Origin: an uncultured Bacilli bacterium
GTDB lineage: Bacteria > Bacillota_I > Bacilli_A > RF39 > UBA660
DNA length: 64,000 nt
Direction of reading: 5' to 3'
Assembly: GCA_944372195.1 (NCBI GenBank)
Contig: CALVYK010000001.1
Location: 47,644 to 111,643 of the forward strand
Of this stretch, positions 1 to 64,000 are shown piece by piece; positions within the stretch are counted from its first letter, which is position 1, and every line of letters starts with the position of its first letter. Under the pieces are notes generated by a model. It ran no database searches and was not told the origin of the DNA. It worked only from the letters and a program-made list of their open reading frames with translations. The position numbers and the translations under genes are program-made.

Positions 1-450
1 ATTGCAATTAAAATAGGATTAATGTTTGATATTGATTTGAAAACAATTAGTGAGGCTATAAAAGAGTATAGTGGCATAGAAGGTAGATTAAATATAATAA
101 AAAATAAATATACAATTATAGATGATAGTTATAATAGTAGTTTTGAATCATTAGTAGGGGGATTAAATTTATTAAGAGGTAATGAATTAAAATATATTGT
201 ATTAGGTGATATGTTAGAATTAGGTAAATATAGTAAAAAATATCATAAAAAAATAAATAAATATTTAAAAAAAATAAAGAATAAAAAAGTATTGTTGTTA
301 GGTGAATATACTAAACAAATAAAAGGCATCCATTTTGATAATATAGAAGAAATAATTGATTATTTAAAACGAAATATAAAAGATGATTGTATTATTTATT
401 TAAAAGGTAGTAGAAAAATGAATTTAGATAAAATAAAAAATACGTTTTAG
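1..450 (+). CDS. murF: UDP-MurNAc-pentapeptide synthetase MurF, C-terminal part (5' end outside window)
   Basis: In-frame from base 1; C-terminal Mur-ligase domain with the MurF signature IIDDSYNSS and the KGSR motif. Confidence 0.7.
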   Translation: MAIKIGLMFDIDLKTISEAIKEYSGIEGRLNIIKNKYTIIDDSYNSSFESLVGGLNLLRGNELKYIVLGDMLELGKYSKKYHKKINKYLKKIKNKKVLLLGEYTKQIKGIHFDNIEEIIDYLKRNIKDDCIIYLKGSRKMNLDKIKNTF

Positions 451-1010
451 CGTATTTTTTTACTTTGTTGTGGTGTCACTTCATGTTCTAATCTATTATA
501 CAATTCTTTATGAAATTGAACTATTTCATTTATTTTAATAAGTGTGATATTAAAATCTCTAACACCATAATATGTGCAAAATAAATTACATAATTTATTT
601 AGTGATTTATTAGTTAATTGAACTTCATTACTAACATCTAATTCATCAGCCATTAAAACAAGCTTTTTTGTTTTATAAATAAGTCTAGAATAACTATATA
701 ATTGATTATATGAAATTCCGTTTTTAATTAAATACTTAATGAAGTCAACATTATCATGATAAACAATATTAGTTGCTAATAAATCTTTAGCTGGATCACT
801 TAAATTTTTATATTTTGCTGTTCTAGATATCTCTCTTGCCCTTGATGTTAAGATTTCTAAAAGTGTGTTTGAATTATCACGATAAGTATGTCTTAAATAG
901 TTTGAATGAAAAGTACTTTCTTTTTTAATTATTTGTAATTCTTCTTCTGTAATTGTTTTTAAATCCTCTCTAGTTGTAATAGTTTTAAAATCTATTCTAT
1001 TTGATGTCAT
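447..1010 (-). CDS. hypothetical protein (possibly DnaD/replisome-organizer-like); start moved to the ATG preceded by AAGGGGGA
   Basis: ORF track 447..1070; internal ATG at 1010 has a strong RBS; no recognisable catalytic motif. Confidence 0.45.
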   Translation of the reverse strand: MTSNRIDFKTITTREDLKTITEEELQIIKKESTFHSNYLRHTYRDNSNTLLEILTSRAREISRTAKYKNLSDPAKDLLATNIVYHDNVDFIKYLIKNGISYNQLYSYSRLIYKTKKLVLMADELDVSNEVQLTNKSLNKLCNLFCTYYGVRDFNITLIKINEIVQFHKELYNRLEHEVTPQQSKKIR

Positions 1011-1105
1011 AAAATTTTCCCCCTTCAAAAATACGTTTGTTATAATAACACAATTTAAAAATATTGTCAAATTTATATTTTTAATATATAATTAATAACT
1101 GGTGA

Positions 1106-2218
<1,113 letters not shown>

Positions 2219-2248
2219 AAATATGATATTATATTAATAGGTGATAGA

Positions 2249-3208
2249 ATGAAAAAATTAAGTGTATTTTTAACTGTTTTATTATTAATTATAGTTGGAT
2301 ATTATGTATATAATAATTATTTTGCTAAAGAAGAAAAAAGTAATTTTTCTAGTTTATTAAATTATTATAGTGAACAAATAAAAACAAATATTAATGAAAA
2401 AAATTATGTGTTAGAAACAACAAAAATAGATAATGATTGGATAAAAGAAAATGTTGATTTAGATATTTCTTGTGATGAGATATATTATTCTAATGATGAT
2501 AAAGTTTTACTTCATAATTGTTATATAGAAAATGAGGGACCTTATTATTATTATGATAAACTATATCAAAAGAATGATGAGTATGATAAATTATATGAAG
2601 AAATCAAAAATGAAAAAGTTGAAGTAGAAAAAGGAAATTTATTAAAAGATTTGGCTACTATTGATTTGTCTTTAGGTATTAACGAAATAGATGAGTGTGC
2701 TTCTTCTGGTATTTGTGCAGTAGGAACTCCTTTTATCATCCAAGTAAATGAAATTGAAACATATAAATTTTATGTTCTATCTGATGATGGAGAAAAATTA
2801 AATTTAATAATGGATAAAAATATAAAAAATATTGTACAATGGGCACCAAATTTTAATTCGGATGGACCGGTAACTGCTTTAGAACAATTACAACAAGAAA
2901 CAAATGATTGGACTAATTTATTAGAAAGAAATTATAAAATATCTGATGAAAATGATGATAAAGCATATCAAGATTTTTATGTTAAATCAAGAGCTATTTT
3001 ACCAACTTATTCTTTGATTTCTAATAATTTAAAGAATAAATTTATTTATGATAATCTATCTGCAACTAGTGGTTATTGGATAACTAAAGCTAGTCCTAAT
3101 AAATCATTTAATGCTTATATTGTAAATAATACTGGTGATATACAATTAGTTGATATTAGTAGTGAAGATTATGGTATCCGACCAGTTATAACAGTCTATA
3201 AGTATTGA
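2249..3208 (+). CDS. membrane-anchored hypothetical protein with C-terminal GIRPVITV (DUF1566/SVRCV-GVRAVI-like) motif
   Basis: N-terminal TM helix; C-terminal motif shared with the repeats in the 38717 gene. Confidence 0.5.
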   Translation: MKKLSVFLTVLLLIIVGYYVYNNYFAKEEKSNFSSLLNYYSEQIKTNINEKNYVLETTKIDNDWIKENVDLDISCDEIYYSNDDKVLLHNCYIENEGPYYYYDKLYQKNDEYDKLYEEIKNEKVEVEKGNLLKDLATIDLSLGINEIDECASSGICAVGTPFIIQVNEIETYKFYVLSDDGEKLNLIMDKNIKNIVQWAPNFNSDGPVTALEQLQQETNDWTNLLERNYKISDENDDKAYQDFYVKSRAILPTYSLISNNLKNKFIYDNLSATSGYWITKASPNKSFNAYIVNNTGDIQLVDISSEDYGIRPVITVYKY

Positions 3209-3257
3209 TTTCAATACTTTTTTTATGATATAATTTAATAGTTAAGGAAGGTTAAAT

Positions 3258-5381
3258 ATGAACGAAAATATAGTAAAAAATACAAGTATAGAATTAAATA
3301 TAAAACCAAAACAAGTAGAAACTGTTTTAAAATTGTTAAGTGAAGGGAATACAATACCTTTTATTGCAAGATATAGAAAAGAAGCAACATGTGCTTTAAA
3401 TGAAGAACAAATTAGAAAAATTAGTGAGATATACGAATATCAAGTTAATTTATTAAAAAGAAAAGAAGATGTTATTAGATTAATTGATGAAAAGGGATTA
3501 TTAACCGATGAATTAAAAAATAGTATATTAAATGCTAGTAAATTAGTAGAAGTTGAAGATTTATATAGACCATACAAAGAAAAGAAAAAAACAAAAGCAA
3601 CAGATGCTATTAATAATGGATTAGAGCCACTAGCTAAAATAATTATGTCTTTTCCTAATAAAGAAATTGATTATTCTAAATTTATTAATGATAAAGTTAA
3701 AACTAACGATGATGCCATAATGGGATCTAAATATATAATTGCTGAATGGATTAGCGATAATGCACATTATCGTAAATCAATTAGAAATTATACATTTAGA
3801 AATGGAATAATTGTTACTAAATTAAAAAAAGATGACGTTGATGAAAATAAAGTTTATGAAATGTATTATAATTATCAAGAAAAAGTGCGTGAAATAAAAC
3901 CCCATCGTGTTTTAGCTATTAATCGTGCTGAAAAAGAAAAGGTAATAACTGTTAATATTGATATTAACAAAGATGATATAATTAACAATTTAAAATCAAA
4001 AATAATTAAAAATGATAAATCAACAGTTACAGATATAGTAATGGATGCTATAAATGATGCTTATAAAAGATTGATAGCTCCATCTATTGAAAGAGAAATA
4101 AGAAGTGAATTAACAGAAAAAGCGGAAGAAGTTGCTATCGATAATTTTGGTAAAAATTTAGAAAAATTATTATTGCAACCACCGATGAAAGATAAAATGG
4201 TTTTAGGTTTAGATCCTGCTTATCGAACAGGTTGTAAATTAGCTGTTTTATCTCCAGTTGGGCAAACTTTAGAAATAGCAGTTATCTATCCTCATGAACC
4301 AGTAAAGAAATATGAAGAAGCTAAAAAAATAGTTTTAGATTTAATTAAAAAATATAATATTGACATTATCGCAATTGGTAATGGCACTGCCTCAAGAGAA
4401 AGTGAAGCTTTTATTGCCGATGTTATTAAAGATTGTGACAGAAAAGTAGAATATATAATTGTAAGTGAAGCAGGAGCGAGTGTTTATTCTGCTAGTAAAA
4501 TTGCTATTGAAGAGTTTCCTGATTTAACTGTTGAAAAAAGAAGTGCAATTAGTATTGGTAGAAGATTACAAGATCCTTTAGCAGAATTAGTTAAAATTGA
4601 ACCGGAAAGTATTGGTGTTGGGTTATATCAACATGATGTTTCAAATAAAAGATTAACTGAAAGCTTAGATTTTGTAGTTAGTAGTGCTGTTAATAAAGTT
4701 GGTGTAAATGTCAACACTGCTAGTCCACCTTTATTTAAATATGTATCAGGTATAACTAAAAAAAATATTGATAAAATATTAGAATATCGTAATAAAAATA
4801 GAATACAAAATAGAAATGAATTAAAAAAATTATTATCTGATAAAACATATGAACAAGCAATTGGATTTTTAAGAGTTGTTGATGGCACTAATCCTTTAGA
4901 TGTAACTAGTATCCATCCCGAAAGTTATGATATTACGTTAAAATTATTGGATATGTTAAATTTAGATATTAAAGATTTAGGTAGTGAAAAGATAAACAAT
5001 TTAAATATTGATGTCGAAGAATATAGTAAAAAACTAAATACTGATATTTATACATTACAAGATATAGTCGATGCTTTAAAGAAACCTAATCGTGATCCAC
5101 GTGATGAAATGCCCAAACCAATTTTAAAAAGTGATATATTACATATTGAAGATTTAAAAGTAGGTATGAAATTACAAGGAACAGTAAGAAATGTTGTTGA
5201 CTTTGGAGTTTTTATTGATATTGGCTTAAAAAATGATGGATTAGCGCATATTTCTAAATTAACTAATAGATATATTAAACATCCAATGGAAGTAGTTAAT
5301 GTTGGTGATATAGTAGATTGCTACGTTGATGATATTAATTTAGAAAAAAATAAAGTTTCATTATCATTGTTAGAAAGGTAA
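3258..5381 (+). CDS. tex: transcription accessory protein Tex (S1 domain RNA-binding)
   Basis: 707 aa; YqgF/HhH/S1 architecture; C-terminal S1 motif GMKLQGTVRNVVDFGVFIDIG. Confidence 0.9.
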   Translation: MNENIVKNTSIELNIKPKQVETVLKLLSEGNTIPFIARYRKEATCALNEEQIRKISEIYEYQVNLLKRKEDVIRLIDEKGLLTDELKNSILNASKLVEVEDLYRPYKEKKKTKATDAINNGLEPLAKIIMSFPNKEIDYSKFINDKVKTNDDAIMGSKYIIAEWISDNAHYRKSIRNYTFRNGIIVTKLKKDDVDENKVYEMYYNYQEKVREIKPHRVLAINRAEKEKVITVNIDINKDDIINNLKSKIIKNDKSTVTDIVMDAINDAYKRLIAPSIEREIRSELTEKAEEVAIDNFGKNLEKLLLQPPMKDKMVLGLDPAYRTGCKLAVLSPVGQTLEIAVIYPHEPVKKYEEAKKIVLDLIKKYNIDIIAIGNGTASRESEAFIADVIKDCDRKVEYIIVSEAGASVYSASKIAIEEFPDLTVEKRSAISIGRRLQDPLAELVKIEPESIGVGLYQHDVSNKRLTESLDFVVSSAVNKVGVNVNTASPPLFKYVSGITKKNIDKILEYRNKNRIQNRNELKKLLSDKTYEQAIGFLRVVDGTNPLDVTSIHPESYDITLKLLDMLNLDIKDLGSEKINNLNIDVEEYSKKLNTDIYTLQDIVDALKKPNRDPRDEMPKPILKSDILHIEDLKVGMKLQGTVRNVVDFGVFIDIGLKNDGLAHISKLTNRYIKHPMEVVNVGDIVDCYVDDINLEKNKVSLSLLER

Positions 5382-5385
5382 TTTT

Positions 5386-5790
5386 ATGAAAAAAATAATT
5401 ATATTTTTAAGTTGTTTTATATTAACAGGTTGTTTTGAAAATAGTGGTTATTTAGTTAAAAGTTGTGAAAAGCAAGAAAAATCTGATGATTTAACTTCGA
5501 CAACTATTTATACGTTTGGTTTTAAAAATGATGTGATTGATGATTTAAAAATTACTTATGATAATATTGGTAGTAGTAATACTATTTCGTCTATTAAATT
5601 ATCACTTGAAACACAAAATAAATTTTCTAATTTAGAATATAATATTTTAGTAGATAATGAAAATGAATATAAAATAGAATATAGTGTACCTTTAGATAGC
5701 AATAAAGAATTATTAGATAAACTTAATGTTAAACAAAGTAGAACAGATTTAGTAAAAACATTAAAAGAATTAGGGTATACTTGTGAGTAG
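5386..5790 (+). CDS. lipoprotein, hypothetical
   Basis: Signal peptide with lipobox LTGC. Confidence 0.5.
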   Translation: MKKIIIFLSCFILTGCFENSGYLVKSCEKQEKSDDLTSTTIYTFGFKNDVIDDLKITYDNIGSSNTISSIKLSLETQNKFSNLEYNILVDNENEYKIEYSVPLDSNKELLDKLNVKQSRTDLVKTLKELGYTCE

Positions 5791-5797
5791 GTGAAAA

Positions 5798-6325
5798 ATG
5801 AAAAAAATATTATTGATACTTTTGTTATTAGTAGGATGTAGCAATAAAAATGATATTGATAAATTTAAAGAAGAATATGAATCTTTAAATGATTCTAATA
5901 TTGAAGTAAATATAGATAGTAATTATAATATTAAATATTTAAGTATTGATGAGGTTGTAACATTTTTAGAAAATGATACAGGTATATTGCTTTTTGGTAT
6001 TTCTAATGATGGCATGACCCGTTCAGTTGTTGAAACATTATTAGAAGTTGCCAAAGAAAATAAATTAAATTTATATTATTATAATCCTAGCAATATAGAA
6101 GAAAATGAGTCTTTCTCCAAAATGATTGGTATATTAAATGATTATCTACAAACAAACGAGGATAATCAAAAGGTGTTATCAGTTCCTGATGTTTATTTTG
6201 TTAAAGACGGTAAAATAATTGGTAATCATTATGGAACAGTTAATTCTAATAATGTTATATTAAATGAAGAAGAAAAAGAAGAGTTATATAATATTTATAA
6301 TAAATTAGCGCAAGGAGTTAAATAA
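5798..6325 (+). CDS. lipoprotein, hypothetical
   Basis: Signal peptide with lipobox LVGCS. Confidence 0.5.
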   Translation: MKKILLILLLLVGCSNKNDIDKFKEEYESLNDSNIEVNIDSNYNIKYLSIDEVVTFLENDTGILLFGISNDGMTRSVVETLLEVAKENKLNLYYYNPSNIEENESFSKMIGILNDYLQTNEDNQKVLSVPDVYFVKDGKIIGNHYGTVNSNNVILNEEEKEELYNIYNKLAQGVK

Positions 6326-6834
6326 TGGAAAAAATAGTTGAGATATTTATAAATTTATTTGGCGGAATAACTAGTATTAGTTATGGTAAAGAGATATTAA
6401 TATTTTTAATATCGATGATGCCGATTTTAGAATTAAGGGGTGGCATTTTAGCTGCAGCTTTACTAAATATGGATCCTAAAAATAGTTTTATTGTTTGTTT
6501 ATTGGGTAATATAATAGTTATTCCAATCGCTTTGTTTTTATTAGAATTGATATTTAAATTATTAAGAAAAATTAATTTTTTTGATAAAATCATAACTAAA
6601 ATAGAAAATAAATGCTTAAGTAAAAGAGAACAATTAGACAAATATGGTTATTTAGGACTGTTGCTGTTTGTTGGCATTCCTTTACCTGGGACAGGTGCTT
6701 GGACAGGATGCTTTTTAGCTTCTCTACTTGGAATGGATAAGAAAAAATCAGCTGTTGCAGCTATATTAGGGGTTTTAATGGCTGGTATAATTATGATGAT
6801 ATTATCATTTGGCGTATTAAAAAAGATTTTTTAA
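6325..6834 (+). CDS. small multidrug-export-like membrane protein (COG2426/PF06695-like)
   Basis: Four TM helices; LELRGGI motif near the N-terminus. Confidence 0.5.
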   Translation: MEKIVEIFINLFGGITSISYGKEILIFLISMMPILELRGGILAAALLNMDPKNSFIVCLLGNIIVIPIALFLLELIFKLLRKINFFDKIITKIENKCLSKREQLDKYGYLGLLLFVGIPLPGTGAWTGCFLASLLGMDKKKSAVAAILGVLMAGIIMMILSFGVLKKIF

Positions 6835-7601
6835 AATAAGAAAAATCTTTTTTGTTTTTCGATTGCTTCTAAAAAATTTGGTGGCATATATTGTTGGTCT
6901 TCAAAATTAAATAATTGATTATACAAATCCCATAGTTCTTTATCTTTTCCTAATGGTGTATTTATCATTATTCTTTTGTTTGAAATAACTGTTGGAATAT
7001 GATAATAAAACATATATAAAACAATTATATTGTACAAAAATAAATCTAATCTTTCATCTAGTGGTAAAATATTTAAATATGTATTAGTTAATGCTTTAGG
7101 AAAACTATCTGTTTTATATTGATTTATTGTCGAATTGTCCAAATCGCATATGTATACTTTATCACTATTAATTAAAATATTAGAAGCATTAAGGTCACCT
7201 ATAATAATGTTATTCTTATGAGCCTCATTTATTAATTGTTTAATTTTTTTTAATATAATAATTTTTTTTTGGCGACTTTTAAATAGAAATTCATCTAAAG
7301 TAGATGATGGAATAAAATCTATTGTGTAACCTCTAAATTCTCCATCTATAAAAATTAATTCTTTTGCTTTAATAAAACTATCACTTAAATTGATAGTATC
7401 CAAGCATTCTAATTTGTTTTTTTTATTTTGAAGAACGCTTAGATCATATTGAGCATATTTTTTATTTTCATTTTTTCTTCTAAATATTTTAAAAACTTTA
7501 TTATTTTTTATATATAATACACTTTCATAACTTAAATTTGTTAAAATTTTCATATTCTGCAATTCAGTCTCAGTAATATTTATAATATTCATAAATCTCA
7601 C
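6831..7601 (-). CDS. phosphotransferase (APH/choline-kinase-like) family protein
   Basis: Brenner-type motif HKNNIIIGDLNASNILIN followed by ICDLD. Confidence 0.55.
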   Translation of the reverse strand: MRFMNIINITETELQNMKILTNLSYESVLYIKNNKVFKIFRRKNENKKYAQYDLSVLQNKKNKLECLDTINLSDSFIKAKELIFIDGEFRGYTIDFIPSSTLDEFLFKSRQKKIIILKKIKQLINEAHKNNIIIGDLNASNILINSDKVYICDLDNSTINQYKTDSFPKALTNTYLNILPLDERLDLFLYNIIVLYMFYYHIPTVISNKRIMINTPLGKDKELWDLYNQLFNFEDQQYMPPNFLEAIEKQKRFFLF

Positions 7602-7725
7602 CTATAAATATTATATCGTAATTAATTGAATTATCAAATGTTATTTATATAATTAATCATTTAAAATTACAAAAATGTCATATTATTTTATTTATATTTA
7701 GTGTATAATTTAGTTGGGTGGAATT

Positions 7726-8391
7726 ATGAAAATATTAATTGTCGAAGATGATGCTACTATAAGAAGTGGTTTAAAATATTGTTTAGAATATGAAAATTTT
7801 GAAGTTGATGAAGCAATAGGTATTGATTGTTTAGATAAATTAGATAATGTTTCTTTAATTTTATTAGATTTAAATTTACCTGATACTAATGGTTTTGATT
7901 TGTTTAAAAAAATAAAAGAAATTAAGAATATTCCAATTATATTTTTAACGGCTAATGATTTGGAACCTTCCATAGTTATGGGATTAGATATGGGAGCCGA
8001 TGATTATGTAACTAAACCGTTTAAAACAAGAGAATTAATATCAAGAATTAAAAATGTTTTAAGAAGAAATAATCATTATGATCTTATAAAAATAAAAAAT
8101 ATTACAATTGATTTAAAACAAGCTAAAGTATTCAAAAATGGAAAAGACGTTAATTTAACAGCTTTAGAATATAAAATATTATTAACTTTGGCTCTTAATC
8201 CTAATCAAGTATTTACTCGGGAAAAGATTTTAGCTGATATTTGGGATGTTAATGAAGAATATGTATATGATAATACTTTAACTGTTTATATTAAAAGAAT
8301 AAGAGAAAAAATAGAAGATGATGTAACTAATCCGAAAATTATTAAAACAGTAAGAGGAATCGGCTATAAAATAGGTGATGAGAGTGAATAA
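7726..8391 (+). CDS. OmpR-family response regulator; start set at MKILIVEDD
   Basis: REC plus winged-helix domains; extended -10 TGTATAAT at 7702-7709 excludes the longer ORF-track start. Confidence 0.88.
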   Translation: MKILIVEDDATIRSGLKYCLEYENFEVDEAIGIDCLDKLDNVSLILLDLNLPDTNGFDLFKKIKEIKNIPIIFLTANDLEPSIVMGLDMGADDYVTKPFKTRELISRIKNVLRRNNHYDLIKIKNITIDLKQAKVFKNGKDVNLTALEYKILLTLALNPNQVFTREKILADIWDVNEEYVYDNTLTVYIKRIREKIEDDVTNPKIIKTVRGIGYKIGDESE

Positions 8392-9541
8392 AAAATATTT
8401 TATTGTTAATTTTATAGCTATTTTGATTATTATACTATTTTATTTTTTAATTTCTAATGTTATTAATAATAATTATGAAAAACAAATAATTGATAATGAA
8501 AGTTATTTAATTGGTAATTTAATAACTAAACATCCTGATTTAAAAGAAGATATAATATCAAGTTATTTAATTAAAGATAATTATGAAATAGGTAATGATT
8601 TAATAAATGAATACAATTTAATTACTATTAAAAATAACAATATTATTATTTTATTATATTGTTTAATAAGTGCTTTAGTATTATTTGTAATTAATTTTAT
8701 TTATATTAGAAATATCTACAAAAAAATAAGTAAAATTGATAAATATATGAACAATATTTTAAATGATGATTATTCAATTGATATTAAAGATTATTGTGAA
8801 GGGGATATTAGTAATTTAAAAAACGATATATATAAAATGACTATTAAATTAAAAGAACAAAGTGAGTTACTAATTAAAGAGAAAAAGTATTTAGAAGAAA
8901 CTTTACAAGATATATCTCATCAAATCAAAACACCTTTAACTAGTATGTATATGATAAATGATATTTTATTTAATTCCAAAGACCAAAATGTTAAAAAAGA
9001 ATTTTTAATAAAAAATAAAAATCAAATTGAAAGGATTGAATGGTTGGTAACTAGTTTACTTAAACTATCAAGACTAGAAAGTGGAACAGTTAAATTAAAA
9101 AAAGAAAAAATAAATTTAAAAGAATTAATAGATAAAGCCATTGAACCAATTAATGTTTTTTTAGAACTAAAAAATATTAAATTAATTAAAAATATCGAAG
9201 ATACTACTATTAATGTTGATATTAATTGGACTGTTGAAGCATTACTTAATATAATTAAAAATGCATGTGAACATACTCTTGATAAAATAGAAATAATAGG
9301 TAGTACTAATCCTCTTTATACCGAAATAAAAATAGTTGATAATGGTGTAGGTATTAGTAAAAAAGATATTAAACATATTTTTGAACGATTTTATAAGGGA
9401 AATCACAATAAAGAAAGTATCGGAATTGGGCTTAATATGTCTAAAAAAATAATTAATCTACAAAATGGTTTAATTGAGGTATCTTCTAAAGAAGGTGTTG
9501 GTAGTACTTTTATAATTAAGCTATATAAAAATAATTTGTGA
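8375..9541 (+). CDS. sensor histidine kinase (two TM helices, HisKA, HATPase_c)
   Basis: H-box LQDISHQIKTPLT, N and G boxes; overlaps the response-regulator stop codon. Confidence 0.85.
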   Translation: MMRVNKKYFIVNFIAILIIILFYFLISNVINNNYEKQIIDNESYLIGNLITKHPDLKEDIISSYLIKDNYEIGNDLINEYNLITIKNNNIIILLYCLISALVLFVINFIYIRNIYKKISKIDKYMNNILNDDYSIDIKDYCEGDISNLKNDIYKMTIKLKEQSELLIKEKKYLEETLQDISHQIKTPLTSMYMINDILFNSKDQNVKKEFLIKNKNQIERIEWLVTSLLKLSRLESGTVKLKKEKINLKELIDKAIEPINVFLELKNIKLIKNIEDTTINVDINWTVEALLNIIKNACEHTLDKIEIIGSTNPLYTEIKIVDNGVGISKKDIKHIFERFYKGNHNKESIGIGLNMSKKIINLQNGLIEVSSKEGVGSTFIIKLYKNNL

Positions 9542-9543
9542 CG

Positions 9544-9569
9544 AAATTGTAATTAATTTAGTCATTTAA
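9544..9569 (+). promoter_or_regulatory. conserved upstream motif AAATTGT(A/C)A(C/T)-N6-AGTCATTTAA (copy 1 of 3); candidate response-regulator direct-repeat site or promoter
   Basis: Near-identical 60-70 nt 5' regions at 9541-9613, 10972-10999 and 14264-14334 precede all three ABC genes. Confidence 0.45.
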
Positions 9570-9613
9570 TTGTAATAATTATTTAATATAATTATCTTGG
9601 AAGGAGAAATAAT

Positions 9614-10297
9614 ATGGAAATATTAAAAGTAGAAAATTTGTGCAAAAATTATGGTAAAGGAGAAACTTTAGTAAAAGCTTTAGATAATGTTAGCTTTTCA
9701 GTTGAAAAAGGTGAGTTTATTGCTATAGTAGGAAGTAGTGGTTCAGGTAAATCAACTTTATTACATATTTTAGGTGGTGTAGATAGACCAACAAGTGGAA
9801 AAGTATTTGTTGATGGAGTTGATGTATATAAATTAAACGAAACTAATTTAGCAATATTCCGTCGTCGTCAAGTTGGTTTAATTTATCAATTTTATAATTT
9901 GATTCCTATATTAAATATTAAAGAAAATATAACTTTGCCAATTTTATTAGATAATAAAAAACCAGATGAAAAATATTTAAATGAATTAATTGAAACATTA
10001 GGATTAAGTAAAAGAGTAAATCATTTACCTAATGAATTATCAGGTGGTCAACAACAAAGAGTTAGTATTGGTAGAGCTTTGATGAATAGACCGGCTTTAT
10101 TGTTAGCTGATGAACCAACTGGTAACTTGGATAGTAAAGCAGGACGTGAAATAATTGAATTATTAAAACTATCTAATCAAAAATATAAACAAACTATTAT
10201 TATGATTACTCATGATCATAATTTAGCTCTATGTGCCGATAGAATAATTACTTTAGAAGATGGTAAAATAATAAGTGATGAAAAAAATAATAAATAA
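9614..10297 (+). CDS. ABC transporter ATP-binding protein (MacB/BceA/LolD type)
   Basis: Walker A GSSGSGKST, signature LSGGQQQRV, Walker B LLLADEPT. Confidence 0.9.
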   Translation: MEILKVENLCKNYGKGETLVKALDNVSFSVEKGEFIAIVGSSGSGKSTLLHILGGVDRPTSGKVFVDGVDVYKLNETNLAIFRRRQVGLIYQFYNLIPILNIKENITLPILLDNKKPDEKYLNELIETLGLSKRVNHLPNELSGGQQQRVSIGRALMNRPALLLADEPTGNLDSKAGREIIELLKLSNQKYKQTIIMITHDHNLALCADRIITLEDGKIISDEKNNK

Positions 10298-10300
10298 TGT

Positions 10301-10329
10301 TTGACAAAATAATTAATTTATAGTAAAAT
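10301..10329 (+). promoter_or_regulatory. sigmaA promoter, module copy 1
   Basis: TTGACA (10301-6), 17-nt spacer, TAAAAT (10324-9). Confidence 0.7.
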
Positions 10330-10335
10330 GTATAT

Positions 10336-10454
10336 AGATATGAATTATTTCATATATTAAAAAAAGAGATACATTTAATTTTGGATGTTAAGTGTTTTCT
10401 CTAATTATGTTTTGTTGAGAAAACACCGTTCAAAGAAGAATCGGTGTTTTCGTT
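10336..10454 (+). ncRNA. plus-strand leader/sRNA copy 1 with hairpin-1, antiterminator and terminator alternatives
   Basis: Hairpin ACATTTAA...TTAAGTGT; GTGTTTTCTC (10398-10407) is complementary to the terminator left arm GAGAAAACAC (10418-10427). Terminator stem GAAAACACCG/CGGTGTTTTC followed by GTTT. Confidence 0.55.
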
Positions 10455-10472
10455 TAAGATTAGTCCTTATTT

Positions 10473-10559
10473 TTAAGGACTAGGATTGTGTAAAGAACAA
10501 TCATAGCAAATGCTACAATTAGTTGCATTATATATCCTTTCTATAGTTTTAATTTCCAT
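10473..10559 (-). CDS. micro-ORF 1 (28 aa) MEIKTIERIYNATNCSICYDCSLHNPSP
   Basis: RBS GGAGGTGAT (10563-71) at consensus spacing; two in-frame paralogs follow; stop codon sits inside hairpin TAGTCCTTA..TAAGGACTA (10461-82). Confidence 0.5.
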   Translation of the reverse strand: MEIKTIERIYNATNCSICYDCSLHNPSP

Positions 10560-10632
10560 AGAATCACCTCCATCTTTAAAATAAATTAAAAATAGAGTAA
10601 AACACCTAACTATTAAACATATCTCTAAATTA

Positions 10633-10661
10633 ATTATAAATTAATTTAATATAAAAGTCAA
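10633..10661 (-). promoter_or_regulatory. minus-strand sigmaA promoter for micro-ORF 1
   Basis: -35 TTGACT (complement of 10656-61), 17-nt spacer, -10 TATAAT (complement of 10633-8). Confidence 0.65.
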
Positions 10662-10690
10662 CTATAAATTAATTATTTTGCGGATTAATA

Positions 10691-10719
10691 TTGACAGTGA
10701 TGTTAATTTATAGTAAAAT
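10691..10719 (+). promoter_or_regulatory. sigmaA promoter of the degenerate module copy
   Basis: TTGACA, 17 nt, TAAAAT. Confidence 0.55.
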
Positions 10720-10734
10720 AAATATATATATGAA

Positions 10735-10797
10735 TTAATTAGTATTATAAAAATTAATTAGATTTGAATTAATCCTTTCTATAAATTTTTTAATCAT
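10735..10797 (-). pseudogene. degenerate, truncated micro-ORF copy (MIKKFIERINSNLINFYNTN)
   Basis: Retains RBS GGAGGTGATC and the conserved start region but is only 20 aa and has no recognisable minus promoter. Confidence 0.35.
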
Positions 10798-10849
10798 AGA
10801 AGATCACCTCCATATTAATGATTTTTGATGATAAAAATTATTAATACAA

Positions 10850-10957
10850 TTATTTCATATATTAAAAAAAGAGATACATTTAATTTGCAACATTAAATGT
10901 TTCCTCTATTTTGTTGGATAAAGAAAACACCATCCTTAAGTTGAACGGTGTTTTTTT
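10850..10957 (+). promoter_or_regulatory. leader copy with a strong intrinsic terminator, 85 nt upstream of FtsX permease 1
   Basis: Perfect hairpin ACATTTAAT..ATTAAATGT, then AAAACACC/GGTGTTTT plus a T7 run (10951-7). Confidence 0.55.
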
Positions 10958-10971
10958 GTTATTTAATATTA

Positions 10972-10999
10972 CAAAATTGTCACTATATAAGTCATTTAA
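10972..10999 (+). promoter_or_regulatory. conserved upstream motif copy 2 (CAAAATTGTCAC-N6-AGTCATTTAA)
   Basis: Same motif as upstream of the ATPase gene and permease 2. Confidence 0.4.
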
Positions 11000-11041
11000 A
11001 AATAATAATATTTTGTTATAATATCTTAAAGGAGTAATATT

Positions 11042-13525
11042 ATGAAAATATTAAATATTTTGACTATTAAACATTTAAAAGCAAATAAAAAAAGAACCAT
11101 TTTAACAATCATGGGAATCATGCTAGCCACTTTTTTAATGATTGAATTAGGGCTATTATTTTCTAGTTTTAGAGATAATGGAATTCGAACAACTATTAAA
11201 TATAATGGAGATTATCATGTTAATTTAAATGTGAAAAAAGAAGATTTAAATTTCATTTCTAAAAATGATAATGTTTTAGATTATAAATATAAGTCTAATT
11301 TAGGATATTCATTATATGAAGGATTACAAAATAAAAAATATCTACAAGTTTTAACAGCGTCTAAAAGTTATTTAGATGATTTAAAGTTAATTGAAGGAAG
11401 ATTACCAAATAATGAAAATGAAGTCATTATTTCAAATAATATTAAAACTGAAGGAAATGTTGATTTAAATGTTGGAGATACTATTAAATTAAATATTGGT
11501 CAAAGACAGTGTGATGGCAAATTATTAGGGGAAAGTGCTTATGTAGTTGAATATAAATATTTGAGTGATGGAACAGTAGAAATTGTAAAAGAAGAACATT
11601 TAATAAATACATCGCCAAAAGAATATAAAATTGTTGGTATCGTTGAAAAAGATATATATGAAGAATATTCTAATCCAGGATATAGTGTATTTACAATTTC
11701 AGAACCTATCGATTTATTAAATGTATATGTAAAATATAAAAATGTTTTTAAGACAATACAAAATAGTGATTCTATTATAAAAAATTTAAATTATGAAAGT
11801 GATTTAAAATATAATGATAGTTTACTTTATTATTATGGAATAGGAGAAAATAATAATTTTATTAAATTTTCAATTTCAATATTACTAATTATTTTAATAT
11901 TAATTACATTTGCAAGTGTTATTGTAATTTATAATGCTTTTGCTATATCAGTTACCGAACGAATAAAACAATTTGGTTTATTTTCAAGTATCGGCGCTAC
12001 TAAGAAACAATTAAGATATACAATATTTTTTGAAGTTTTTGTAGTAGGTACTATTGGTATTGTACTAGGATTAATTTTATCTTTTATTGGTATTAATATT
12101 ATTTTATCAATTATTAATAAATTATTAGTTAATAGTTTATCTATTCCATTAGAATTATCAATATATCCTTTATATATATTGATTTCTCTTATTTTTATTA
12201 TTTTAACTATTGCTTTAGCAGCTTATTATCCTTCTAAAAAAGCGAGTAGAGTAAGTCCTATTGAAGCAATTAGATTAAATAATGAAATTAAAATTAAAAA
12301 GTTCAGAACACCTAAATTAATTCAAAAATTAGGTATTGAAGCAGAGGTTGCTTACAAAAATATGAAAAGAAATAAGAAAAAATATAATATAACTATTTTA
12401 TCATTATTTTTAAGTATTGTTTTATATGTTTCATTTAGTTCGTTTTTAAACTATACAATTGAATCTAGTAAAGATGCTATGGATATTCCAAGTTATGATT
12501 ATTTTGTTAGATTATCTGGTAAAGATAAAAATAAAATAGATGAAATCATTAATCAAGTTTTAAATGTTGAGGGAGTAAAGCAGAATAGTTTAATTGAATT
12601 AAAAACATTAGAATCTGATTTTAATCTAGATTATTATACTGATGAAGTAATAAACGAATTTGGAATAAGTAGTAGTCCTAAACAATATGTTCATTTATAT
12701 ATGTTAGATGATAAAACATATGAACAAGTTAAAAAACAACTTAATATTAAAGATAGACCAATTTTGTTAAATTATTTAGATGAAGAGGGATGGATAAATA
12801 AAGATATCAAAGGCTTTAATTTATATAAAGATATTAGTAGTTTAAATATATATGATAATAATAATAATTTTGTTTTAGATAATATTTATATGTCTGATAT
12901 TAAAATAGAAAATGTTGAACCTTGGATTTATACATATACTTTAATTGTTGATGAAGATACATTTAATAAAATTAAAACCGATGAATATAATATAACATTA
13001 ACTTTAAATGGCGATAATTTTACTAAAGTCGATGAATTATTACATCAAGATATTTTAGATGTTAGTATTAGTACTGATAATATTAAACAAACGATGCAGG
13101 AACAATACAATACTTTATTAGCATATAAAATAATATTATATGGTTTTGTTGTTTTGATAACTTTAATCGGTGTTACTAGTGTTATTAATACAATAAATAT
13201 GAGTGTTACTTTAAGAAGACAAGAATTTGCAATGTTAAGAAGTATCGGTTTAACACCTGAAGGATTTAATAAAATGATAATTTTTGAATGTTTATTATTT
13301 GGTTTGAAATCATTAATTTATGGAATATCGATATCATTAATTATAACTTATTTATTTCATTTAGCATTTAATAAAATGGCAAAAACTAGTTTAATAATAC
13401 CATATACAAGTATAATAATATCTGTATTTAGCATATTTATAATTGTTTTAATGACTATGTGGTACACTACTAAAAAAATAAAAAAAGAAAACATTTTAGA
13501 TATTATTAGAAAAGAAAGTATTTGA
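11042..13525 (+). CDS. ABC transporter permease, FtsX/MacB-BceB family, paralog 1
   Basis: 827 aa; N-terminal TM, two large extracytoplasmic domains and two FtsX 3-4 TM bundles. Confidence 0.85.
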   Translation: MKILNILTIKHLKANKKRTILTIMGIMLATFLMIELGLLFSSFRDNGIRTTIKYNGDYHVNLNVKKEDLNFISKNDNVLDYKYKSNLGYSLYEGLQNKKYLQVLTASKSYLDDLKLIEGRLPNNENEVIISNNIKTEGNVDLNVGDTIKLNIGQRQCDGKLLGESAYVVEYKYLSDGTVEIVKEEHLINTSPKEYKIVGIVEKDIYEEYSNPGYSVFTISEPIDLLNVYVKYKNVFKTIQNSDSIIKNLNYESDLKYNDSLLYYYGIGENNNFIKFSISILLIILILITFASVIVIYNAFAISVTERIKQFGLFSSIGATKKQLRYTIFFEVFVVGTIGIVLGLILSFIGINIILSIINKLLVNSLSIPLELSIYPLYILISLIFIILTIALAAYYPSKKASRVSPIEAIRLNNEIKIKKFRTPKLIQKLGIEAEVAYKNMKRNKKKYNITILSLFLSIVLYVSFSSFLNYTIESSKDAMDIPSYDYFVRLSGKDKNKIDEIINQVLNVEGVKQNSLIELKTLESDFNLDYYTDEVINEFGISSSPKQYVHLYMLDDKTYEQVKKQLNIKDRPILLNYLDEEGWINKDIKGFNLYKDISSLNIYDNNNNFVLDNIYMSDIKIENVEPWIYTYTLIVDEDTFNKIKTDEYNITLTLNGDNFTKVDELLHQDILDVSISTDNIKQTMQEQYNTLLAYKIILYGFVVLITLIGVTSVINTINMSVTLRRQEFAMLRSIGLTPEGFNKMIIFECLLFGLKSLIYGISISLIITYLFHLAFNKMAKTSLIIPYTSIIISVFSIFIIVLMTMWYTTKKIKKENILDIIRKESI

Positions 13526-13550
13526 CAAAATAATTAATCTATAGTAAAAT
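13522..13550 (+). promoter_or_regulatory. sigmaA promoter, module copy 2 (overlaps the permease 1 stop codon)
   Basis: TTGACA, 17 nt, TAAAAT. Confidence 0.65.
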
Positions 13551-13556
13551 GTATAT

Positions 13557-13671
13557 AGATATGAATTAATTCATATACTAAAAAAAGAGATACATTTAAT
13601 TTCCTATGTTAAGTGCTTTCTCTGTTAATTTTTTGGAAAGCACCGTTCAAAGCTGATCGGTGTTTTATTTT
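13557..13671 (+). ncRNA. plus-strand leader/sRNA copy 2
   Basis: Same architecture as copy 1. Carries GTGCTTTC and GAAAGCAC, a compensatory change relative to copy 1; terminator AAAGCACCG/CGGTGTTTT. Confidence 0.55.
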
Positions 13672-13769
13672 AATCTTTGTTTTTTATTGCTAATACTGTA
13701 TAAAATACAATCATAGAAAATATTATAACTAATTGCATTTGAAGTCCTTTCATTTGTTCTGAAGGTCAT
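13665..13769 (-). CDS. micro-ORF 2 (34 aa) MTFRTNERTSNAISYNIFYDCILYSISNKKQRLK
   Basis: RBS GGAGGTGATC; paralog of micro-ORFs 1 and 3 with a C-terminal extension. Confidence 0.45.
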   Translation of the reverse strand: MTFRTNERTSNAISYNIFYDCILYSISNKKQRLK

Positions 13770-13835
13770 AAAGATCACCTCCGTTTTTACTAAAACAGAG
13801 TAAAACACCTAACTATTAAATATATCTCTAAATTA

Positions 13836-13864
13836 GTTATAAATTAATTTGATACAAAAGTCAA
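13836..13864 (-). promoter_or_regulatory. minus-strand promoter for micro-ORF 2
   Basis: -35 TTGACT (complement of 13859-64), 17-nt spacer, -10 TATAAC. Confidence 0.55.
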
Positions 13865-13888
13865 CTATAAATTAATCACTTAATATTA

Positions 13889-13917
13889 TTGACAAAATAA
13901 TTAATCTATAGTAAAAT
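13889..13917 (+). promoter_or_regulatory. sigmaA promoter, module copy 3
   Basis: TTGACA, 17 nt, TAAAAT. Confidence 0.65.
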
Positions 13918-13923
13918 GTATAT

Positions 13924-14043
13924 AGGTATGAATTAATTCATATATTAAAAAAAGAGATACATTTAATTTTGCATGTTAAGTGTTTTCCCTATATTGTTTG
14001 TGTGAAAAAACACCGTTCAAAGTTGAATCGGTGTTTTCATTTA
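13924..14043 (+). ncRNA. plus-strand leader/sRNA copy 3
   Basis: Hairpin-1 plus terminator GAAAAAACACCG/CGGTGTTTTC followed by ATTT. Confidence 0.55.
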
Positions 14044-14059
14044 AGATTAGTCCTTATTT

Positions 14060-14146
14060 TTAAGGACTAGAATTGTATAAAATACAATCATAGCAAATGC
14101 TACAATTAATTGCATTTGAAGTCCTTTCATTTATATTGAAGGTCAT
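14060..14146 (-). CDS. micro-ORF 3 (28 aa) MTFNINERTSNAINCSICYDCILYNSSP
   Basis: RBS GGAGGTGATC (14151-9); stop codon inside hairpin 14048-14069. Confidence 0.5.
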   Translation of the reverse strand: MTFNINERTSNAINCSICYDCILYNSSP

Positions 14147-14212
14147 AAAGATCACCTCCGTTTCTACTAAAACAGAGTAAAACACCTAACTATTAAACAT
14201 ATCTCTAAATTA

Positions 14213-14241
14213 ATTATAAATTAATTTAGTATAAAAATCAA
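14213..14241 (-). promoter_or_regulatory. minus-strand promoter for micro-ORF 3
   Basis: -35 TTGATT, 17-nt spacer, -10 TATAAT (complement of 14213-8). Confidence 0.55.
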
Positions 14242-14263
14242 TTATAAATTAACACAATATGAC

Positions 14264-14290
14264 AAAATTGTCACGGCATTAGTCATTTAA
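14264..14290 (+). promoter_or_regulatory. conserved upstream motif copy 3
   Basis: GACAAAATTGTCAC GGCATT AGTCATTTAA; the downstream 5'UTR is about 85% identical to 9560-9613. Confidence 0.4.
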
Positions 14291-14334
14291 TTGTAATAAT
14301 AATTTAATACAATTATTATGGAGGGAGAAATAAT

Positions 14335-16911
14335 ATGAAAATATTAAATAATTTAACAATTAAACACTTAAAAGCAAATAAAAAAAGAACTATAGTAACA
14401 ATTATAGGTATTATTTTATCAACTGCTTTAATGGTTGGAATTGGATTGTTATTTTCAACAGTAAGAGATAATTCAGTGAAAATGATCATTGAAAATAATG
14501 GTGATCATCACGTGGCAATTGAACTAGAAAAATCTAAATTAGATTTTATTGCTAAAAACGATAGTGTATTAAAATATAAATATAAATCTAGTTTAGGTTA
14601 TTCATTATATGAAGGTATTAATAATGAGTATAAACCTTATATTAAAGTATTAACAGCATCAGATGAATATTTAAATGATTTAAAACTGATAGAAGGAAGA
14701 TTACCTAATAACGAAAACGAAATAGTTATACCTGAACATTTAGAAACTAATGGCGAAGTAAAATTAAATATTGGTGATAAAATTGTTTTAAATATCGGCC
14801 AAAGAGTAGCTAATGATGGAACATTATTGGGCGACACTCCATATGTTTATGAATATTCTTGTGATGAAAATAATGTTTGTACAACAGATGTTAATAAATC
14901 AGATGAACATTTAATTAATACTGTAAAGAAAGAATATACAGTAGTAGGAATTATAGAAAGAGATATTCAAGAAGATTATCAAGATCCAGGATATAATGCT
15001 TTTACATTATCTGAACCTAGTGATTTATTAACTGTTTATGTTAATTATAAAAATATTAAAGATACATATAAAAATACCAAAATTATTGCTAAGAATTTAG
15101 GTAATGAAGAAGTATATGATAATTTATATTATGGTATAAGTTATAATGATAATTTACTGGCATTTTCTGGTGTATCTAATTATAGTAATATGATAGATTC
15201 TATGGCGTTTATTATAATTATAATTCTAGCTTTAGTTTCAATTGCTTGTATTATTGTTATATATAATTCATTTGCTATTTCGGTAATGGAAAGGAAAAAA
15301 CAATTTGGTTTATTTTCAAGTATCGGTGCTACTAAAAAACAATTAAAGCATACTGTATTTTTTGAAGCTTTTATAGTAGGTATTATTGGTATACCATTAG
15401 GTGTTTTATCAGCTTATTTAGGTATTGGAATAGTTTTAATGATCGTTAATAAATTATTACCTAATATGTTTGATTTCCCACTTGCCTTAGCGACATATCC
15501 ATTATTCATTATTATTCCAATAATATTTATGATAATAACAATATTAGTTTCAGCTTTCTTACCAGCTAGAAGTGCTAGTAAAGTAAGTCCTATTGAAGCT
15601 ATTAGATTAAATGATGATATAAAAATAAAATCAAAAAAATTAAAAACACCTAAAATAATTAAATTTTTTGGTGTTGAAGGTGAAATAGCTTATAAAAATA
15701 TGAAAAGAAATAAGAAAAAATATCGAATAACTATAATTTCATTATTTATAAGCATAGTATTATTTGTATCATTTAGTAGCTTATTAAAATATGGATTAAG
15801 AAGTGTTTATGATTATACTGAACTACCAGAATATGAATATACATTTAATATGAGTAGTGATAATAAAGAAAGTATAGATAATATAATTAATCAAGTCTTA
15901 AAAGTAGATGGTATTAGAAAATATAGTATAATTAGACCAATTTATTATTATGCTGATAAAAATGATGATTATTATACAAAAGAATTAAAAGATAGTTATG
16001 ATGAAAGTTCTTTTGAAAATGATGTTATAAATATAATGATTCTTACTTTAGATAATAAATCTTATGAACAATATAAAAAAGAAATCAAATTAAATTCAGA
16101 TTATCCAATTTTATTAAATATATTAAATAAAATAGATTATACAGATAATTCGAGAAAACAAATTAAAATAACACCTTACAATAAAATTACTTCTTTAGAA
16201 ATATTTAGTTATGATAAAAAAGTAAATCATAAATTAGAAAATATATTTATAACTGATATTTTACCATTTGGTGTTGATAATACTTATGTTAATACTATGA
16301 TGTTTGTAGTTAATGAAAGTATGTATAATGAATTAAAATATGATAATAATTATCAATTAGAAATGTGTTTAATAGCTGATAATTATGATGAATTTGATAA
16401 AATGTTAGATAGTGAAAGTAAAGAAAATATTTTAACAGATGATATAAGCATCTATACTATGAATATTAAAAAAGAAATGCAATTATTATCCAATATAGTA
16501 TTTGTTATTAAATTATTATTATATGGTTTTATTAGTTTAGTAACATTAATCGGTATTACTAGTGTAATAAATACTATTAATACTAGTATAGCTTTAAGAA
16601 AAAAAGAATTTGCCGTATTAAGAAGTATTGGACTTACTCCTCATGGATTTAATAAAATGATGTTATTTGAATGTTTATTCTTTGGACTTAAGTCATTATT
16701 ATATGGTTTACCTGTTTCATTTATAGTTATATATTTATTCCATTTATCATTTAATGGTATTGTAGCATTTGATAGTTTGTTAATACCATATGGAAGTATA
16801 TTAATAGCTATATTTGGAGTATTTATTATAGTTTTAATAAGTATGTGGTATGCTACTATAAGAATTAAAAAAGCCAATATTTTAGATGCAATAAGAGAAG
16901 AAAATATTTAA
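14335..16911 (+). CDS. ABC transporter permease, FtsX/MacB-BceB family, paralog 2
   Basis: 858 aa, about 50% identical to permease 1, same topology. Confidence 0.85.
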   Translation: MKILNNLTIKHLKANKKRTIVTIIGIILSTALMVGIGLLFSTVRDNSVKMIIENNGDHHVAIELEKSKLDFIAKNDSVLKYKYKSSLGYSLYEGINNEYKPYIKVLTASDEYLNDLKLIEGRLPNNENEIVIPEHLETNGEVKLNIGDKIVLNIGQRVANDGTLLGDTPYVYEYSCDENNVCTTDVNKSDEHLINTVKKEYTVVGIIERDIQEDYQDPGYNAFTLSEPSDLLTVYVNYKNIKDTYKNTKIIAKNLGNEEVYDNLYYGISYNDNLLAFSGVSNYSNMIDSMAFIIIIILALVSIACIIVIYNSFAISVMERKKQFGLFSSIGATKKQLKHTVFFEAFIVGIIGIPLGVLSAYLGIGIVLMIVNKLLPNMFDFPLALATYPLFIIIPIIFMIITILVSAFLPARSASKVSPIEAIRLNDDIKIKSKKLKTPKIIKFFGVEGEIAYKNMKRNKKKYRITIISLFISIVLFVSFSSLLKYGLRSVYDYTELPEYEYTFNMSSDNKESIDNIINQVLKVDGIRKYSIIRPIYYYADKNDDYYTKELKDSYDESSFENDVINIMILTLDNKSYEQYKKEIKLNSDYPILLNILNKIDYTDNSRKQIKITPYNKITSLEIFSYDKKVNHKLENIFITDILPFGVDNTYVNTMMFVVNESMYNELKYDNNYQLEMCLIADNYDEFDKMLDSESKENILTDDISIYTMNIKKEMQLLSNIVFVIKLLLYGFISLVTLIGITSVINTINTSIALRKKEFAVLRSIGLTPHGFNKMMLFECLFFGLKSLLYGLPVSFIVIYLFHLSFNGIVAFDSLLIPYGSILIAIFGVFIIVLISMWYATIRIKKANILDAIREENI

Positions 16912-16941
16912 AAAAACTAATGGGTTTCCATTAGTTTTTTG
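16912..16941. terminator. bidirectional intrinsic terminator
   Basis: AAAAAACTAATGG gttt CCATTAGTTTTTT. Confidence 0.8.
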
Positions 16942-17092
16942 GTGCATAATCTTAATAATATTAAAAGTATAATAATAGGTGATAAAACAAGAAATAAAAC
17001 AGTTGAAATAGTTAAACCAATTGCAACAATACTTAAATTTTTGATAATATCGCCTCATTTCTAATATAAAATTATAGCACACATTTCTAGTA

Positions 17093-17120
17093 TTGACAAG
17101 TTTTAAAAATATGATACAAT
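17093..17120 (+). promoter_or_regulatory. promoter of the aspS T-box leader
   Basis: TTGACA, 16 nt, TGaTACAAT. Confidence 0.6.
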
Positions 17121-17139
17121 ATATTTAATATTTGTTTGA

Positions 17140-17325
17140 AAGAGTATATATATTGATTAAATAGAGAGCTGGTGTTGGGTGAAAATCAGTTAAGAAATAT
17201 ATAGAAAGACATCAAACTATAAAATAATCGGTTAATCCCGTTAAAGATTTAAGAGCATAGAATTCTATGAAATAAGGTGGCACCGCGATATTATTCGTCC
17301 TTATATTTATAGGATTTTTTTAATT
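17140..17325 (+). promoter_or_regulatory. T-box riboswitch leader (Asp specifier GAC)
   Basis: Stem-I AGAGA; specifier context AAAGACA (GAC 17208-10); T-box sequence AAGGTGGCACCGCG at 17272-87; U-tract 17316-23. Confidence 0.75.
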
Positions 17326-17338
17326 ATGAGGAGGATTT

Positions 17339-19072
17339 ATGAAAGTAAATAATAATACAGATTTTAATATTAAAAATGTAGGTGAAGTAGTAACATTATA
17401 TGGTTGGGTTGCTAAAAAAAGAAATTTAGGTGGTTTAATATTTATTGATTTAAGGGATAGAAGCGGCATTATTCAGTTAGTTGTTAAGCCGGATAATAAA
17501 TATTACGATTTGGCTGAATCTTTAAAAAATGAATATGTTATTAAAGTAGTAGGAAGTATAACTGAAAGAGAAAGTAAAAACAAAATTTTATTAACTGGTG
17601 ATATTGAAGTTATAATTAATGAATTAGAAGTATTAAATACTAGTATCGATTTACCTTTTAATTTAAATGATACTACGGCTTTAGAAGATACAAGATTAAA
17701 ATATCGTTATTTAGATTTAAGAAGAAGTGAAATAAAAGAAAAGTTAGAAGCTAGACATAAAATTACTTTTGCAATAAGAGAATATTTAAATAAATTAAAT
17801 TTCTTAGAAATTGAAACTCCAATTTTATGTAAAAGTACACCTGAAGGAGCAAGAGACTATTTAGTTCCATCTCGTATATTTAATGGTAAATTTTATGCTT
17901 TACCTCAATCACCACAAATATTTAAACAATTATTAATGATTGGTGGTATGGAAAGATATTTTCAAATTGCTAAATGTTTTAGAGATGAAGATTTAAGAGC
18001 AGATCGACAACCTGAATTTACGCAAGTTGATATGGAAATGAGTTTTGTAACTGAAGATGATGTTATGAATCTAACTGAAGGATTAATTGCTTATATTTTT
18101 AAACAAGTAAAAAATATTGATATTAAATTACCTTTAAGAAAAATGAAATATGATGATGCAATAGAATATTATGGATCTGATAAACCTGATTTAAGATTTG
18201 ATATGAAAATTAATGACATAACTGATATTTTTAAAAATACAGAATTTACTATTTTTAAAGATGTATTAAATAATAATGGTATTATTAATTGTTTAGTTGT
18301 TAAAAATAATGCGGATAAATTTTCAAGAAAAGATATTGATAAATTAACTGATTTTGTTAAAACATATAAAGCAAAAGGTTTGGTTTATCTTAAAATAGAT
18401 AATGAAGTAACAGGAAGTATTGCTAAGGTTATCTCTTTAGAAGAATTAAACAATTTGAAATCTAAATTAAATTTAGAAAATAATGATTTAATTTTAATAA
18501 TATCTGATAAAAAACAAGTAGTAAAACAAGCATTGGGTGCTTTAAGATTACATTTAGGTAAACAATTAAATTTAATAAGTGACAATTATGAATTATTATG
18601 GGTTGTTGATTTTCCATCTTTTGAGTATAGTGAAGAAGAAAATAGATATGTAGCTTGTCACCATCCTTTTACCGCTCCAAAAGATAGTGATATCGATAAA
18701 CTATTAACTGATAAAGCTAACTGTTATTCTAAAGCTTATGACATTGTAATTAATGGTTATGAAGCTGGTGGTGGAAGCATTAGAATTCATGATCAAGGAG
18801 TTCAAAAGAAAATGTTTGAAGCATTAGAATTGACAGACGAACAAATTAAAGAAAAATTTGGTTTCTTCGTTGATGCATTAAAATACGGAACACCTCCACA
18901 TGGTGGTTTAGCGTTAGGTTTAGATAGATTAACTATGCTACTTACAAATACAGAAAATATAAGAGATGTTATTGCATTTCCTAAAACTGCTAGTGCATCT
19001 GATTTAATGAGTGAATGTCCAAATGTAGTAGATGAAAAGCAACTAAAAGAGTTAGGTATAAAAACAGTTTAG
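17339..19072 (+). CDS. aspS: aspartate--tRNA ligase
   Basis: Class II aaRS motifs (FRDEDLRADRQPEFTQVD; GGGSIRIH; GLDRL). Confidence 0.92.
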   Translation: MKVNNNTDFNIKNVGEVVTLYGWVAKKRNLGGLIFIDLRDRSGIIQLVVKPDNKYYDLAESLKNEYVIKVVGSITERESKNKILLTGDIEVIINELEVLNTSIDLPFNLNDTTALEDTRLKYRYLDLRRSEIKEKLEARHKITFAIREYLNKLNFLEIETPILCKSTPEGARDYLVPSRIFNGKFYALPQSPQIFKQLLMIGGMERYFQIAKCFRDEDLRADRQPEFTQVDMEMSFVTEDDVMNLTEGLIAYIFKQVKNIDIKLPLRKMKYDDAIEYYGSDKPDLRFDMKINDITDIFKNTEFTIFKDVLNNNGIINCLVVKNNADKFSRKDIDKLTDFVKTYKAKGLVYLKIDNEVTGSIAKVISLEELNNLKSKLNLENNDLILIISDKKQVVKQALGALRLHLGKQLNLISDNYELLWVVDFPSFEYSEEENRYVACHHPFTAPKDSDIDKLLTDKANCYSKAYDIVINGYEAGGGSIRIHDQGVQKKMFEALELTDEQIKEKFGFFVDALKYGTPPHGGLALGLDRLTMLLTNTENIRDVIAFPKTASASDLMSECPNVVDEKQLKELGIKTV

Positions 19073-19120
19073 TTGTTTTTTTTGATATTTTTTTATGGTA
19101 TAATTATATGTAGTTGATGG

Positions 19121-19846
19121 ATGGAGAATGATTATATGAATGGAAAAACAAAAATAGTTCTTAATATATTAATAATGATTCTAATTGGTATAATAATATT
19201 TTTAATACTAAGAAATTTCTTAATTGATAAACAATTAAAGGATGAAATAAATGAGACTTACAATTTGATTATTATGGATAATTATAACTACAAAGATGTG
19301 TATGAAAAGATAGATAATATAGTAACAAAAGAAGGTTATGCTATAGTAGAAGATTCAGCTAAAGATTATTTATTAGATTATTTTTTGGAAGTTTTAAATT
19401 TAGATGAAACTTACGAAAAAGTTGATATTAAAAATATGATATCAATCGAAAATATTAAAAATGATGGTAAAGAATTCAAAACCACTAAACAAACTTTGCG
19501 TGATTTAAAAGAAAATATTGAAAATATCAAAAATGAAATAATAAGTAATTTAAGTAAAGAAAAAATGATGAGTTATATAAATGATAAAAATTTAGATGAT
19601 AGCTACATTAAATTATATGAATCATTAGATTTTATAAAAGATAAAAATATCGAAAAAAGAAAAGCTCAAATAGAAGATAAAGTTAATTTATATTTATCTA
19701 AAATAAATAAAGTAGAAGAAGTAATTGATTTATTAATTAAAAATAGTTGGTCAATCGAAAATGAACAAGTAAAATTCAATGATGAAAAATTAAATATTGA
19801 ATATAATGAGATGGTGAATTCAATATATGAAGAAACCAATAATTAA
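19121..19846 (+). CDS. membrane-anchored hypothetical protein (paralog of 23224..23919)
   Basis: N-terminal TM helix; shared helical-repeat body. Confidence 0.5.
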   Translation: MENDYMNGKTKIVLNILIMILIGIIIFLILRNFLIDKQLKDEINETYNLIIMDNYNYKDVYEKIDNIVTKEGYAIVEDSAKDYLLDYFLEVLNLDETYEKVDIKNMISIENIKNDGKEFKTTKQTLRDLKENIENIKNEIISNLSKEKMMSYINDKNLDDSYIKLYESLDFIKDKNIEKRKAQIEDKVNLYLSKINKVEEVIDLLIKNSWSIENEQVKFNDEKLNIEYNEMVNSIYEETNN

Positions 19847-20444
19847 AATCATAGATGAAATAGATATAATTACTTCGTTAAGCAAAAATATTTTCAGCAA
19901 TGTTAAAATAACTGATAAAGAAGGAAATATTGTTTGTAAAGAAGTATTATATGATAGTTGTATAATTGAAAAAGTAGATTTTACAAAACAAAGTATAAAA
20001 AAATTGGAATTTATTGATTGCAGGTTAATAAATTGTGATTTATCCAATTTAGAATTTGAACAAATATCCATTACCAGATGCGAATTTATTAATTGTAAAA
20101 TGATGGGGACTAATTTTATTGAATCATCGTTATTTGATTGTTTGTTTGATAATTGTGTATGTAGATATATTAATTTTTCTAATGTTAAAATTAAAAATAG
20201 TATATTTAAAGAGACTAACTTTGTTGAATCTAATTTCTTAGAGGTTGTAACTAACAATTTAAGTATTGATAATTGTGATTTTACTAATAGTAGTTTTTAC
20301 AATAATGATTTTAAAAACGTTGATTTTTCGACATCTATAATAACTAATATAACTACTGATTTTAAAAGTATTAAAAAAATGACTGTTAATAGTAAACAAG
20401 CTGTTGATTTGGCTATCCTTTTAGATATAAATGTTAAACTATAA
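19827..20444 (+). CDS. pentapeptide-repeat protein
   Basis: Tandem A(D/N)LxX-like pentads (CDLSNLEFEQISITRCEFINCKMMGTNF...). Confidence 0.65.
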   Translation: MKKPIIKIIDEIDIITSLSKNIFSNVKITDKEGNIVCKEVLYDSCIIEKVDFTKQSIKKLEFIDCRLINCDLSNLEFEQISITRCEFINCKMMGTNFIESSLFDCLFDNCVCRYINFSNVKIKNSIFKETNFVESNFLEVVTNNLSIDNCDFTNSSFYNNDFKNVDFSTSIITNITTDFKSIKKMTVNSKQAVDLAILLDINVKL

Positions 20445-20884
20445 TAATTTTTTATAGTTTTTTTAATATAATTTATTATGAAAAATATATTTTATTTAAT
20501 AATAGGATTTTTTTTAAATATTATCTTTATGGTAATAATATTACCGATTTTAATAATAAATAAAATATTTCAATATTTGAATAATATGCTATTGCTTTAA
20601 AAAAACATAAATAAAAAACAAGTTTTTGATAAAAAGGCAAAATGCCCCTTTCCCCATATGAAGATACATGAGAATAAACTTGTTTATTATGTTCAACTGT
20701 ATAATATTGAATCTTATAATTCTAACGTGAAAAACTTAATTTTTATTAAGAAAAGGACTTATATAGGTCGGCCTTTTTTCTGACAGTTGAAATTTGTAAA
20801 TGTTATTATATATTAGTTTTAGAAAGTTTGCAAGTTAGGTTGCGGACGCAGTCTGCCGTATGTTATAATTAATATGGTGATAGT

Positions 20885-21469
20885 ATGAAAACTATTTTTA
20901 GCATAGTTCTTTTTATTATTTTTTTAATAGGGGTTTATTTTAATAAATATTTAATTTGGATCGATGATTTCGGTTATTCAATTATTTCATTATTTATTTC
21001 TGATACTATGACTAATATAATGAAATTTATTACTTTTTTTGCTGATCCTATTTGGTGTATATTATTTAGTTGCTTAGTTATTATATTATGGAAAAATATA
21101 AGAAAAATCTTTTTGATTAATTTATTATCAGTTTTTATTTTGAACTATATTTTAAAATTGATTTTTTCAAGAGAAAGGCCAATTGATATAAATCTAATTA
21201 CGGAAACCGGGTATAGTTTTCCTAGTGGACATGCCATGATAAGTTTAGCCGTTTACGGATTTTTAGCATATTTGTTATGGAAAAGTAATTATAAATATAA
21301 AAAGATTGGTTCTTCATTATTAATTTTATTAATAGTTTTAATAGGTATCAGTAGGATATATTTGGGTGTTCATTATACTTCTGATGTAATTGGTGGATTT
21401 ATTATATCTCTTAGTTATTTATTATTCTTTATTGATATTATCTATCCGAAAATTAAAAAAATTAATTAA
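20885..21469 (+). CDS. PAP2-family phosphatase (undecaprenyl-diphosphatase-like)
   Basis: Motifs KxxxxxxRP, PSGH and SRxxxxxHxxxD. Confidence 0.8.
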   Translation: MKTIFSIVLFIIFLIGVYFNKYLIWIDDFGYSIISLFISDTMTNIMKFITFFADPIWCILFSCLVIILWKNIRKIFLINLLSVFILNYILKLIFSRERPIDINLITETGYSFPSGHAMISLAVYGFLAYLLWKSNYKYKKIGSSLLILLIVLIGISRIYLGVHYTSDVIGGFIISLSYLLFFIDIIYPKIKKIN

Positions 21470-21538
21470 TTTTGATATATATGCTAAAAACATATATATT
21501 TTTTTTTACATAAATGATATAATTTAAAAAGGTGGAGT

Positions 21539-22396
21539 ATGAGAATAGATAGAAATATATTAATAGCATTTATTTTAAATATCAGTTTTTCGTTATTAGA
21601 AATAATAGGTGGTTTTATTACTAATAGTATTTCTATATTATCAGGAGCAGTTCATGACGTTACTGATGCTATAAGTATAGGTATTTCTTATTTTTTAGAG
21701 AGAAAAAGTAAACATAAATCAAATTATAAATATACTTATGGTTATGTTAGATATTCTATTTTATCAGCTTTTGTAATGACGATTATTTTACTTTGGAGTT
21801 CATTGTTGGTTATATATAATGCTATAAATAGGTTATTTAACCCTATTGATATTAATTATGATGGTATGATTATAATAGCTTTAATTGGTATTTTATTTAA
21901 TATAGTTGCAGTATATAAAACTAGAGTGGGACACTCATTAAATCAAGAAGCAGTAAATTTACACATATTACAAGATGTTTTAAGTTGGATAGTGGTTTTA
22001 ATTGGCTCAATATTAATTAAATTTACCAAAATAAATTATATTGATTCTATTATGAGTTTTATTATTTCAATTTATATAATAATTCATGCTTTAAAACATT
22101 TAAAAATAGTATTAGATTTATTTTTAGAAAAAACTCCAGATAATATAAATATTAAAAAGATAAAAAAGCAATTATTAGAAAATAAAAACATAGTAAATAT
22201 TAATCATATTCATATTTGGAGTATAGATGGATATAATAATTATGCTACTTTACATGTTACTATTAATAATGATGAAGTAGAGAAAATAGAAGAATATATT
22301 AAAGAATATTTAAAAAGCGAAAACATTAGTCATACGACTATTGAAATAGAGAGGAAGAAATATGGAAAAAGTTTATTTTGCAAAAGAAATAAGTAG
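21539..22396 (+). CDS. cation diffusion facilitator family transporter
   Basis: Six TM helices; HD and HxxxD metal-site motifs. Confidence 0.8.
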   Translation: MRIDRNILIAFILNISFSLLEIIGGFITNSISILSGAVHDVTDAISIGISYFLERKSKHKSNYKYTYGYVRYSILSAFVMTIILLWSSLLVIYNAINRLFNPIDINYDGMIIIALIGILFNIVAVYKTRVGHSLNQEAVNLHILQDVLSWIVVLIGSILIKFTKINYIDSIMSFIISIYIIIHALKHLKIVLDLFLEKTPDNINIKKIKKQLLENKNIVNINHIHIWSIDGYNNYATLHVTINNDEVEKIEEYIKEYLKSENISHTTIEIERKKYGKSLFCKRNK

Positions 22397-23213
22397 TGAA
22401 AGTTTGATTAAAATTTATGAAAAATTAGGACGTAAATTAGAGGGGAGAGTTGCAGTTAAAATTTCAACTGGTGAAGCTGGTAATAATCATTATTTAAAAC
22501 CTAGTTTAATTAATGATTTAATTAAAAAGTTAAATGGAACAATAGTTGAGTGTAATACTGCTTACGAAGGAAAAAGAAATAATACTAAAGATCATTTAGA
22601 GACAATTAAAGAACATGGATTTACTGATGTTGATTTGTTAGATATTGATGGTGATATATCAATACCTGTTATTGGCGGTAGACATTTAAAAGAAAATTAT
22701 GTTGGAAAGCACATTGAAAATTATGATTCAATGTTGATGTTATCTCATTTTAAAGGTCATCCAATGGGTGGATTTGGTGGCGCATTGAAAAATATGTCTA
22801 TCGGTCTAGCATCATCTAGAGGTAAAGCATGGATTCATAGTGCGGGAACAAAAAGAGATAACATTCGGACAACACCACAAGTTGATTTTATCGAATCAAT
22901 GGCCGAAGCTGATAAAGCAGTGGTAGATTATTTTAAAAATATAGTTTATATTAATGTTGTTAATAATATATCAGTTGATTGTGATTGCGTGGCAAATCCA
23001 GAGCCACCTTGCATGCATGATATTGGTATATTGGCCTCATTTGATCCTGTAGCATTAGATCAAGCTTGTTTAGATTTGATTTATAACTCTAACGACTTGG
23101 GAAAAGATCATTTTATTGAAAGAGTTGAATCAAGAAAAGGTAAAGTTATTTTAGATCATGCTGAAGAATTAGGTATTGGTAGTAAAGAATATCAATTAAT
23201 AAATATAGATTAA
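22362..23213 (+). CDS. DUF362-like protein
   Basis: VYFAKE N-terminus and Cys cluster DCDCVANPEPPC. Confidence 0.45.
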   Translation: MEKVYFAKEISSESLIKIYEKLGRKLEGRVAVKISTGEAGNNHYLKPSLINDLIKKLNGTIVECNTAYEGKRNNTKDHLETIKEHGFTDVDLLDIDGDISIPVIGGRHLKENYVGKHIENYDSMLMLSHFKGHPMGGFGGALKNMSIGLASSRGKAWIHSAGTKRDNIRTTPQVDFIESMAEADKAVVDYFKNIVYINVVNNISVDCDCVANPEPPCMHDIGILASFDPVALDQACLDLIYNSNDLGKDHFIERVESRKGKVILDHAEELGIGSKEYQLINID

Positions 23214-23223
23214 GGGAGTATAT

Positions 23224-23919
23224 ATGAAAAAAGTATTAATTATAATTGGCATAATAGTTGCCATAGCAGTAGTATTAATTACCACTTTAATTATAAAAGA
23301 TTTAAATCAAGAAGAAAAATTAAGACAAGAGTTAAATGAAATAGATAGTTTAATTAATTTTGATGAATTTGATTATGATGTAGTAAATGAAAGATTGGGA
23401 AAAACAATTAGTAGTGGTTATTATTTAGTTGTAGAAAAAGCTGCTAAAAAATATTTAAAAGATACAATTGATACAACATTAAATTATGTTAACATAGTTA
23501 CAAATGAAAAATTTTCTAATATTTTAACCATAGAAAATTATCAAGAAGATGGTCCTGATTTTATTAATACAAAATTATATATTAAAGACACAAAACAACA
23601 AATAGAAAACAATAAAACTGCAATATTAAAACAATTTGATAATGAAACTGTTTTATCATACGTTGAAAATAAAAATTTAGATTCATATTATATTGATTTT
23701 TATAAAAGTTTAGCTTTTTCAAGTGAAGCTGAAATTACTAAAAACAAGCAAGAAATAGAAGATAGTATAAATGATGTTATTAATACGTTAAACGTATATG
23801 ATGAAGTAATTGATTTTTTAATTGCTAATAAAAATGATTGGACAATAGATGGTGAATATATAGTTTTTTCTAACAATGAATTAAGTGATCAATATAATGA
23901 ATTGTTATTAAAATTATAA
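23224..23919 (+). CDS. membrane-anchored hypothetical protein (paralog of 19121..19846)
   Basis: N-terminal TM helix; similarity across the body. Confidence 0.5.
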   Translation: MKKVLIIIGIIVAIAVVLITTLIIKDLNQEEKLRQELNEIDSLINFDEFDYDVVNERLGKTISSGYYLVVEKAAKKYLKDTIDTTLNYVNIVTNEKFSNILTIENYQEDGPDFINTKLYIKDTKQQIENNKTAILKQFDNETVLSYVENKNLDSYYIDFYKSLAFSSEAEITKNKQEIEDSINDVINTLNVYDEVIDFLIANKNDWTIDGEYIVFSNNELSDQYNELLLKL

Positions 23920-23967
23920 TGAAAAATTAATTATATTATGCAATTTACTAAAAAGGAGTTGATATAG

Positions 23968-24813
23968 TTGAAAAAATCAAAGAAAAAAATACTAAATATA
24001 AAAAAGATAAATAATAAATTTGCAATTACTAATATAATGTGTTTTGTAATATTATGTATAGTATTTTCTTTGGCTGTATCTGGAATTAAAAAACTGGAAA
24101 TTAATGACGCTAAACTAAAATTATCAGATAAAGATGTTGGTAATGAAATAAATCAAGAAGAAGTGAATAACGATGACATAGACTTAGCGTTTGTGTATGT
24201 TGGTTCAAAAGAGACACCTCAAACACTTCCTGGTAAGGGTGCAGGCTATTATGTTCAAAATGTAAGTTGTAAAAATGGAACAGCAAAATGGAGTAATGAT
24301 TTATGGTCTTTAACTAATGTTAGCGTTGAAAATGGCAAACAAATGGCTTGTTTACTAACATTAGGGGATACCGCTACATATGATGATACAATTGATCAAA
24401 GCTTTTCAAATTTGAAACCAGAAAATATTGTTTCTGGAGTTCAAATTGGTGATATTATTGGAACGGGTGAGAGACAAAAAACACTAATAGCGGCAGTATA
24501 TGTAACTAGCGCTAATACTTATGGTGATTTTTATAATGGTTCTTATTATGTCAGGTATGTTAAAAATAATGAATGGAGTGGAGCGGTTTATAATACAACG
24601 GGAAGAACATTGATTGCTTCATCGTTTATAGCTTTTTCAGATTGTGGATTTAGAATTAACGGAGTTCAATATGTTGGCCTTCATGGAAGTGGTAATTTTT
24701 CTATAATTAGTGGAAATCTTGGAAATATTGCGTTGCAAAATGTTTCAGGAATTGCTAGTGCTATGGGTGATGGTGAAAATGGAATTATTTATATTTTTGG
24801 AGAGGTACGTTAG
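23968..24813 (+). CDS. membrane-anchored protein with a C-terminal about 210-aa cassette domain (TTG start)
   Basis: RBS AAAAGGAG; C-terminal 24181-24813 about 85% nt identical to 27161-27794. Confidence 0.6.
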   Translation: MKKSKKKILNIKKINNKFAITNIMCFVILCIVFSLAVSGIKKLEINDAKLKLSDKDVGNEINQEEVNNDDIDLAFVYVGSKETPQTLPGKGAGYYVQNVSCKNGTAKWSNDLWSLTNVSVENGKQMACLLTLGDTATYDDTIDQSFSNLKPENIVSGVQIGDIIGTGERQKTLIAAVYVTSANTYGDFYNGSYYVRYVKNNEWSGAVYNTTGRTLIASSFIAFSDCGFRINGVQYVGLHGSGNFSIISGNLGNIALQNVSGIASAMGDGENGIIYIFGEVR

Positions 24814-24956
24814 AATTACTAGGAATTTTAATCAAATAATTTTAAATAATAAATTAAAAAGATTATTTTTATTTAATAAAAAAACATGTTATTTATTTGT
24901 ATGATAAATATAAATAGTTATGTAAAAAATAATCATGAAATAGTTAAGGAGAGAGT

Positions 24957-27794
24957 ATGAAAAAAATCACTAACAAATTTATAAATAATACTATATATGC
25001 GCAAAAAGGGTTTACCCTAATAGAATTATTAGGCGTAATAATAATACTAGCAATAATAGCTTTAATAACATATCCAATAGTAGATAAATCAATTCAAAAA
25101 AGTAGAGAAAGTGCTTTGGAAAGAACAATCGAAAACATAGAAAAATCAGCCTATAATTATAGTGTTGAATATGATTTAGGTTATCCAAGAGAACAACAAA
25201 TATTAGAATTAAAAGAATTGGCTAACAAAGGATTTATAAGTGATAAAGAACATATCAATCCAGTAACCAATAATGAATTGGAGGGATGTGTGTTATATAG
25301 ATGGAATGAGGCAACTAGTCAATATTATTTTAAATATGCTGAACCATGCGTAAGAACAGAAATCGCACCAACAATGACATTAGTTTATGATAAAGAAAAT
25401 ATAAATGAAAATGACTGGCTAAATAAAAATATAATGGTAAATATAAATGGGACAGGCACAAAATATTATTATTGTATAGGAAATACAGAATGTGAGCCAA
25501 ACATAGAAGAAAATAAAACAAATGGAACAAAAATAATAATAAATGAAGGAACAAATGTATTGTGTGCCAAAGCAGAAAATGCATATGGCGAAAGTAAAGT
25601 AGTATGTACAGAGGAATTAAATTTAGATAAGACAGCGCCAAATATAGAAGGAATAGGGGATAAAACAGTTCAAAGGAATACGAATGTAGATTTAATAACA
25701 GGAGTAACATATAACGATGCATTATCAGGAATATCAGGCGAATTAATAATCGAGCCAACAATTGTAGATACATCAGTAACTGGAACAAAAGTAGTAAAAT
25801 ATAAAATAACAGATAAAGCAGGAAATACAAAAGAAGCAACAAGAAATATCATAGTGGATGCCCCAGCGCCAACAATAACATACAATTTAGTTGATAGCAG
25901 TTCTGTAAATAGTAATGGCTGGGCAAAGAGTAATTTCTTTGTAAGAGCAATAATCACAGATAATAGCGGAAGTGGAATCAATATTGCCAAAAGTTGTTCA
26001 AGTAATAGTTCAAGTGAATGTACGCCAAGCGCAAGCTTTACATCAATAACAAAAGACTTCTATATTCAAACTGAAGGAAATAATAGAATATGTATCGAAG
26101 TAACAGATAATAATAATAAAACATCAAAAGTATGTAGTAGTACCTACAAACTAGATAAGACATTACCAAATATAGCTGGAGTAGCTGATAAGACAGTACA
26201 AAGAAATACAACAGTAGACTTGAAAGCAGGAGTAACATATAGTGATGCATTATCAGGCATATCAGGAGATTTGATAATAGAACCTTCAAGTATAAGTACA
26301 TCAGTAACAGGAACAAAGACAGTAAAATATAAAGTAACAGATAAAGCGGGAAATACAAGAGAAGTTACAAGAAATATTATTGTCGATGCAGCCGCACCAA
26401 CAATAACATATAAATTAGTAGATAGTAGTTCAATAAATAGTAATGGCTGGGCAAAGAGTAATTTCTTTGTAAGGGCAACGATTACAGATAATAGTGGAAG
26501 TGGAATCAAGACTGCAAAAAGTTGTTCAAGTAATAGTTCGAGTGAATGTACGCCAAGTGCAACATTTACCGGAACAACCAAAGACTTCTATATAGAAGTA
26601 GAAGGAAATAATAGGTTATGTATCGAAGTAACCGATAATAATAATAAAACTTCAAAGCTTTGTAGTGATACCTATAAACTAGATAAGACAGCACCAACAG
26701 CCGGAACTGCAACATTTACAGGTACATTAGGAAGTAATAGTTGGTATACAAGTAATGTAACAGTAAATAAAGTAAATGGAAGCGATAGTTTATCAGGACA
26801 TTCAAGTACAACAAGTAATATAAGCAGTATAACATCAAATACAAGTGGAACAAAAGTAACAATAACAACAACAGATTTAGCCGGAAATAGTTCAACTAGA
26901 AATTATACAATAAAAGTTGATAAAAATAGTCCAACGATAACAGCAAAAAGTGGAACAGTAAGTATCACAGAGGGTGATAGCAATCCAACAAGTAATTACT
27001 TTACAGTAAGTTATGGAATAAGTGGCGGAAGTTTAAGTTGTAGTCCAACTAATACAAGTGGTTTGACATATGGAACAAGAACAGTTACATGTACAGCAAC
27101 TGGAGGTAATGGCAAAAAAGTTACTGCTACAAAACAAATTGAAGTCAATTACGGAGATATAAATTTATCATTTAAATACGTTGGCTCAAAAGCAACTCCA
27201 CAAACTCTTCCAGGAAAAGGAAATGGATACTATGTTCAAAATGTAAGCTGTGAAAATGGAACAGCAAAATGGAGTAATGATTTATGGTCTTTAACTAATG
27301 TTAGTGTTGAAAATGGTAAAATGATGTCATGCGTATTAACATTAGGCGATACTGCTACATATGATGATACAATTGATCAAACTTATTCAAATTTAAAACC
27401 TGAAAATATAGCTTCAGGAGTTCAAGTCGGTGATATTCTCGGAACTGTTGAAACACAAAAAACTTTAATTGCAATCATATATATAAATGGTTCAAAAACA
27501 TACGGCACTTTTTACAATGGTTCTTATTATGTGGCATCTAATAATATTGGACAATGGGGTGGTGCAGTTAGCAATCCAACCGGAAGAACATTAGTTGCTA
27601 CATCATTTATTTCTATGTCAGATTGTGGATTTAGAATTAATGGAGTTCAATATGTTGGCCTTTTTGGATTTGGTAATTTTACTGTAACTAGTGGCAAAAT
27701 AAACAATGTTATATTACAAAATGTTTCTGGTGTTACCAATTCTTTAGGCAATGGTGAAAATGGAACAATTTATATTTATGGGGAAGTACGCTAG
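24957..27794 (+). CDS. giant type-IV-pilin/pseudopilin-like modular protein with tandem Ig-like repeats
   Basis: Class III signal KGFTLIELLGVIIILAIIA; two 528-bp tandem repeats 25623-26150 and 26151-26678; C-terminal cassette. Confidence 0.75.
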   Translation: MKKITNKFINNTIYAQKGFTLIELLGVIIILAIIALITYPIVDKSIQKSRESALERTIENIEKSAYNYSVEYDLGYPREQQILELKELANKGFISDKEHINPVTNNELEGCVLYRWNEATSQYYFKYAEPCVRTEIAPTMTLVYDKENINENDWLNKNIMVNINGTGTKYYYCIGNTECEPNIEENKTNGTKIIINEGTNVLCAKAENAYGESKVVCTEELNLDKTAPNIEGIGDKTVQRNTNVDLITGVTYNDALSGISGELIIEPTIVDTSVTGTKVVKYKITDKAGNTKEATRNIIVDAPAPTITYNLVDSSSVNSNGWAKSNFFVRAIITDNSGSGINIAKSCSSNSSSECTPSASFTSITKDFYIQTEGNNRICIEVTDNNNKTSKVCSSTYKLDKTLPNIAGVADKTVQRNTTVDLKAGVTYSDALSGISGDLIIEPSSISTSVTGTKTVKYKVTDKAGNTREVTRNIIVDAAAPTITYKLVDSSSINSNGWAKSNFFVRATITDNSGSGIKTAKSCSSNSSSECTPSATFTGTTKDFYIEVEGNNRLCIEVTDNNNKTSKLCSDTYKLDKTAPTAGTATFTGTLGSNSWYTSNVTVNKVNGSDSLSGHSSTTSNISSITSNTSGTKVTITTTDLAGNSSTRNYTIKVDKNSPTITAKSGTVSITEGDSNPTSNYFTVSYGISGGSLSCSPTNTSGLTYGTRTVTCTATGGNGKKVTATKQIEVNYGDINLSFKYVGSKATPQTLPGKGNGYYVQNVSCENGTAKWSNDLWSLTNVSVENGKMMSCVLTLGDTATYDDTIDQTYSNLKPENIASGVQVGDILGTVETQKTLIAIIYINGSKTYGTFYNGSYYVASNNIGQWGGAVSNPTGRTLVATSFISMSDCGFRINGVQYVGLFGFGNFTVTSGKINNVILQNVSGVTNSLGNGENGTIYIYGEVR

Positions 27795-27892
27795 ATTTTA
27801 TACTAGGAAGAATATTTTAGTAAATATTTAAAAGTTTGATTATAGCAAATAATTGGTTAAAATATAAAAGAATACATATAAATACTTGACAA

Positions 27893-28040
27893 ACATATAA
27901 TAAATGGTATAATTATATACGAAATGAAGAAGGAAAGCGAGTATTCTCCACCTGATAGCACATTAGCTATGGGTTATAAGCCATTTATTTTGCGTTTATA
28001 AAAGGTGGATACTATATTTGTGTCTACTTTTTTATTGTTG
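27893..28040 (+). promoter_or_regulatory. infC-rpmI-rplT leader (putative L20-autoregulatory structure) with promoter TTGACA..TATAAT
   Basis: Promoter cTTGACAaacatataataaatggTATAAT; long-range helix TCCACCT...AGGTGGA. Confidence 0.45.
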
Positions 28041-28049
28041 GAGGTGTCA

Positions 28050-28583
28050 ATTATCGCAAATAAAACAAAAGATTCATTAATTAATGAACAAATTAAAGCT
28101 AAAGAAGTTATGGTAATCGGTCCTAAAGGAGAACAATTAGGAACTAAAAATATTAAAGATGCATTAACTTTAGCTAATTATGCAGGATTCGATTTAGTTT
28201 TAATTAATCCTAATGGTAATCCACCAGTTTGTAAGATAATGGATTACAATAAATTTAAATATGAAAATAAAAAAAGAACTAAAGAGAATTTAAAAAAACA
28301 AAGAGAAGCAAATTTAGAAATGAAAGAGTATCGTTTATCAGTAACTATCGATGTTCATGATTTTAATACTCGTGTTAAAAATAGTGCGAAGTATTTAGAA
28401 AAAGGACATAAGGTTAAAGCAACGATAAGATTTAAAGGAAGAGAAATGGCTCATCCAGAATTAGGAAAAGATGTTTTAATGCGCTTTGCTACTGCACAAG
28501 AAAGTGTAGCGATTATTGAACAACAACCTAAATTAGAAGGTCGTATCATGTCGATGATATTAGGGCCAAAGAAGGAAAAATAG
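28050..28583 (+). CDS. infC: translation initiation factor IF-3, non-AUG (AUU) start
   Basis: Conserved N-terminus IANKTKD..VMVIGPKGEQLG begins right after RBS GGAGGTG (28040-6); the ATG ORF (28005) would start inside the leader. Confidence 0.8.
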   Translation: MIANKTKDSLINEQIKAKEVMVIGPKGEQLGTKNIKDALTLANYAGFDLVLINPNGNPPVCKIMDYNKFKYENKKRTKENLKKQREANLEMKEYRLSVTIDVHDFNTRVKNSAKYLEKGHKVKATIRFKGREMAHPELGKDVLMRFATAQESVAIIEQQPKLEGRIMSMILGPKKEK

Positions 28584-28595
28584 GAGGAATTTTAT

Positions 28596-28784
28596 ATGCC
28601 AAAAATGAAAACACATAAAGGTACTAGTAAAGTATGTAAAGTAAGACCAGGTGGAACAATTAAAATTGGTCATCCTGGAACAAGACATAACACAGGAAAG
28701 AAAAATGCTGCAAGCAATAGAGTAGGTAGAACAGCTTCTACTTTAAACAAAAGTGATTACAAAAGAATTAAGGATTTAATATAA
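28596..28784 (+). CDS. rpmI: 50S ribosomal protein L35
   Basis: MPKMKTHKGTSKR-type sequence. Confidence 0.9.
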   Translation: MPKMKTHKGTSKVCKVRPGGTIKIGHPGTRHNTGKKNAASNRVGRTASTLNKSDYKRIKDLI

Positions 28785-28795
28785 GGAGGTAAATT

Positions 28796-29314
28796 ATGGC
28801 AAGAGTTAAAGGTGGAACTATTAGTCGTGCAAGACATAAAAAAGTAATGAAACAAGCTAAAGGTTACTTTGGTAGTAAACATAGATTATATCGTACAGCT
28901 AATGAACAAGTAATGCATTCTGGTAAATATGCTTACCGTGATAGAAAACAAAAGAAAAGGGATTTCCGTAAATTATGGATTACAAGAATTAATGCAGCTT
29001 GTAGACAAAATGATATTAGTTATTCTAAATTTATCAATGGTTTAGCTAAGGCAGAAATTGATATTAATCGTAAAATGTTAAGTGAAATAGCTATCGATAA
29101 TCCAGCTGCATTTACAGAATTAGTTAATACTGCTAAAAATGCTTTAGAAGGCAAAGTAGAAAAAACTACTAAAGCTGTAAAAAAAGAAACTAAAGAAGTT
29201 AAAAACGATTTATCTAGTAAGACAGTTGCTGAATTAAGAGAATTAGCTAAAGAAAAAAAAGTTGAGGGATATTCAACAATGAAAAAAGCTGAATTATTAG
29301 AAGCTTTAAAATAA
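28796..29314 (+). CDS. rplT: 50S ribosomal protein L20 with an about 55-aa C-terminal extension
   Basis: L20 core MARVKGG...; tail ...[30 protein letters not shown]. Confidence 0.88.
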
Positions 29315-29386
29315 TTGTTAATTAATTTTAACAATTTTTTTATTGTCTTATTACAATATTTATTATATAATTGTAATGGTGATACT

Positions 29387-30100
29387 ATGAAAATAATAAA
29401 GTGGCCAATAATTTATTTTGTATTTCAATTTGCTTTAATTTTTTTATTAGCTTATACCTATATTTCATCTGGTAATGATGTTAATTTATTTAATGAATAT
29501 TTAACTAGTAAACAAATTTATTTAGCGCTTATTTTGGCTATTATATTTATACCATTGTTAATAAAAGATTATAAAAAAGTTAATTTTGATAAAAAGAATA
29601 AAATTAATTATTTGCAATTAATTTTAATTGGAATAATTTTAAGTTTAATTTATAATGTTTTTGCTTACTATTTTAATTTTTTATTAAAAACTTCATTATT
29701 TGATAATAACAGCAATTTAATTGTTACTTTGATTTCAACGGGTTTAATAGGACCTATTATTGAAGAGTTGATGTTTAGAGGCATAATTTATACTGAATTA
29801 AAAAATAAATTTTCAAATATGAAATCTATATTAATAACAACTGCCTTTTTTGCGCTAATTCATATTAATATTATTCAGATTTTATATGCTTTTGCATTAG
29901 GTTTTATATTGATATATGTATATGAGAAATATAAAAATATTAAAGCTCCAATTATATTACATATGGCAAGTAATATAACAACCACTTTATTTTTACCTAT
30001 TTTAATTCAAAATAATTTAATAATAAATTATAGTGTATTTTTAATTTGTTTAATTTTATTAATAATTATAAAGAAATACACTAAAATATTTAAGATGTGA
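29387..30100 (+). CDS. CPBP (CAAX) family intramembrane metalloprotease
   Basis: Motifs EELMFRG and FALIHI; the first 24 codons of the ORF-track frame lie within the likely promoter region (TATAAT at 29365-70). Confidence 0.65.
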   Translation: MKIIKWPIIYFVFQFALIFLLAYTYISSGNDVNLFNEYLTSKQIYLALILAIIFIPLLIKDYKKVNFDKKNKINYLQLILIGIILSLIYNVFAYYFNFLLKTSLFDNNSNLIVTLISTGLIGPIIEELMFRGIIYTELKNKFSNMKSILITTAFFALIHINIIQILYAFALGFILIYVYEKYKNIKAPIILHMASNITTTLFLPILIQNNLIINYSVFLICLILLIIIKKYTKIFKM

Positions 30101-30122
30101 TATAATTGTTGTAGGTGAGTTT

Positions 30123-30620
30123 ATGAAGAATTTATATATAGATTTTGATGGAGTAATAATGGATACAATAAGTGTTACTTATGATATGTTAGATAGATTA
30201 GAAGTTGATAGAAAAGATTCAGATAAAATGAAAGAATTTTTTTCAAATTTAAATTGGAAACAATTACTTACTTTGACACCTATTATTAACGATGCATTTA
30301 ATTGTTTAAAAAAGATATTTGCTTCTAATAAGTTTAACGTTGCAATACTTACGCATGTTAATTCATTAGATGAAGCAGTAGCTAAGATAAATTATATTAG
30401 AAAATATTTTAAAGATGTAACAATTATTCCTGTTCCAAGAGAAATATCAAAAACAAAAATATGTTTAAGTAAAGATGCTATTTTAATTGATGATTATTCT
30501 GGTAATTTAAAAGAATGGGCAGCAGAAGGTGGAATTGGAGTTCAATTTTCAAGAGATTTAACTAAAGATAAAGGATTTCCTGTTATCGATAAATTAGATA
30601 AAGTAATAGATATGTTTTAG
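30123..30620 (+). CDS. HAD-family 5'(3')-deoxyribonucleotidase-like protein
   Basis: DFDGV motif at the N-terminus. Confidence 0.6.
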   Translation: MKNLYIDFDGVIMDTISVTYDMLDRLEVDRKDSDKMKEFFSNLNWKQLLTLTPIINDAFNCLKKIFASNKFNVAILTHVNSLDEAVAKINYIRKYFKDVTIIPVPREISKTKICLSKDAILIDDYSGNLKEWAAEGGIGVQFSRDLTKDKGFPVIDKLDKVIDMF

Positions 30621-30632
30621 GAGGAGTTATTT

Positions 30633-32225
30633 ATGGAATTATTTATATTATCTTTATTAAGTATGTTTTTATATGTATGTTTAGATTTAAAAAAATCTTT
30701 TCATATGTTACAACAAAATTGGTATAACGATGGAAATAGATATTTAAAATGGATTAACAACAACAGTAGATTTGTATTTTTATGGTTTGATTACTTATAT
30801 GTGTTTATTGTATTATTAGGGGTGTTTATAAATAATAATATTTTAAGTATTATTGTAACAATTTATTATTTGATTATATCTATTATTTTATATAATCGAT
30901 ATAAACACGAGCAAGTAAAAAAACCTCTTGCTTTTACTAGTAGAATTAAAAGAATGTGTGTTACTATTTTAATTATTTATAGTATACCAATTGTAACAAT
31001 TCTATTAACGTTTTGTTCGCAAAATGTATATTTATATTATTTTATAATAGGAAGTTTAATTTATTTTAATTATTATATAGTTTATTTAGCTAATATAATA
31101 AATAAACCAGTTGAAAAATTTGTATATTTATATTATAAAACTAAAGCAATTAAAAAATTAAAATCATTATCTCATATGAAAGTTGTAGCTGTAACAGGAA
31201 GTTATGGAAAAACTAGTACTAAAAATATTATAAGTGATATTTTAAATGTTAGATATATGGCTTTTCCAACACCTAAAAACTTTAATACTAACTATGGATT
31301 AATCAGAACAATTAATGAATATATTGATAAATATAATGATTATTTTATAGCTGAATTAGGAGCATTTAGAAGAGGAGATATTAGATCACGTGCTAGTATT
31401 GTTAAACCTAAGTATGGTGTATTAACTAAAATTGGAACTGCTCATTTAGATACTTTTGGTTCTATTGAAAATACAACAAAAACTAAATTTGAATTAATCG
31501 AATATTTACCTAAAGATGGAGTAGGATTTCTAAATATTGATGATGAGTTACAGGTAAATTATAAATTAAAAAACAATATTAGAATAGTTTGGTATGGATT
31601 ATCTGATAAAGCTGATGTATATGCTACAGATATTAAATATTCAAATAAAGGAATGAGTTTTAAAGTTCATTTTAAAGGTGATAAAAAATCTTATGAGTTT
31701 ACGACAAAATTATTAGGCGAGGCTAATGTTTATAATATTTTAGCTGGTATTGCCGTTGGTAAAGAATTAGGATTAAATATTGAAGAATTACAAAAAGGTG
31801 TATTACAAATTAAAACAATTGAACATCGATTAGAAATGAAAAAATATGGTAATATCACTTATATAGATGATGCTTATAATTCTAATCCAGTTGGTTCTAA
31901 AATGGCTTTAGATGTTTTAAAACTAATGCCAGGCAAAAAAATCATTATTACTCCAGGTATGGTTGAAATGGGCGATAAACAATACGAAGTAAATTATAAT
32001 TTTGGTAAATTTATAGCTGATAGTGTTGATTTAGCAATTTTAGTAGGAGCTCATCAAACTAAACCAATTCAAGATGGTATTAAAGATTCTAAGTTTGATG
32101 ATGATAAATTAGTTATTGTTAATGATGTAAAAGAAGCTATTAACATTGCTCAAAATTATTATAAAGGTAAAGAAGTTTATATTTTATTAGAAAATGATTT
32201 GCCAGATTTATTTAATGAAAAATAA
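30633..32225 (+). CDS. MurF-like Mur ligase with an N-terminal polytopic membrane domain
   Basis: About 170 aa with 5-6 TM helices replace the usual UDP-binding domain; P-loop VAVTGSYGKTSTK; MurF signature DDAYNSNP. Confidence 0.7.
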   Translation: MELFILSLLSMFLYVCLDLKKSFHMLQQNWYNDGNRYLKWINNNSRFVFLWFDYLYVFIVLLGVFINNNILSIIVTIYYLIISIILYNRYKHEQVKKPLAFTSRIKRMCVTILIIYSIPIVTILLTFCSQNVYLYYFIIGSLIYFNYYIVYLANIINKPVEKFVYLYYKTKAIKKLKSLSHMKVVAVTGSYGKTSTKNIISDILNVRYMAFPTPKNFNTNYGLIRTINEYIDKYNDYFIAELGAFRRGDIRSRASIVKPKYGVLTKIGTAHLDTFGSIENTTKTKFELIEYLPKDGVGFLNIDDELQVNYKLKNNIRIVWYGLSDKADVYATDIKYSNKGMSFKVHFKGDKKSYEFTTKLLGEANVYNILAGIAVGKELGLNIEELQKGVLQIKTIEHRLEMKKYGNITYIDDAYNSNPVGSKMALDVLKLMPGKKIIITPGMVEMGDKQYEVNYNFGKFIADSVDLAILVGAHQTKPIQDGIKDSKFDDDKLVIVNDVKEAINIAQNYYKGKEVYILLENDLPDLFNEK

Positions 32226-32251
32226 GACATATTAAGATTTATGTCTTTTTT
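32224..32251 (+). terminator. intrinsic terminator
   Basis: AAGACATA ttaagat TATGTCTT TTTT. Confidence 0.7.
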
Positions 32252-32301
32252 GTTTACGATTTTGTTTACGATTTGACAATTTTAAAAATTAATATTATAA
32301 T
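32251..32301 (+). promoter_or_regulatory. Fic gene promoter with tandem 11-bp direct repeat TGTTTACGATT x2
   Basis: Repeats at 32251-61 and 32264-74; TTGACA (32273-8), 17-nt spacer, TATAAT (32296-301). Confidence 0.55.
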
Positions 32302-32328
32302 AATCACTCAAAAAAGGGGGGAACCTTT

Positions 32329-33132
32329 ATGGAAAATAGTTTACGTGATTTAATAGTTTTAATATTTGAAGGTTATCTAAAAAGAAAGGGTGAACATCGA
32401 TTATATAAAAAAGACAGTTTAATTCCTGAACAAATAATTTCTATGTATTATCAATCTAATAGTGATCCACAATTTAATACTATTTATTATAATTTTAAAA
32501 GAAATTATTTATATAATGAAAGCCGAATTGATGAAACAATTACAGAAGAGGAAAGAAAAGGATTATCTAAGGTATATGATTATATAAGAGATTATGATTT
32601 TAGTAAGCAAAAATTTGATATATTTGTTGAAGCAATGAAAATACATATGCTTTTATATTCAGAATGTCCACATCCTGAATTTGGTGGTCAATTAAGAAAT
32701 GATAGTGTTATTTTAAATAAAGAAATGATTGAAGTACCACCAGCAGATGAAGCTAAAAAATATTTTCAATCATTTATAGGCAAAAAACTACCAGAAGTTG
32801 ATTTTAAAAATTCTGTTTCCATTTTTGATTACATTAATTCATGTATTTATATTACTACTGAATTAATTAAGGCTCAACCATTTACTGATGGTAATAAACG
32901 TACATTTAGAGCATTATTAAATTTAATGTTTAAGCAATATAATTTACCACCCGTTTATGTTAAAACAAAAGAAAGAACTGAATATAAAGATGCTTTAATG
33001 AAAGCCATGAAGAAAAAAGATTATACTTCATTAAATCAATTTTATTATTATAAGATATGTGATTCAATTTATGATTTAGATATTTCTGAAGAATTAAAAC
33101 CAGAACAACCAAAAAATTTAGTAAAAAAATAA
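32329..33132 (+). CDS. Fic/DOC family protein
   Basis: Fic-like motif PFTDGNKRTFRAL. Confidence 0.65.
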   Translation: MENSLRDLIVLIFEGYLKRKGEHRLYKKDSLIPEQIISMYYQSNSDPQFNTIYYNFKRNYLYNESRIDETITEEERKGLSKVYDYIRDYDFSKQKFDIFVEAMKIHMLLYSECPHPEFGGQLRNDSVILNKEMIEVPPADEAKKYFQSFIGKKLPEVDFKNSVSIFDYINSCIYITTELIKAQPFTDGNKRTFRALLNLMFKQYNLPPVYVKTKERTEYKDALMKAMKKKDYTSLNQFYYYKICDSIYDLDISEELKPEQPKNLVKK

Positions 33133-33155
33133 AAACTCTATTTAAGTAGAGTTTT
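33132..33155. terminator. bidirectional terminator
   Basis: AAAACTCTA tttaag TAGAGTTTT. Confidence 0.7.
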
Positions 33156-34544
33156 TAAGTGCTTTTTAACTTCATCAATATCACAAAATTCAATTATTTT
33201 ATCTTTTAATATTTGATAGTTTTCACTACCTTTACCAATTATTAAAACTATATCATCTTTTCGAGCAATATTAATTGCTTTTTTTATTGCTTCACTTCTA
33301 TCTAAAATAATTTCATAGTTTTTATAATCTTTAACCTTACTAACTAAATCATTGGCTATATCCATAGGATCCTCATTTCTTGGATCTTGACTAGTTACAA
33401 TAGCATAATCACAATTAGTTATAACATTATATCCTTTACTAGGTCTTTTAGATCTATCTCTTTCTCCTGGTTCAGAAAAAACAACAATTAATTTATTAAA
33501 TACTAAACTATTAATAAATTCCAATAATTTACTTATACCATTTGGAGTATGTGCATAATCAACAATAACTTTGAAATTTTGCCCCATATCAATATTTTCT
33601 AATCGGCCACTGATTTTAATATTTTTAACTTTAGCTATTAATTCATTTAAGTCGTACCCTAAACTAACTAAAGCAAGTAGGGCAGCACTTAAATTGTAAA
33701 CATTAAACATAGCTATTAAAGGACTTACTATTTTATATTCTTTATTTTGATAAACAATTGTAAACGTTGTTTTGTCAATATCTAGTTTAACATCTTTAAA
33801 GTATAAATCATTGTCACTACCTTTACCATATGTATATATTTTTTTACAATGTTTAGCTACTTCATTAAAATGTTCATCATCTTTATTTAAAATACAAGGA
33901 CCTATCGTATTATCAAATAATTTACATTTACAGTTAATATAATTTTCTAAAGTTTTATGAGTATTTAAATGTTCTTTTGTAATGTTTGTTATAATACTAC
34001 AATTAAATTTAATTCCATCAATTCTATTATAATAGAGAGCTTCACTAGATACTTCCATACTAACATTTTTAATACCATTTTTAACCATATCATAAAATAA
34101 TGGTATTGTTTTGTCTAAGCCTGGGGTCGTATTAAGTGTTTTTTCTTTATAATTATTATAGTTAATTCCATTTGTTCCTATATAAGCACAATTAGATAAT
34201 AGTTCATAAATAATTGTTGCAACAGTTGTTTTACCATCAGTGCCGGTTATTCCTATCATATTTAATTTTTTAGTAGGGTAATCATAAAATTTATTTATAA
34301 TTTCAACATAAGTTTCATTCGGATTATCTACTTTAATAATAGGAACTTTTTTATTTCCAATATCTTTTTTAACTATAACTGCGCTAGCTCCTTTATTAAT
34401 AGCATCATCAATAAATAGGTGTCTATCCATTGTTTTAGTATCAGTACAAATAAATAAATCACCTTTTTTAATATTTGCTGAACTTGTTTTAATACCAGTT
34501 ATATCTATATCATAATCACAATTTATTAATTCTTTTAATTTCAT
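33138..34544 (-). CDS. second MurE-type Mur ligase (UDP-MurNAc-L-Ala-D-Glu : amino acid ligase paralog)
   Basis: P-loop IGITGTDGKTTV; complete three-domain MurE fold; motif DPRNEDP rather than the canonical DNPR. Confidence 0.75.
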   Translation of the reverse strand: MKLKELINCDYDIDITGIKTSSANIKKGDLFICTDTKTMDRHLFIDDAINKGASAVIVKKDIGNKKVPIIKVDNPNETYVEIINKFYDYPTKKLNMIGITGTDGKTTVATIIYELLSNCAYIGTNGINYNNYKEKTLNTTPGLDKTIPLFYDMVKNGIKNVSMEVSSEALYYNRIDGIKFNCSIITNITKEHLNTHKTLENYINCKCKLFDNTIGPCILNKDDEHFNEVAKHCKKIYTYGKGSDNDLYFKDVKLDIDKTTFTIVYQNKEYKIVSPLIAMFNVYNLSAALLALVSLGYDLNELIAKVKNIKISGRLENIDMGQNFKVIVDYAHTPNGISKLLEFINSLVFNKLIVVFSEPGERDRSKRPSKGYNVITNCDYAIVTSQDPRNEDPMDIANDLVSKVKDYKNYEIILDRSEAIKKAINIARKDDIVLIIGKGSENYQILKDKIIEFCDIDEVKKHLKTLLK

Positions 34545-36262
34545 TTTTTCACCTTCTTAATTATTATTATAGCACATACACTAGCAAGAAAAATAATTAT
34601 ATAATTATTGTTTATATTTGTTTGTGCTTCTTCCACTATAAAATTTTCGTATTCATTAATTAAATTATTTATGTTTTCTACATTTCCATCAAAATTAATA
34701 AAATAATTTTTAACTTCATTATTAATACTATCATAATTTTCATTATCTTTATATTTATTATAAACATCAATTAAGTTATTTATTTCATCCGGTATTTCAT
34801 ATAAAGATGGGGCAATATCAGGTGTTTTATAATAATTAGTTGCATTTTCATAAGCGCTAGCTATTTGATATAAAGTTGTTTCGGTTTGACTCATTATTTC
34901 TAATCCATATGGTAAATCATTATAATATCCCATAGGAACACTAATAGCAGGATAACCAATTAATGGAGCTGTACTAGAACTTGCTGTATATATCTGTTCA
35001 TATTTAGCTTCTTCATTAGTAAATAGTTTAGTTTTTAAAGTAGGGTAGATAATAGCATCATAATTTTTAAATCTATTATTTGCAGTTTTAATATTATTAT
35101 TACGAATACTTATATAATTTTTATAACTATCAGTTAGTTTATAATCGTTGTTACAATAATATCCATTATATCCTTCAATATTTTGTGTGTAGCCACCATT
35201 TTTAATTAAATCATCTAAACTTTTTATTTTACTTGATGTTCCTTTTAAATATTCGTTAAAGTTATAACACATTGTAGTTGCATCAAATTTATAAGTTAAG
35301 GAAAAACTATCTATATAAGTTATTTCAGCTCCTAATTCTTTTAATTTATCAATTGCCTCATTCATCATATCATAAATAAATTGATCTGTTTTACCATAAG
35401 TAATACTAGTATTATTAGTATTAGGATTCATAAATCCAGATACAACAGCAATTTTAATACCATTTAAATCTTTATTTAAACAATCCTCATATTTAATATC
35501 TTTATCATCTAAAATATCTAAAATAACTGCATTATCACTTACATATTTAGTTATAACACCAACAACGTCTCTTGTTTCTTCAAATTTAATAACACCACTA
35601 GTGTTTATTAGATCATAAGATGGTCTTAAGCCAACAACACCATTGGCACTACTAGGAACTCTAATTGAACTACCTGTATCAGTTCCTAGTGCATAGACAG
35701 CTAGATTAGCAGCTACTGAAACTGCACTCCCACCTGATGAACCATAAGCTGAATAATTTGTATTAAAGGCATTATAAGTATAACCAAAACTGCTATGAGT
35801 GTATGATGCATTAAAAGCAAATTCATCCATATTAGCTTTGCCGATTATAATTGCACCATTATCGATTAATTTTTGAACGGCATAACTATTTTCATAAGGG
35901 TAAGAATCTAATAAAGCTTTAGTACCATTAGTTGTTGGAAGTCCTTTAACATCAATATTATCTTTAACGATAACAGGTAGTCCAAATATTAAGCTTCTTC
36001 TTCCTTTTTCTTGATATTCTATATCTAATTTTTTAGCTTCTTCAATTGCATTTTCATTAATTGTAATTAAAGCATTATATTGCTCATTATATTCATTGAT
36101 TCGATCTAAATATAATTTGACTATTTTTTCATAAGTTAAATAACCTTGATCAACATATTCTTGTATTTCATATATATTTAATTCATTAATATCGATTATT
36201 GCTTGTTCTAATGCATTAATTTTAAAAGGAATTAATAATAAAAGTAATAAAAGCTTTTTCAT
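34541..36262 (-). CDS. secreted or membrane-anchored amidase-signature (GatA-like) enzyme
   Basis: Signal peptide, C-terminal TM helix, AS motif GGSSGGSAVSVAA...GTDTGSSIRVPSS; stop codon overlaps the MurE-like start (ATGA). Confidence 0.75.
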   Translation of the reverse strand: MKKLLLLLLLIPFKINALEQAIIDINELNIYEIQEYVDQGYLTYEKIVKLYLDRINEYNEQYNALITINENAIEEAKKLDIEYQEKGRRSLIFGLPVIVKDNIDVKGLPTTNGTKALLDSYPYENSYAVQKLIDNGAIIIGKANMDEFAFNASYTHSSFGYTYNAFNTNYSAYGSSGGSAVSVAANLAVYALGTDTGSSIRVPSSANGVVGLRPSYDLINTSGVIKFEETRDVVGVITKYVSDNAVILDILDDKDIKYEDCLNKDLNGIKIAVVSGFMNPNTNNTSITYGKTDQFIYDMMNEAIDKLKELGAEITYIDSFSLTYKFDATTMCYNFNEYLKGTSSKIKSLDDLIKNGGYTQNIEGYNGYYCNNDYKLTDSYKNYISIRNNNIKTANNRFKNYDAIIYPTLKTKLFTNEEAKYEQIYTASSSTAPLIGYPAISVPMGYYNDLPYGLEIMSQTETTLYQIASAYENATNYYKTPDIAPSLYEIPDEINNLIDVYNKYKDNENYDSINNEVKNYFINFDGNVENINNLINEYENFIVEEAQTNINNNYIIIFLASVCAIIIIKKVKK

Positions 36263-36329
36263 TTACAATCACCACACTTATTTTACCACACTTTTTCAAT
36301 AATTGAATAGAATAAAATAGGTGATTATA

Positions 36330-37634
36330 ATGAATATTAAAGATGATTCAAGAAAAGTAAATAAAGGTGACATATTTGTTGCTTTAAAAAAAGTTAATGA
36401 TGGTCATAAGTATGTATTGGATGCTATTAAAAATGGGGCTAGTAAAGTAGTAGTTAGTGATGGTGATTATGAAGTTGAAACGCTAAAAGTAAAAGATACT
36501 CATGAATATTTAGTAAATTACTTATATGATAATTATTATGATAAGATAAAAAATTTAAAATTAATTGGGATGACTGGAACTAATGGTAAAACGACAACCT
36601 GTTTTTTGATATATCAAGCTTTAAATAAATTGGGTATAAAGTGTGCATATATTGGAACAATTGGCTTCTATTTAGATAAAAAAATTAAACCATTAAATAA
36701 TACTACTCCAGATATATTAGAAATATATGAATTATTGTTAGAATGTGTAGATAATGATTATGAATATGTAGTAATGGAATGTAGTAGTCATGCACTAGAT
36801 ATGCATAGATTAGATAAATTAGAATTTAAATATGGGATTTTTTCTAACTTAACTCAAGATCATTTGGATTATCATAAGACTTTAGAAAATTACATAAAAG
36901 CTAAACAAAAACTATTTGATAAAGTAACTATTAAAACATTTGTTAATAGTGATGATAAATATAAAGATTACTTTATTAGAGATAACACAATAACATATGG
37001 TTTAAATGGAGATTATAAATTAAGTGATATAAATCTTAAGGAAAGAACTTTTAAAGTTAATAATATTACTTATAAAACTAATTTAATCGGGGAACATAAT
37101 ATATATAATTTATTAGTTGTAATAGCCTTATTAAGTGAATTAAAATTAGATACCAAAGTAATAGAAGAACTAACATGTCCTCCTGGTAGAATGGATATTG
37201 TGAATTATAAAGACAATATGATTGTAATAGATTACGCTCATACACCAGATGCGGTTAGTAAAATATTAGATTCTATTAAAGAATTAAATTTTAATAAAAT
37301 TATAACGATAATTGGGTGTGGTGGGGATCGAGATAGTTTTAAAAGACCAATTATGAGCAAAATTGCTTGTGATAATAGTGATCATGTCATTTTTACAAAT
37401 GATAATCCAAGATATGAAAATCCTAATAATATTATTAGTGATATGTTACATAATCTTGACAAATTTAATTATGAAATTATCTTAAATCGTGAAAAAGCAA
37501 TCATAAAGGGTATACAAAGGTTAGAAAAAAATGATATACTATTAGTGCTTGGAAAAGGACATGAAAATTATCAAATTATAAATGGAGTAAAACATCATTT
37601 TGATGATAAAGAAATTGTACTAAAAAATATATAA
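36330..37634 (+). CDS. murE: UDP-MurNAc-L-Ala-D-Glu--2,6-diaminopimelate ligase
   Basis: IGMTGTNGKTTT and the meso-DAP signature DNPRYENP; start moved to the ATG preceded by TAGGTGA. Confidence 0.85.
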   Translation: MNIKDDSRKVNKGDIFVALKKVNDGHKYVLDAIKNGASKVVVSDGDYEVETLKVKDTHEYLVNYLYDNYYDKIKNLKLIGMTGTNGKTTTCFLIYQALNKLGIKCAYIGTIGFYLDKKIKPLNNTTPDILEIYELLLECVDNDYEYVVMECSSHALDMHRLDKLEFKYGIFSNLTQDHLDYHKTLENYIKAKQKLFDKVTIKTFVNSDDKYKDYFIRDNTITYGLNGDYKLSDINLKERTFKVNNITYKTNLIGEHNIYNLLVVIALLSELKLDTKVIEELTCPPGRMDIVNYKDNMIVIDYAHTPDAVSKILDSIKELNFNKIITIIGCGGDRDSFKRPIMSKIACDNSDHVIFTNDNPRYENPNNIISDMLHNLDKFNYEIILNREKAIIKGIQRLEKNDILLVLGKGHENYQIINGVKHHFDDKEIVLKNI

Positions 37635-37648
37635 GTGGAGATGATTAT

Positions 37649-38638
37649 GTGTTAATTTTAGCAAAAGCGGTACTAGCATTCATGATAGGGTTTATATTAT
37701 CAATTATATTTGGGGTAATTTTAATACCATTATTGAAAAAATTAAATATAAAACAAACGGTAAGTATATTTTTATCTAAACACAAGGACAAAGAAGGAAC
37801 ACCAACAATGGGAGGATTAATATTTATAATTCCAACTATTTTATCAGCTGTTATTTTGCTTTTAACTAATAAATTAGAAATGACTTATAATTTAGGTATT
37901 GTTTTATTTGTTTTTTTAGCTTATGGATTATTAGGATTTATCGATGATTATTTAATTATTAGAAGACATAATAATTTTGGCTTAACAGAATTACAAAAAC
38001 TAGTAGGTCAAATATTAATAGCAATTGTATTTTTTATTTTATTTAGAGCAGGTGGTAGAGAGCCGGTATTAGAAATATATACATTTAATTTAACTATACC
38101 TTTAGGTTGGTTTTATTGGGTATTAATTTTACTTATGTTAGTAGCTACTACTAATGCAGTTAACTTAACAGATGGTTTAGATGGTTTAGCTGGTGGTTTG
38201 TCAGCAATTGCCTTTTTAGCTTTTGGGATGATAGCTTGGGCATCACTTGGGATTGAAGGTAATGAAGATATTGGTGTATTTTGCTTCATATTAGTGGGAG
38301 CTTTAATAGCATTCTGTTTCTTTAATACATATCCTGCTAAAGTGTTTATGGGTGACACTGGATCTTTAGCATTAGGTGGTACATTAGCTGCTGTATCAAT
38401 TGTTTCAAGTCATGAATTAACTTTAATAGTTGTAGCCGGTGTATTTGTAGTTGAAACTTTAGTATGCATTATTCAACGAGTATCAGTAAGATTTACGGGT
38501 AAAAGAATATTTTTAATGACACCTTTACATCATCATTTTGAAAAACTAGGTTGGCAAGAATTAGATATAGTTAAAATGTTTTGGTTTTTTGGAATTGTTT
38601 TAGCTGCAATAGCAATATTATGGGGTGTTTGGATGTAA
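37649..38638 (+). CDS. mraY: phospho-N-acetylmuramoyl-pentapeptide transferase (GTG start)
   Basis: Ten-TM MraY motifs (NAVNLTDGLDGLA; HHHFE). Confidence 0.9.
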   Translation: MLILAKAVLAFMIGFILSIIFGVILIPLLKKLNIKQTVSIFLSKHKDKEGTPTMGGLIFIIPTILSAVILLLTNKLEMTYNLGIVLFVFLAYGLLGFIDDYLIIRRHNNFGLTELQKLVGQILIAIVFFILFRAGGREPVLEIYTFNLTIPLGWFYWVLILLMLVATTNAVNLTDGLDGLAGGLSAIAFLAFGMIAWASLGIEGNEDIGVFCFILVGALIAFCFFNTYPAKVFMGDTGSLALGGTLAAVSIVSSHELTLIVVAGVFVVETLVCIIQRVSVRFTGKRIFLMTPLHHHFEKLGWQELDIVKMFWFFGIVLAAIAILWGVWM

Positions 38639-38663
38639 AAACTGCTTAAAACAGTTTTTTTTA
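38637..38663 (+). terminator. intrinsic terminator after mraY
   Basis: AAACTG cttaaaa CAGTTT TTTTTT. Confidence 0.65.
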
Positions 38664-38716
38664 TTGCAATTAATTAAAAAAAATTGTATAATTAATTAAG
38701 AATAGGAGCTGTTAAA

Positions 38717-40402
38717 ATGAAAAATATAACCAAAAATTTACAAAAAGATGCTTTTACCTTAGCAGAATTGATAGGTGTTGTAATAATATTAGCAATAATA
38801 GCTTTATTAGCATTTCCGCCTATATTGAATGCAATTCGACAAACAAAAGGGAAAATAAGTGATGCAAGTAAAGAAATATTATATAATGCGACAGGGCTTT
38901 ATGTTAGTGATAACCTTGACTATTATCCTAAGTATAATGGGAATACTTATTGTGTAACTATAAATGAGTTGACTAAAGGTGAATATTTACCTACTAAAGT
39001 ATATGATTCAGTAACTGGTAATGAAATCTCACAAGATAGTATGATAGAAGTAAATGTTGATAATGGTATTTATAATTACAATTTAAATAATGAATGTGAA
39101 GAATATTACAAATATGGCCCATTGACAAAAGTTTTATTAGGACAATATAATGAATCAAATACAACTGGATTAGTAAAAGATAGCTCAAACGAAAATTTAT
39201 ATTATTATACTGGGACAAATGAACAAGTAGCTAATAATTATTTATGGTATGGCGGCCATCAATGGCGAGTATTAGAGTTTAATATAGATGAAAATACTTT
39301 AACTTTAATAACACAACAGCCATTAACAGCAATCCAACCCGCTAGTTCTGCTTGGGAAACCAAAGAAGCATATGAATCAAGCTATATCAATACATGGTTA
39401 AATGATTACTTTTGGAATAGTTTAGATAGTAGCATACAAAATAATATATTAGATAGTATATTTAATGTTGGAATATATACTGATGTCGATGAGATAATGG
39501 CAATTAATAAAGTAGGACTATTAGATGAGGAACAATATAAAAGAGCAGGAAATACAGATTCATTTTTAGATATAAAAGATCATTTTTGGTTAGGTAATAG
39601 ATATGTTTCGTCTTACGTTCGCTGCGTCTACAACGATGGTCGCCTCTTCCGCACTTCCGTTTCGTCTGCGTTTGGCGTGCGTGCAGTTATAAAAATTTCT
39701 GATATAACCATCACTGAAGGGGATGGTACTCTTACAAGCAATTATCAAGTAGCAAATAAAGCAACAGATACTAATAATGTACAAGTAGGAGAATATATCA
39801 ATGTGCCATATAGTGGAAGTGACAGTGCTTGTGGAAGTGATAATATGTGCACATTTAGAGTAGTAAGTAAAGATAGTGATAGTATTAAAGTAGTACTAAA
39901 TGGATTACTTCCAACAGCAAGTGCATATGGAAGTTCAACAACAATAAGTACGAGTCATACAATATATACCCCACTGAATACATTTGTTGAAGGAATAAGT
40001 GACACATATCGATATACCGGAAATAAAATATTCTATATAGGAGATTATCCATCTGGTTCAAATTATAAAGATGTACAAAATGAAATATTGGGAGCAAGTG
40101 TGGGATTACCAACAGTAGGAGAAATGTTTAGTGGCAATGACATTGATTTAAGTACATCAAGTACCAAAACATTTGTTGATATAAATACAATCGAAAATCC
40201 AACTGTATCAAATTACTATTGGACAATGAATGGATATAGTTCGTCTCTCGTTCGCAGCGTCCACAGCAATGGCCACCTCAGCGACAATAGTCCTTCGGTT
40301 GCGTTCGGCGTGCGTGCAGTTATATATTTGAAGTCAGGGACTTCAGCCATAACCTTCACAGGGGGAGATGGAAAAGCTCAAAAGCCTTATACTTTAGATT
40401 AA
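38717..40402 (+). CDS. pilin-like (prepilin N-terminal) secreted protein with two GC-rich SVRCV/GVRAVI (DUF1566-like) repeats, inserted in the dcw cluster
   Basis: N-terminus AFTLAELIGVVIILAIIALLAFPP; own promoter TTGCAA...TGTATAAT; repeats at 39601-39682 and 40241-40323. Confidence 0.7.
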   Translation: MKNITKNLQKDAFTLAELIGVVIILAIIALLAFPPILNAIRQTKGKISDASKEILYNATGLYVSDNLDYYPKYNGNTYCVTINELTKGEYLPTKVYDSVTGNEISQDSMIEVNVDNGIYNYNLNNECEEYYKYGPLTKVLLGQYNESNTTGLVKDSSNENLYYYTGTNEQVANNYLWYGGHQWRVLEFNIDENTLTLITQQPLTAIQPASSAWETKEAYESSYINTWLNDYFWNSLDSSIQNNILDSIFNVGIYTDVDEIMAINKVGLLDEEQYKRAGNTDSFLDIKDHFWLGNRYVSSYVRCVYNDGRLFRTSVSSAFGVRAVIKISDITITEGDGTLTSNYQVANKATDTNNVQVGEYINVPYSGSDSACGSDNMCTFRVVSKDSDSIKVVLNGLLPTASAYGSSTTISTSHTIYTPLNTFVEGISDTYRYTGNKIFYIGDYPSGSNYKDVQNEILGASVGLPTVGEMFSGNDIDLSTSSTKTFVDINTIENPTVSNYYWTMNGYSSSLVRSVHSNGHLSDNSPSVAFGVRAVIYLKSGTSAITFTGGDGKAQKPYTLD

Positions 40403-40431
40403 ACTGATAATAATGATTTATCAGTTTTTTT
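40401..40431 (+). terminator. intrinsic terminator
   Basis: AAACTGATAA taatgat TTATCAGTTT TTTT. Confidence 0.75.
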
Positions 40432-40504
40432 GTCTGTTAATGTAACATTTTAATATTTTAAAAATCATATAATTATGATATAATTGAAAATAAGGAAGTG
40501 AAAT

Positions 40505-41587
40505 ATGAAAGTTATTGTAAGTGCAGGTGGAACAGGTGGGCACATTTATCCTGCTTTAGCTATCATAAATAAAATAAAAGAAAGAGAACCTAATAGTGAG
40601 TTTTTATATATAGGTACTCACAATAGAATGGAAAAAGATATAATACCAAAATATAACATTCCTTTTAAACAAATTGAAATATATGGATTTAATAGGAAAC
40701 GTTTATTAAAAAATATAAAGACAGTTAAATGCTTAATAAAGGCAAATAAAGAGTGCAAAAAAATAATTAAATCTTTTAATCCTGATATAGTAATTGGTTT
40801 TGGAGGATATGTTACAGCGCCAGTTATTAAGATGGCTAAAAAGTTAGGATATAAAACATTTATTCATGAACAAAATAGTATTCCAGGTAAAGCTAATTTA
40901 TATTTAAGTAACTACGCCGATTTAATAGGTGTTTCATTTAAATCAAGTAAGGAATATTTTCCAAAAGATAAAACTATTCTAACAGGCAATCCTTGTGGGG
41001 AAGATGCCAAAAATGTGAAAGCTTGTGACAAAAAAGAATTTAATTTAAGCGAAAATAAAAAGTTGGTTTTATTTGTTATGGGATCATTAGGGGCTTCAAC
41101 TGTAAACGATTTTTTAATAAAAACAATGTCTTTATTTAATAACAAAGATTACGAAATATTGTTTGTTACTGGTAAAAATGATTATGAAAAAATAAAACAA
41201 ATTAATTTTCCAAGAAATATAAAAGTGGTTCCTTATATTGATAATATGAAACGAGTGATGAAAAAAACTGATGTTATGGTTACAAGAGCAGGAGCTAGTA
41301 CATTAAGTGAAATAATTTCTTTACAAATACCAAGCATAATTATTCCAAGTCCATTTGTACCTAATAATCATCAGTATAAAAATGCTTTAGATTTAGTAAA
41401 TAATGATGCTGCTATTATGATTGAAGAAAAGAATTTAAAGGGTGATATAATCGTTAGAACTATTGATAATTTAATAAATGATGAAAATAAACTATTAAAA
41501 ATGAAACATAATTTAGAAAAGTTACAAGTTAACAATAGTGCAACTATAATATATGAGAATTTAAAGAAAATAATAGATAGGAAGTAA
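40505..41587 (+). CDS. murG: UDP-GlcNAc:lipid I GlcNAc transferase
   Basis: N-terminus SAGGTGGHIYPALA. Confidence 0.9.
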   Translation: MKVIVSAGGTGGHIYPALAIINKIKEREPNSEFLYIGTHNRMEKDIIPKYNIPFKQIEIYGFNRKRLLKNIKTVKCLIKANKECKKIIKSFNPDIVIGFGGYVTAPVIKMAKKLGYKTFIHEQNSIPGKANLYLSNYADLIGVSFKSSKEYFPKDKTILTGNPCGEDAKNVKACDKKEFNLSENKKLVLFVMGSLGASTVNDFLIKTMSLFNNKDYEILFVTGKNDYEKIKQINFPRNIKVVPYIDNMKRVMKKTDVMVTRAGASTLSEIISLQIPSIIIPSPFVPNNHQYKNALDLVNNDAAIMIEEKNLKGDIIVRTIDNLINDENKLLKMKHNLEKLQVNNSATIIYENLKKIIDRK

Positions 41588-41591
41588 AATA

Positions 41592-42482
41592 ATGATTGAA
41601 AAATTAAAAAAATTAAAAGTTGGTAAAATTATTACTGATCCTAAGATGAGTAATTATACTACTTATAAAGTTGGAGGCAATGCTTTAGCAATTGTTTATC
41701 CAAATCATTTAAATGATTTGATCAAATTATTAGATTTTTTAAAAGAAAATGATATAAAACATAAAATATTAGGAAATGGTTCTAATTTAATTTTCTCTGA
41801 TGAAACTTATGATGGTGTATTAATTAAACTAACTGAATTTAACAACTTAGAAATAGATGATACAGTTATTACAGTAGGAGCCGGTTATAATTTACCTAAA
41901 TTATGTATGAAAGTAGCTAAATTAGGATTAGCTGGTTTAGAATTTGCGGCGGGTATACCTGGCACAATTGGAGGCGCTGTTTTTATGAATGCAGGCGCTT
42001 ATAAGTCTGATATGGGGTACGTTGTAAGTGAAGTTAAAGTAATAGATGAAAATTTAAATGTTAAAACACTTTATAATAAAGATTTAGATTTTCATTATCG
42101 CAGTAGTTATTTGCAAAAGCATAGAGATTTAATTTGTATTGAAGCAAAGATAGTTTTACGAAAAGGTGATGCTAAGGCAATAATGGATGTTATAGCGGAT
42201 AGGAAACAAAGAAGATTACTAACTCAGCCTTTAGAATATCCTTCTGCAGGAAGTGTATTTAGAAATCCTAAAAATGATTATGCCGGAAGATTAATAGAAG
42301 AATTAGGATATAAAGGGAAGAATATTGGTGGAGCATATGTTTCGGAAAAACATGCTAATTTTATTATCAATAAAGGTAATGCGACAGCTAGTGATGTAAG
42401 AAATTTAATTTGTGAAATCAAAGAAAAAGTAAAAGAAAAATATAATATAGATTTAATAGTAGAACAAGAATTTGTAGATTAG
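41592..42482 (+). CDS. murB: UDP-N-acetylenolpyruvoylglucosamine reductase
   Basis: FAD-binding and MurB C-terminal motifs (GNGSNL; SAGSVFRNP). Confidence 0.9.
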   Translation: MIEKLKKLKVGKIITDPKMSNYTTYKVGGNALAIVYPNHLNDLIKLLDFLKENDIKHKILGNGSNLIFSDETYDGVLIKLTEFNNLEIDDTVITVGAGYNLPKLCMKVAKLGLAGLEFAAGIPGTIGGAVFMNAGAYKSDMGYVVSEVKVIDENLNVKTLYNKDLDFHYRSSYLQKHRDLICIEAKIVLRKGDAKAIMDVIADRKQRRLLTQPLEYPSAGSVFRNPKNDYAGRLIEELGYKGKNIGGAYVSEKHANFIINKGNATASDVRNLICEIKEKVKEKYNIDLIVEQEFVD

Positions 42483-42490
42483 AGGTAATT

Positions 42491-43162
42491 ATGAAAAGTA
42501 AAAAGAAAAAAAGAAAAATTAGATATGATCGAATTTTTATATTTTTAGTTATTATAATTTTTATAGTAATTTCTTTTGCTTTTCTTTTTAATTTAAAAAT
42601 ATCAAATATATATATATTAAATAATAGTTTTTTAACTGATCAAGAAATAATTGAAATAGCTGGCATTAGTGATTATCCAGAAACTTTAAAAAATTTAAGT
42701 GTTCAAATTGAAGATAGATTAAAAAACAATATATATATAAAAGATGTAAAAGTTTATAAAAAAGGTTTAACCAAAGTATATATTGATGTTGTTGAAAATA
42801 AACCATTGTTTTATTACGAATCATCTAAAAAAACTATTTTAATGGATGGAAAGGAAACAAATGAAAAATTTGTTGTACCAACAGTTATCAACTATATTAC
42901 AGATAATTATTATGATGCTTTTATAAATGAAATGGCAAATATTGATGAAGATGTTTTGAAAAGAATATCTGAGATTCAATTTTCACCTAATGATGTTGAT
43001 GATAATCGCTTTTTATTAACAATGACAGATGGAAATTATGTTTATGTTAATATCAACACCTTTAATAAATTAAATAAATATATTTCAATTATAGAAGAAT
43101 TACCAAATAAAAATGGTATATTATATTTAGATTATGGTAATAATTTTGAAATTATTGAATAA
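42491..43162 (+). CDS. divIB: cell division protein DivIB/FtsQ
   Basis: Single TM helix plus POTRA-like region; position in the dcw cluster. Confidence 0.7.
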   Translation: MKSKKKKRKIRYDRIFIFLVIIIFIVISFAFLFNLKISNIYILNNSFLTDQEIIEIAGISDYPETLKNLSVQIEDRLKNNIYIKDVKVYKKGLTKVYIDVVENKPLFYYESSKKTILMDGKETNEKFVVPTVINYITDNYYDAFINEMANIDEDVLKRISEIQFSPNDVDDNRFLLTMTDGNYVYVNINTFNKLNKYISIIEELPNKNGILYLDYGNNFEIIE

Positions 43163-43216
43163 TAATCTTTTCTTTTTTTAAAAAATATTGTATAATTAAT
43201 GATAGTAGGTGAGTGC

Positions 43217-44437
43217 ATGCGACATATATATACTTGTATTGATATTGGATCAGATAGTATTAAAATTATAGTATGTGAATTATATCAAAATAGATATAAT
43301 CTTTTAGCGAGTTCTACTATAAAATCAAAAGGAATAAAAAAAGGATTAATCACGGATATAAACGAAGCTAAAAATTGTATAAAAAGTGGTTTTGATGAAT
43401 TAGAGACTATGTTAGGTTTCAAAATAAAAAAAGTAATTGCAATTATTCCAAGCTATTTTTCTGAATTTAATATGATTAAAGGTGAAGTTGTAATTAATGA
43501 TGTAGTTAGAGGAAGCGATATCATAAAAGTACTACAGACTGCTATGAAAGAAAATGATCCTACAAAAGAGATGGTAACAATTATTCCAATCGACTTTACA
43601 ACTGATAATGAAGTAACCAAATTTCCTTTAGGAAAAACATGTTCACTTTTAAAATCTAGGGCAATTATGGTTACAACTCCAAAAAAGAATATTTATTCAG
43701 TTATTAATCTGTTAAATAGCATGGGAATTGAAGTTATTGACATTTCTTTAGGCTGTATTGGTGATATTAATACTTTTATGGATGAAAAAATAGAAAAATG
43801 TATAAGTGCCGTTATAAATATCGGTGCTGAAAAAACAGAAGTTTCGTTATATAATAAAGGTATTATTGTAAAACATGGCATTATAAATATGGGAAGTAAA
43901 AATGTTGATCATGATATCTCGTATATGTATAAAGTTGATTTAGAAACGGCTAAGATGCTAAAAGAAAAATTTTCATCAGCCAGTCGTACTAGTGCATCTT
44001 TAAATGAAACAAAAGAAGTAAAATGTAAGGATGGACAAGTTATAAATATAAATCAGTATGAATTAAGCGAAATTGTAATTTCAAGATTAGATGAAATATT
44101 AACTTTAGCTAATCAAGAAATTAATAAATTAACTTCACACAAACCAGAAATTATATATATTACTGGTGGTATTACTAATATGAATAATTTTCAGCAATTT
44201 AGTAGAGAAAAACTAGGAAAGTGTGTTATAATAGGAAGTGTAAATTTAATTGGTTTAAGAAACAATAAATTTTCATCAGCTATTGGTAATATTATATATT
44301 TTGTAAATAAACTTAAATTAAAAGGAAAAGATTATTCAATGATTACGAATGATGAAATGGAAATTTTATCAACACCTAGAAAGAATACGAACGATTCTAT
44401 GTTAGGGAAGATATTTGGATATTTCTTTGGCGAATAA
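43217..44437 (+). CDS. ftsA: cell division protein FtsA
   Basis: Actin-like fold (IDIGSDSIKI); -10 TGTATAAT at 43187-94 places the transcription start after the ORF-track start. Confidence 0.88.
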   Translation: MRHIYTCIDIGSDSIKIIVCELYQNRYNLLASSTIKSKGIKKGLITDINEAKNCIKSGFDELETMLGFKIKKVIAIIPSYFSEFNMIKGEVVINDVVRGSDIIKVLQTAMKENDPTKEMVTIIPIDFTTDNEVTKFPLGKTCSLLKSRAIMVTTPKKNIYSVINLLNSMGIEVIDISLGCIGDINTFMDEKIEKCISAVINIGAEKTEVSLYNKGIIVKHGIINMGSKNVDHDISYMYKVDLETAKMLKEKFSSASRTSASLNETKEVKCKDGQVININQYELSEIVISRLDEILTLANQEINKLTSHKPEIIYITGGITNMNNFQQFSREKLGKCVIIGSVNLIGLRNNKFSSAIGNIIYFVNKLKLKGKDYSMITNDEMEILSTPRKNTNDSMLGKIFGYFFGE

Positions 44438-44449
44438 GGGAGGATATAC

Positions 44450-45496
44450 ATGTTTGGATTAGAAATGGATCAATTAGCTAATATAAAAGTAATCGGTGTT
44501 GGTGGTGGTGGTAATAACGCTGTAAACCGTATGATAGAATCAGGAGTGCAAGGTGTTGACTTTATAGTTGCTAATACAGACTTACAAGTTTTAAATAAGT
44601 CAAAAGCGCCTGTTAAAATACAAATTGGTACAGATTTAACTAATGGCTTAGGTGCTGGTGCCAATCCGCAAATAGGAAAAGAAGCTGCTTTAGAAAGTAA
44701 AAATGATATCGAAGAAGCTTTAAAAGGTGCTGATATGGTATTTGTTACTTGCGGTATGGGTGGTGGAACAGGTACTGGAGCAGCACCTGTCATTGCCGAT
44801 ATTGCTCAAAGCTTAGGAGCTTTAACAGTAGGTATTGTTACTAAACCATTTAGCTTTGAAGGTAGAAAAAGAATGCAACAAGCTGTTTCAGGTTTAGAAG
44901 AATTAAAGAAACATGTTGATACTTTAATTGTTATACCAAATGATAGATTAAGAGAAATAATCGATAAAACTACACCTTTATTAGATTCATTTAAAGAAGT
45001 TGATAATGTATTAAGAAGAGGTGTTCAATCAATAAGTGACTTAATCGCTGTAGCAGGGTTAATTAACTTGGACTTTGCTGATGTTAAAGCTGTTATGGAA
45101 AAAAGAGGAAATGCTTTAATTGGTATTGGTATGGGTGTTGGTGAAGATAGAGCTAAAGAAGCCGCTTTACAAGCTGTATCTAGTCCATTATTGGAAACAG
45201 GTATAAGTGGAGCAACTGATGCAATTATAAACGTAACAGGTGGCGCCAATTTAACTTTATTTGAAGTAGAAGAAGCTGCTGAAGTTATAAGACAAAATGC
45301 TAATACCGATATTAATACAATATTTGGAGCGGTTATTAATGAGAATTTAAATGATGAATTGATCGTAACTGTTATTGCAACTGGTTTTGAAGAAGAAAAA
45401 CCAGCCCTTCATTCTTATCAAACTACAACTTATAGTACTGATGACGATTCAGATGATGCTGATGTTCCATCATTCTTAAGAAATAGAGGATTTTAA
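44450..45496 (+). CDS. ftsZ: cell division protein FtsZ
   Basis: Tubulin signature GGGTGTG; N-terminus [15 protein letters not shown]. Confidence 0.95.
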
Positions 45497-45520
45497 AGTT
45501 TAAGAAATTAAACTTTTTTT
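45495..45520 (+). terminator. intrinsic terminator after ftsZ
   Basis: AAGTTTAA gaaa TTAAACTT TTTTT. Confidence 0.75.
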
Positions 45521-45570
45521 GTTCAAAATTTTTAATAGAAAATTAAATAAAATAGGAAATTGCAAAAAAA

Positions 45571-45636
45571 CTGCAATTTTTTTTAAATCTTGCAGGAAAT
45601 CACCATACTTTTTGCTAATAAAACTAATAGGAGGTG
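45571..45636 (+). repeat. 65-bp direct repeat A (copy of the bacteriocin-transporter leader)
   Basis: TGCAATTTTTTTTaaatCTTGCAGGAA...AGGAGGTGA; about 75% identical to 46506-46573. Confidence 0.6.
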
Positions 45637-45681
45637 ATTTAAATAAAAAAATTTTATACCGCAAGACATGAACCTATTTTT

Positions 45682-46470
45682 ATGTATGCTGCAGTTAAAA
45701 AACAATTCTTAATAGCTATTTTAGAGCCAATATTAGATAAAAAAATTGAAGATTTAGAACTGTTAAATCCAAATTTAGTTCAAGATTATTTTAGATTAAG
45801 AGGGCAAAGATTAGATTTGTTAGTAAAAACAAAAGATGAGGTAATTAATGTTGAATTGAATACTAATTATAGTGAAGAAATAAAAATAAGAAATTTACAT
45901 TACATTTTTAAGTTAGCAAGCCTTAATACAGAAAGAGGGAATAAATACAAAGTAGGTTATTCGATAATTCAAGTAAATCTAAATTTTTATAATAGTAAAT
46001 ACGAAAAAAGTATCTACACATTATATGATAAAATAAATAAAATAGAATTAACCGATTATATAAAAATATATAATGTAGGTATAGACAAATACATAAAAAA
46101 CTATTATAATAATGATAAGAAGTTTACTAAAGGTGAAGAAGCATTAATCATGCTAGATTTGGGTAAACAAGGTTTAGAAGAATTATCAGAAAAGAGTGAT
46201 ATAGTGAATAATTTTAAAGAAGAAGTAATAAAAGCTAACAATGATGAGTTTATAGTAGATTGGATAAGTCGTGAAGAGGAGCAAAAGCAATATGAAGAAG
46301 TAATGTATGAAAAAGGACTTAATCAAGGATTATCTGAAGGAAAACAAGAAGGAATTGAACAGACTAAAATTGATGTGGCAAAAGAAATGTTAGAATTAAA
46401 TATGGATTTAGAAACAATAAGTAAAGTAACTAAATTAGCTAAAGAACAAATTGAAAGTTTAAAAAATTAA
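45682..46470 (+). CDS. Rpn/YhgA-like PD-(D/E)XK recombination-promoting nuclease / putative transposase family protein
   Basis: RLDLLVK...INVELN core and the charged C-terminal repeat region typical of Rpn-family proteins. Confidence 0.55.
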   Translation: MYAAVKKQFLIAILEPILDKKIEDLELLNPNLVQDYFRLRGQRLDLLVKTKDEVINVELNTNYSEEIKIRNLHYIFKLASLNTERGNKYKVGYSIIQVNLNFYNSKYEKSIYTLYDKINKIELTDYIKIYNVGIDKYIKNYYNNDKKFTKGEEALIMLDLGKQGLEELSEKSDIVNNFKEEVIKANNDEFIVDWISREEEQKQYEEVMYEKGLNQGLSEGKQEGIEQTKIDVAKEMLELNMDLETISKVTKLAKEQIESLKN

Positions 46471-46505
46471 CAAAAAATTAAAAAAACAAAAAAATTTCAT
46501 TTTAT

Positions 46506-46573
46506 TGCAATTTTTTTTATTTTCTTGCAGGAATTCGATATAGCCTTGGCTAATATAACTAGTAGGGAGGTAA
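46506..46573 (+). repeat. 65-bp direct repeat B (native leader of the bacteriocin ABC transporter)
   Basis: TGCAATTTTTTTTattttCTTGCAGGAA...GGGAGGTA immediately before GTG 46578. Confidence 0.6.
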
Positions 46574-46577
46574 AAAA

Positions 46578-48614
46578 GTGTTTAAAAGAATTAAGCAAGA
46601 AGGTTTTAAAGATTGTGGTCCAAGTAGTTTACTTACTATAATTAAACATTACAAAGGTTATATTGACATAAATGATTTAAAAGAAATGTGTAAAACAGAT
46701 AAATCTGGAACAACTGCCTATCATTTAATTGAAGCTAGTAAAAAACTAGGATTTGAAAGTTATGGTATTAGATGTAATTTAAACGATTTAAAAAAAGAAA
46801 ACGTAATACTTCCTTGTATTGCTCATGTAATTATAAATAACTCCTACAATCATTATGTTGTAATTGAAAAAATAGATTTTAAGAAAAAAAAGCTATTAAT
46901 TAACGATCCAATTGGAAAACGTAAATTTTGCTCGTATGAAGAATTTGATAAAATATTTAATAATATTTTGATTTATTTATACCCTATAAAAAAAATAATA
47001 AATATCCCTAATAATTCATATATAAAATTTTTTCAAGAAATAATAAAATCCTCAACAAATCAATTGGTTCAAGTTATTGTTATATCTATTTTTATTACAA
47101 TATTTTCTATTATCTCATCATTTTATATGCAATACATGATCGATAATATTATGTTTTCTAAGCAAAAAATTATACTTATTTTTATAATCTTTTTAATTGT
47201 TTATTTACTTAAAATCATATCAGATTTTTTTAGAAATAAAATTTTGATTATAATTAATCAAAAAGTTGATTTTAATCTTACTTTTAATACTTTTAAACAA
47301 ATTATTAACCTTCCTTATCGTTACTATAAAAATAATACAACTGGTGAAATAATATCAAAAATAAATGATCTAGAAGCTGTAAGAGAAGTGATTTCTAAAG
47401 TAGCTTTGAGTTTATTTATTGATTTGCCTTTAACAATTTTATCTTTAATAATTATGTATATGTTAAGTGATACTTTATTTTTCATAAGTTTAATTATTAT
47501 GCTTTTATATTTATTTATAATTATTATATTTCAAAATAAATTTAATAATTTAATAGATGAAGCAACACTAGATAAAGCATCTGTTACATCATACATGGTT
47601 GAATCTATTAATGGCTATGAAACAATAAAAGGATGTAATATGGAAGGTAAAATTATTCATAATTTTGAAGATAAATATGCTACTTATTCTAATAAAATAA
47701 ATGAATTAGATAGTTGTTACAATTATCAATATTTGCTAAAAGAATTAATAAATAATATAGGTTTTATAATTATTATATTAGTTGGAATATTTTTAGTAAT
47801 GGATAATAAAATAACACTTGGTTCATTATTGTCATTTAATTCTTTACTTATTTATTTTTTAAGTCCTATTAGAAACATTATTGATTTAGATAATAATTTA
47901 AGACAAGCTAAAATATCTATTAAAAAAATATTATATTTATATTATAAAAAAAATAATTTTCAATTTGAACAAGTTATAGGAGATATAGAATTTAAAAATT
48001 TAACTTATAGTTTTGATGACGTAAATAATGTTTTATCTAATATTAATTTAAAAATTAAAAATAAAAGTAAAGTTATGGTATTAGGAAGTAGTGGTAGTGG
48101 GAAAAGTACTTTATTTAAAATTTTAAAACAAAATTATGAAATTAAAAGAGATAAAGTATATATTAATGGTGTTGATATTAACGATTACAAATTAAATAAT
48201 ATTGTTTATGTATCACAAAATGAAATATTATTTTCTGATACAATTGAAAATAATATTGGTAACGATATTTATAAAGTATCTAAAATATGTTTGGTTGATG
48301 AAATAGTAAAAAAAACACAATTGGGTTATAAAACTTTGATTGAAGAAAATGGTTTTAATTTATCGGGTGGTGAGAAACAAAGAATTATTTTAAGTAGGGC
48401 TTTAGCTAATCCTTTTGATATTTTAATAATAGACGAAGGATTAAGTCAGGTTGATACAAATATGGAAAGAGTAATTATAAAAAATATTTTAAAAGAATAT
48501 CAAGATAAAACAATAATTTTTATATCACATAGATTAGATAATATTGATTTATTTAATCAAGTTATAAAAATAGAGAAAGGAAAAATAATTGATGATTTAT
48601 CCAAAAATATATAA
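46578..48614 (+). CDS. peptidase C39 bacteriocin-processing/secretion ABC transporter (GTG start)
   Basis: C39 motif KDCGPSSLLTI; six TM helices; Walker A GSSGSGKST; signature LSGGEKQR. Confidence 0.88.
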   Translation: MFKRIKQEGFKDCGPSSLLTIIKHYKGYIDINDLKEMCKTDKSGTTAYHLIEASKKLGFESYGIRCNLNDLKKENVILPCIAHVIINNSYNHYVVIEKIDFKKKKLLINDPIGKRKFCSYEEFDKIFNNILIYLYPIKKIINIPNNSYIKFFQEIIKSSTNQLVQVIVISIFITIFSIISSFYMQYMIDNIMFSKQKIILIFIIFLIVYLLKIISDFFRNKILIIINQKVDFNLTFNTFKQIINLPYRYYKNNTTGEIISKINDLEAVREVISKVALSLFIDLPLTILSLIIMYMLSDTLFFISLIIMLLYLFIIIIFQNKFNNLIDEATLDKASVTSYMVESINGYETIKGCNMEGKIIHNFEDKYATYSNKINELDSCYNYQYLLKELINNIGFIIIILVGIFLVMDNKITLGSLLSFNSLLIYFLSPIRNIIDLDNNLRQAKISIKKILYLYYKKNNFQFEQVIGDIEFKNLTYSFDDVNNVLSNINLKIKNKSKVMVLGSSGSGKSTLFKILKQNYEIKRDKVYINGVDINDYKLNNIVYVSQNEILFSDTIENNIGNDIYKVSKICLVDEIVKKTQLGYKTLIEENGFNLSGGEKQRIILSRALANPFDILIIDEGLSQVDTNMERVIIKNILKEYQDKTIIFISHRLDNIDLFNQVIKIEKGKIIDDLSKNI

Positions 48615-49047
48615 TAACTTCTCTTATATTTTAAATAAAAAAACATCACTATCAATCTTTTTATGGATAATATTATTAATTATAAGTTTGATTATATTTA
48701 TAATTATCTCTTTAAAATATGAGTATTATTTATATCAATCATATTTTGGATATGTAAAAAAAATAGATGATTCATTTTATACATTTATTTATGTTCCAAA
48801 AGATAAAGTAAATGAATTATCAAGTAGTAATTTATTAGTGGATAATAGTGATTATAGTTTTGAAATTGTTTCAATAAGTGAAGAATATTTTATTATTGAT
48901 AATAAAACTTGTTACCAAGTAATATTAGATTTTGATTTGAAAGATGAATATCAGATTGAAAATAATATTATTGATATCGTTTTAAAAAATAATAGAACAA
49001 CACTTTATCAAGAATTAAAGAAAGGAATAAAGAAATGGAAAAGTTAG
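48589..49047 (+). CDS. short bacteriocin-secretion accessory protein (HlyD/LcnD-like N-terminal part only)
   Basis: Single TM helix then a beta-rich region; 152 aa, against about 450 aa for canonical accessory proteins. Confidence 0.45.
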   Translation: MMIYPKIYNNFSYILNKKTSLSIFLWIILLIISLIIFIIISLKYEYYLYQSYFGYVKKIDDSFYTFIYVPKDKVNELSSSNLLVDNSDYSFEIVSISEEYFIIDNKTCYQVILDFDLKDEYQIENNIIDIVLKNNRTTLYQELKKGIKKWKS

Positions 49048-49169
49048 AAACTAAAGAATTACAAAAAATATCCGGTGGCGGATTAGGTTTAGGTTTATTA
49101 ATAGGAGCTGGTGTTATATTTTTAATCGGTGTTATTGATGGCTATATAAGGCCACTAAAATGTAACTAG
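49035..49169 (+). CDS. double-glycine-leader bacteriocin peptide 1 (MEKLETKELQKISGG | GLGLGLLIGAGVIFLIGVIDGYIRPLKCN)
   Basis: Canonical LxxxELxxIxGG leader; GxxxG-rich hydrophobic core. Confidence 0.8.
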   Translation: MEKLETKELQKISGGGLGLGLLIGAGVIFLIGVIDGYIRPLKCN

Positions 49170-49179
49170 GAGGTGAAAT

Positions 49180-49341
49180 ATGTTAGAAAAAGAAGAATTG
49201 TTACAAATAGTAGGTGGAATTAGTATTACAGGTAGCTTATTAAGTTCAATTTATAAAGGAATTAATTCGATAATGGATGTGGGAAGAAGTTTAGGAAGCG
49301 CAATTAGAAGAGCAATATCAGGTTCAATGTGTCCAGTATAA
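49180..49341 (+). CDS. double-glycine-leader bacteriocin peptide 2 (MLEKEELLQIVGG | ISITGSLLSSIYKGINSIMDVGRSLGSAIRRAISGSMCPV)
   Basis: RBS AGGAGGTGA; GG leader. Confidence 0.8.
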   Translation: MLEKEELLQIVGGISITGSLLSSIYKGINSIMDVGRSLGSAIRRAISGSMCPV

Positions 49342-49484
49342 TAAGAAATCATTATAAACAAATCATATTAACTGTTATAATAATTTGTTTATTGCCTTTA
49401 TTTCCTATATGTGTCGAAATAATATTTAAGTTTGGTAATTTAATAGGTTCTTCTATTAGATGTTTAACTTCTTGTCCAGTATAA
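49329..49484 (+). pseudogene. degenerate third bacteriocin-like ORF or small hydrophobic immunity-like peptide (possible GTG start)
   Basis: C-terminus ...FKFGNLIGSSIRCLTSCPV is homologous to the peptide 2 C-terminus GRSLGSAIRRAISGSMCPV; no GG leader, no RBS. Confidence 0.3.
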
Positions 49485-49590
49485 AAGAATGACAAAAATC
49501 ATTCTTTTTCTTTATTTTTAATAAAAAACTATTGTAAAATAAAGAAAAAGGTGATATAATCTCAAGTAGTTGTGTGGAAGGAGGGATCAT

Positions 49591-49782
49591 ATGTCAAAAG
49601 TTGTAGTTAAAAATGGTAATGTTGATGGTGCATTAAAAATGTTTAAACAAAAAAATGTTAAAGATGGCCTCCTAAAAGAAGTAAGAAAAAGAGAACACTA
49701 TAGTAAACCAGGAGAAAGAAGAAGAGAAGCTAAAAAAGAAGCTATTAAAAATAGTCGTCGTCGTGAAAGAAATTATAATTAA
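49591..49782 (+). CDS. rpsU: 30S ribosomal protein S21
   Basis: MSKVVVKNG...; RBS GGAAGGAGGG. Confidence 0.9.
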   Translation: MSKVVVKNGNVDGALKMFKQKNVKDGLLKEVRKREHYSKPGERRREAKKEAIKNSRRRERNYN

Positions 49783-49819
49783 GCCTTTGGGCTTTTTTAA
49801 TATAAGAAAGGGATAATAT

Positions 49820-50263
49820 ATGAAAGAAAAAATAATGATCGATTTAAAAAATGCAATGAAAAATCAAAACAAAGATTTATTAAATGTTGTAAGAATGGTT
49901 AAAGGAGCTATTCAATTAGAAGAAATTAATAAAAAAAGAGAATTAACTGATGATGAAGTAGTAACTGTAATAGCTAAACAAATTAAAACAAGAAAAGAAA
50001 CTATTAGTGATTTAGAAAAAAGTGGTAGAACTGATTTAATTAAACAAGCAGAAAAAGAAATAAGCATTTTAGAAAAATACATGCCTGCTATGATGAGTGA
50101 AGAAGAAATTAATAAAGTTATTGATGAAGTATTTAATGAAGTAAATCCAACAAGTCAAGCTGACACAGGAAAAGTTATGGGTAAAATTTCTCCTTTATTA
50201 AAAGGTAAAGCTGATATGTCATTAGTTAATAAATTAGTAAAAGAAAGATTAAATAATTTATAA
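49820..50263 (+). CDS. GatB/YqeY domain protein
   Basis: YqeY-like sequence; conserved location after rpsU. Confidence 0.75.
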   Translation: MKEKIMIDLKNAMKNQNKDLLNVVRMVKGAIQLEEINKKRELTDDEVVTVIAKQIKTRKETISDLEKSGRTDLIKQAEKEISILEKYMPAMMSEEEINKVIDEVFNEVNPTSQADTGKVMGKISPLLKGKADMSLVNKLVKERLNNL

Positions 50264-50332
50264 AATTGTATGAAATATTACAATTTTTTTATTTTTTATT
50301 TAAAAAATGATATAATGTAATAGGTGATAAAA

Positions 50333-51657
50333 ATGTATGATAATAAAAAAATGTTTATTTTAGGTATGGCAAGATCTGGTTATGAAGTAGCTAAAGTACT
50401 AGCTAAACATAATTGTGATATTGTTATTACCGATATGAAAGAACAAGATGAAGAAAAAGTAAAAGAATTAAAAGAGTTGGGAGTTAATTTAATAATAACT
50501 GATAAACCAGCAGATTTATTAGATGATAGTTTTAGTTATGTTGTTAAAAATCCTGGAATTAAATTAGATCATCCTGTTTGTTTGAAAGCTAATGATTTAA
50601 ATATTCCAATTATTAATGAATTAGAAGTAGCTTATCATTATTTACCTAAAAATGTAAAAATAGTAGGTATTACAGGAAGTAATGGTAAAACAACAACAAC
50701 AACATTAACTTATAACATATTAAAAGAAGCAGGATTACCTGTTCATTTAGGTGGCAATATTGGTTATCCTATGTGTTCATTATTAGATAGTGTTAAAGAA
50801 AACGATATTTTAGTTTTAGAAGTTTCAGGTCATCAAATGCATGATTTTAAAGATTTTAAAATTGATATTGGTGTCTTAACTAATTTAACTCAGGTTCATT
50901 TAGACCATTTTGGAACTTATGAAAATTATATTAAAAATAAAGTAAAAATATTTAATCATCATACTAGTAATGATATTGCCATATTAAATGGTAATAACAT
51001 AGATGTATTAAATAATACAAAAGATATAAAATCTAAAAAAATATATTTTTCAGCTTCTAAAGAATGTGATGCTTGTATCAAAAATGATGCTATTTACTAT
51101 AAAGAAGAAATTATAAAACTAAATGAAATAAAATTAAAAGGTAATCATAACTATGAAAATATTATGTGTGCGGTTATTGTAGCTAAACAATTTAATGTTT
51201 CAAATGAAATAATTAAAAAAGTATTAAGTAGTTTTGGTGGAGTAGAACATAGATTGGAATATGTAAGAACATTAAATACAAGAGAATTTTATAATGATTC
51301 AAAAGCAACTAATGTTGTTTCAACTATTATTGCCTTAGATTCATTTAACAAACCAACTTATTTATTATTAGGTGGGTTAGATAGAGGACATTCTTTTGAT
51401 GATTTATTACCACATATGAAAAATGTAAAAGCTGTTGTTTGTTATGGACAAACTAAAGATAGAATATTAGATTTCTGTAATAAAAATAATATTACTTGTT
51501 ATAAAAAAGACAACTTAGAAGAATCAATAAAAAAAGCTTACGAATTATCAGTTGATAACAGTGTTATCTTGTTAAGTCCAGCCTGTGCCTCTTGGGATCA
51601 ATACGCTAAATTTGAAGATAGAGGAGATGAGTTTAAGAAAGTAGTGAATAGTTTAAA

Positions 51658-51661
<4 letters not shown>
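50333..51661 (+). CDS. murD: UDP-N-acetylmuramoylalanine--D-glutamate ligase
   Basis: GITGSNGKTTTTTL; start set after -10 GATATAAT (50309-16) and RBS TAGGTGA. Confidence 0.88.
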
Positions 51662-53342
<1,681 letters not shown>

Positions 53343-53395
53343 TTCCTTTTTTTTATTAAATATGGTATAATTTTAATTGTAGAAGGTGAATTAAA

Positions 53396-55594
53396 ATGAC
53401 TAAGAAAAAGGTAAGAAAAGAAGTAAAGAAAGATAATAATGCTAAAGTTGAAATATATGGAATATTACTTATTTTAGCTGCTATAATAGGCTGCTGTAGA
53501 TTTGGACTACTAGCTAATATTATAGTCGGATTTTCTGGATTCTTAGTTGGAGTTTTATGGTCTATCTTATTAATAATAGTAGGTATTATTGGGGGATATA
53601 TGATTGTAAAAAGAACCAAACCAGATTTGTTGACGAGTAAATTAATTGGACTATATATAATTGTTTTAGGTATATTATGTTTATTTCATTTAGGGTATAT
53701 AAAACAGTTAGCTATCAATGATACTATTAGTTATGGAACTGTAATTGAAGAAACATTTAATAATTTAAATTATTTTATCGATGGTACTATGGATATTCAA
53801 GGTGGGGGAATGATAGGCGCGTTACTTAGTGTATCTATGGTAAAATTAGTGTCATTACAAGGGGCTAATGTTGTTAGTGTTGCTTTAATAATTTGTGGTT
53901 TTATAATGTTTACAGGTATTACTATTTACGATATTATTAAATCTTTAGAAAATGGTGTTAAAAAGACTGTTCAAGGAACAGTTAATTTAGCTCATAAAAC
54001 TAAAGATAAAGAACATATCAAAAAAGTTGAAGATGAATACGAAAAAGATGATAAGATCGTGATTTCTAGTATGGATGAGATAATTCAAAATGATGAACCG
54101 AAAAAAGATGATATTGAGACAATTGAATTAGATGAAATAAAAGATGTTGGAAATACTAACGTTAATTACAAATATCCACCAATAAGTTTGCTTTCAAAAC
54201 CAGCAAGAAAAAATAATAAAGAAAATCAAGAAGCTATCAAAGATACAGTTGATATTCTACAAACAGTTTTTCATGATTTTGGTATTGAAGCTAAAGTTGT
54301 GGCAATAAATATCGGACCTGCGGTAACACAATATGAATTAGATATTAAAGCAGGAACAAAGTTAAGTAGAATAGTAAGTTTGGATAAAGAAATTGCTTTA
54401 GCGTTAGCTGCTAAAAGTGTTCATATTCAAGCACCTATTCCTGGTAAAAAAACAGTTGGTGTCGAAATACCAAATAAATCAGTAACGATGGTTAGTGTAA
54501 GAGAAATATTAGAAAGTGTTCCAAAGGGAATGGAAGATTCTAAATTATTAGTTACATTAGGTAAAGATATAATGGGGAAACCAATTTTTTGTGAAATAAA
54601 TAAAACGCCACACTTATTGGTAGCAGGTTCTACCGGTTCTGGTAAATCAGTTTGTATCAATAGTATGTTGATATCAATATTGATGAGAACTAAACCAGAT
54701 GAGGTTAAATTAGTATTAGTAGATCCTAAAAAAGTTGAATTATCAATGTATAATGGAGTACCACATTTACTAACGCCAGTTGTAACTGACCCTAAAAAAG
54801 CTAACATAGTACTTAAAAAAATAGTTGCTGAAATGGAACACAGATATGATTTGTTTGAACAATCAGGAACTAAAAATATAGCTGGGTATAATGCTTATTT
54901 AGACAAAAAGAATACAAATGGTGATATTAAAAAACTACCATATATTGTTGTAATAATCGATGAATTAGCTGATTTAATGTTAGTAGCAGCTAAAGAAGTT
55001 GAAGAATCTATTATGCGTATCACACAAATGGCAAGAGCGGCAGGAATTCATTTGATAGTAGCAACTCAAAGACCATCTACTGATGTAATTACCGGTGTCG
55101 TTAAAGCTAATATACCTTCTCGTATTTCATTTGCTGTATCTTCAAGTATCGATTCAAGAACAATCTTAGATATGACAGGTGCTGAAAAATTGTTAGGTAA
55201 AGGAGATATGCTATTTTTACCACAAGGAGAAAATGTTCCTATAAGAGTTCAAGGTACATTTATATCTGACGAAGAGATTAAAGCTGTTGTTGACTATACT
55301 ATTTCACAACAAAAAGCAAGATATGATGAATCATTAACAATTGATTCTGAAGAAGTTAAAGGTGCAACTACGATGACCAATGATGCAATGGAGGAACCTT
55401 TATATAATGAAATTGTTGAATTTGTTGTTACTCAAGGTAAAGCGAGTGCCTCTTTATTACAAAGAAGATTTAGATTAGGATATAATAGGGCAGCAAGAGC
55501 AATCGATTTATTAGAGGAAAGAGGCATAATCGGTCCTTCTAATGGTTCTAAGCCTAGAGAAGTATTAGTCAAATTAGAAAAGAATCAGGAATAA
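53396..55594 (+). CDS. ftsK: DNA translocase FtsK/SpoIIIE
   Basis: N-terminal TM helices; motor domain with GSTGSGKS; gamma domain. Confidence 0.9.
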   Translation: MTKKKVRKEVKKDNNAKVEIYGILLILAAIIGCCRFGLLANIIVGFSGFLVGVLWSILLIIVGIIGGYMIVKRTKPDLLTSKLIGLYIIVLGILCLFHLGYIKQLAINDTISYGTVIEETFNNLNYFIDGTMDIQGGGMIGALLSVSMVKLVSLQGANVVSVALIICGFIMFTGITIYDIIKSLENGVKKTVQGTVNLAHKTKDKEHIKKVEDEYEKDDKIVISSMDEIIQNDEPKKDDIETIELDEIKDVGNTNVNYKYPPISLLSKPARKNNKENQEAIKDTVDILQTVFHDFGIEAKVVAINIGPAVTQYELDIKAGTKLSRIVSLDKEIALALAAKSVHIQAPIPGKKTVGVEIPNKSVTMVSVREILESVPKGMEDSKLLVTLGKDIMGKPIFCEINKTPHLLVAGSTGSGKSVCINSMLISILMRTKPDEVKLVLVDPKKVELSMYNGVPHLLTPVVTDPKKANIVLKKIVAEMEHRYDLFEQSGTKNIAGYNAYLDKKNTNGDIKKLPYIVVIIDELADLMLVAAKEVEESIMRITQMARAAGIHLIVATQRPSTDVITGVVKANIPSRISFAVSSSIDSRTILDMTGAEKLLGKGDMLFLPQGENVPIRVQGTFISDEEIKAVVDYTISQQKARYDESLTIDSEEVKGATTMTNDAMEEPLYNEIVEFVVTQGKASASLLQRRFRLGYNRAARAIDLLEERGIIGPSNGSKPREVLVKLEKNQE

Positions 55595-55653
55595 AAAAGA
55601 ATTTTTAAAAACTATAAATTTATGTTATAATATCTGCAATTAGGGGGGATTTT

Positions 55654-56619
55654 ATGCAAGATTTTAAATATCTTAATTTGTTAGAAAGAAGAAAACTAGC
55701 TATAGAAGAACTAGTTAAATATTATTCTGAATTGCGAAAATATGAGTATCACAAGGGAGAAAAATTAAATTTTATTGAACTTAGAAAAAAATTGCATTTT
55801 ATAATATCTTTGATTTTAATAACAGATCAATTGATATCAAAAGAAAAAATTCATATTGTAAATGATTTGCATTATTCAAATAGTGACAAGCCTAAAATTT
55901 ATGCTTGCACTCACATTGGTGGAAACGATATACAAAGGACTTTTCAAGTAATTAAACAACCAGCTTACTTAATGTTAGGCGATCCAGGAATACTATATCG
56001 AAAAATGATTTATTTAGGTCTTAAATTAAATGGTGTAATACCATTAGAAACGGCTGATAAAGAAGATCGAAAAATAGCTTATAATAGAGCTGTCGAATTG
56101 TTAGAAAATGGCGGAAATTTATTAATATATCCTGAAGGTGCTTGGAATGTTTCACCTAATTTGTTGGTAATGAAAATTTTTAATGGTACAGTTCGCATGG
56201 CTCAACAAACTGGTGCAGAAATAATTCCTATTGCAGTTGAGCAATATGATAATGATTTTTATTTTAATATAGGTAAAAATTATACAATTTCTAAAGATAC
56301 AACTAAATCAATAAAAGAATTAAATGATGAATTAAGGGATAAATTGGTATCATTAAAATGGGATATTATTAGTACTCAACCAGAATTAAAAAGAGATGAA
56401 ATTGCAGATAATTATTTAGAAAAATTTCAAAGTGAAATTGTTGAAAGATGTAATTATGGTTATGGATTTTCTTTAGAAGATGCGTTAAGAGAAAGTTTTC
56501 ACGATAAAAATATTACATCAGAAGAAGAAGTTTTCTCTTTTATGAAAACTTTAAAAATTGATAAAAATAATGCATTTTTACTTAGAAATAAAAAGAATTT
56601 GTTAAAAAAAGATAATTAA
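55654..56619 (+). CDS. lysophospholipid acyltransferase (PlsC family)
   Basis: HIGGND (Hx4D) and YPEGAW motifs. Confidence 0.65.
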   Translation: MQDFKYLNLLERRKLAIEELVKYYSELRKYEYHKGEKLNFIELRKKLHFIISLILITDQLISKEKIHIVNDLHYSNSDKPKIYACTHIGGNDIQRTFQVIKQPAYLMLGDPGILYRKMIYLGLKLNGVIPLETADKEDRKIAYNRAVELLENGGNLLIYPEGAWNVSPNLLVMKIFNGTVRMAQQTGAEIIPIAVEQYDNDFYFNIGKNYTISKDTTKSIKELNDELRDKLVSLKWDIISTQPELKRDEIADNYLEKFQSEIVERCNYGYGFSLEDALRESFHDKNITSEEEVFSFMKTLKIDKNNAFLLRNKKNLLKKDN

Positions 56620-56630
56620 GGAGAAATAAA

Positions 56631-58547
56631 ATGGAAGCATTATTATTGCCAATTGTTGGTTTATTAATTATATTAACTCTTACATTTTTGTTTTATTCTA
56701 AAAAACATATTCATAATGAAGAAGTAAATATTTATTCGAAACTTTTGATATTAAATATTATATTTATCATTGTAGGTATAATTGCTTTCGCTATAGCAAA
56801 ATTGGCAAATGATATGTTTTTAGTAAAAATATTTCAAAAGATATATATGAGTATATTGATTTTATTGAATTATTTTTCTCTTAAATATTGTTTTATGATA
56901 TTCAGCGTTAAAAAAACAAAAATAATTAATTTAACTCTCAATATTTTAACTGCATTAGCAATTTTATTAGTTTTTGCTTTACCGCTAAATGTAATATACT
57001 ATGATAATGTATTAGATGGTGAAGGATTGTCTTACGATATTGCTATAATTTATTCGGTAATAACATTTTTAAATTTTGTTATTTTAAGTTTATATTTGTT
57101 TTTCAAAAAAAATCGTATAACAAAATTGATTCCATTTTTAATATTAATTTTGTTATATATTATTGGATTTGTTTTAAGAGGATTTTATCGAGAATTGATT
57201 TTTGAAGGATTTTTTTACTCTTATATTTTACTCATTATGTATCATACGATAGAAAATCCTGATGTTAAAATAATTAATCAATTGAATTTGGCAAAAGATC
57301 GAGCTGAAAAAGCTAATCATGCTAAAAGTGATTTCTTATCTAGTATGTCACATGAAATAAGAACTCCTTTAAATGTTATTGTTGGATTAAGTGAAGATTT
57401 ACTCAGTTATAATAATTTGCCAAGTGAATTTTCAGAGGACTTAAATGATATTCAAAATGCTTCATCAGCATTATTAGAGATAGTTGGTAATATTTTAGAT
57501 TTAAATAAAATAGAAGATGGAAAAGTTGATGTGATTGATCAAACTTATGATATTAGGCTAGAAATTAATAAAATTATAAAATTAGTATCAACCAGAATTG
57601 GTGAAAAACCAATTACATTAAATGTAAATATTGATGATAATGTTCCATTTGAGTTAATAGGTGATATTGGTCATGTGAAATCAATTTTGAATAATTTATT
57701 AACTAATGCAATTAAATATACCGAAAAGGGTAATGTAGAATTAAATGTAAGTTGTAAAAATGATAATAATGTTTGTAATTTAACTATGTCTGTTAAGGAT
57801 ACAGGTAAAGGTATTAAGGAAGAGAACCTAAGTAAATTGTTTACTAAATTTAATCGTCTTGACGAAGAAAGGAATACAACTATTGAAGGTACAGGATTAG
57901 GATTAGTAATAACTAAATCTTTAGTTGAATTAATGAATGGTAAAATAGATGTTAAAAGTCAATTTGGTCAAGGATCTATATTTACAGTTTGGTTGCCTCA
58001 AAAAATTAAATCTTTTAAGAAAAGTTCATCAGACCCTGTTAATAATTTAAATAATGATTATAATATTAATTTTGGCCATAAAAAAATTTTGGTTGTTGAT
58101 GACAATAAATTAAATATTAAAGTTGCTAGAAAGGCATTATCGACTTTTAATTTTGATATTGATGAATGTTATGATGGATTAGAATGCTTAGAAAAAGCTA
58201 ATAATAATCAATATGATTTAATTTTTATGGATATAATGATGCCTAACATGAATGGTGAGCAAACTCTTGCCGAGCTAAAGAAAAATCCAAATTTCAATAC
58301 TCCTGTTATTGCTTTGACAGCTGATGCTATTTCTGGTTCAAAAGAAAAATATATTTCACAAGGCTTTGTTGATTATATAGCTAAACCATTTAGTAGAAAT
58401 CAAATAAAAGAAAAGTTAAATGAGATTTTTAAAAATGATCAAAATTTATCAAATCAAGAATCAGCAACATACGTATTTGATTCTAAAAATAATGAAGAAT
58501 ATATAATTACAGATGGTAAAAAAGAGGATATAACAAAAAAAATATAA
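56631..58547 (+). CDS. hybrid sensor histidine kinase / response regulator with a 6-TM N-terminal sensor
   Basis: HisKA H-box SHEIRTPLN; HATPase_c; C-terminal REC (VVDDN...DLIFMDIMMP). Confidence 0.85.
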   Translation: MEALLLPIVGLLIILTLTFLFYSKKHIHNEEVNIYSKLLILNIIFIIVGIIAFAIAKLANDMFLVKIFQKIYMSILILLNYFSLKYCFMIFSVKKTKIINLTLNILTALAILLVFALPLNVIYYDNVLDGEGLSYDIAIIYSVITFLNFVILSLYLFFKKNRITKLIPFLILILLYIIGFVLRGFYRELIFEGFFYSYILLIMYHTIENPDVKIINQLNLAKDRAEKANHAKSDFLSSMSHEIRTPLNVIVGLSEDLLSYNNLPSEFSEDLNDIQNASSALLEIVGNILDLNKIEDGKVDVIDQTYDIRLEINKIIKLVSTRIGEKPITLNVNIDDNVPFELIGDIGHVKSILNNLLTNAIKYTEKGNVELNVSCKNDNNVCNLTMSVKDTGKGIKEENLSKLFTKFNRLDEERNTTIEGTGLGLVITKSLVELMNGKIDVKSQFGQGSIFTVWLPQKIKSFKKSSSDPVNNLNNDYNINFGHKKILVVDDNKLNIKVARKALSTFNFDIDECYDGLECLEKANNNQYDLIFMDIMMPNMNGEQTLAELKKNPNFNTPVIALTADAISGSKEKYISQGFVDYIAKPFSRNQIKEKLNEIFKNDQNLSNQESATYVFDSKNNEEYIITDGKKEDITKKI

Positions 58548-58560
58548 CTTTATATGTGAG

Positions 58561-59178
58561 TTATATTTTTCTATATAATCCTATTGCTTTGCCTAAAATA
58601 GTGACATTATCCATAATAAATGGTTCCATAGTATCATTTTCAGGTTGTAATCTAAAATGATCTTTTTCTTTATAAAATGTTTTTAATGTTACTTCGTTTT
58701 CATCAGTCATGGCTACAACTATTTCTCCGTTATTTGCAGTATTTTGCCTTTCAACAATAACAATATCTCCATCTAATATTCCGGCGTTAATCATACTTTC
58801 ACCACTTACTAATAATGTAAATACATCTTTGTTTTTAGGTATTAAATATGATGGTAAACTAAAGTATTCATCTGGCCTTTCGATTACCTCAATAGGATTA
58901 CCAGCTGTAATTTTACCAAGTAGTGGAACTTCAGTAATTAATTCATTTTTAATTTCATATTCGTTATCAACTAAAATTTCAATAGTCCTATTTTTGCTTT
59001 CTTCTTTTTTAATATATCCTTTTTTTTCTAAATTATTTAAATGAACTTGAACAGTAGCTGTACTTGATAAGTTCATTTCTTGACATAATTCTCTAACTGT
59101 TGGCGCATATCCATGGCTAACAACATATTTTTTTATAATATCTAGCATTTTTTCTTGCTGATTAGTTAATTTTTCCAA
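58561..59178 (-). CDS. lexA: LexA repressor
   Basis: N-terminal winged HTH; S24 peptidase Ser (GESM) / Lys dyad. Confidence 0.9.
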   Translation of the reverse strand: MEKLTNQQEKMLDIIKKYVVSHGYAPTVRELCQEMNLSSTATVQVHLNNLEKKGYIKKEESKNRTIEILVDNEYEIKNELITEVPLLGKITAGNPIEVIERPDEYFSLPSYLIPKNKDVFTLLVSGESMINAGILDGDIVIVERQNTANNGEIVVAMTDENEVTLKTFYKEKDHFRLQPENDTMEPFIMDNVTILGKAIGLYRKI

Positions 59179-59267
59179 GTTGAGTACCTCCTTTTAACTT
59201 TCTATTAACATCTTAACATATAATTTTACATTTGTCAAACAAATTTTCGTTTTTTTATAAAAATGTG

Positions 59268-59296
59268 TTGACACGAATATTTGTTCGTGATAGAAT
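59268..59296 (+). promoter_or_regulatory. sigmaA promoter with embedded LexA (Cheo/SOS) box
   Basis: TTGACA (59268-73), CGAATATTTGTTCG (59274-87) in the spacer, TAGAAT (59291-6). Confidence 0.75.
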
Positions 59297-59319
59297 TAAA
59301 TCATGAAAGGAATGGTGCT

Positions 59320-59502
59320 ATGGAATATTATACAGTTAAAGATCTGCAATTGTTAACAGGATATAGCAAGAAAAAAATTTGTTCAATTATCAAAAAATTA
59401 AACAAAGAGAAATTAGAACATTATAAAAAATATAATCCTGTTATATTTGATGACAAAATTGAAAAAATTTATTTTATTAAGAGAATGGAGTTTGAATTAT
59501 GA
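59320..59502 (+). CDS. small HTH-like protein, putatively LexA-regulated
   Basis: Divergent from lexA; RBS AAAGGA; the ORF-track start at 59281 lies inside the promoter. Confidence 0.5.
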   Translation: MEYYTVKDLQLLTGYSKKKICSIIKKLNKEKLEHYKKYNPVIFDDKIEKIYFIKRMEFEL

Positions 59503-59639
59503 AAGAAATGTTAAAAAATAAAACTATTATTGCCTTTGTTGTTATTATGTTAGGAATAACTATTATTAGTACGCCTAGTACCAAGTTAGAACAAACTAAA
59601 GATATTACAGAAGATTATGTATCTTACAATTTAAAATAG
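59499..59639 (+). CDS. 46-aa single-TM peptide MKEMLKNKTIIAFVVIMLGITIISTPSTKLEQTKDITEDYVSYNLK
   Basis: ATGA overlap with the upstream ORF; single TM helix. Confidence 0.4.
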   Translation: MKEMLKNKTIIAFVVIMLGITIISTPSTKLEQTKDITEDYVSYNLK

Positions 59640-59709
59640 TGAAAACTATTTTTTTTATTGACCATTTATTAAAAAAAATGTATAATTGTATTATAATTGG
59701 AGGGATACA

Positions 59710-61476
59710 ATGCTAGGTAATATAATTGGGGTAGTAGAAAATCAAGTTTTATTAAAATTAGCTATCGATCTAAACAAATTTGAAAATTTAATTAACATTC
59801 ATGTTATTATGGATGATGGAACTAGGAAAATAGTAGGGGAAATAATCGATATAAAGGATAATATTGCCTATATAAACTTATTAGGGGAAATAATTGATAA
59901 TAAGTTTGTATTTGGAGTTATGGTAAAACCATCTTTTAATTCAGTTGTAAAACTTATTTCTAAAGAAAAAATACCAATGATAGTTGGGGTTGAGAATTAT
60001 CAAGAAAATATTGATATTTATTTGGGGAATAGTCCAATCTATCAAGGGGTAAAAATAGGAGCTAATATTAATAAATTTTTCAGTAATCATTTTGCTATTT
60101 TAGGCTCTACTGGTTCTGGTAAATCATGTGGTGTTGCACGAATAATTCAAAATATATTTGATAAGAAAAGATTTATTCCTTATCGCGCCAGTTTATTTAT
60201 ATTTGATGCATATGGTGAATATCACAATGCATTTAAAAATATAGGTGGCGAAGAAATATCTTTTAAATCATACACAACAAATTTAAACTTTAGTGAAACT
60301 GAAGTATTAAGAATACCAACATGGTTATTAGGTGTTGACGATTTAGCACTTTTATTAAATGCTGATAATTTGTCACAATTGCCAATTATTGAAAAAGCTT
60401 TAAAATTAGTAAATATTTTTACTAGTAATGGTGAAAATGTTATCAAATTGAAAAATGATATTATTGCTAGAGCTCTTTTAGATATTTTATCAAGTGGTAA
60501 TTCACCAGCCCAAATAAGAGATCAAATATTTTCTATTTTATCATATTATAATACGCAAGAATTAAATTTGGAAACTCCTATTTTTCAGCCTGGATATACT
60601 AGGCCACTAAAACAATGCCTTTTAATTGATGCAACTGGTAAAATAAGGGAAATGGAGTTATTAACCAATTTCATTCAAAAATTTATTCAAAACGATTTAA
60701 ACATAACTATTCCTGATGAAGAATGTATGTATACACTAGAAGATGTTGAAAAAGCGCTAGATTTTGCTCTTATTAGTGAGGGAACTTTAAATAGTGAAAA
60801 GATATATGAAGATTCAAACACTTTAAAGGTAAGATTACACTCTTTGGTTAATAGTGAGGCAAGAAAGTATTTTGAATATGATAAATTTGTTACAAGAGAG
60901 CAATATATTAAAGAGTTATTAACTGCACCAAATGGTAGAAAAGCTCAAATAATTAATTTTAATATTAACTATATCGATGATAGATTAGCCAAAAGCATAA
61001 CTAAAATTTATTCAAAATTATTATTTGATTATGCTAAAGAATTAAGAAATAGGGCAACAATGCCATTTCATATTATTTTAGAAGAAGCTCATAGATATGT
61101 TCAAAATGATAATGACATAAATTTACTAGGGTACAATATATTTGATCGTATAACAAAAGAAGGTAGAAAATATGGTGTAATGTTAGGCCTTATTAGCCAA
61201 AGACCTAGTGAATTATCAGAAACTTCATTATCACAATGTAATAATTTCTTAATATTTAAAATGTTACATCCTGTTGATGTTGAGTATATTCAAAAAATGG
61301 TTCCTAATGTAACCAGTGAAATTATAAAAAGATTAAGAATTTTACAACCAGGAAATTGTATAGCTTTTGGTACTGCATTTAAAGTGCCAGTAATGATAAA
61401 AATGGATATGCCTAACCCTATGCCATCTAGCAGTAGCTGTGATATTAGCAATACTTGGTTTATTGAAAAAAAATAG
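59710..61476 (+). CDS. HerA-like (DUF87) P-loop ATPase/helicase with N-terminal HAS-barrel
   Basis: Walker A GSTGSGKS, Walker B ILEEAHRY; start at MLGNIIGVV after RBS GGAGGGA. Confidence 0.7.
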   Translation: MLGNIIGVVENQVLLKLAIDLNKFENLINIHVIMDDGTRKIVGEIIDIKDNIAYINLLGEIIDNKFVFGVMVKPSFNSVVKLISKEKIPMIVGVENYQENIDIYLGNSPIYQGVKIGANINKFFSNHFAILGSTGSGKSCGVARIIQNIFDKKRFIPYRASLFIFDAYGEYHNAFKNIGGEEISFKSYTTNLNFSETEVLRIPTWLLGVDDLALLLNADNLSQLPIIEKALKLVNIFTSNGENVIKLKNDIIARALLDILSSGNSPAQIRDQIFSILSYYNTQELNLETPIFQPGYTRPLKQCLLIDATGKIREMELLTNFIQKFIQNDLNITIPDEECMYTLEDVEKALDFALISEGTLNSEKIYEDSNTLKVRLHSLVNSEARKYFEYDKFVTREQYIKELLTAPNGRKAQIINFNINYIDDRLAKSITKIYSKLLFDYAKELRNRATMPFHIILEEAHRYVQNDNDINLLGYNIFDRITKEGRKYGVMLGLISQRPSELSETSLSQCNNFLIFKMLHPVDVEYIQKMVPNVTSEIIKRLRILQPGNCIAFGTAFKVPVMIKMDMPNPMPSSSSCDISNTWFIEKK

Positions 61477-61492
61477 CGATTTTTCGCTATTT

Positions 61493-61699
61493 TTAACTTA
61501 AATATTGTTTAATTTGACTTAGATTTTTATTAGTAATTTTCGCTATTGTTTTTAAATCTAAAGAGCAATTGATCATATTATTTATTAATTTAGTCATTGT
61601 CTCTTCTTTACCAATATTGATTCCCTCCTTATAATAATATAATAACTCATTTATCTCATTTTCTGTTAAATGAGCTTTTTTTAATATAAACTTTTCCAT
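61493..61699 (-). CDS. small putative HTH protein
   Basis: 68 aa, helix-rich, no recognisable domain. Confidence 0.35.
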   Translation of the reverse strand: MEKFILKKAHLTENEINELLYYYKEGINIGKEETMTKLINNMINCSLDLKTIAKITNKNLSQIKQYLS

Positions 61700-61851
61700 A
61701 ATATTCCTCCTTCATATCTAATTATAAATAAATTGAAAAATTAATCAAATAACCAATTTTATAAATTGATTTTAAAAAAACTCTAATTTTAATAATTGAT
61801 TAGAGTAATTTTAAATATTATAATAAATTTATTCTTATTTGTTAAACTAAT

Positions 61852-62772
61852 TTACAAATTTGTATAATCTCCTTGAAAAATGTTATTTTTATTCATATAT
61901 TTGTCTATACCATTTAAAACATCTATTTTTTTTAAAGTCCATTTTGGTTCTATTAAATCTTCTTTTTTAGGATCACCAGTTAATCGATGGATAACTATCT
62001 CTGGTCTTAAATATTTTAATTGTTCACAAACAATTTCAATATATTGATCTTTAGTTAATAAAGGAAATGGATTTTTTTGATAAACTTTTTCTAATTTTGT
62101 ATTTTTTAAAATATGCAACATATGAATTTTAATTCCTTGAATGTCCAATTTATTTAAAAATTTTACTGTTTCGATCATCATTTCTTTTGTTTCATAAGGC
62201 AATCCATTAATTATGTGAACTACGACATTGATGTTTTTTTCTCGTAATTTGTTAACCATATCGACAAAACATTCTAAACTATGACCTCGATTTATTAATA
62301 AAGCTGTTTTTTCGTGAATAGTTTGCAAACCTAGTTCAATTGTAAGAAATGTCTTTTTATTTAATTCACTTAAATATTCTAAACATTCATTTGAAATTGA
62401 ATCTGGTCTCGTAGCAATAGCTAGTCCTATTACATCATATAATTTTAAAATTGTTTCATATTTTTCTTTTAAAATGTTTAAAGGGGCATATGTGTTAGTC
62501 CTTGCTTGAAAATACCCAATGTATTTGCCTTGCCATTTACTCATTAATTTCTTTCCTTTGTTAAATTGAGTAATTAAGTCATCATTTTTATTTCCAGCAT
62601 ATTCGCCACTTCCTAAGTCGCTACAATAAATACATCCGCCACTTTTTAAATGGGGACAACTAAAACCGGCATTTAAACTTATCTTAATAATTTTTTCATT
62701 AAATTTATTTTTATAATAATAATTTAATGTATGATATCTTTTATTGTCTAAAGAATATTTAAATTTCATCAA
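61852..62772 (-). CDS. TIGR01212-family radical SAM protein
   Basis: Atypical cluster CPHLKSGGCIYC; elongator/YhcC-like fold. Confidence 0.75.
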   Translation of the reverse strand: MMKFKYSLDNKRYHTLNYYYKNKFNEKIIKISLNAGFSCPHLKSGGCIYCSDLGSGEYAGNKNDDLITQFNKGKKLMSKWQGKYIGYFQARTNTYAPLNILKEKYETILKLYDVIGLAIATRPDSISNECLEYLSELNKKTFLTIELGLQTIHEKTALLINRGHSLECFVDMVNKLREKNINVVVHIINGLPYETKEMMIETVKFLNKLDIQGIKIHMLHILKNTKLEKVYQKNPFPLLTKDQYIEIVCEQLKYLRPEIVIHRLTGDPKKEDLIEPKWTLKKIDVLNGIDKYMNKNNIFQGDYTNL

Positions 62773-62877
62773 ATCACCACATCTATTATATCATTTTGTA
62801 AAAATATTGTGAAATTTTGGTAAAATTATTTAATATTTATATATTTTTTGATATAATTAACGTGGAGGTTAAGGAAA

Positions 62878-64000
62878 TGAAAAAATATGATTTATTAAAA
62901 GTTCTTGGGATAACTTTATTAATCGTTGCTTTGATAAGTTGGGTTATTCCAGCGGGTATTTATTCTAATGGATCATTTACATCAATGGAAACAATAGTTC
63001 CAATTGGATTATATGATATTGTTAGAATGCCTGCAATCACTATAGCGACTTTTATTCAATATGGTATATTGTTTTTAGCTATAGGTGGATTTTATGGTGT
63101 TTTGAATAAAACTGGAGTATATTCAAAACTAGTTGATAACATTGCTGATAAGTGGAAGAAAAAACGTGAAAAATTTATGATAATAACTGTCATTGTTTTT
63201 GCTTTATTATCTTCAGTATTAGGATTAAATAGTGTTATATTTATTTTAGTACCATTCTTTGTAGCTGTTTTGTTGAAATTAGGTTATAGTAAAATTAATG
63301 CTTTAGCTATGACAGTTGGCTCTATGTTAGTAGGCCAAATTGGTACGACACTAGGATTTGGAACATGGGGATATTTAAAAATTGTTTTTGATCAATTAGG
63401 TGATGGTCTTTCAATGTTCAGTCTAATTTTAGTTAGAATTGTTTTATTTGTAATTGCTACAGCACTTTATATTTTACTTATAAGTAAAAATACTAAAGAA
63501 GTAGTTACCGATAAAAAAGAAACTAAAAAAGCAAGTAAAGAAACACCTAAAAAAGAAATTTCAATTCCTTTATATTCTAAATTTGAAAATAAAAAAGGAA
63601 CAATGCCATTGGCTGTTATATCTATAATTATATTCGTATTCTTTGTTATTGGTGTATACAATTGGTATTACACATTTAACATCGACATATTTAGCAATAT
63701 ATATGAATCTATTACATCAGTTTCTATTGATGACTTTAAAATATTTGCTAATATATTAGGAACAACTTCTGAAATTGGTTATTGGGGAAATTATGATATT
63801 TCTACATTGTTAGTGATTTTCTCATTAGTTATTGGATGGGTTTATAGTGTCAAAATAAGAGATATTGTTGATGGCTTTATGGATGGAATGAAACAAATGT
63901 TAATTCCTGCTATTTATGGTATGTTAGCATCAATTATTTTTGCTGCATTCTTAAATTTATCAAGCAATTTTGTATTTACAATTGTTAATAATCTTGTATC
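62878..64000 (+). CDS. YfcC-family membrane transporter (3' end outside window)
   Basis: RBS GGAGG; polytopic membrane protein with YfcC-like N-terminus. Confidence 0.6.

What the first reader, a model, noticed from the sequence alone, without database searches (positions are those of the whole stretch)
58561..61476. LexA with a divergent SOS-box promoter driving a small HTH protein plus 46-aa TM peptide, followed by an orphan HerA-like ATPase
The promoter has TTGACA, 17 nt and TAGAAT, and carries CGAATATTTGTTCG in the spacer. That matches the Firmicute LexA consensus CGAAC-N4-GTTCG with one mismatch.

It drives a 61-aa HTH-like protein (59320-59502) and, by ATGA overlap, a 46-aa single-TM peptide (59499-59639). 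The layout mirrors the divergent SOS cell-division inhibitors YneA and SosA of Bacillus and Staphylococcus, but the sequences are unrelated to them.

Immediately downstream is a 589-aa HerA-like HAS-barrel ATPase with no NurA, Sir2 or other partner. Such orphans are known mainly from archaeal repair and from bacterial defence systems.
Basis: partly seen in the sequence, partly recalled or inferred. Interest (0 to 1): 0.6.

Follow-up and report, generated by a model that had tools for sequence, protein, structure and literature searches.

The report
SOS-controlled membrane peptide beside lexA
An uncultured, very AT-rich gut bacterium has a DNA-damage repressor gene (lexA) back-to-back with a repressor-controlled promoter; that promoter drives a conserved 46-residue membrane peptide that looks like a new, very small cell-division brake, while the neighbouring HerA-type ATPase is an unrelated, separately promoted core gene.

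Summary
LexA (58561-59178, -) is a full-score TIGR00498 LexA. It faces a near-consensus promoter (TTGACA-17-TAGAAT, with TG) whose spacer holds CGAATATTTGTTCG, the only such site in 64 kb (0.07 expected). A weaker box overlaps lexA's own -35.

The promoter drives orf60 (59320-59502) and, through an ATGA overlap, orf46 (59499-59639).

Comparison of 18 peptide variants from related uncultured gut Bacilli (LexA 70-100% identical) shows that the peptide always lies divergent from lexA behind an SOS-box promoter. This holds wherever upstream sequence exists. orf60 is present in 11 variants and absent in 7. The peptide is therefore the constant payload. It is a positional, regulatory and topological analogue of YneA, SosA and SidA, with no LysM domain and no family match.

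orf60 belongs to a narrow family with a small phage-type HTH-like fold; the evidence for that fold is weak.

The HerA-like ATPase is real but is not part of the unit:
- It has its own promoter.
- It sits next to lexA only in the two closest species of 80.
- It carries no SOS box elsewhere.
- It usually follows housekeeping genes (a HAD phosphatase and a GTPase).

Its closest annotated relatives are SIR2-HerA defence pairs, but no SIR2 or NurA partner is nearby in any of the 80 loci.

Verdict: a new member of a known kind, of moderate interest.

The parts
58561..59178 (-). lexA, 205 aa, TTG start preceded by a GGAGG ribosome-binding site
   Evidence: TIGR00498 at E=2.5e-68, above the equivalog cutoff. 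Pfam LexA_DNA_bind and Peptidase_S24. Ala92-Gly93, Ser128 and Lys166 present. Relatives 70-100% identical occupy the same position.
59210..59238 (-). lexA promoter: -35 TTGACA at 59238..59233, 17-nt spacer, -10 TAAGAT ending at 59210, with TG
   Evidence: Promoter scan, 10 of 12 matches. The TGTCAAACA core is invariant in 10 aligned lineages.
59236..59249 (.). Weaker SOS box 2 (on the - strand CGAAAATTTGTTTG; 2 mismatches), overlapping the lexA -35. Predicted site of lexA autoregulation.
   Evidence: Conserved as C(G/A)AA-N6-TT(C/T)G in relatives. Not above chance as a stand-alone motif: 3 sites found against 3.0 expected at 2 mismatches.
59268..59296 (+). SOS-controlled promoter: -35 TTGACA at 59268-59273, TG at 59288-59289, -10 TAGAAT at 59291-59296
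   Evidence: Promoter scan, 11 of 12 matches with TG. ATTGACAC...TTCGTGATA is invariant in 10 lineages.
59274..59287 (.). SOS box 1, CGAATATTTGTTCG, filling the promoter spacer directly after the -35
   Evidence: The only hit in 64 kb, 0.07 expected. The same position holds in every related locus. Three loci (L106, L108, L112) carry a perfect CGAAC-N4-GTTCG.
59320..59502 (+). orf60: 60-aa basic protein, optional first gene of the unit, with a small phage-type HTH-like fold
   Evidence: Homologues at 65-95% identity, always next to lexA. AF2 model at pLDDT 82.7. BFVD matches to small phage HTH proteins, TM 0.71-0.81, E 6e-3 to 7e-2. phrog_989 at 5.4e-6. Only 22 cluster representatives among 1.84e9 proteins. 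Third-codon positions change most.
59499..59639 (+). orf46: 46-aa single-pass membrane peptide. Lys-rich N-terminus MKEMLKNK, transmembrane segment 9-27, acidic 19-aa tail ending YNLK. The constant payload of the unit.
   Evidence: ATGA overlap with orf60. Hydropathy and charge bias. 18 variants, all divergent from lexA behind an SOS-box promoter. No Pfam, NCBIfam, PADLOC or PHROG match.
59636..59656 (+). Weak terminator-like element: AUAGU-GAAA-ACUAU hairpin followed by U8. It may stop only part of the transcription.
   Evidence: Read from the sequence. Not found by the terminator scan, which needs 3 G-C pairs. The MFE fold of the region pairs these bases differently and is not significantly stable, z=-1.86.
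59658..59686 (+). Separate promoter of the HerA-like gene: TTGACC, 17-nt spacer, TATAAT
   Evidence: Promoter scan, 11 of 12 matches. Conserved in L001 and L002.
59710..61476 (+). HerA-like ATPase, 588 aa. Adjacent to the SOS unit but not part of it. Walker A GSTGSGKS at 132, Walker B ILEEAH at 456.
   Evidence: Orthologues at 63-95% identity in 80 species, with variable housekeeping neighbours. No SOS box upstream in the other 78 loci.

Best explanation
**Regulation.** lexA and a short SOS operon are transcribed back-to-back from a 141-bp control region with two LexA operators.
- The strong operator fills the spacer of a near-consensus extended -10 promoter, so bound LexA should block RNA polymerase.
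- The weaker operator overlaps the lexA -35, giving autoregulation.
- After DNA damage, RecA-stimulated self-cleavage of LexA (Ala92-Gly93, Ser128/Lys166) should release both promoters.

**Payload.** The conserved payload is a 43-48-residue membrane peptide with its N-terminus inside and its C-terminus outside. I predict it is the DNA-damage cell-division inhibitor of this lineage. It would work like YneA, SosA or SidA: it inserts into the membrane and blocks late divisome or septal wall synthesis until it is removed, probably through its conserved extracellular tail. In about 60% of the variants a small phage-type HTH-like protein (orf60) is translated just upstream by coupling; it is an accessory.

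**HerA-like gene.** It has its own promoter and is a vertically inherited core gene of the clade. Its position next to the SOS unit is a rearrangement specific to this lineage.

**What is shown and what is inferred.**
- Shown: the sequence elements, their conservation, and the gene linkage.
- Inferred: LexA binding, induction by damage, membrane topology, and inhibition of division.
For: **Control region**
- LexA is a full-length equivalog with catalytic and cleavage residues.
- The box is unique in the window, 0.07 expected, and sits in the promoter spacer.
- In 10 aligned lineages the -35, both half-sites and the TG-extended -10 are invariant while the six central box bases vary.

**Linkage to the peptide**
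- A search that started from the peptide alone recovered 12 metagenome loci. All 11 that have upstream sequence carry a divergent lexA (70-98% identity) and a box. Three of these boxes are perfect CGAAC-N4-GTTCG.
- The peptide stands alone behind the SOS promoter in 7 of 18 variants.
- Genes downstream of the peptide differ between lineages: HerA, rhodanese plus BipA, SNase, or transketolase.

**Peptide properties**
- It has a 19-residue hydrophobic core, a +1/+2 N-terminus and a 0 to -3 tail in most variants.
- The N-terminus, the transmembrane segment, a membrane-proximal KLE and a C-terminal Y-x-x-x-N-L-K are conserved.
- Codon changes follow position 3 > 1 > 2.

**Organism**
- The window encodes wall-synthesis and division genes: MraY, MurG, MurB, a FtsQ-type POTRA protein, FtsA and FtsZ.

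**Literature**
- Gram-positive SOS division inhibitors are typically single-pass membrane proteins encoded divergently next to lexA, despite unrelated sequences (PMC6851548).
- The transmembrane segment of YneA targets FtsW, and this may be a common mechanism (PMC13396833).
Against: - There are no functional data, and the organism is uncultured.
- The peptide has no LysM or other wall-binding domain, which YneA needs for activity (PMC13396833).
- Its extracellular tail is only about 17-24 residues.
- The middle of that tail is poorly conserved.
- Small SOS-induced membrane peptides can instead be pore-forming or depolarising toxins (TisB or DinQ type; from my own knowledge).
- The role of orf60 and the reason for its translational coupling are unexplained.
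- No recA or other SOS genes lie in the window, so a working SOS circuit could not be confirmed.
- FtsW is not in the window.
Confidence: 0.55

Rival explanations
1. The peptide is an SOS-induced membrane-damaging toxin of the TisB/DinQ type. After DNA damage it depolarises the membrane and drives dormancy or persistence rather than specifically blocking the divisome.
For: - It is very small (43-48 aa) and is mostly one hydrophobic helix with no recognisable extracellular domain.
- It is under LexA-type control.
- TisB and DinQ of E. coli are LexA-controlled small membrane peptides (my own knowledge).
Against: - No antisense or neighbouring small-RNA gene is detectable: there are no Rfam hits, and in some loci a convergent SNase gene begins 13 nt after the stop codon.
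- The peptide has a conserved extracellular end motif and membrane-proximal residues. That is more typical of SosA-like inhibitors, whose tail is needed for activity and turnover (PMC6851548).
- The position divergent from lexA is the hallmark of Gram-positive division inhibitors.
Confidence: 0.2
2. orf60 and orf46 form an antitoxin-toxin-like pair or a domesticated phage/ICE regulatory cassette (an Xis/Cro-like HTH plus a small membrane protein) that happens to sit beside lexA. orf60 would be the key DNA-binding effector.
For: - A small basic protein is followed by a 4-nt overlapping second gene, which is the classic toxin-antitoxin layout.
- orf60 has weak excisionase/AlpA-type and phage HTH similarities.
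- Its family is narrow, with 22 representatives.
Against: - orf60 is missing from 7 of 18 variants, while the peptide and the LexA-controlled promoter remain.
- No integrase or other mobile-element genes flank the unit.
- The FtsK-lexA-peptide order is vertically conserved.
- tblastn finds no match in 50,697 phage records.
- LexA here is a full cellular LexA, not a phage repressor.
Confidence: 0.1
3. The HerA-like ATPase is a functional third gene of the SOS operon: a damage-induced repair translocase. This matches the reader's implied grouping.
For: - Only a weak hairpin and a U-run separate orf46 from the ATPase, and no canonical terminator was found. Some read-through is therefore possible in this species and in L001/L002.
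- HerA-family proteins act in DNA end resection in archaea (established knowledge).
Against: - The adjacency occurs in only 2 of 80 related species loci, plus the window itself.
- The other 78 loci have no CGAA-N6-TTCG box upstream of the gene.
- The ATPase has its own 11-of-12 promoter.
- Elsewhere the SOS unit is followed by unrelated genes.
Confidence: 0.08

Closest known systems
SosA of Staphylococcus aureus (SOS-induced division inhibitor)
   Same: - Encoded divergently next to lexA under a LexA-controlled promoter.
- One N-terminal transmembrane segment (about residues 10-30 in SosA, 9-27 here) with an extracellular C-terminus.
- Conservation is highest near the membrane and at the extreme C-terminus.
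- No LysM domain (PMC6851548).
   Different: - 46 aa against 77 aa, and an extracellular part of about 19 residues against about 47.
- No detectable sequence similarity to any curated family.
- Often preceded by a translationally coupled 60-aa protein.
- Activity is untested.
YneA of Bacillus subtilis and Listeria (yneA-yneB-ynzC operon divergent from lexA)
   Same: - Divergent from lexA behind a Cheo-type box CGAAC-N4-GTTCG.
- A single transmembrane helix, which in YneA contacts FtsW (PMC13396833).
- Part of a small multi-gene SOS operon.
   Different: - YneA carries an extracellular LysM domain that is essential for its activity. The peptide here has none (no Pfam match).
- The partner genes differ: yneB and ynzC follow yneA, whereas orf60 precedes the peptide here.
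SidA and DidA of Caulobacter crescentus
   Same: Very small single-pass membrane peptides induced by DNA damage that act on the late divisome (FtsW/FtsN) (PMC4211646, listed).
   Different: - They come from Alphaproteobacteria and are not linked to lexA.
- DidA is SOS-independent.
- The sequences are unrelated.
TisB and DinQ of E. coli (LexA-controlled type I toxins)
   Same: Small hydrophobic peptides behind a LexA box (my own knowledge).
   Different: - They are controlled by antisense small RNAs and have no extracellular tail.
- No such RNA is found here, and the tail is conserved.
HerA of SIR2-HerA anti-phage systems (closest annotated relatives of the ATPase)
   Same: - 32-35% identity over 91-99% of the length to HerA proteins on Lactobacillus, Enterococcus and Listeria plasmids.
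- Best PADLOC model is HerA at 6e-116.
- Walker A and B motifs are intact.
   Different: - In those plasmids a SIR2 gene lies immediately upstream and overlaps HerA.
- Here, and in all 80 related species, there is no SIR2, NurA or other recurrent nuclease neighbour.
- The gene is conserved at 63-95% identity among housekeeping genes.

Membership tests
LexA repressor (TIGR00498) | N-terminal LexA winged-helix DNA-binding domain plus C-terminal S24 peptidase domain, scoring above the equivalog cutoff | tested here: met
   229.7 bits against a cutoff of 110.95. PF01726 at 1.5e-22 and PF00717 at 9.2e-33.
LexA repressor (TIGR00498) | Ala-Gly self-cleavage site and Ser/Lys catalytic dyad | tested here: met
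   A92-G93, S128 (in GESM) and K166 (in TLK). Assignment is by motif, from established LexA knowledge.
LexA repressor (TIGR00498) | Binds its operator and is cleaved on RecA activation | not testable with these tools
   Needs EMSA and a cleavage assay. recA is not in the window.
Firmicute SOS (Cheo) box | 14-bp palindrome CGAAC-N4-GTTCG overlapping a promoter | tested here: met
   One mismatch; the only hit in 64 kb, 0.07 expected; it lies in the spacer of an 11-of-12 promoter.
Firmicute SOS (Cheo) box | Half-sites conserved at the orthologous position in relatives | tested here: met
   CGAA and TTCG are invariant in 9 of 10 aligned lineages while the centre varies. Perfect consensus in L106, L108 and L112.
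SOS-induced single-pass membrane division inhibitors (functional class: YneA, SosA, ChiZ, DivS, SidA) | Gene under a LexA-type operator, typically divergent from lexA | tested here: met
   True of all 18 peptide variants that have upstream sequence.
SOS-induced single-pass membrane division inhibitors (functional class: YneA, SosA, ChiZ, DivS, SidA) | Single transmembrane helix with an extracellular C-terminal part | tested here: inconclusive
   One 19-residue hydrophobic window, mean Kyte-Doolittle score about 2.1. The N-terminus is positive and the tail is acidic, so an N-in/C-out orientation is inferred from the positive-inside rule. No dedicated topology predictor was run.
SOS-induced single-pass membrane division inhibitors (functional class: YneA, SosA, ChiZ, DivS, SidA) | Blocks septation when induced | not testable with these tools
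   Needs expression and microscopy.
YneA family | Extracellular LysM domain and sequence similarity to YneA | tested here: not met
   No Pfam or NCBIfam hit at E<=0.1. The tail is only 19 aa.
SosA family | Sequence similarity to staphylococcal SosA (77 aa) | not tested
   No SosA sequence was at hand. No curated family matched. The length differs.
Excisionase / AlpA / MerR-type small HTH (for orf60) | Match to a curated HTH family, or a significant fold match | tested here: inconclusive
   No Pfam family. ICEBs1 Xis at E=0.08, phrog excisionase at 0.025, phrog_989 (unknown function) at 5.4e-6. PDB Foldseek gives E>2 for all hits. BFVD small phage HTH proteins match with TM 0.71-0.81 at E 6e-3 to 7e-2. 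Two of 20 relatives weakly match AlpA.
HerA / DUF87 ATPases | HerA central ATPase domain with Walker A and B motifs | tested here: met
   PF01935 at 2.7e-22, PADLOC HerA at 6e-116, PDB 9c1m at 1.7e-45 and 4d2i at 3.9e-29. GSTGSGKS and ILEEAH are present.
HerA-NurA repair pair | Adjacent NurA nuclease gene | tested here: not met
   No recurrent nuclease cluster lies next to the gene in 80 loci. The neighbours are a HAD phosphatase, a GTPase, a D-Ala-D-Ala carboxypeptidase, FeoB-like, MnmL, and a UvrD-like helicase plus a two-component system. The rest of the genome was not searched.
SIR2-HerA defence system | SIR2 gene immediately upstream in the same operon | tested here: not met
   SIR2 is present in the three closest plasmid relatives and absent from the window and from all 80 related loci.
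Type I toxin (TisB/DinQ-like) | Cognate antisense or adjacent small RNA | tested here: inconclusive
   No Rfam match in 58400-62000. Antisense promoter-like sites are no more frequent than in shuffles. A novel RNA cannot be excluded.

The most novel reading that the evidence does not exclude
Two readings go beyond the ordinary, and neither is excluded.

(a) The 588-aa ATPase may be a SIR2-type HerA that lost, or never had, an effector partner. It would then have become a partner-less housekeeping DNA translocase kept by a whole clade of small-genome gut Bacilli: 80 species at 63-95% identity, in chromosomes of 1.3-1.5 Mb. In this one lineage it has been placed directly behind the SOS unit.

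(b) The peptide may be the smallest Firmicute SOS division inhibitor. It would act purely through its transmembrane helix and a tail of about 19 residues, with a translationally coupled phage-derived DNA-binding partner in some lineages.

The probability given is for at least (a) being true in the sense of a core function that needs no partner.
Probability: 0.25. Interest if true: 0.6.

Novelty: new member of a known kind. Interest (0 to 1): 0.4.

Why it matters
If the peptide is a division inhibitor, it adds a new and very compact family to the SOS checkpoint proteins. These proteins are notoriously unrelated in sequence and are usually recognised only by their position next to lexA.

At 43-48 residues and with no wall-binding domain, it would be a minimal tool for asking which parts of such inhibitors are needed to stop septal wall synthesis. 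The likely targets are FtsW or its partners.

It would also give the first handle on DNA-damage responses in an abundant but uncultured group of reduced-genome human and animal gut Bacilli. That is relevant to how these organisms respond to fluoroquinolones and other genotoxic drugs.

Separately, a partner-less HerA ATPase conserved as a core gene would show that this family, best known from archaeal repair and from anti-phage systems, can have a housekeeping role in bacteria.

Tried and rejected
**Ideas tested and rejected**
- HerA as part of the SOS unit. Synteny over 80 species rejects it, as does the absence of SOS boxes upstream in 0.9 Mb of related loci.
- HerA in a defence island or with a NurA or SIR2 partner. 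Neighbour clustering and Pfam on the recurrent clusters found only housekeeping genes.
- A phage or ICE origin of the cassette. tblastn of orf60 against 50,697 phage records found nothing. No integrase flanks the unit.
- The 73-aa ORF from TTG 59281. It was rejected in favour of the ATG at 59320, which has a ribosome-binding site and matches the conserved MEYYT start of the homologues.
- The 64-aa versions of orf60 in databases. They are artefacts of reading TGA as Trp. Long ORFs in the window are intact under code 11.

**Searches that gave nothing useful**
- Foldseek of the orf60 model against the PDB gave nothing significant, with E>2 throughout.
- A profile of the orf60 family against PDB sequences gave only spurious low-complexity hits.
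- Pfam on 20 family members gave only 2 weak AlpA hits.
- Rfam found no known RNA in 58400-62000.
- The terminator scan found none. The RNA fold of the orf46-HerA spacer is not significant, z=-1.86.
- A literature search for bacterial orphan HerA proteins returned nothing useful.
- Box 2 alone is not statistically distinguishable from chance at 2 mismatches. It is accepted only because of its conserved position over the lexA -35.


Full report
**What is in the sequence.** The window is 24.7% G+C and comes from an uncultured gut member of the Bacilli/Mycoplasmatota, close to Candidatus Faecisoma. Long ORFs are intact under code 11.

- lexA lies on the minus strand at 58561-59178. It encodes a 205-aa protein that matches the LexA equivalog model TIGR00498 at E=2.5e-68 (229.7 bits, cutoff 110.95). 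It carries both the LexA DNA-binding domain and the S24 peptidase domain.
- The Ala92-Gly93 cleavage site, Ser128 and Lys166 are present.
- The 141-bp region up to the next gene holds two facing promoter-like sites. On the minus strand, TTGACA-17-TAAGAT (59238..59210) serves lexA. On the plus strand, TTGACA-17-TAGAAT with a TG extension lies at 59268-59296.
- The 14-mer CGAATATTTGTTCG (59274-59287) fills the plus-strand spacer directly after the -35. It is the only match with one mismatch or fewer to CGAAC-N4-GTTCG in 64 kb, against 0.07 expected. It is also the only CGAA-N6-TTCG site.
- A second site with two mismatches at 59236-59249 overlaps the lexA -35. Taken alone it is not above chance.
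- Downstream are orf60 (59320-59502) and orf46 (59499-59639). They overlap by ATGA and each has a Shine-Dalgarno-like sequence.

**Are the small ORFs genes, and what stays linked to lexA?** orf60 has homologues at 65-95% identity. Each one I looked up lies in the order FtsK, then lexA on the opposite strand, then orf60, then a 45-46-aa ORF.

Starting from LexA homologues of 82-92% identity, the same divergent arrangement recurs. In three lineages (L092/L093, L096, L097), however, the SOS promoter drives the membrane peptide directly, with no orf60.

An independent scan of metagenome contigs used only the peptide alignment as its query. It returned 12 loci. All 11 with upstream sequence have a divergent lexA (70-98% identity) and a box in the same promoter position. 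Four more variants lack orf60 (L105, L106, L108/L109, L113). Three boxes are perfect CGAAC-N4-GTTCG.

In total I counted 18 distinct peptide variants, 11 with orf60 and 7 without.

In an alignment of 10 control regions, several elements are invariant: ATTGACAC, the CGAA and TTCG half-sites (one exception), the following TGATA, and the TGTCAAACA core of the lexA promoter. The six central bases of the box vary freely. That is the pattern expected of an operator read through its half-sites.

Both ORFs change most at third codon positions.

**The peptide.** All variants share these features:
- a Lys-rich start (M-K/I-E-M-L-K-S/N-K);
- a hydrophobic stretch of about 19 residues (positions 9-27, mean Kyte-Doolittle score about 2.1);
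- a membrane-proximal S/T-x-x-KLE motif;
- a variable acidic linker;
- a fairly conserved end (Y-x-x-Y/M-N-L/I-K).

The charge distribution predicts the N-terminus inside and the C-terminus outside; this is an inference. There is no match in Pfam, NCBIfam, PADLOC or PHROGs, so it is not a YneA-family protein and has no LysM domain.

The same window encodes wall-synthesis and divisome genes: MraY, MurG, MurB, a FtsQ-type POTRA protein, FtsA and FtsZ. The organism is therefore walled and divides with FtsZ.

The literature describes exactly this signature for Gram-positive SOS division inhibitors. They are single-pass membrane proteins, encoded divergently next to lexA, and unrelated in sequence between genera (PMC6851548). 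Recent work shows that the transmembrane helix of YneA binds FtsW, and it suggests that FtsW is a common target (PMC13396833).

The best-supported reading is therefore that orf46 is this lineage's SOS-induced division inhibitor. That makes it a new and very small member of a known functional class. The main rival is a TisB/DinQ-like depolarising toxin. I found no associated RNA, and the conserved extracellular end argues mildly against the rival, but only an experiment can decide.

**orf60.** The family is narrow. A profile search of 1.84 billion cluster representatives found 22 members. No Pfam family matches, and only 2 of 20 relatives touch AlpA weakly.

The AlphaFold model is fairly confident (pLDDT 82.7). 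Its order of elements is strand, helix, long helix, strand, helix.

Against the PDB nothing is significant, although the top hits are nearly all winged-helix or HTH domains, including Tn916 Xis at rank 41. Against predicted viral structures the best hits are 56-146-aa phage proteins, some annotated as HTH, with TM 0.71-0.81 and E of 6e-3 to 7e-2. phrog_989, of unknown function, matches at 5.4e-6, and an excisionase PHROG matches at 0.025.

I therefore call it a probable small phage-type HTH protein, not a proven one. Because it is absent from 7 of 18 variants, it is an accessory and not the core of the unit. Its function is unknown. It could be a co-factor, a second-tier regulator or a modulator of the peptide.

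**The HerA-like ATPase.** The gene (59710-61476, 588 aa) is a genuine HerA-family ATPase, supported by:
- Pfam DUF87 at 2.7e-22 and PADLOC HerA at 6e-116;
- solved HerA chains at up to 1.7e-45, and Sulfolobus HerA 4d2i at 3.9e-29;
- intact Walker A and B motifs.

It has its own 11-of-12 promoter-like site (59658-59686). This follows a weak hairpin and a U8 run.

Orthologues at 63-95% identity were found in 80 species-level genomes. lexA, orf60 and orf46 lie upstream only in the two closest of them, L001 and L002.

In 43 loci the upstream genes are a HAD phosphatase and a GTPase, with a median gap of 53 nt before the ATPase. From their motifs I read these as YqeG-like and YqeH-like. Pfam supports HAD/PGP_phosphatase and MMR_HSR1/RsgA. 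In a nearer group the upstream genes are a UvrD-like helicase, a response regulator and a histidine kinase.

No CGAA-N6-TTCG site precedes the gene in the other 78 loci, which total 0.9 Mb.

The closest annotated relatives, at 32-35% identity on Lactobacillus, Enterococcus and Listeria plasmids, all have a SIR2 gene overlapping upstream. No SIR2, NurA or other recurrent nuclease lies nearby in any of the 80 loci.

So the ATPase is truly partner-less locally and is conserved like a housekeeping gene. It is not part of the SOS unit and is not in a defence island. Some read-through from the SOS promoter cannot be excluded in this species.

**Comparison, novelty and score.** The LexA, operator and divergent-inhibitor layout is textbook for Firmicutes. 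What is new is the peptide family itself, its very small size, and the optional coupled orf60. Hence the rating 'new member of a known kind'.

The most novel readings not excluded are these:
- a partner-less, domesticated SIR2-type HerA serving a core function across a whole clade;
- a minimal inhibitor that works through its transmembrane helix alone.

I set interest at 0.4. The regulatory conclusion is solid and the functional prediction can be tested directly, but a specialist would not be very surprised.

Noticed in passing
window 61493-61699 (-): A 68-aa ORF lies between the HerA-like gene and mnmL. It is conserved at 49-91% identity in 15 related species at the same position. It weakly resembles the C-terminal end of Rpn-family (PD-(D/E)XK) proteins: TIGR01784 at E=0.0022 and a transposase PHROG at 0.03. 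It may be a stand-alone remnant, or a small protein of the Rpn C-terminal type.
   Followed up: partly
window 59710-61476 and loci L003-L080: The HerA-like ATPase is conserved at 63-95% identity in 80 species of small-genome gut Bacilli (complete MAG chromosomes of 1.3-1.5 Mb). In 43 loci it directly follows HAD-phosphatase and GTPase genes. Its nearest annotated relatives are the HerA subunits of plasmid SIR2-HerA systems.
   Followed up: partly
window 55654-58547: An acyltransferase gene and a hybrid histidine kinase/receiver gene lie between ftsK and lexA in this species only. In L002 and most relatives ftsK abuts lexA directly.
   Followed up: partly
window 28796-29314 (+): Ribosomal protein L20 carries a C-terminal extension that matches the Rho_N (Rho termination factor N-terminal) domain at E=1.4e-10. 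This is an unusual fusion.
   Followed up: no
window 45682-48614 (+): A PD-(D/E)XK 'transposase'-family (PDDEXK_2) gene sits directly after ftsZ. It is followed by a C39-peptidase ABC exporter of the bacteriocin-export type.
   Followed up: no
window 24957-27794 (+): A 945-aa protein has an N-terminal prepilin-type methylation motif and a bacterial Ig-like domain. This would be a giant pilin-like surface protein. Pilin-like genes also recur near the HerA gene in related loci (cluster c5).
   Followed up: no
proteins P0121, P0125, P0131, P0152; locus L098: Several database versions of orf60 are 64-73 aa and end in ...ELWKKC. The gene callers read its TGA stop as Trp (genetic code 4), presumably because these MAGs are classed with Mycoplasmatota. 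Under code 11 the stop creates the conserved ATGA overlap with the peptide gene.
   Followed up: yes
window 38717-40402 (+): A 561-aa ORF with only a weak DUF6273 match sits inside the wall/division gene cluster, between mraY and murG. An ftsW/spoVE-type gene is often found at that position, but no FtsW was detected in the window.
   Followed up: no
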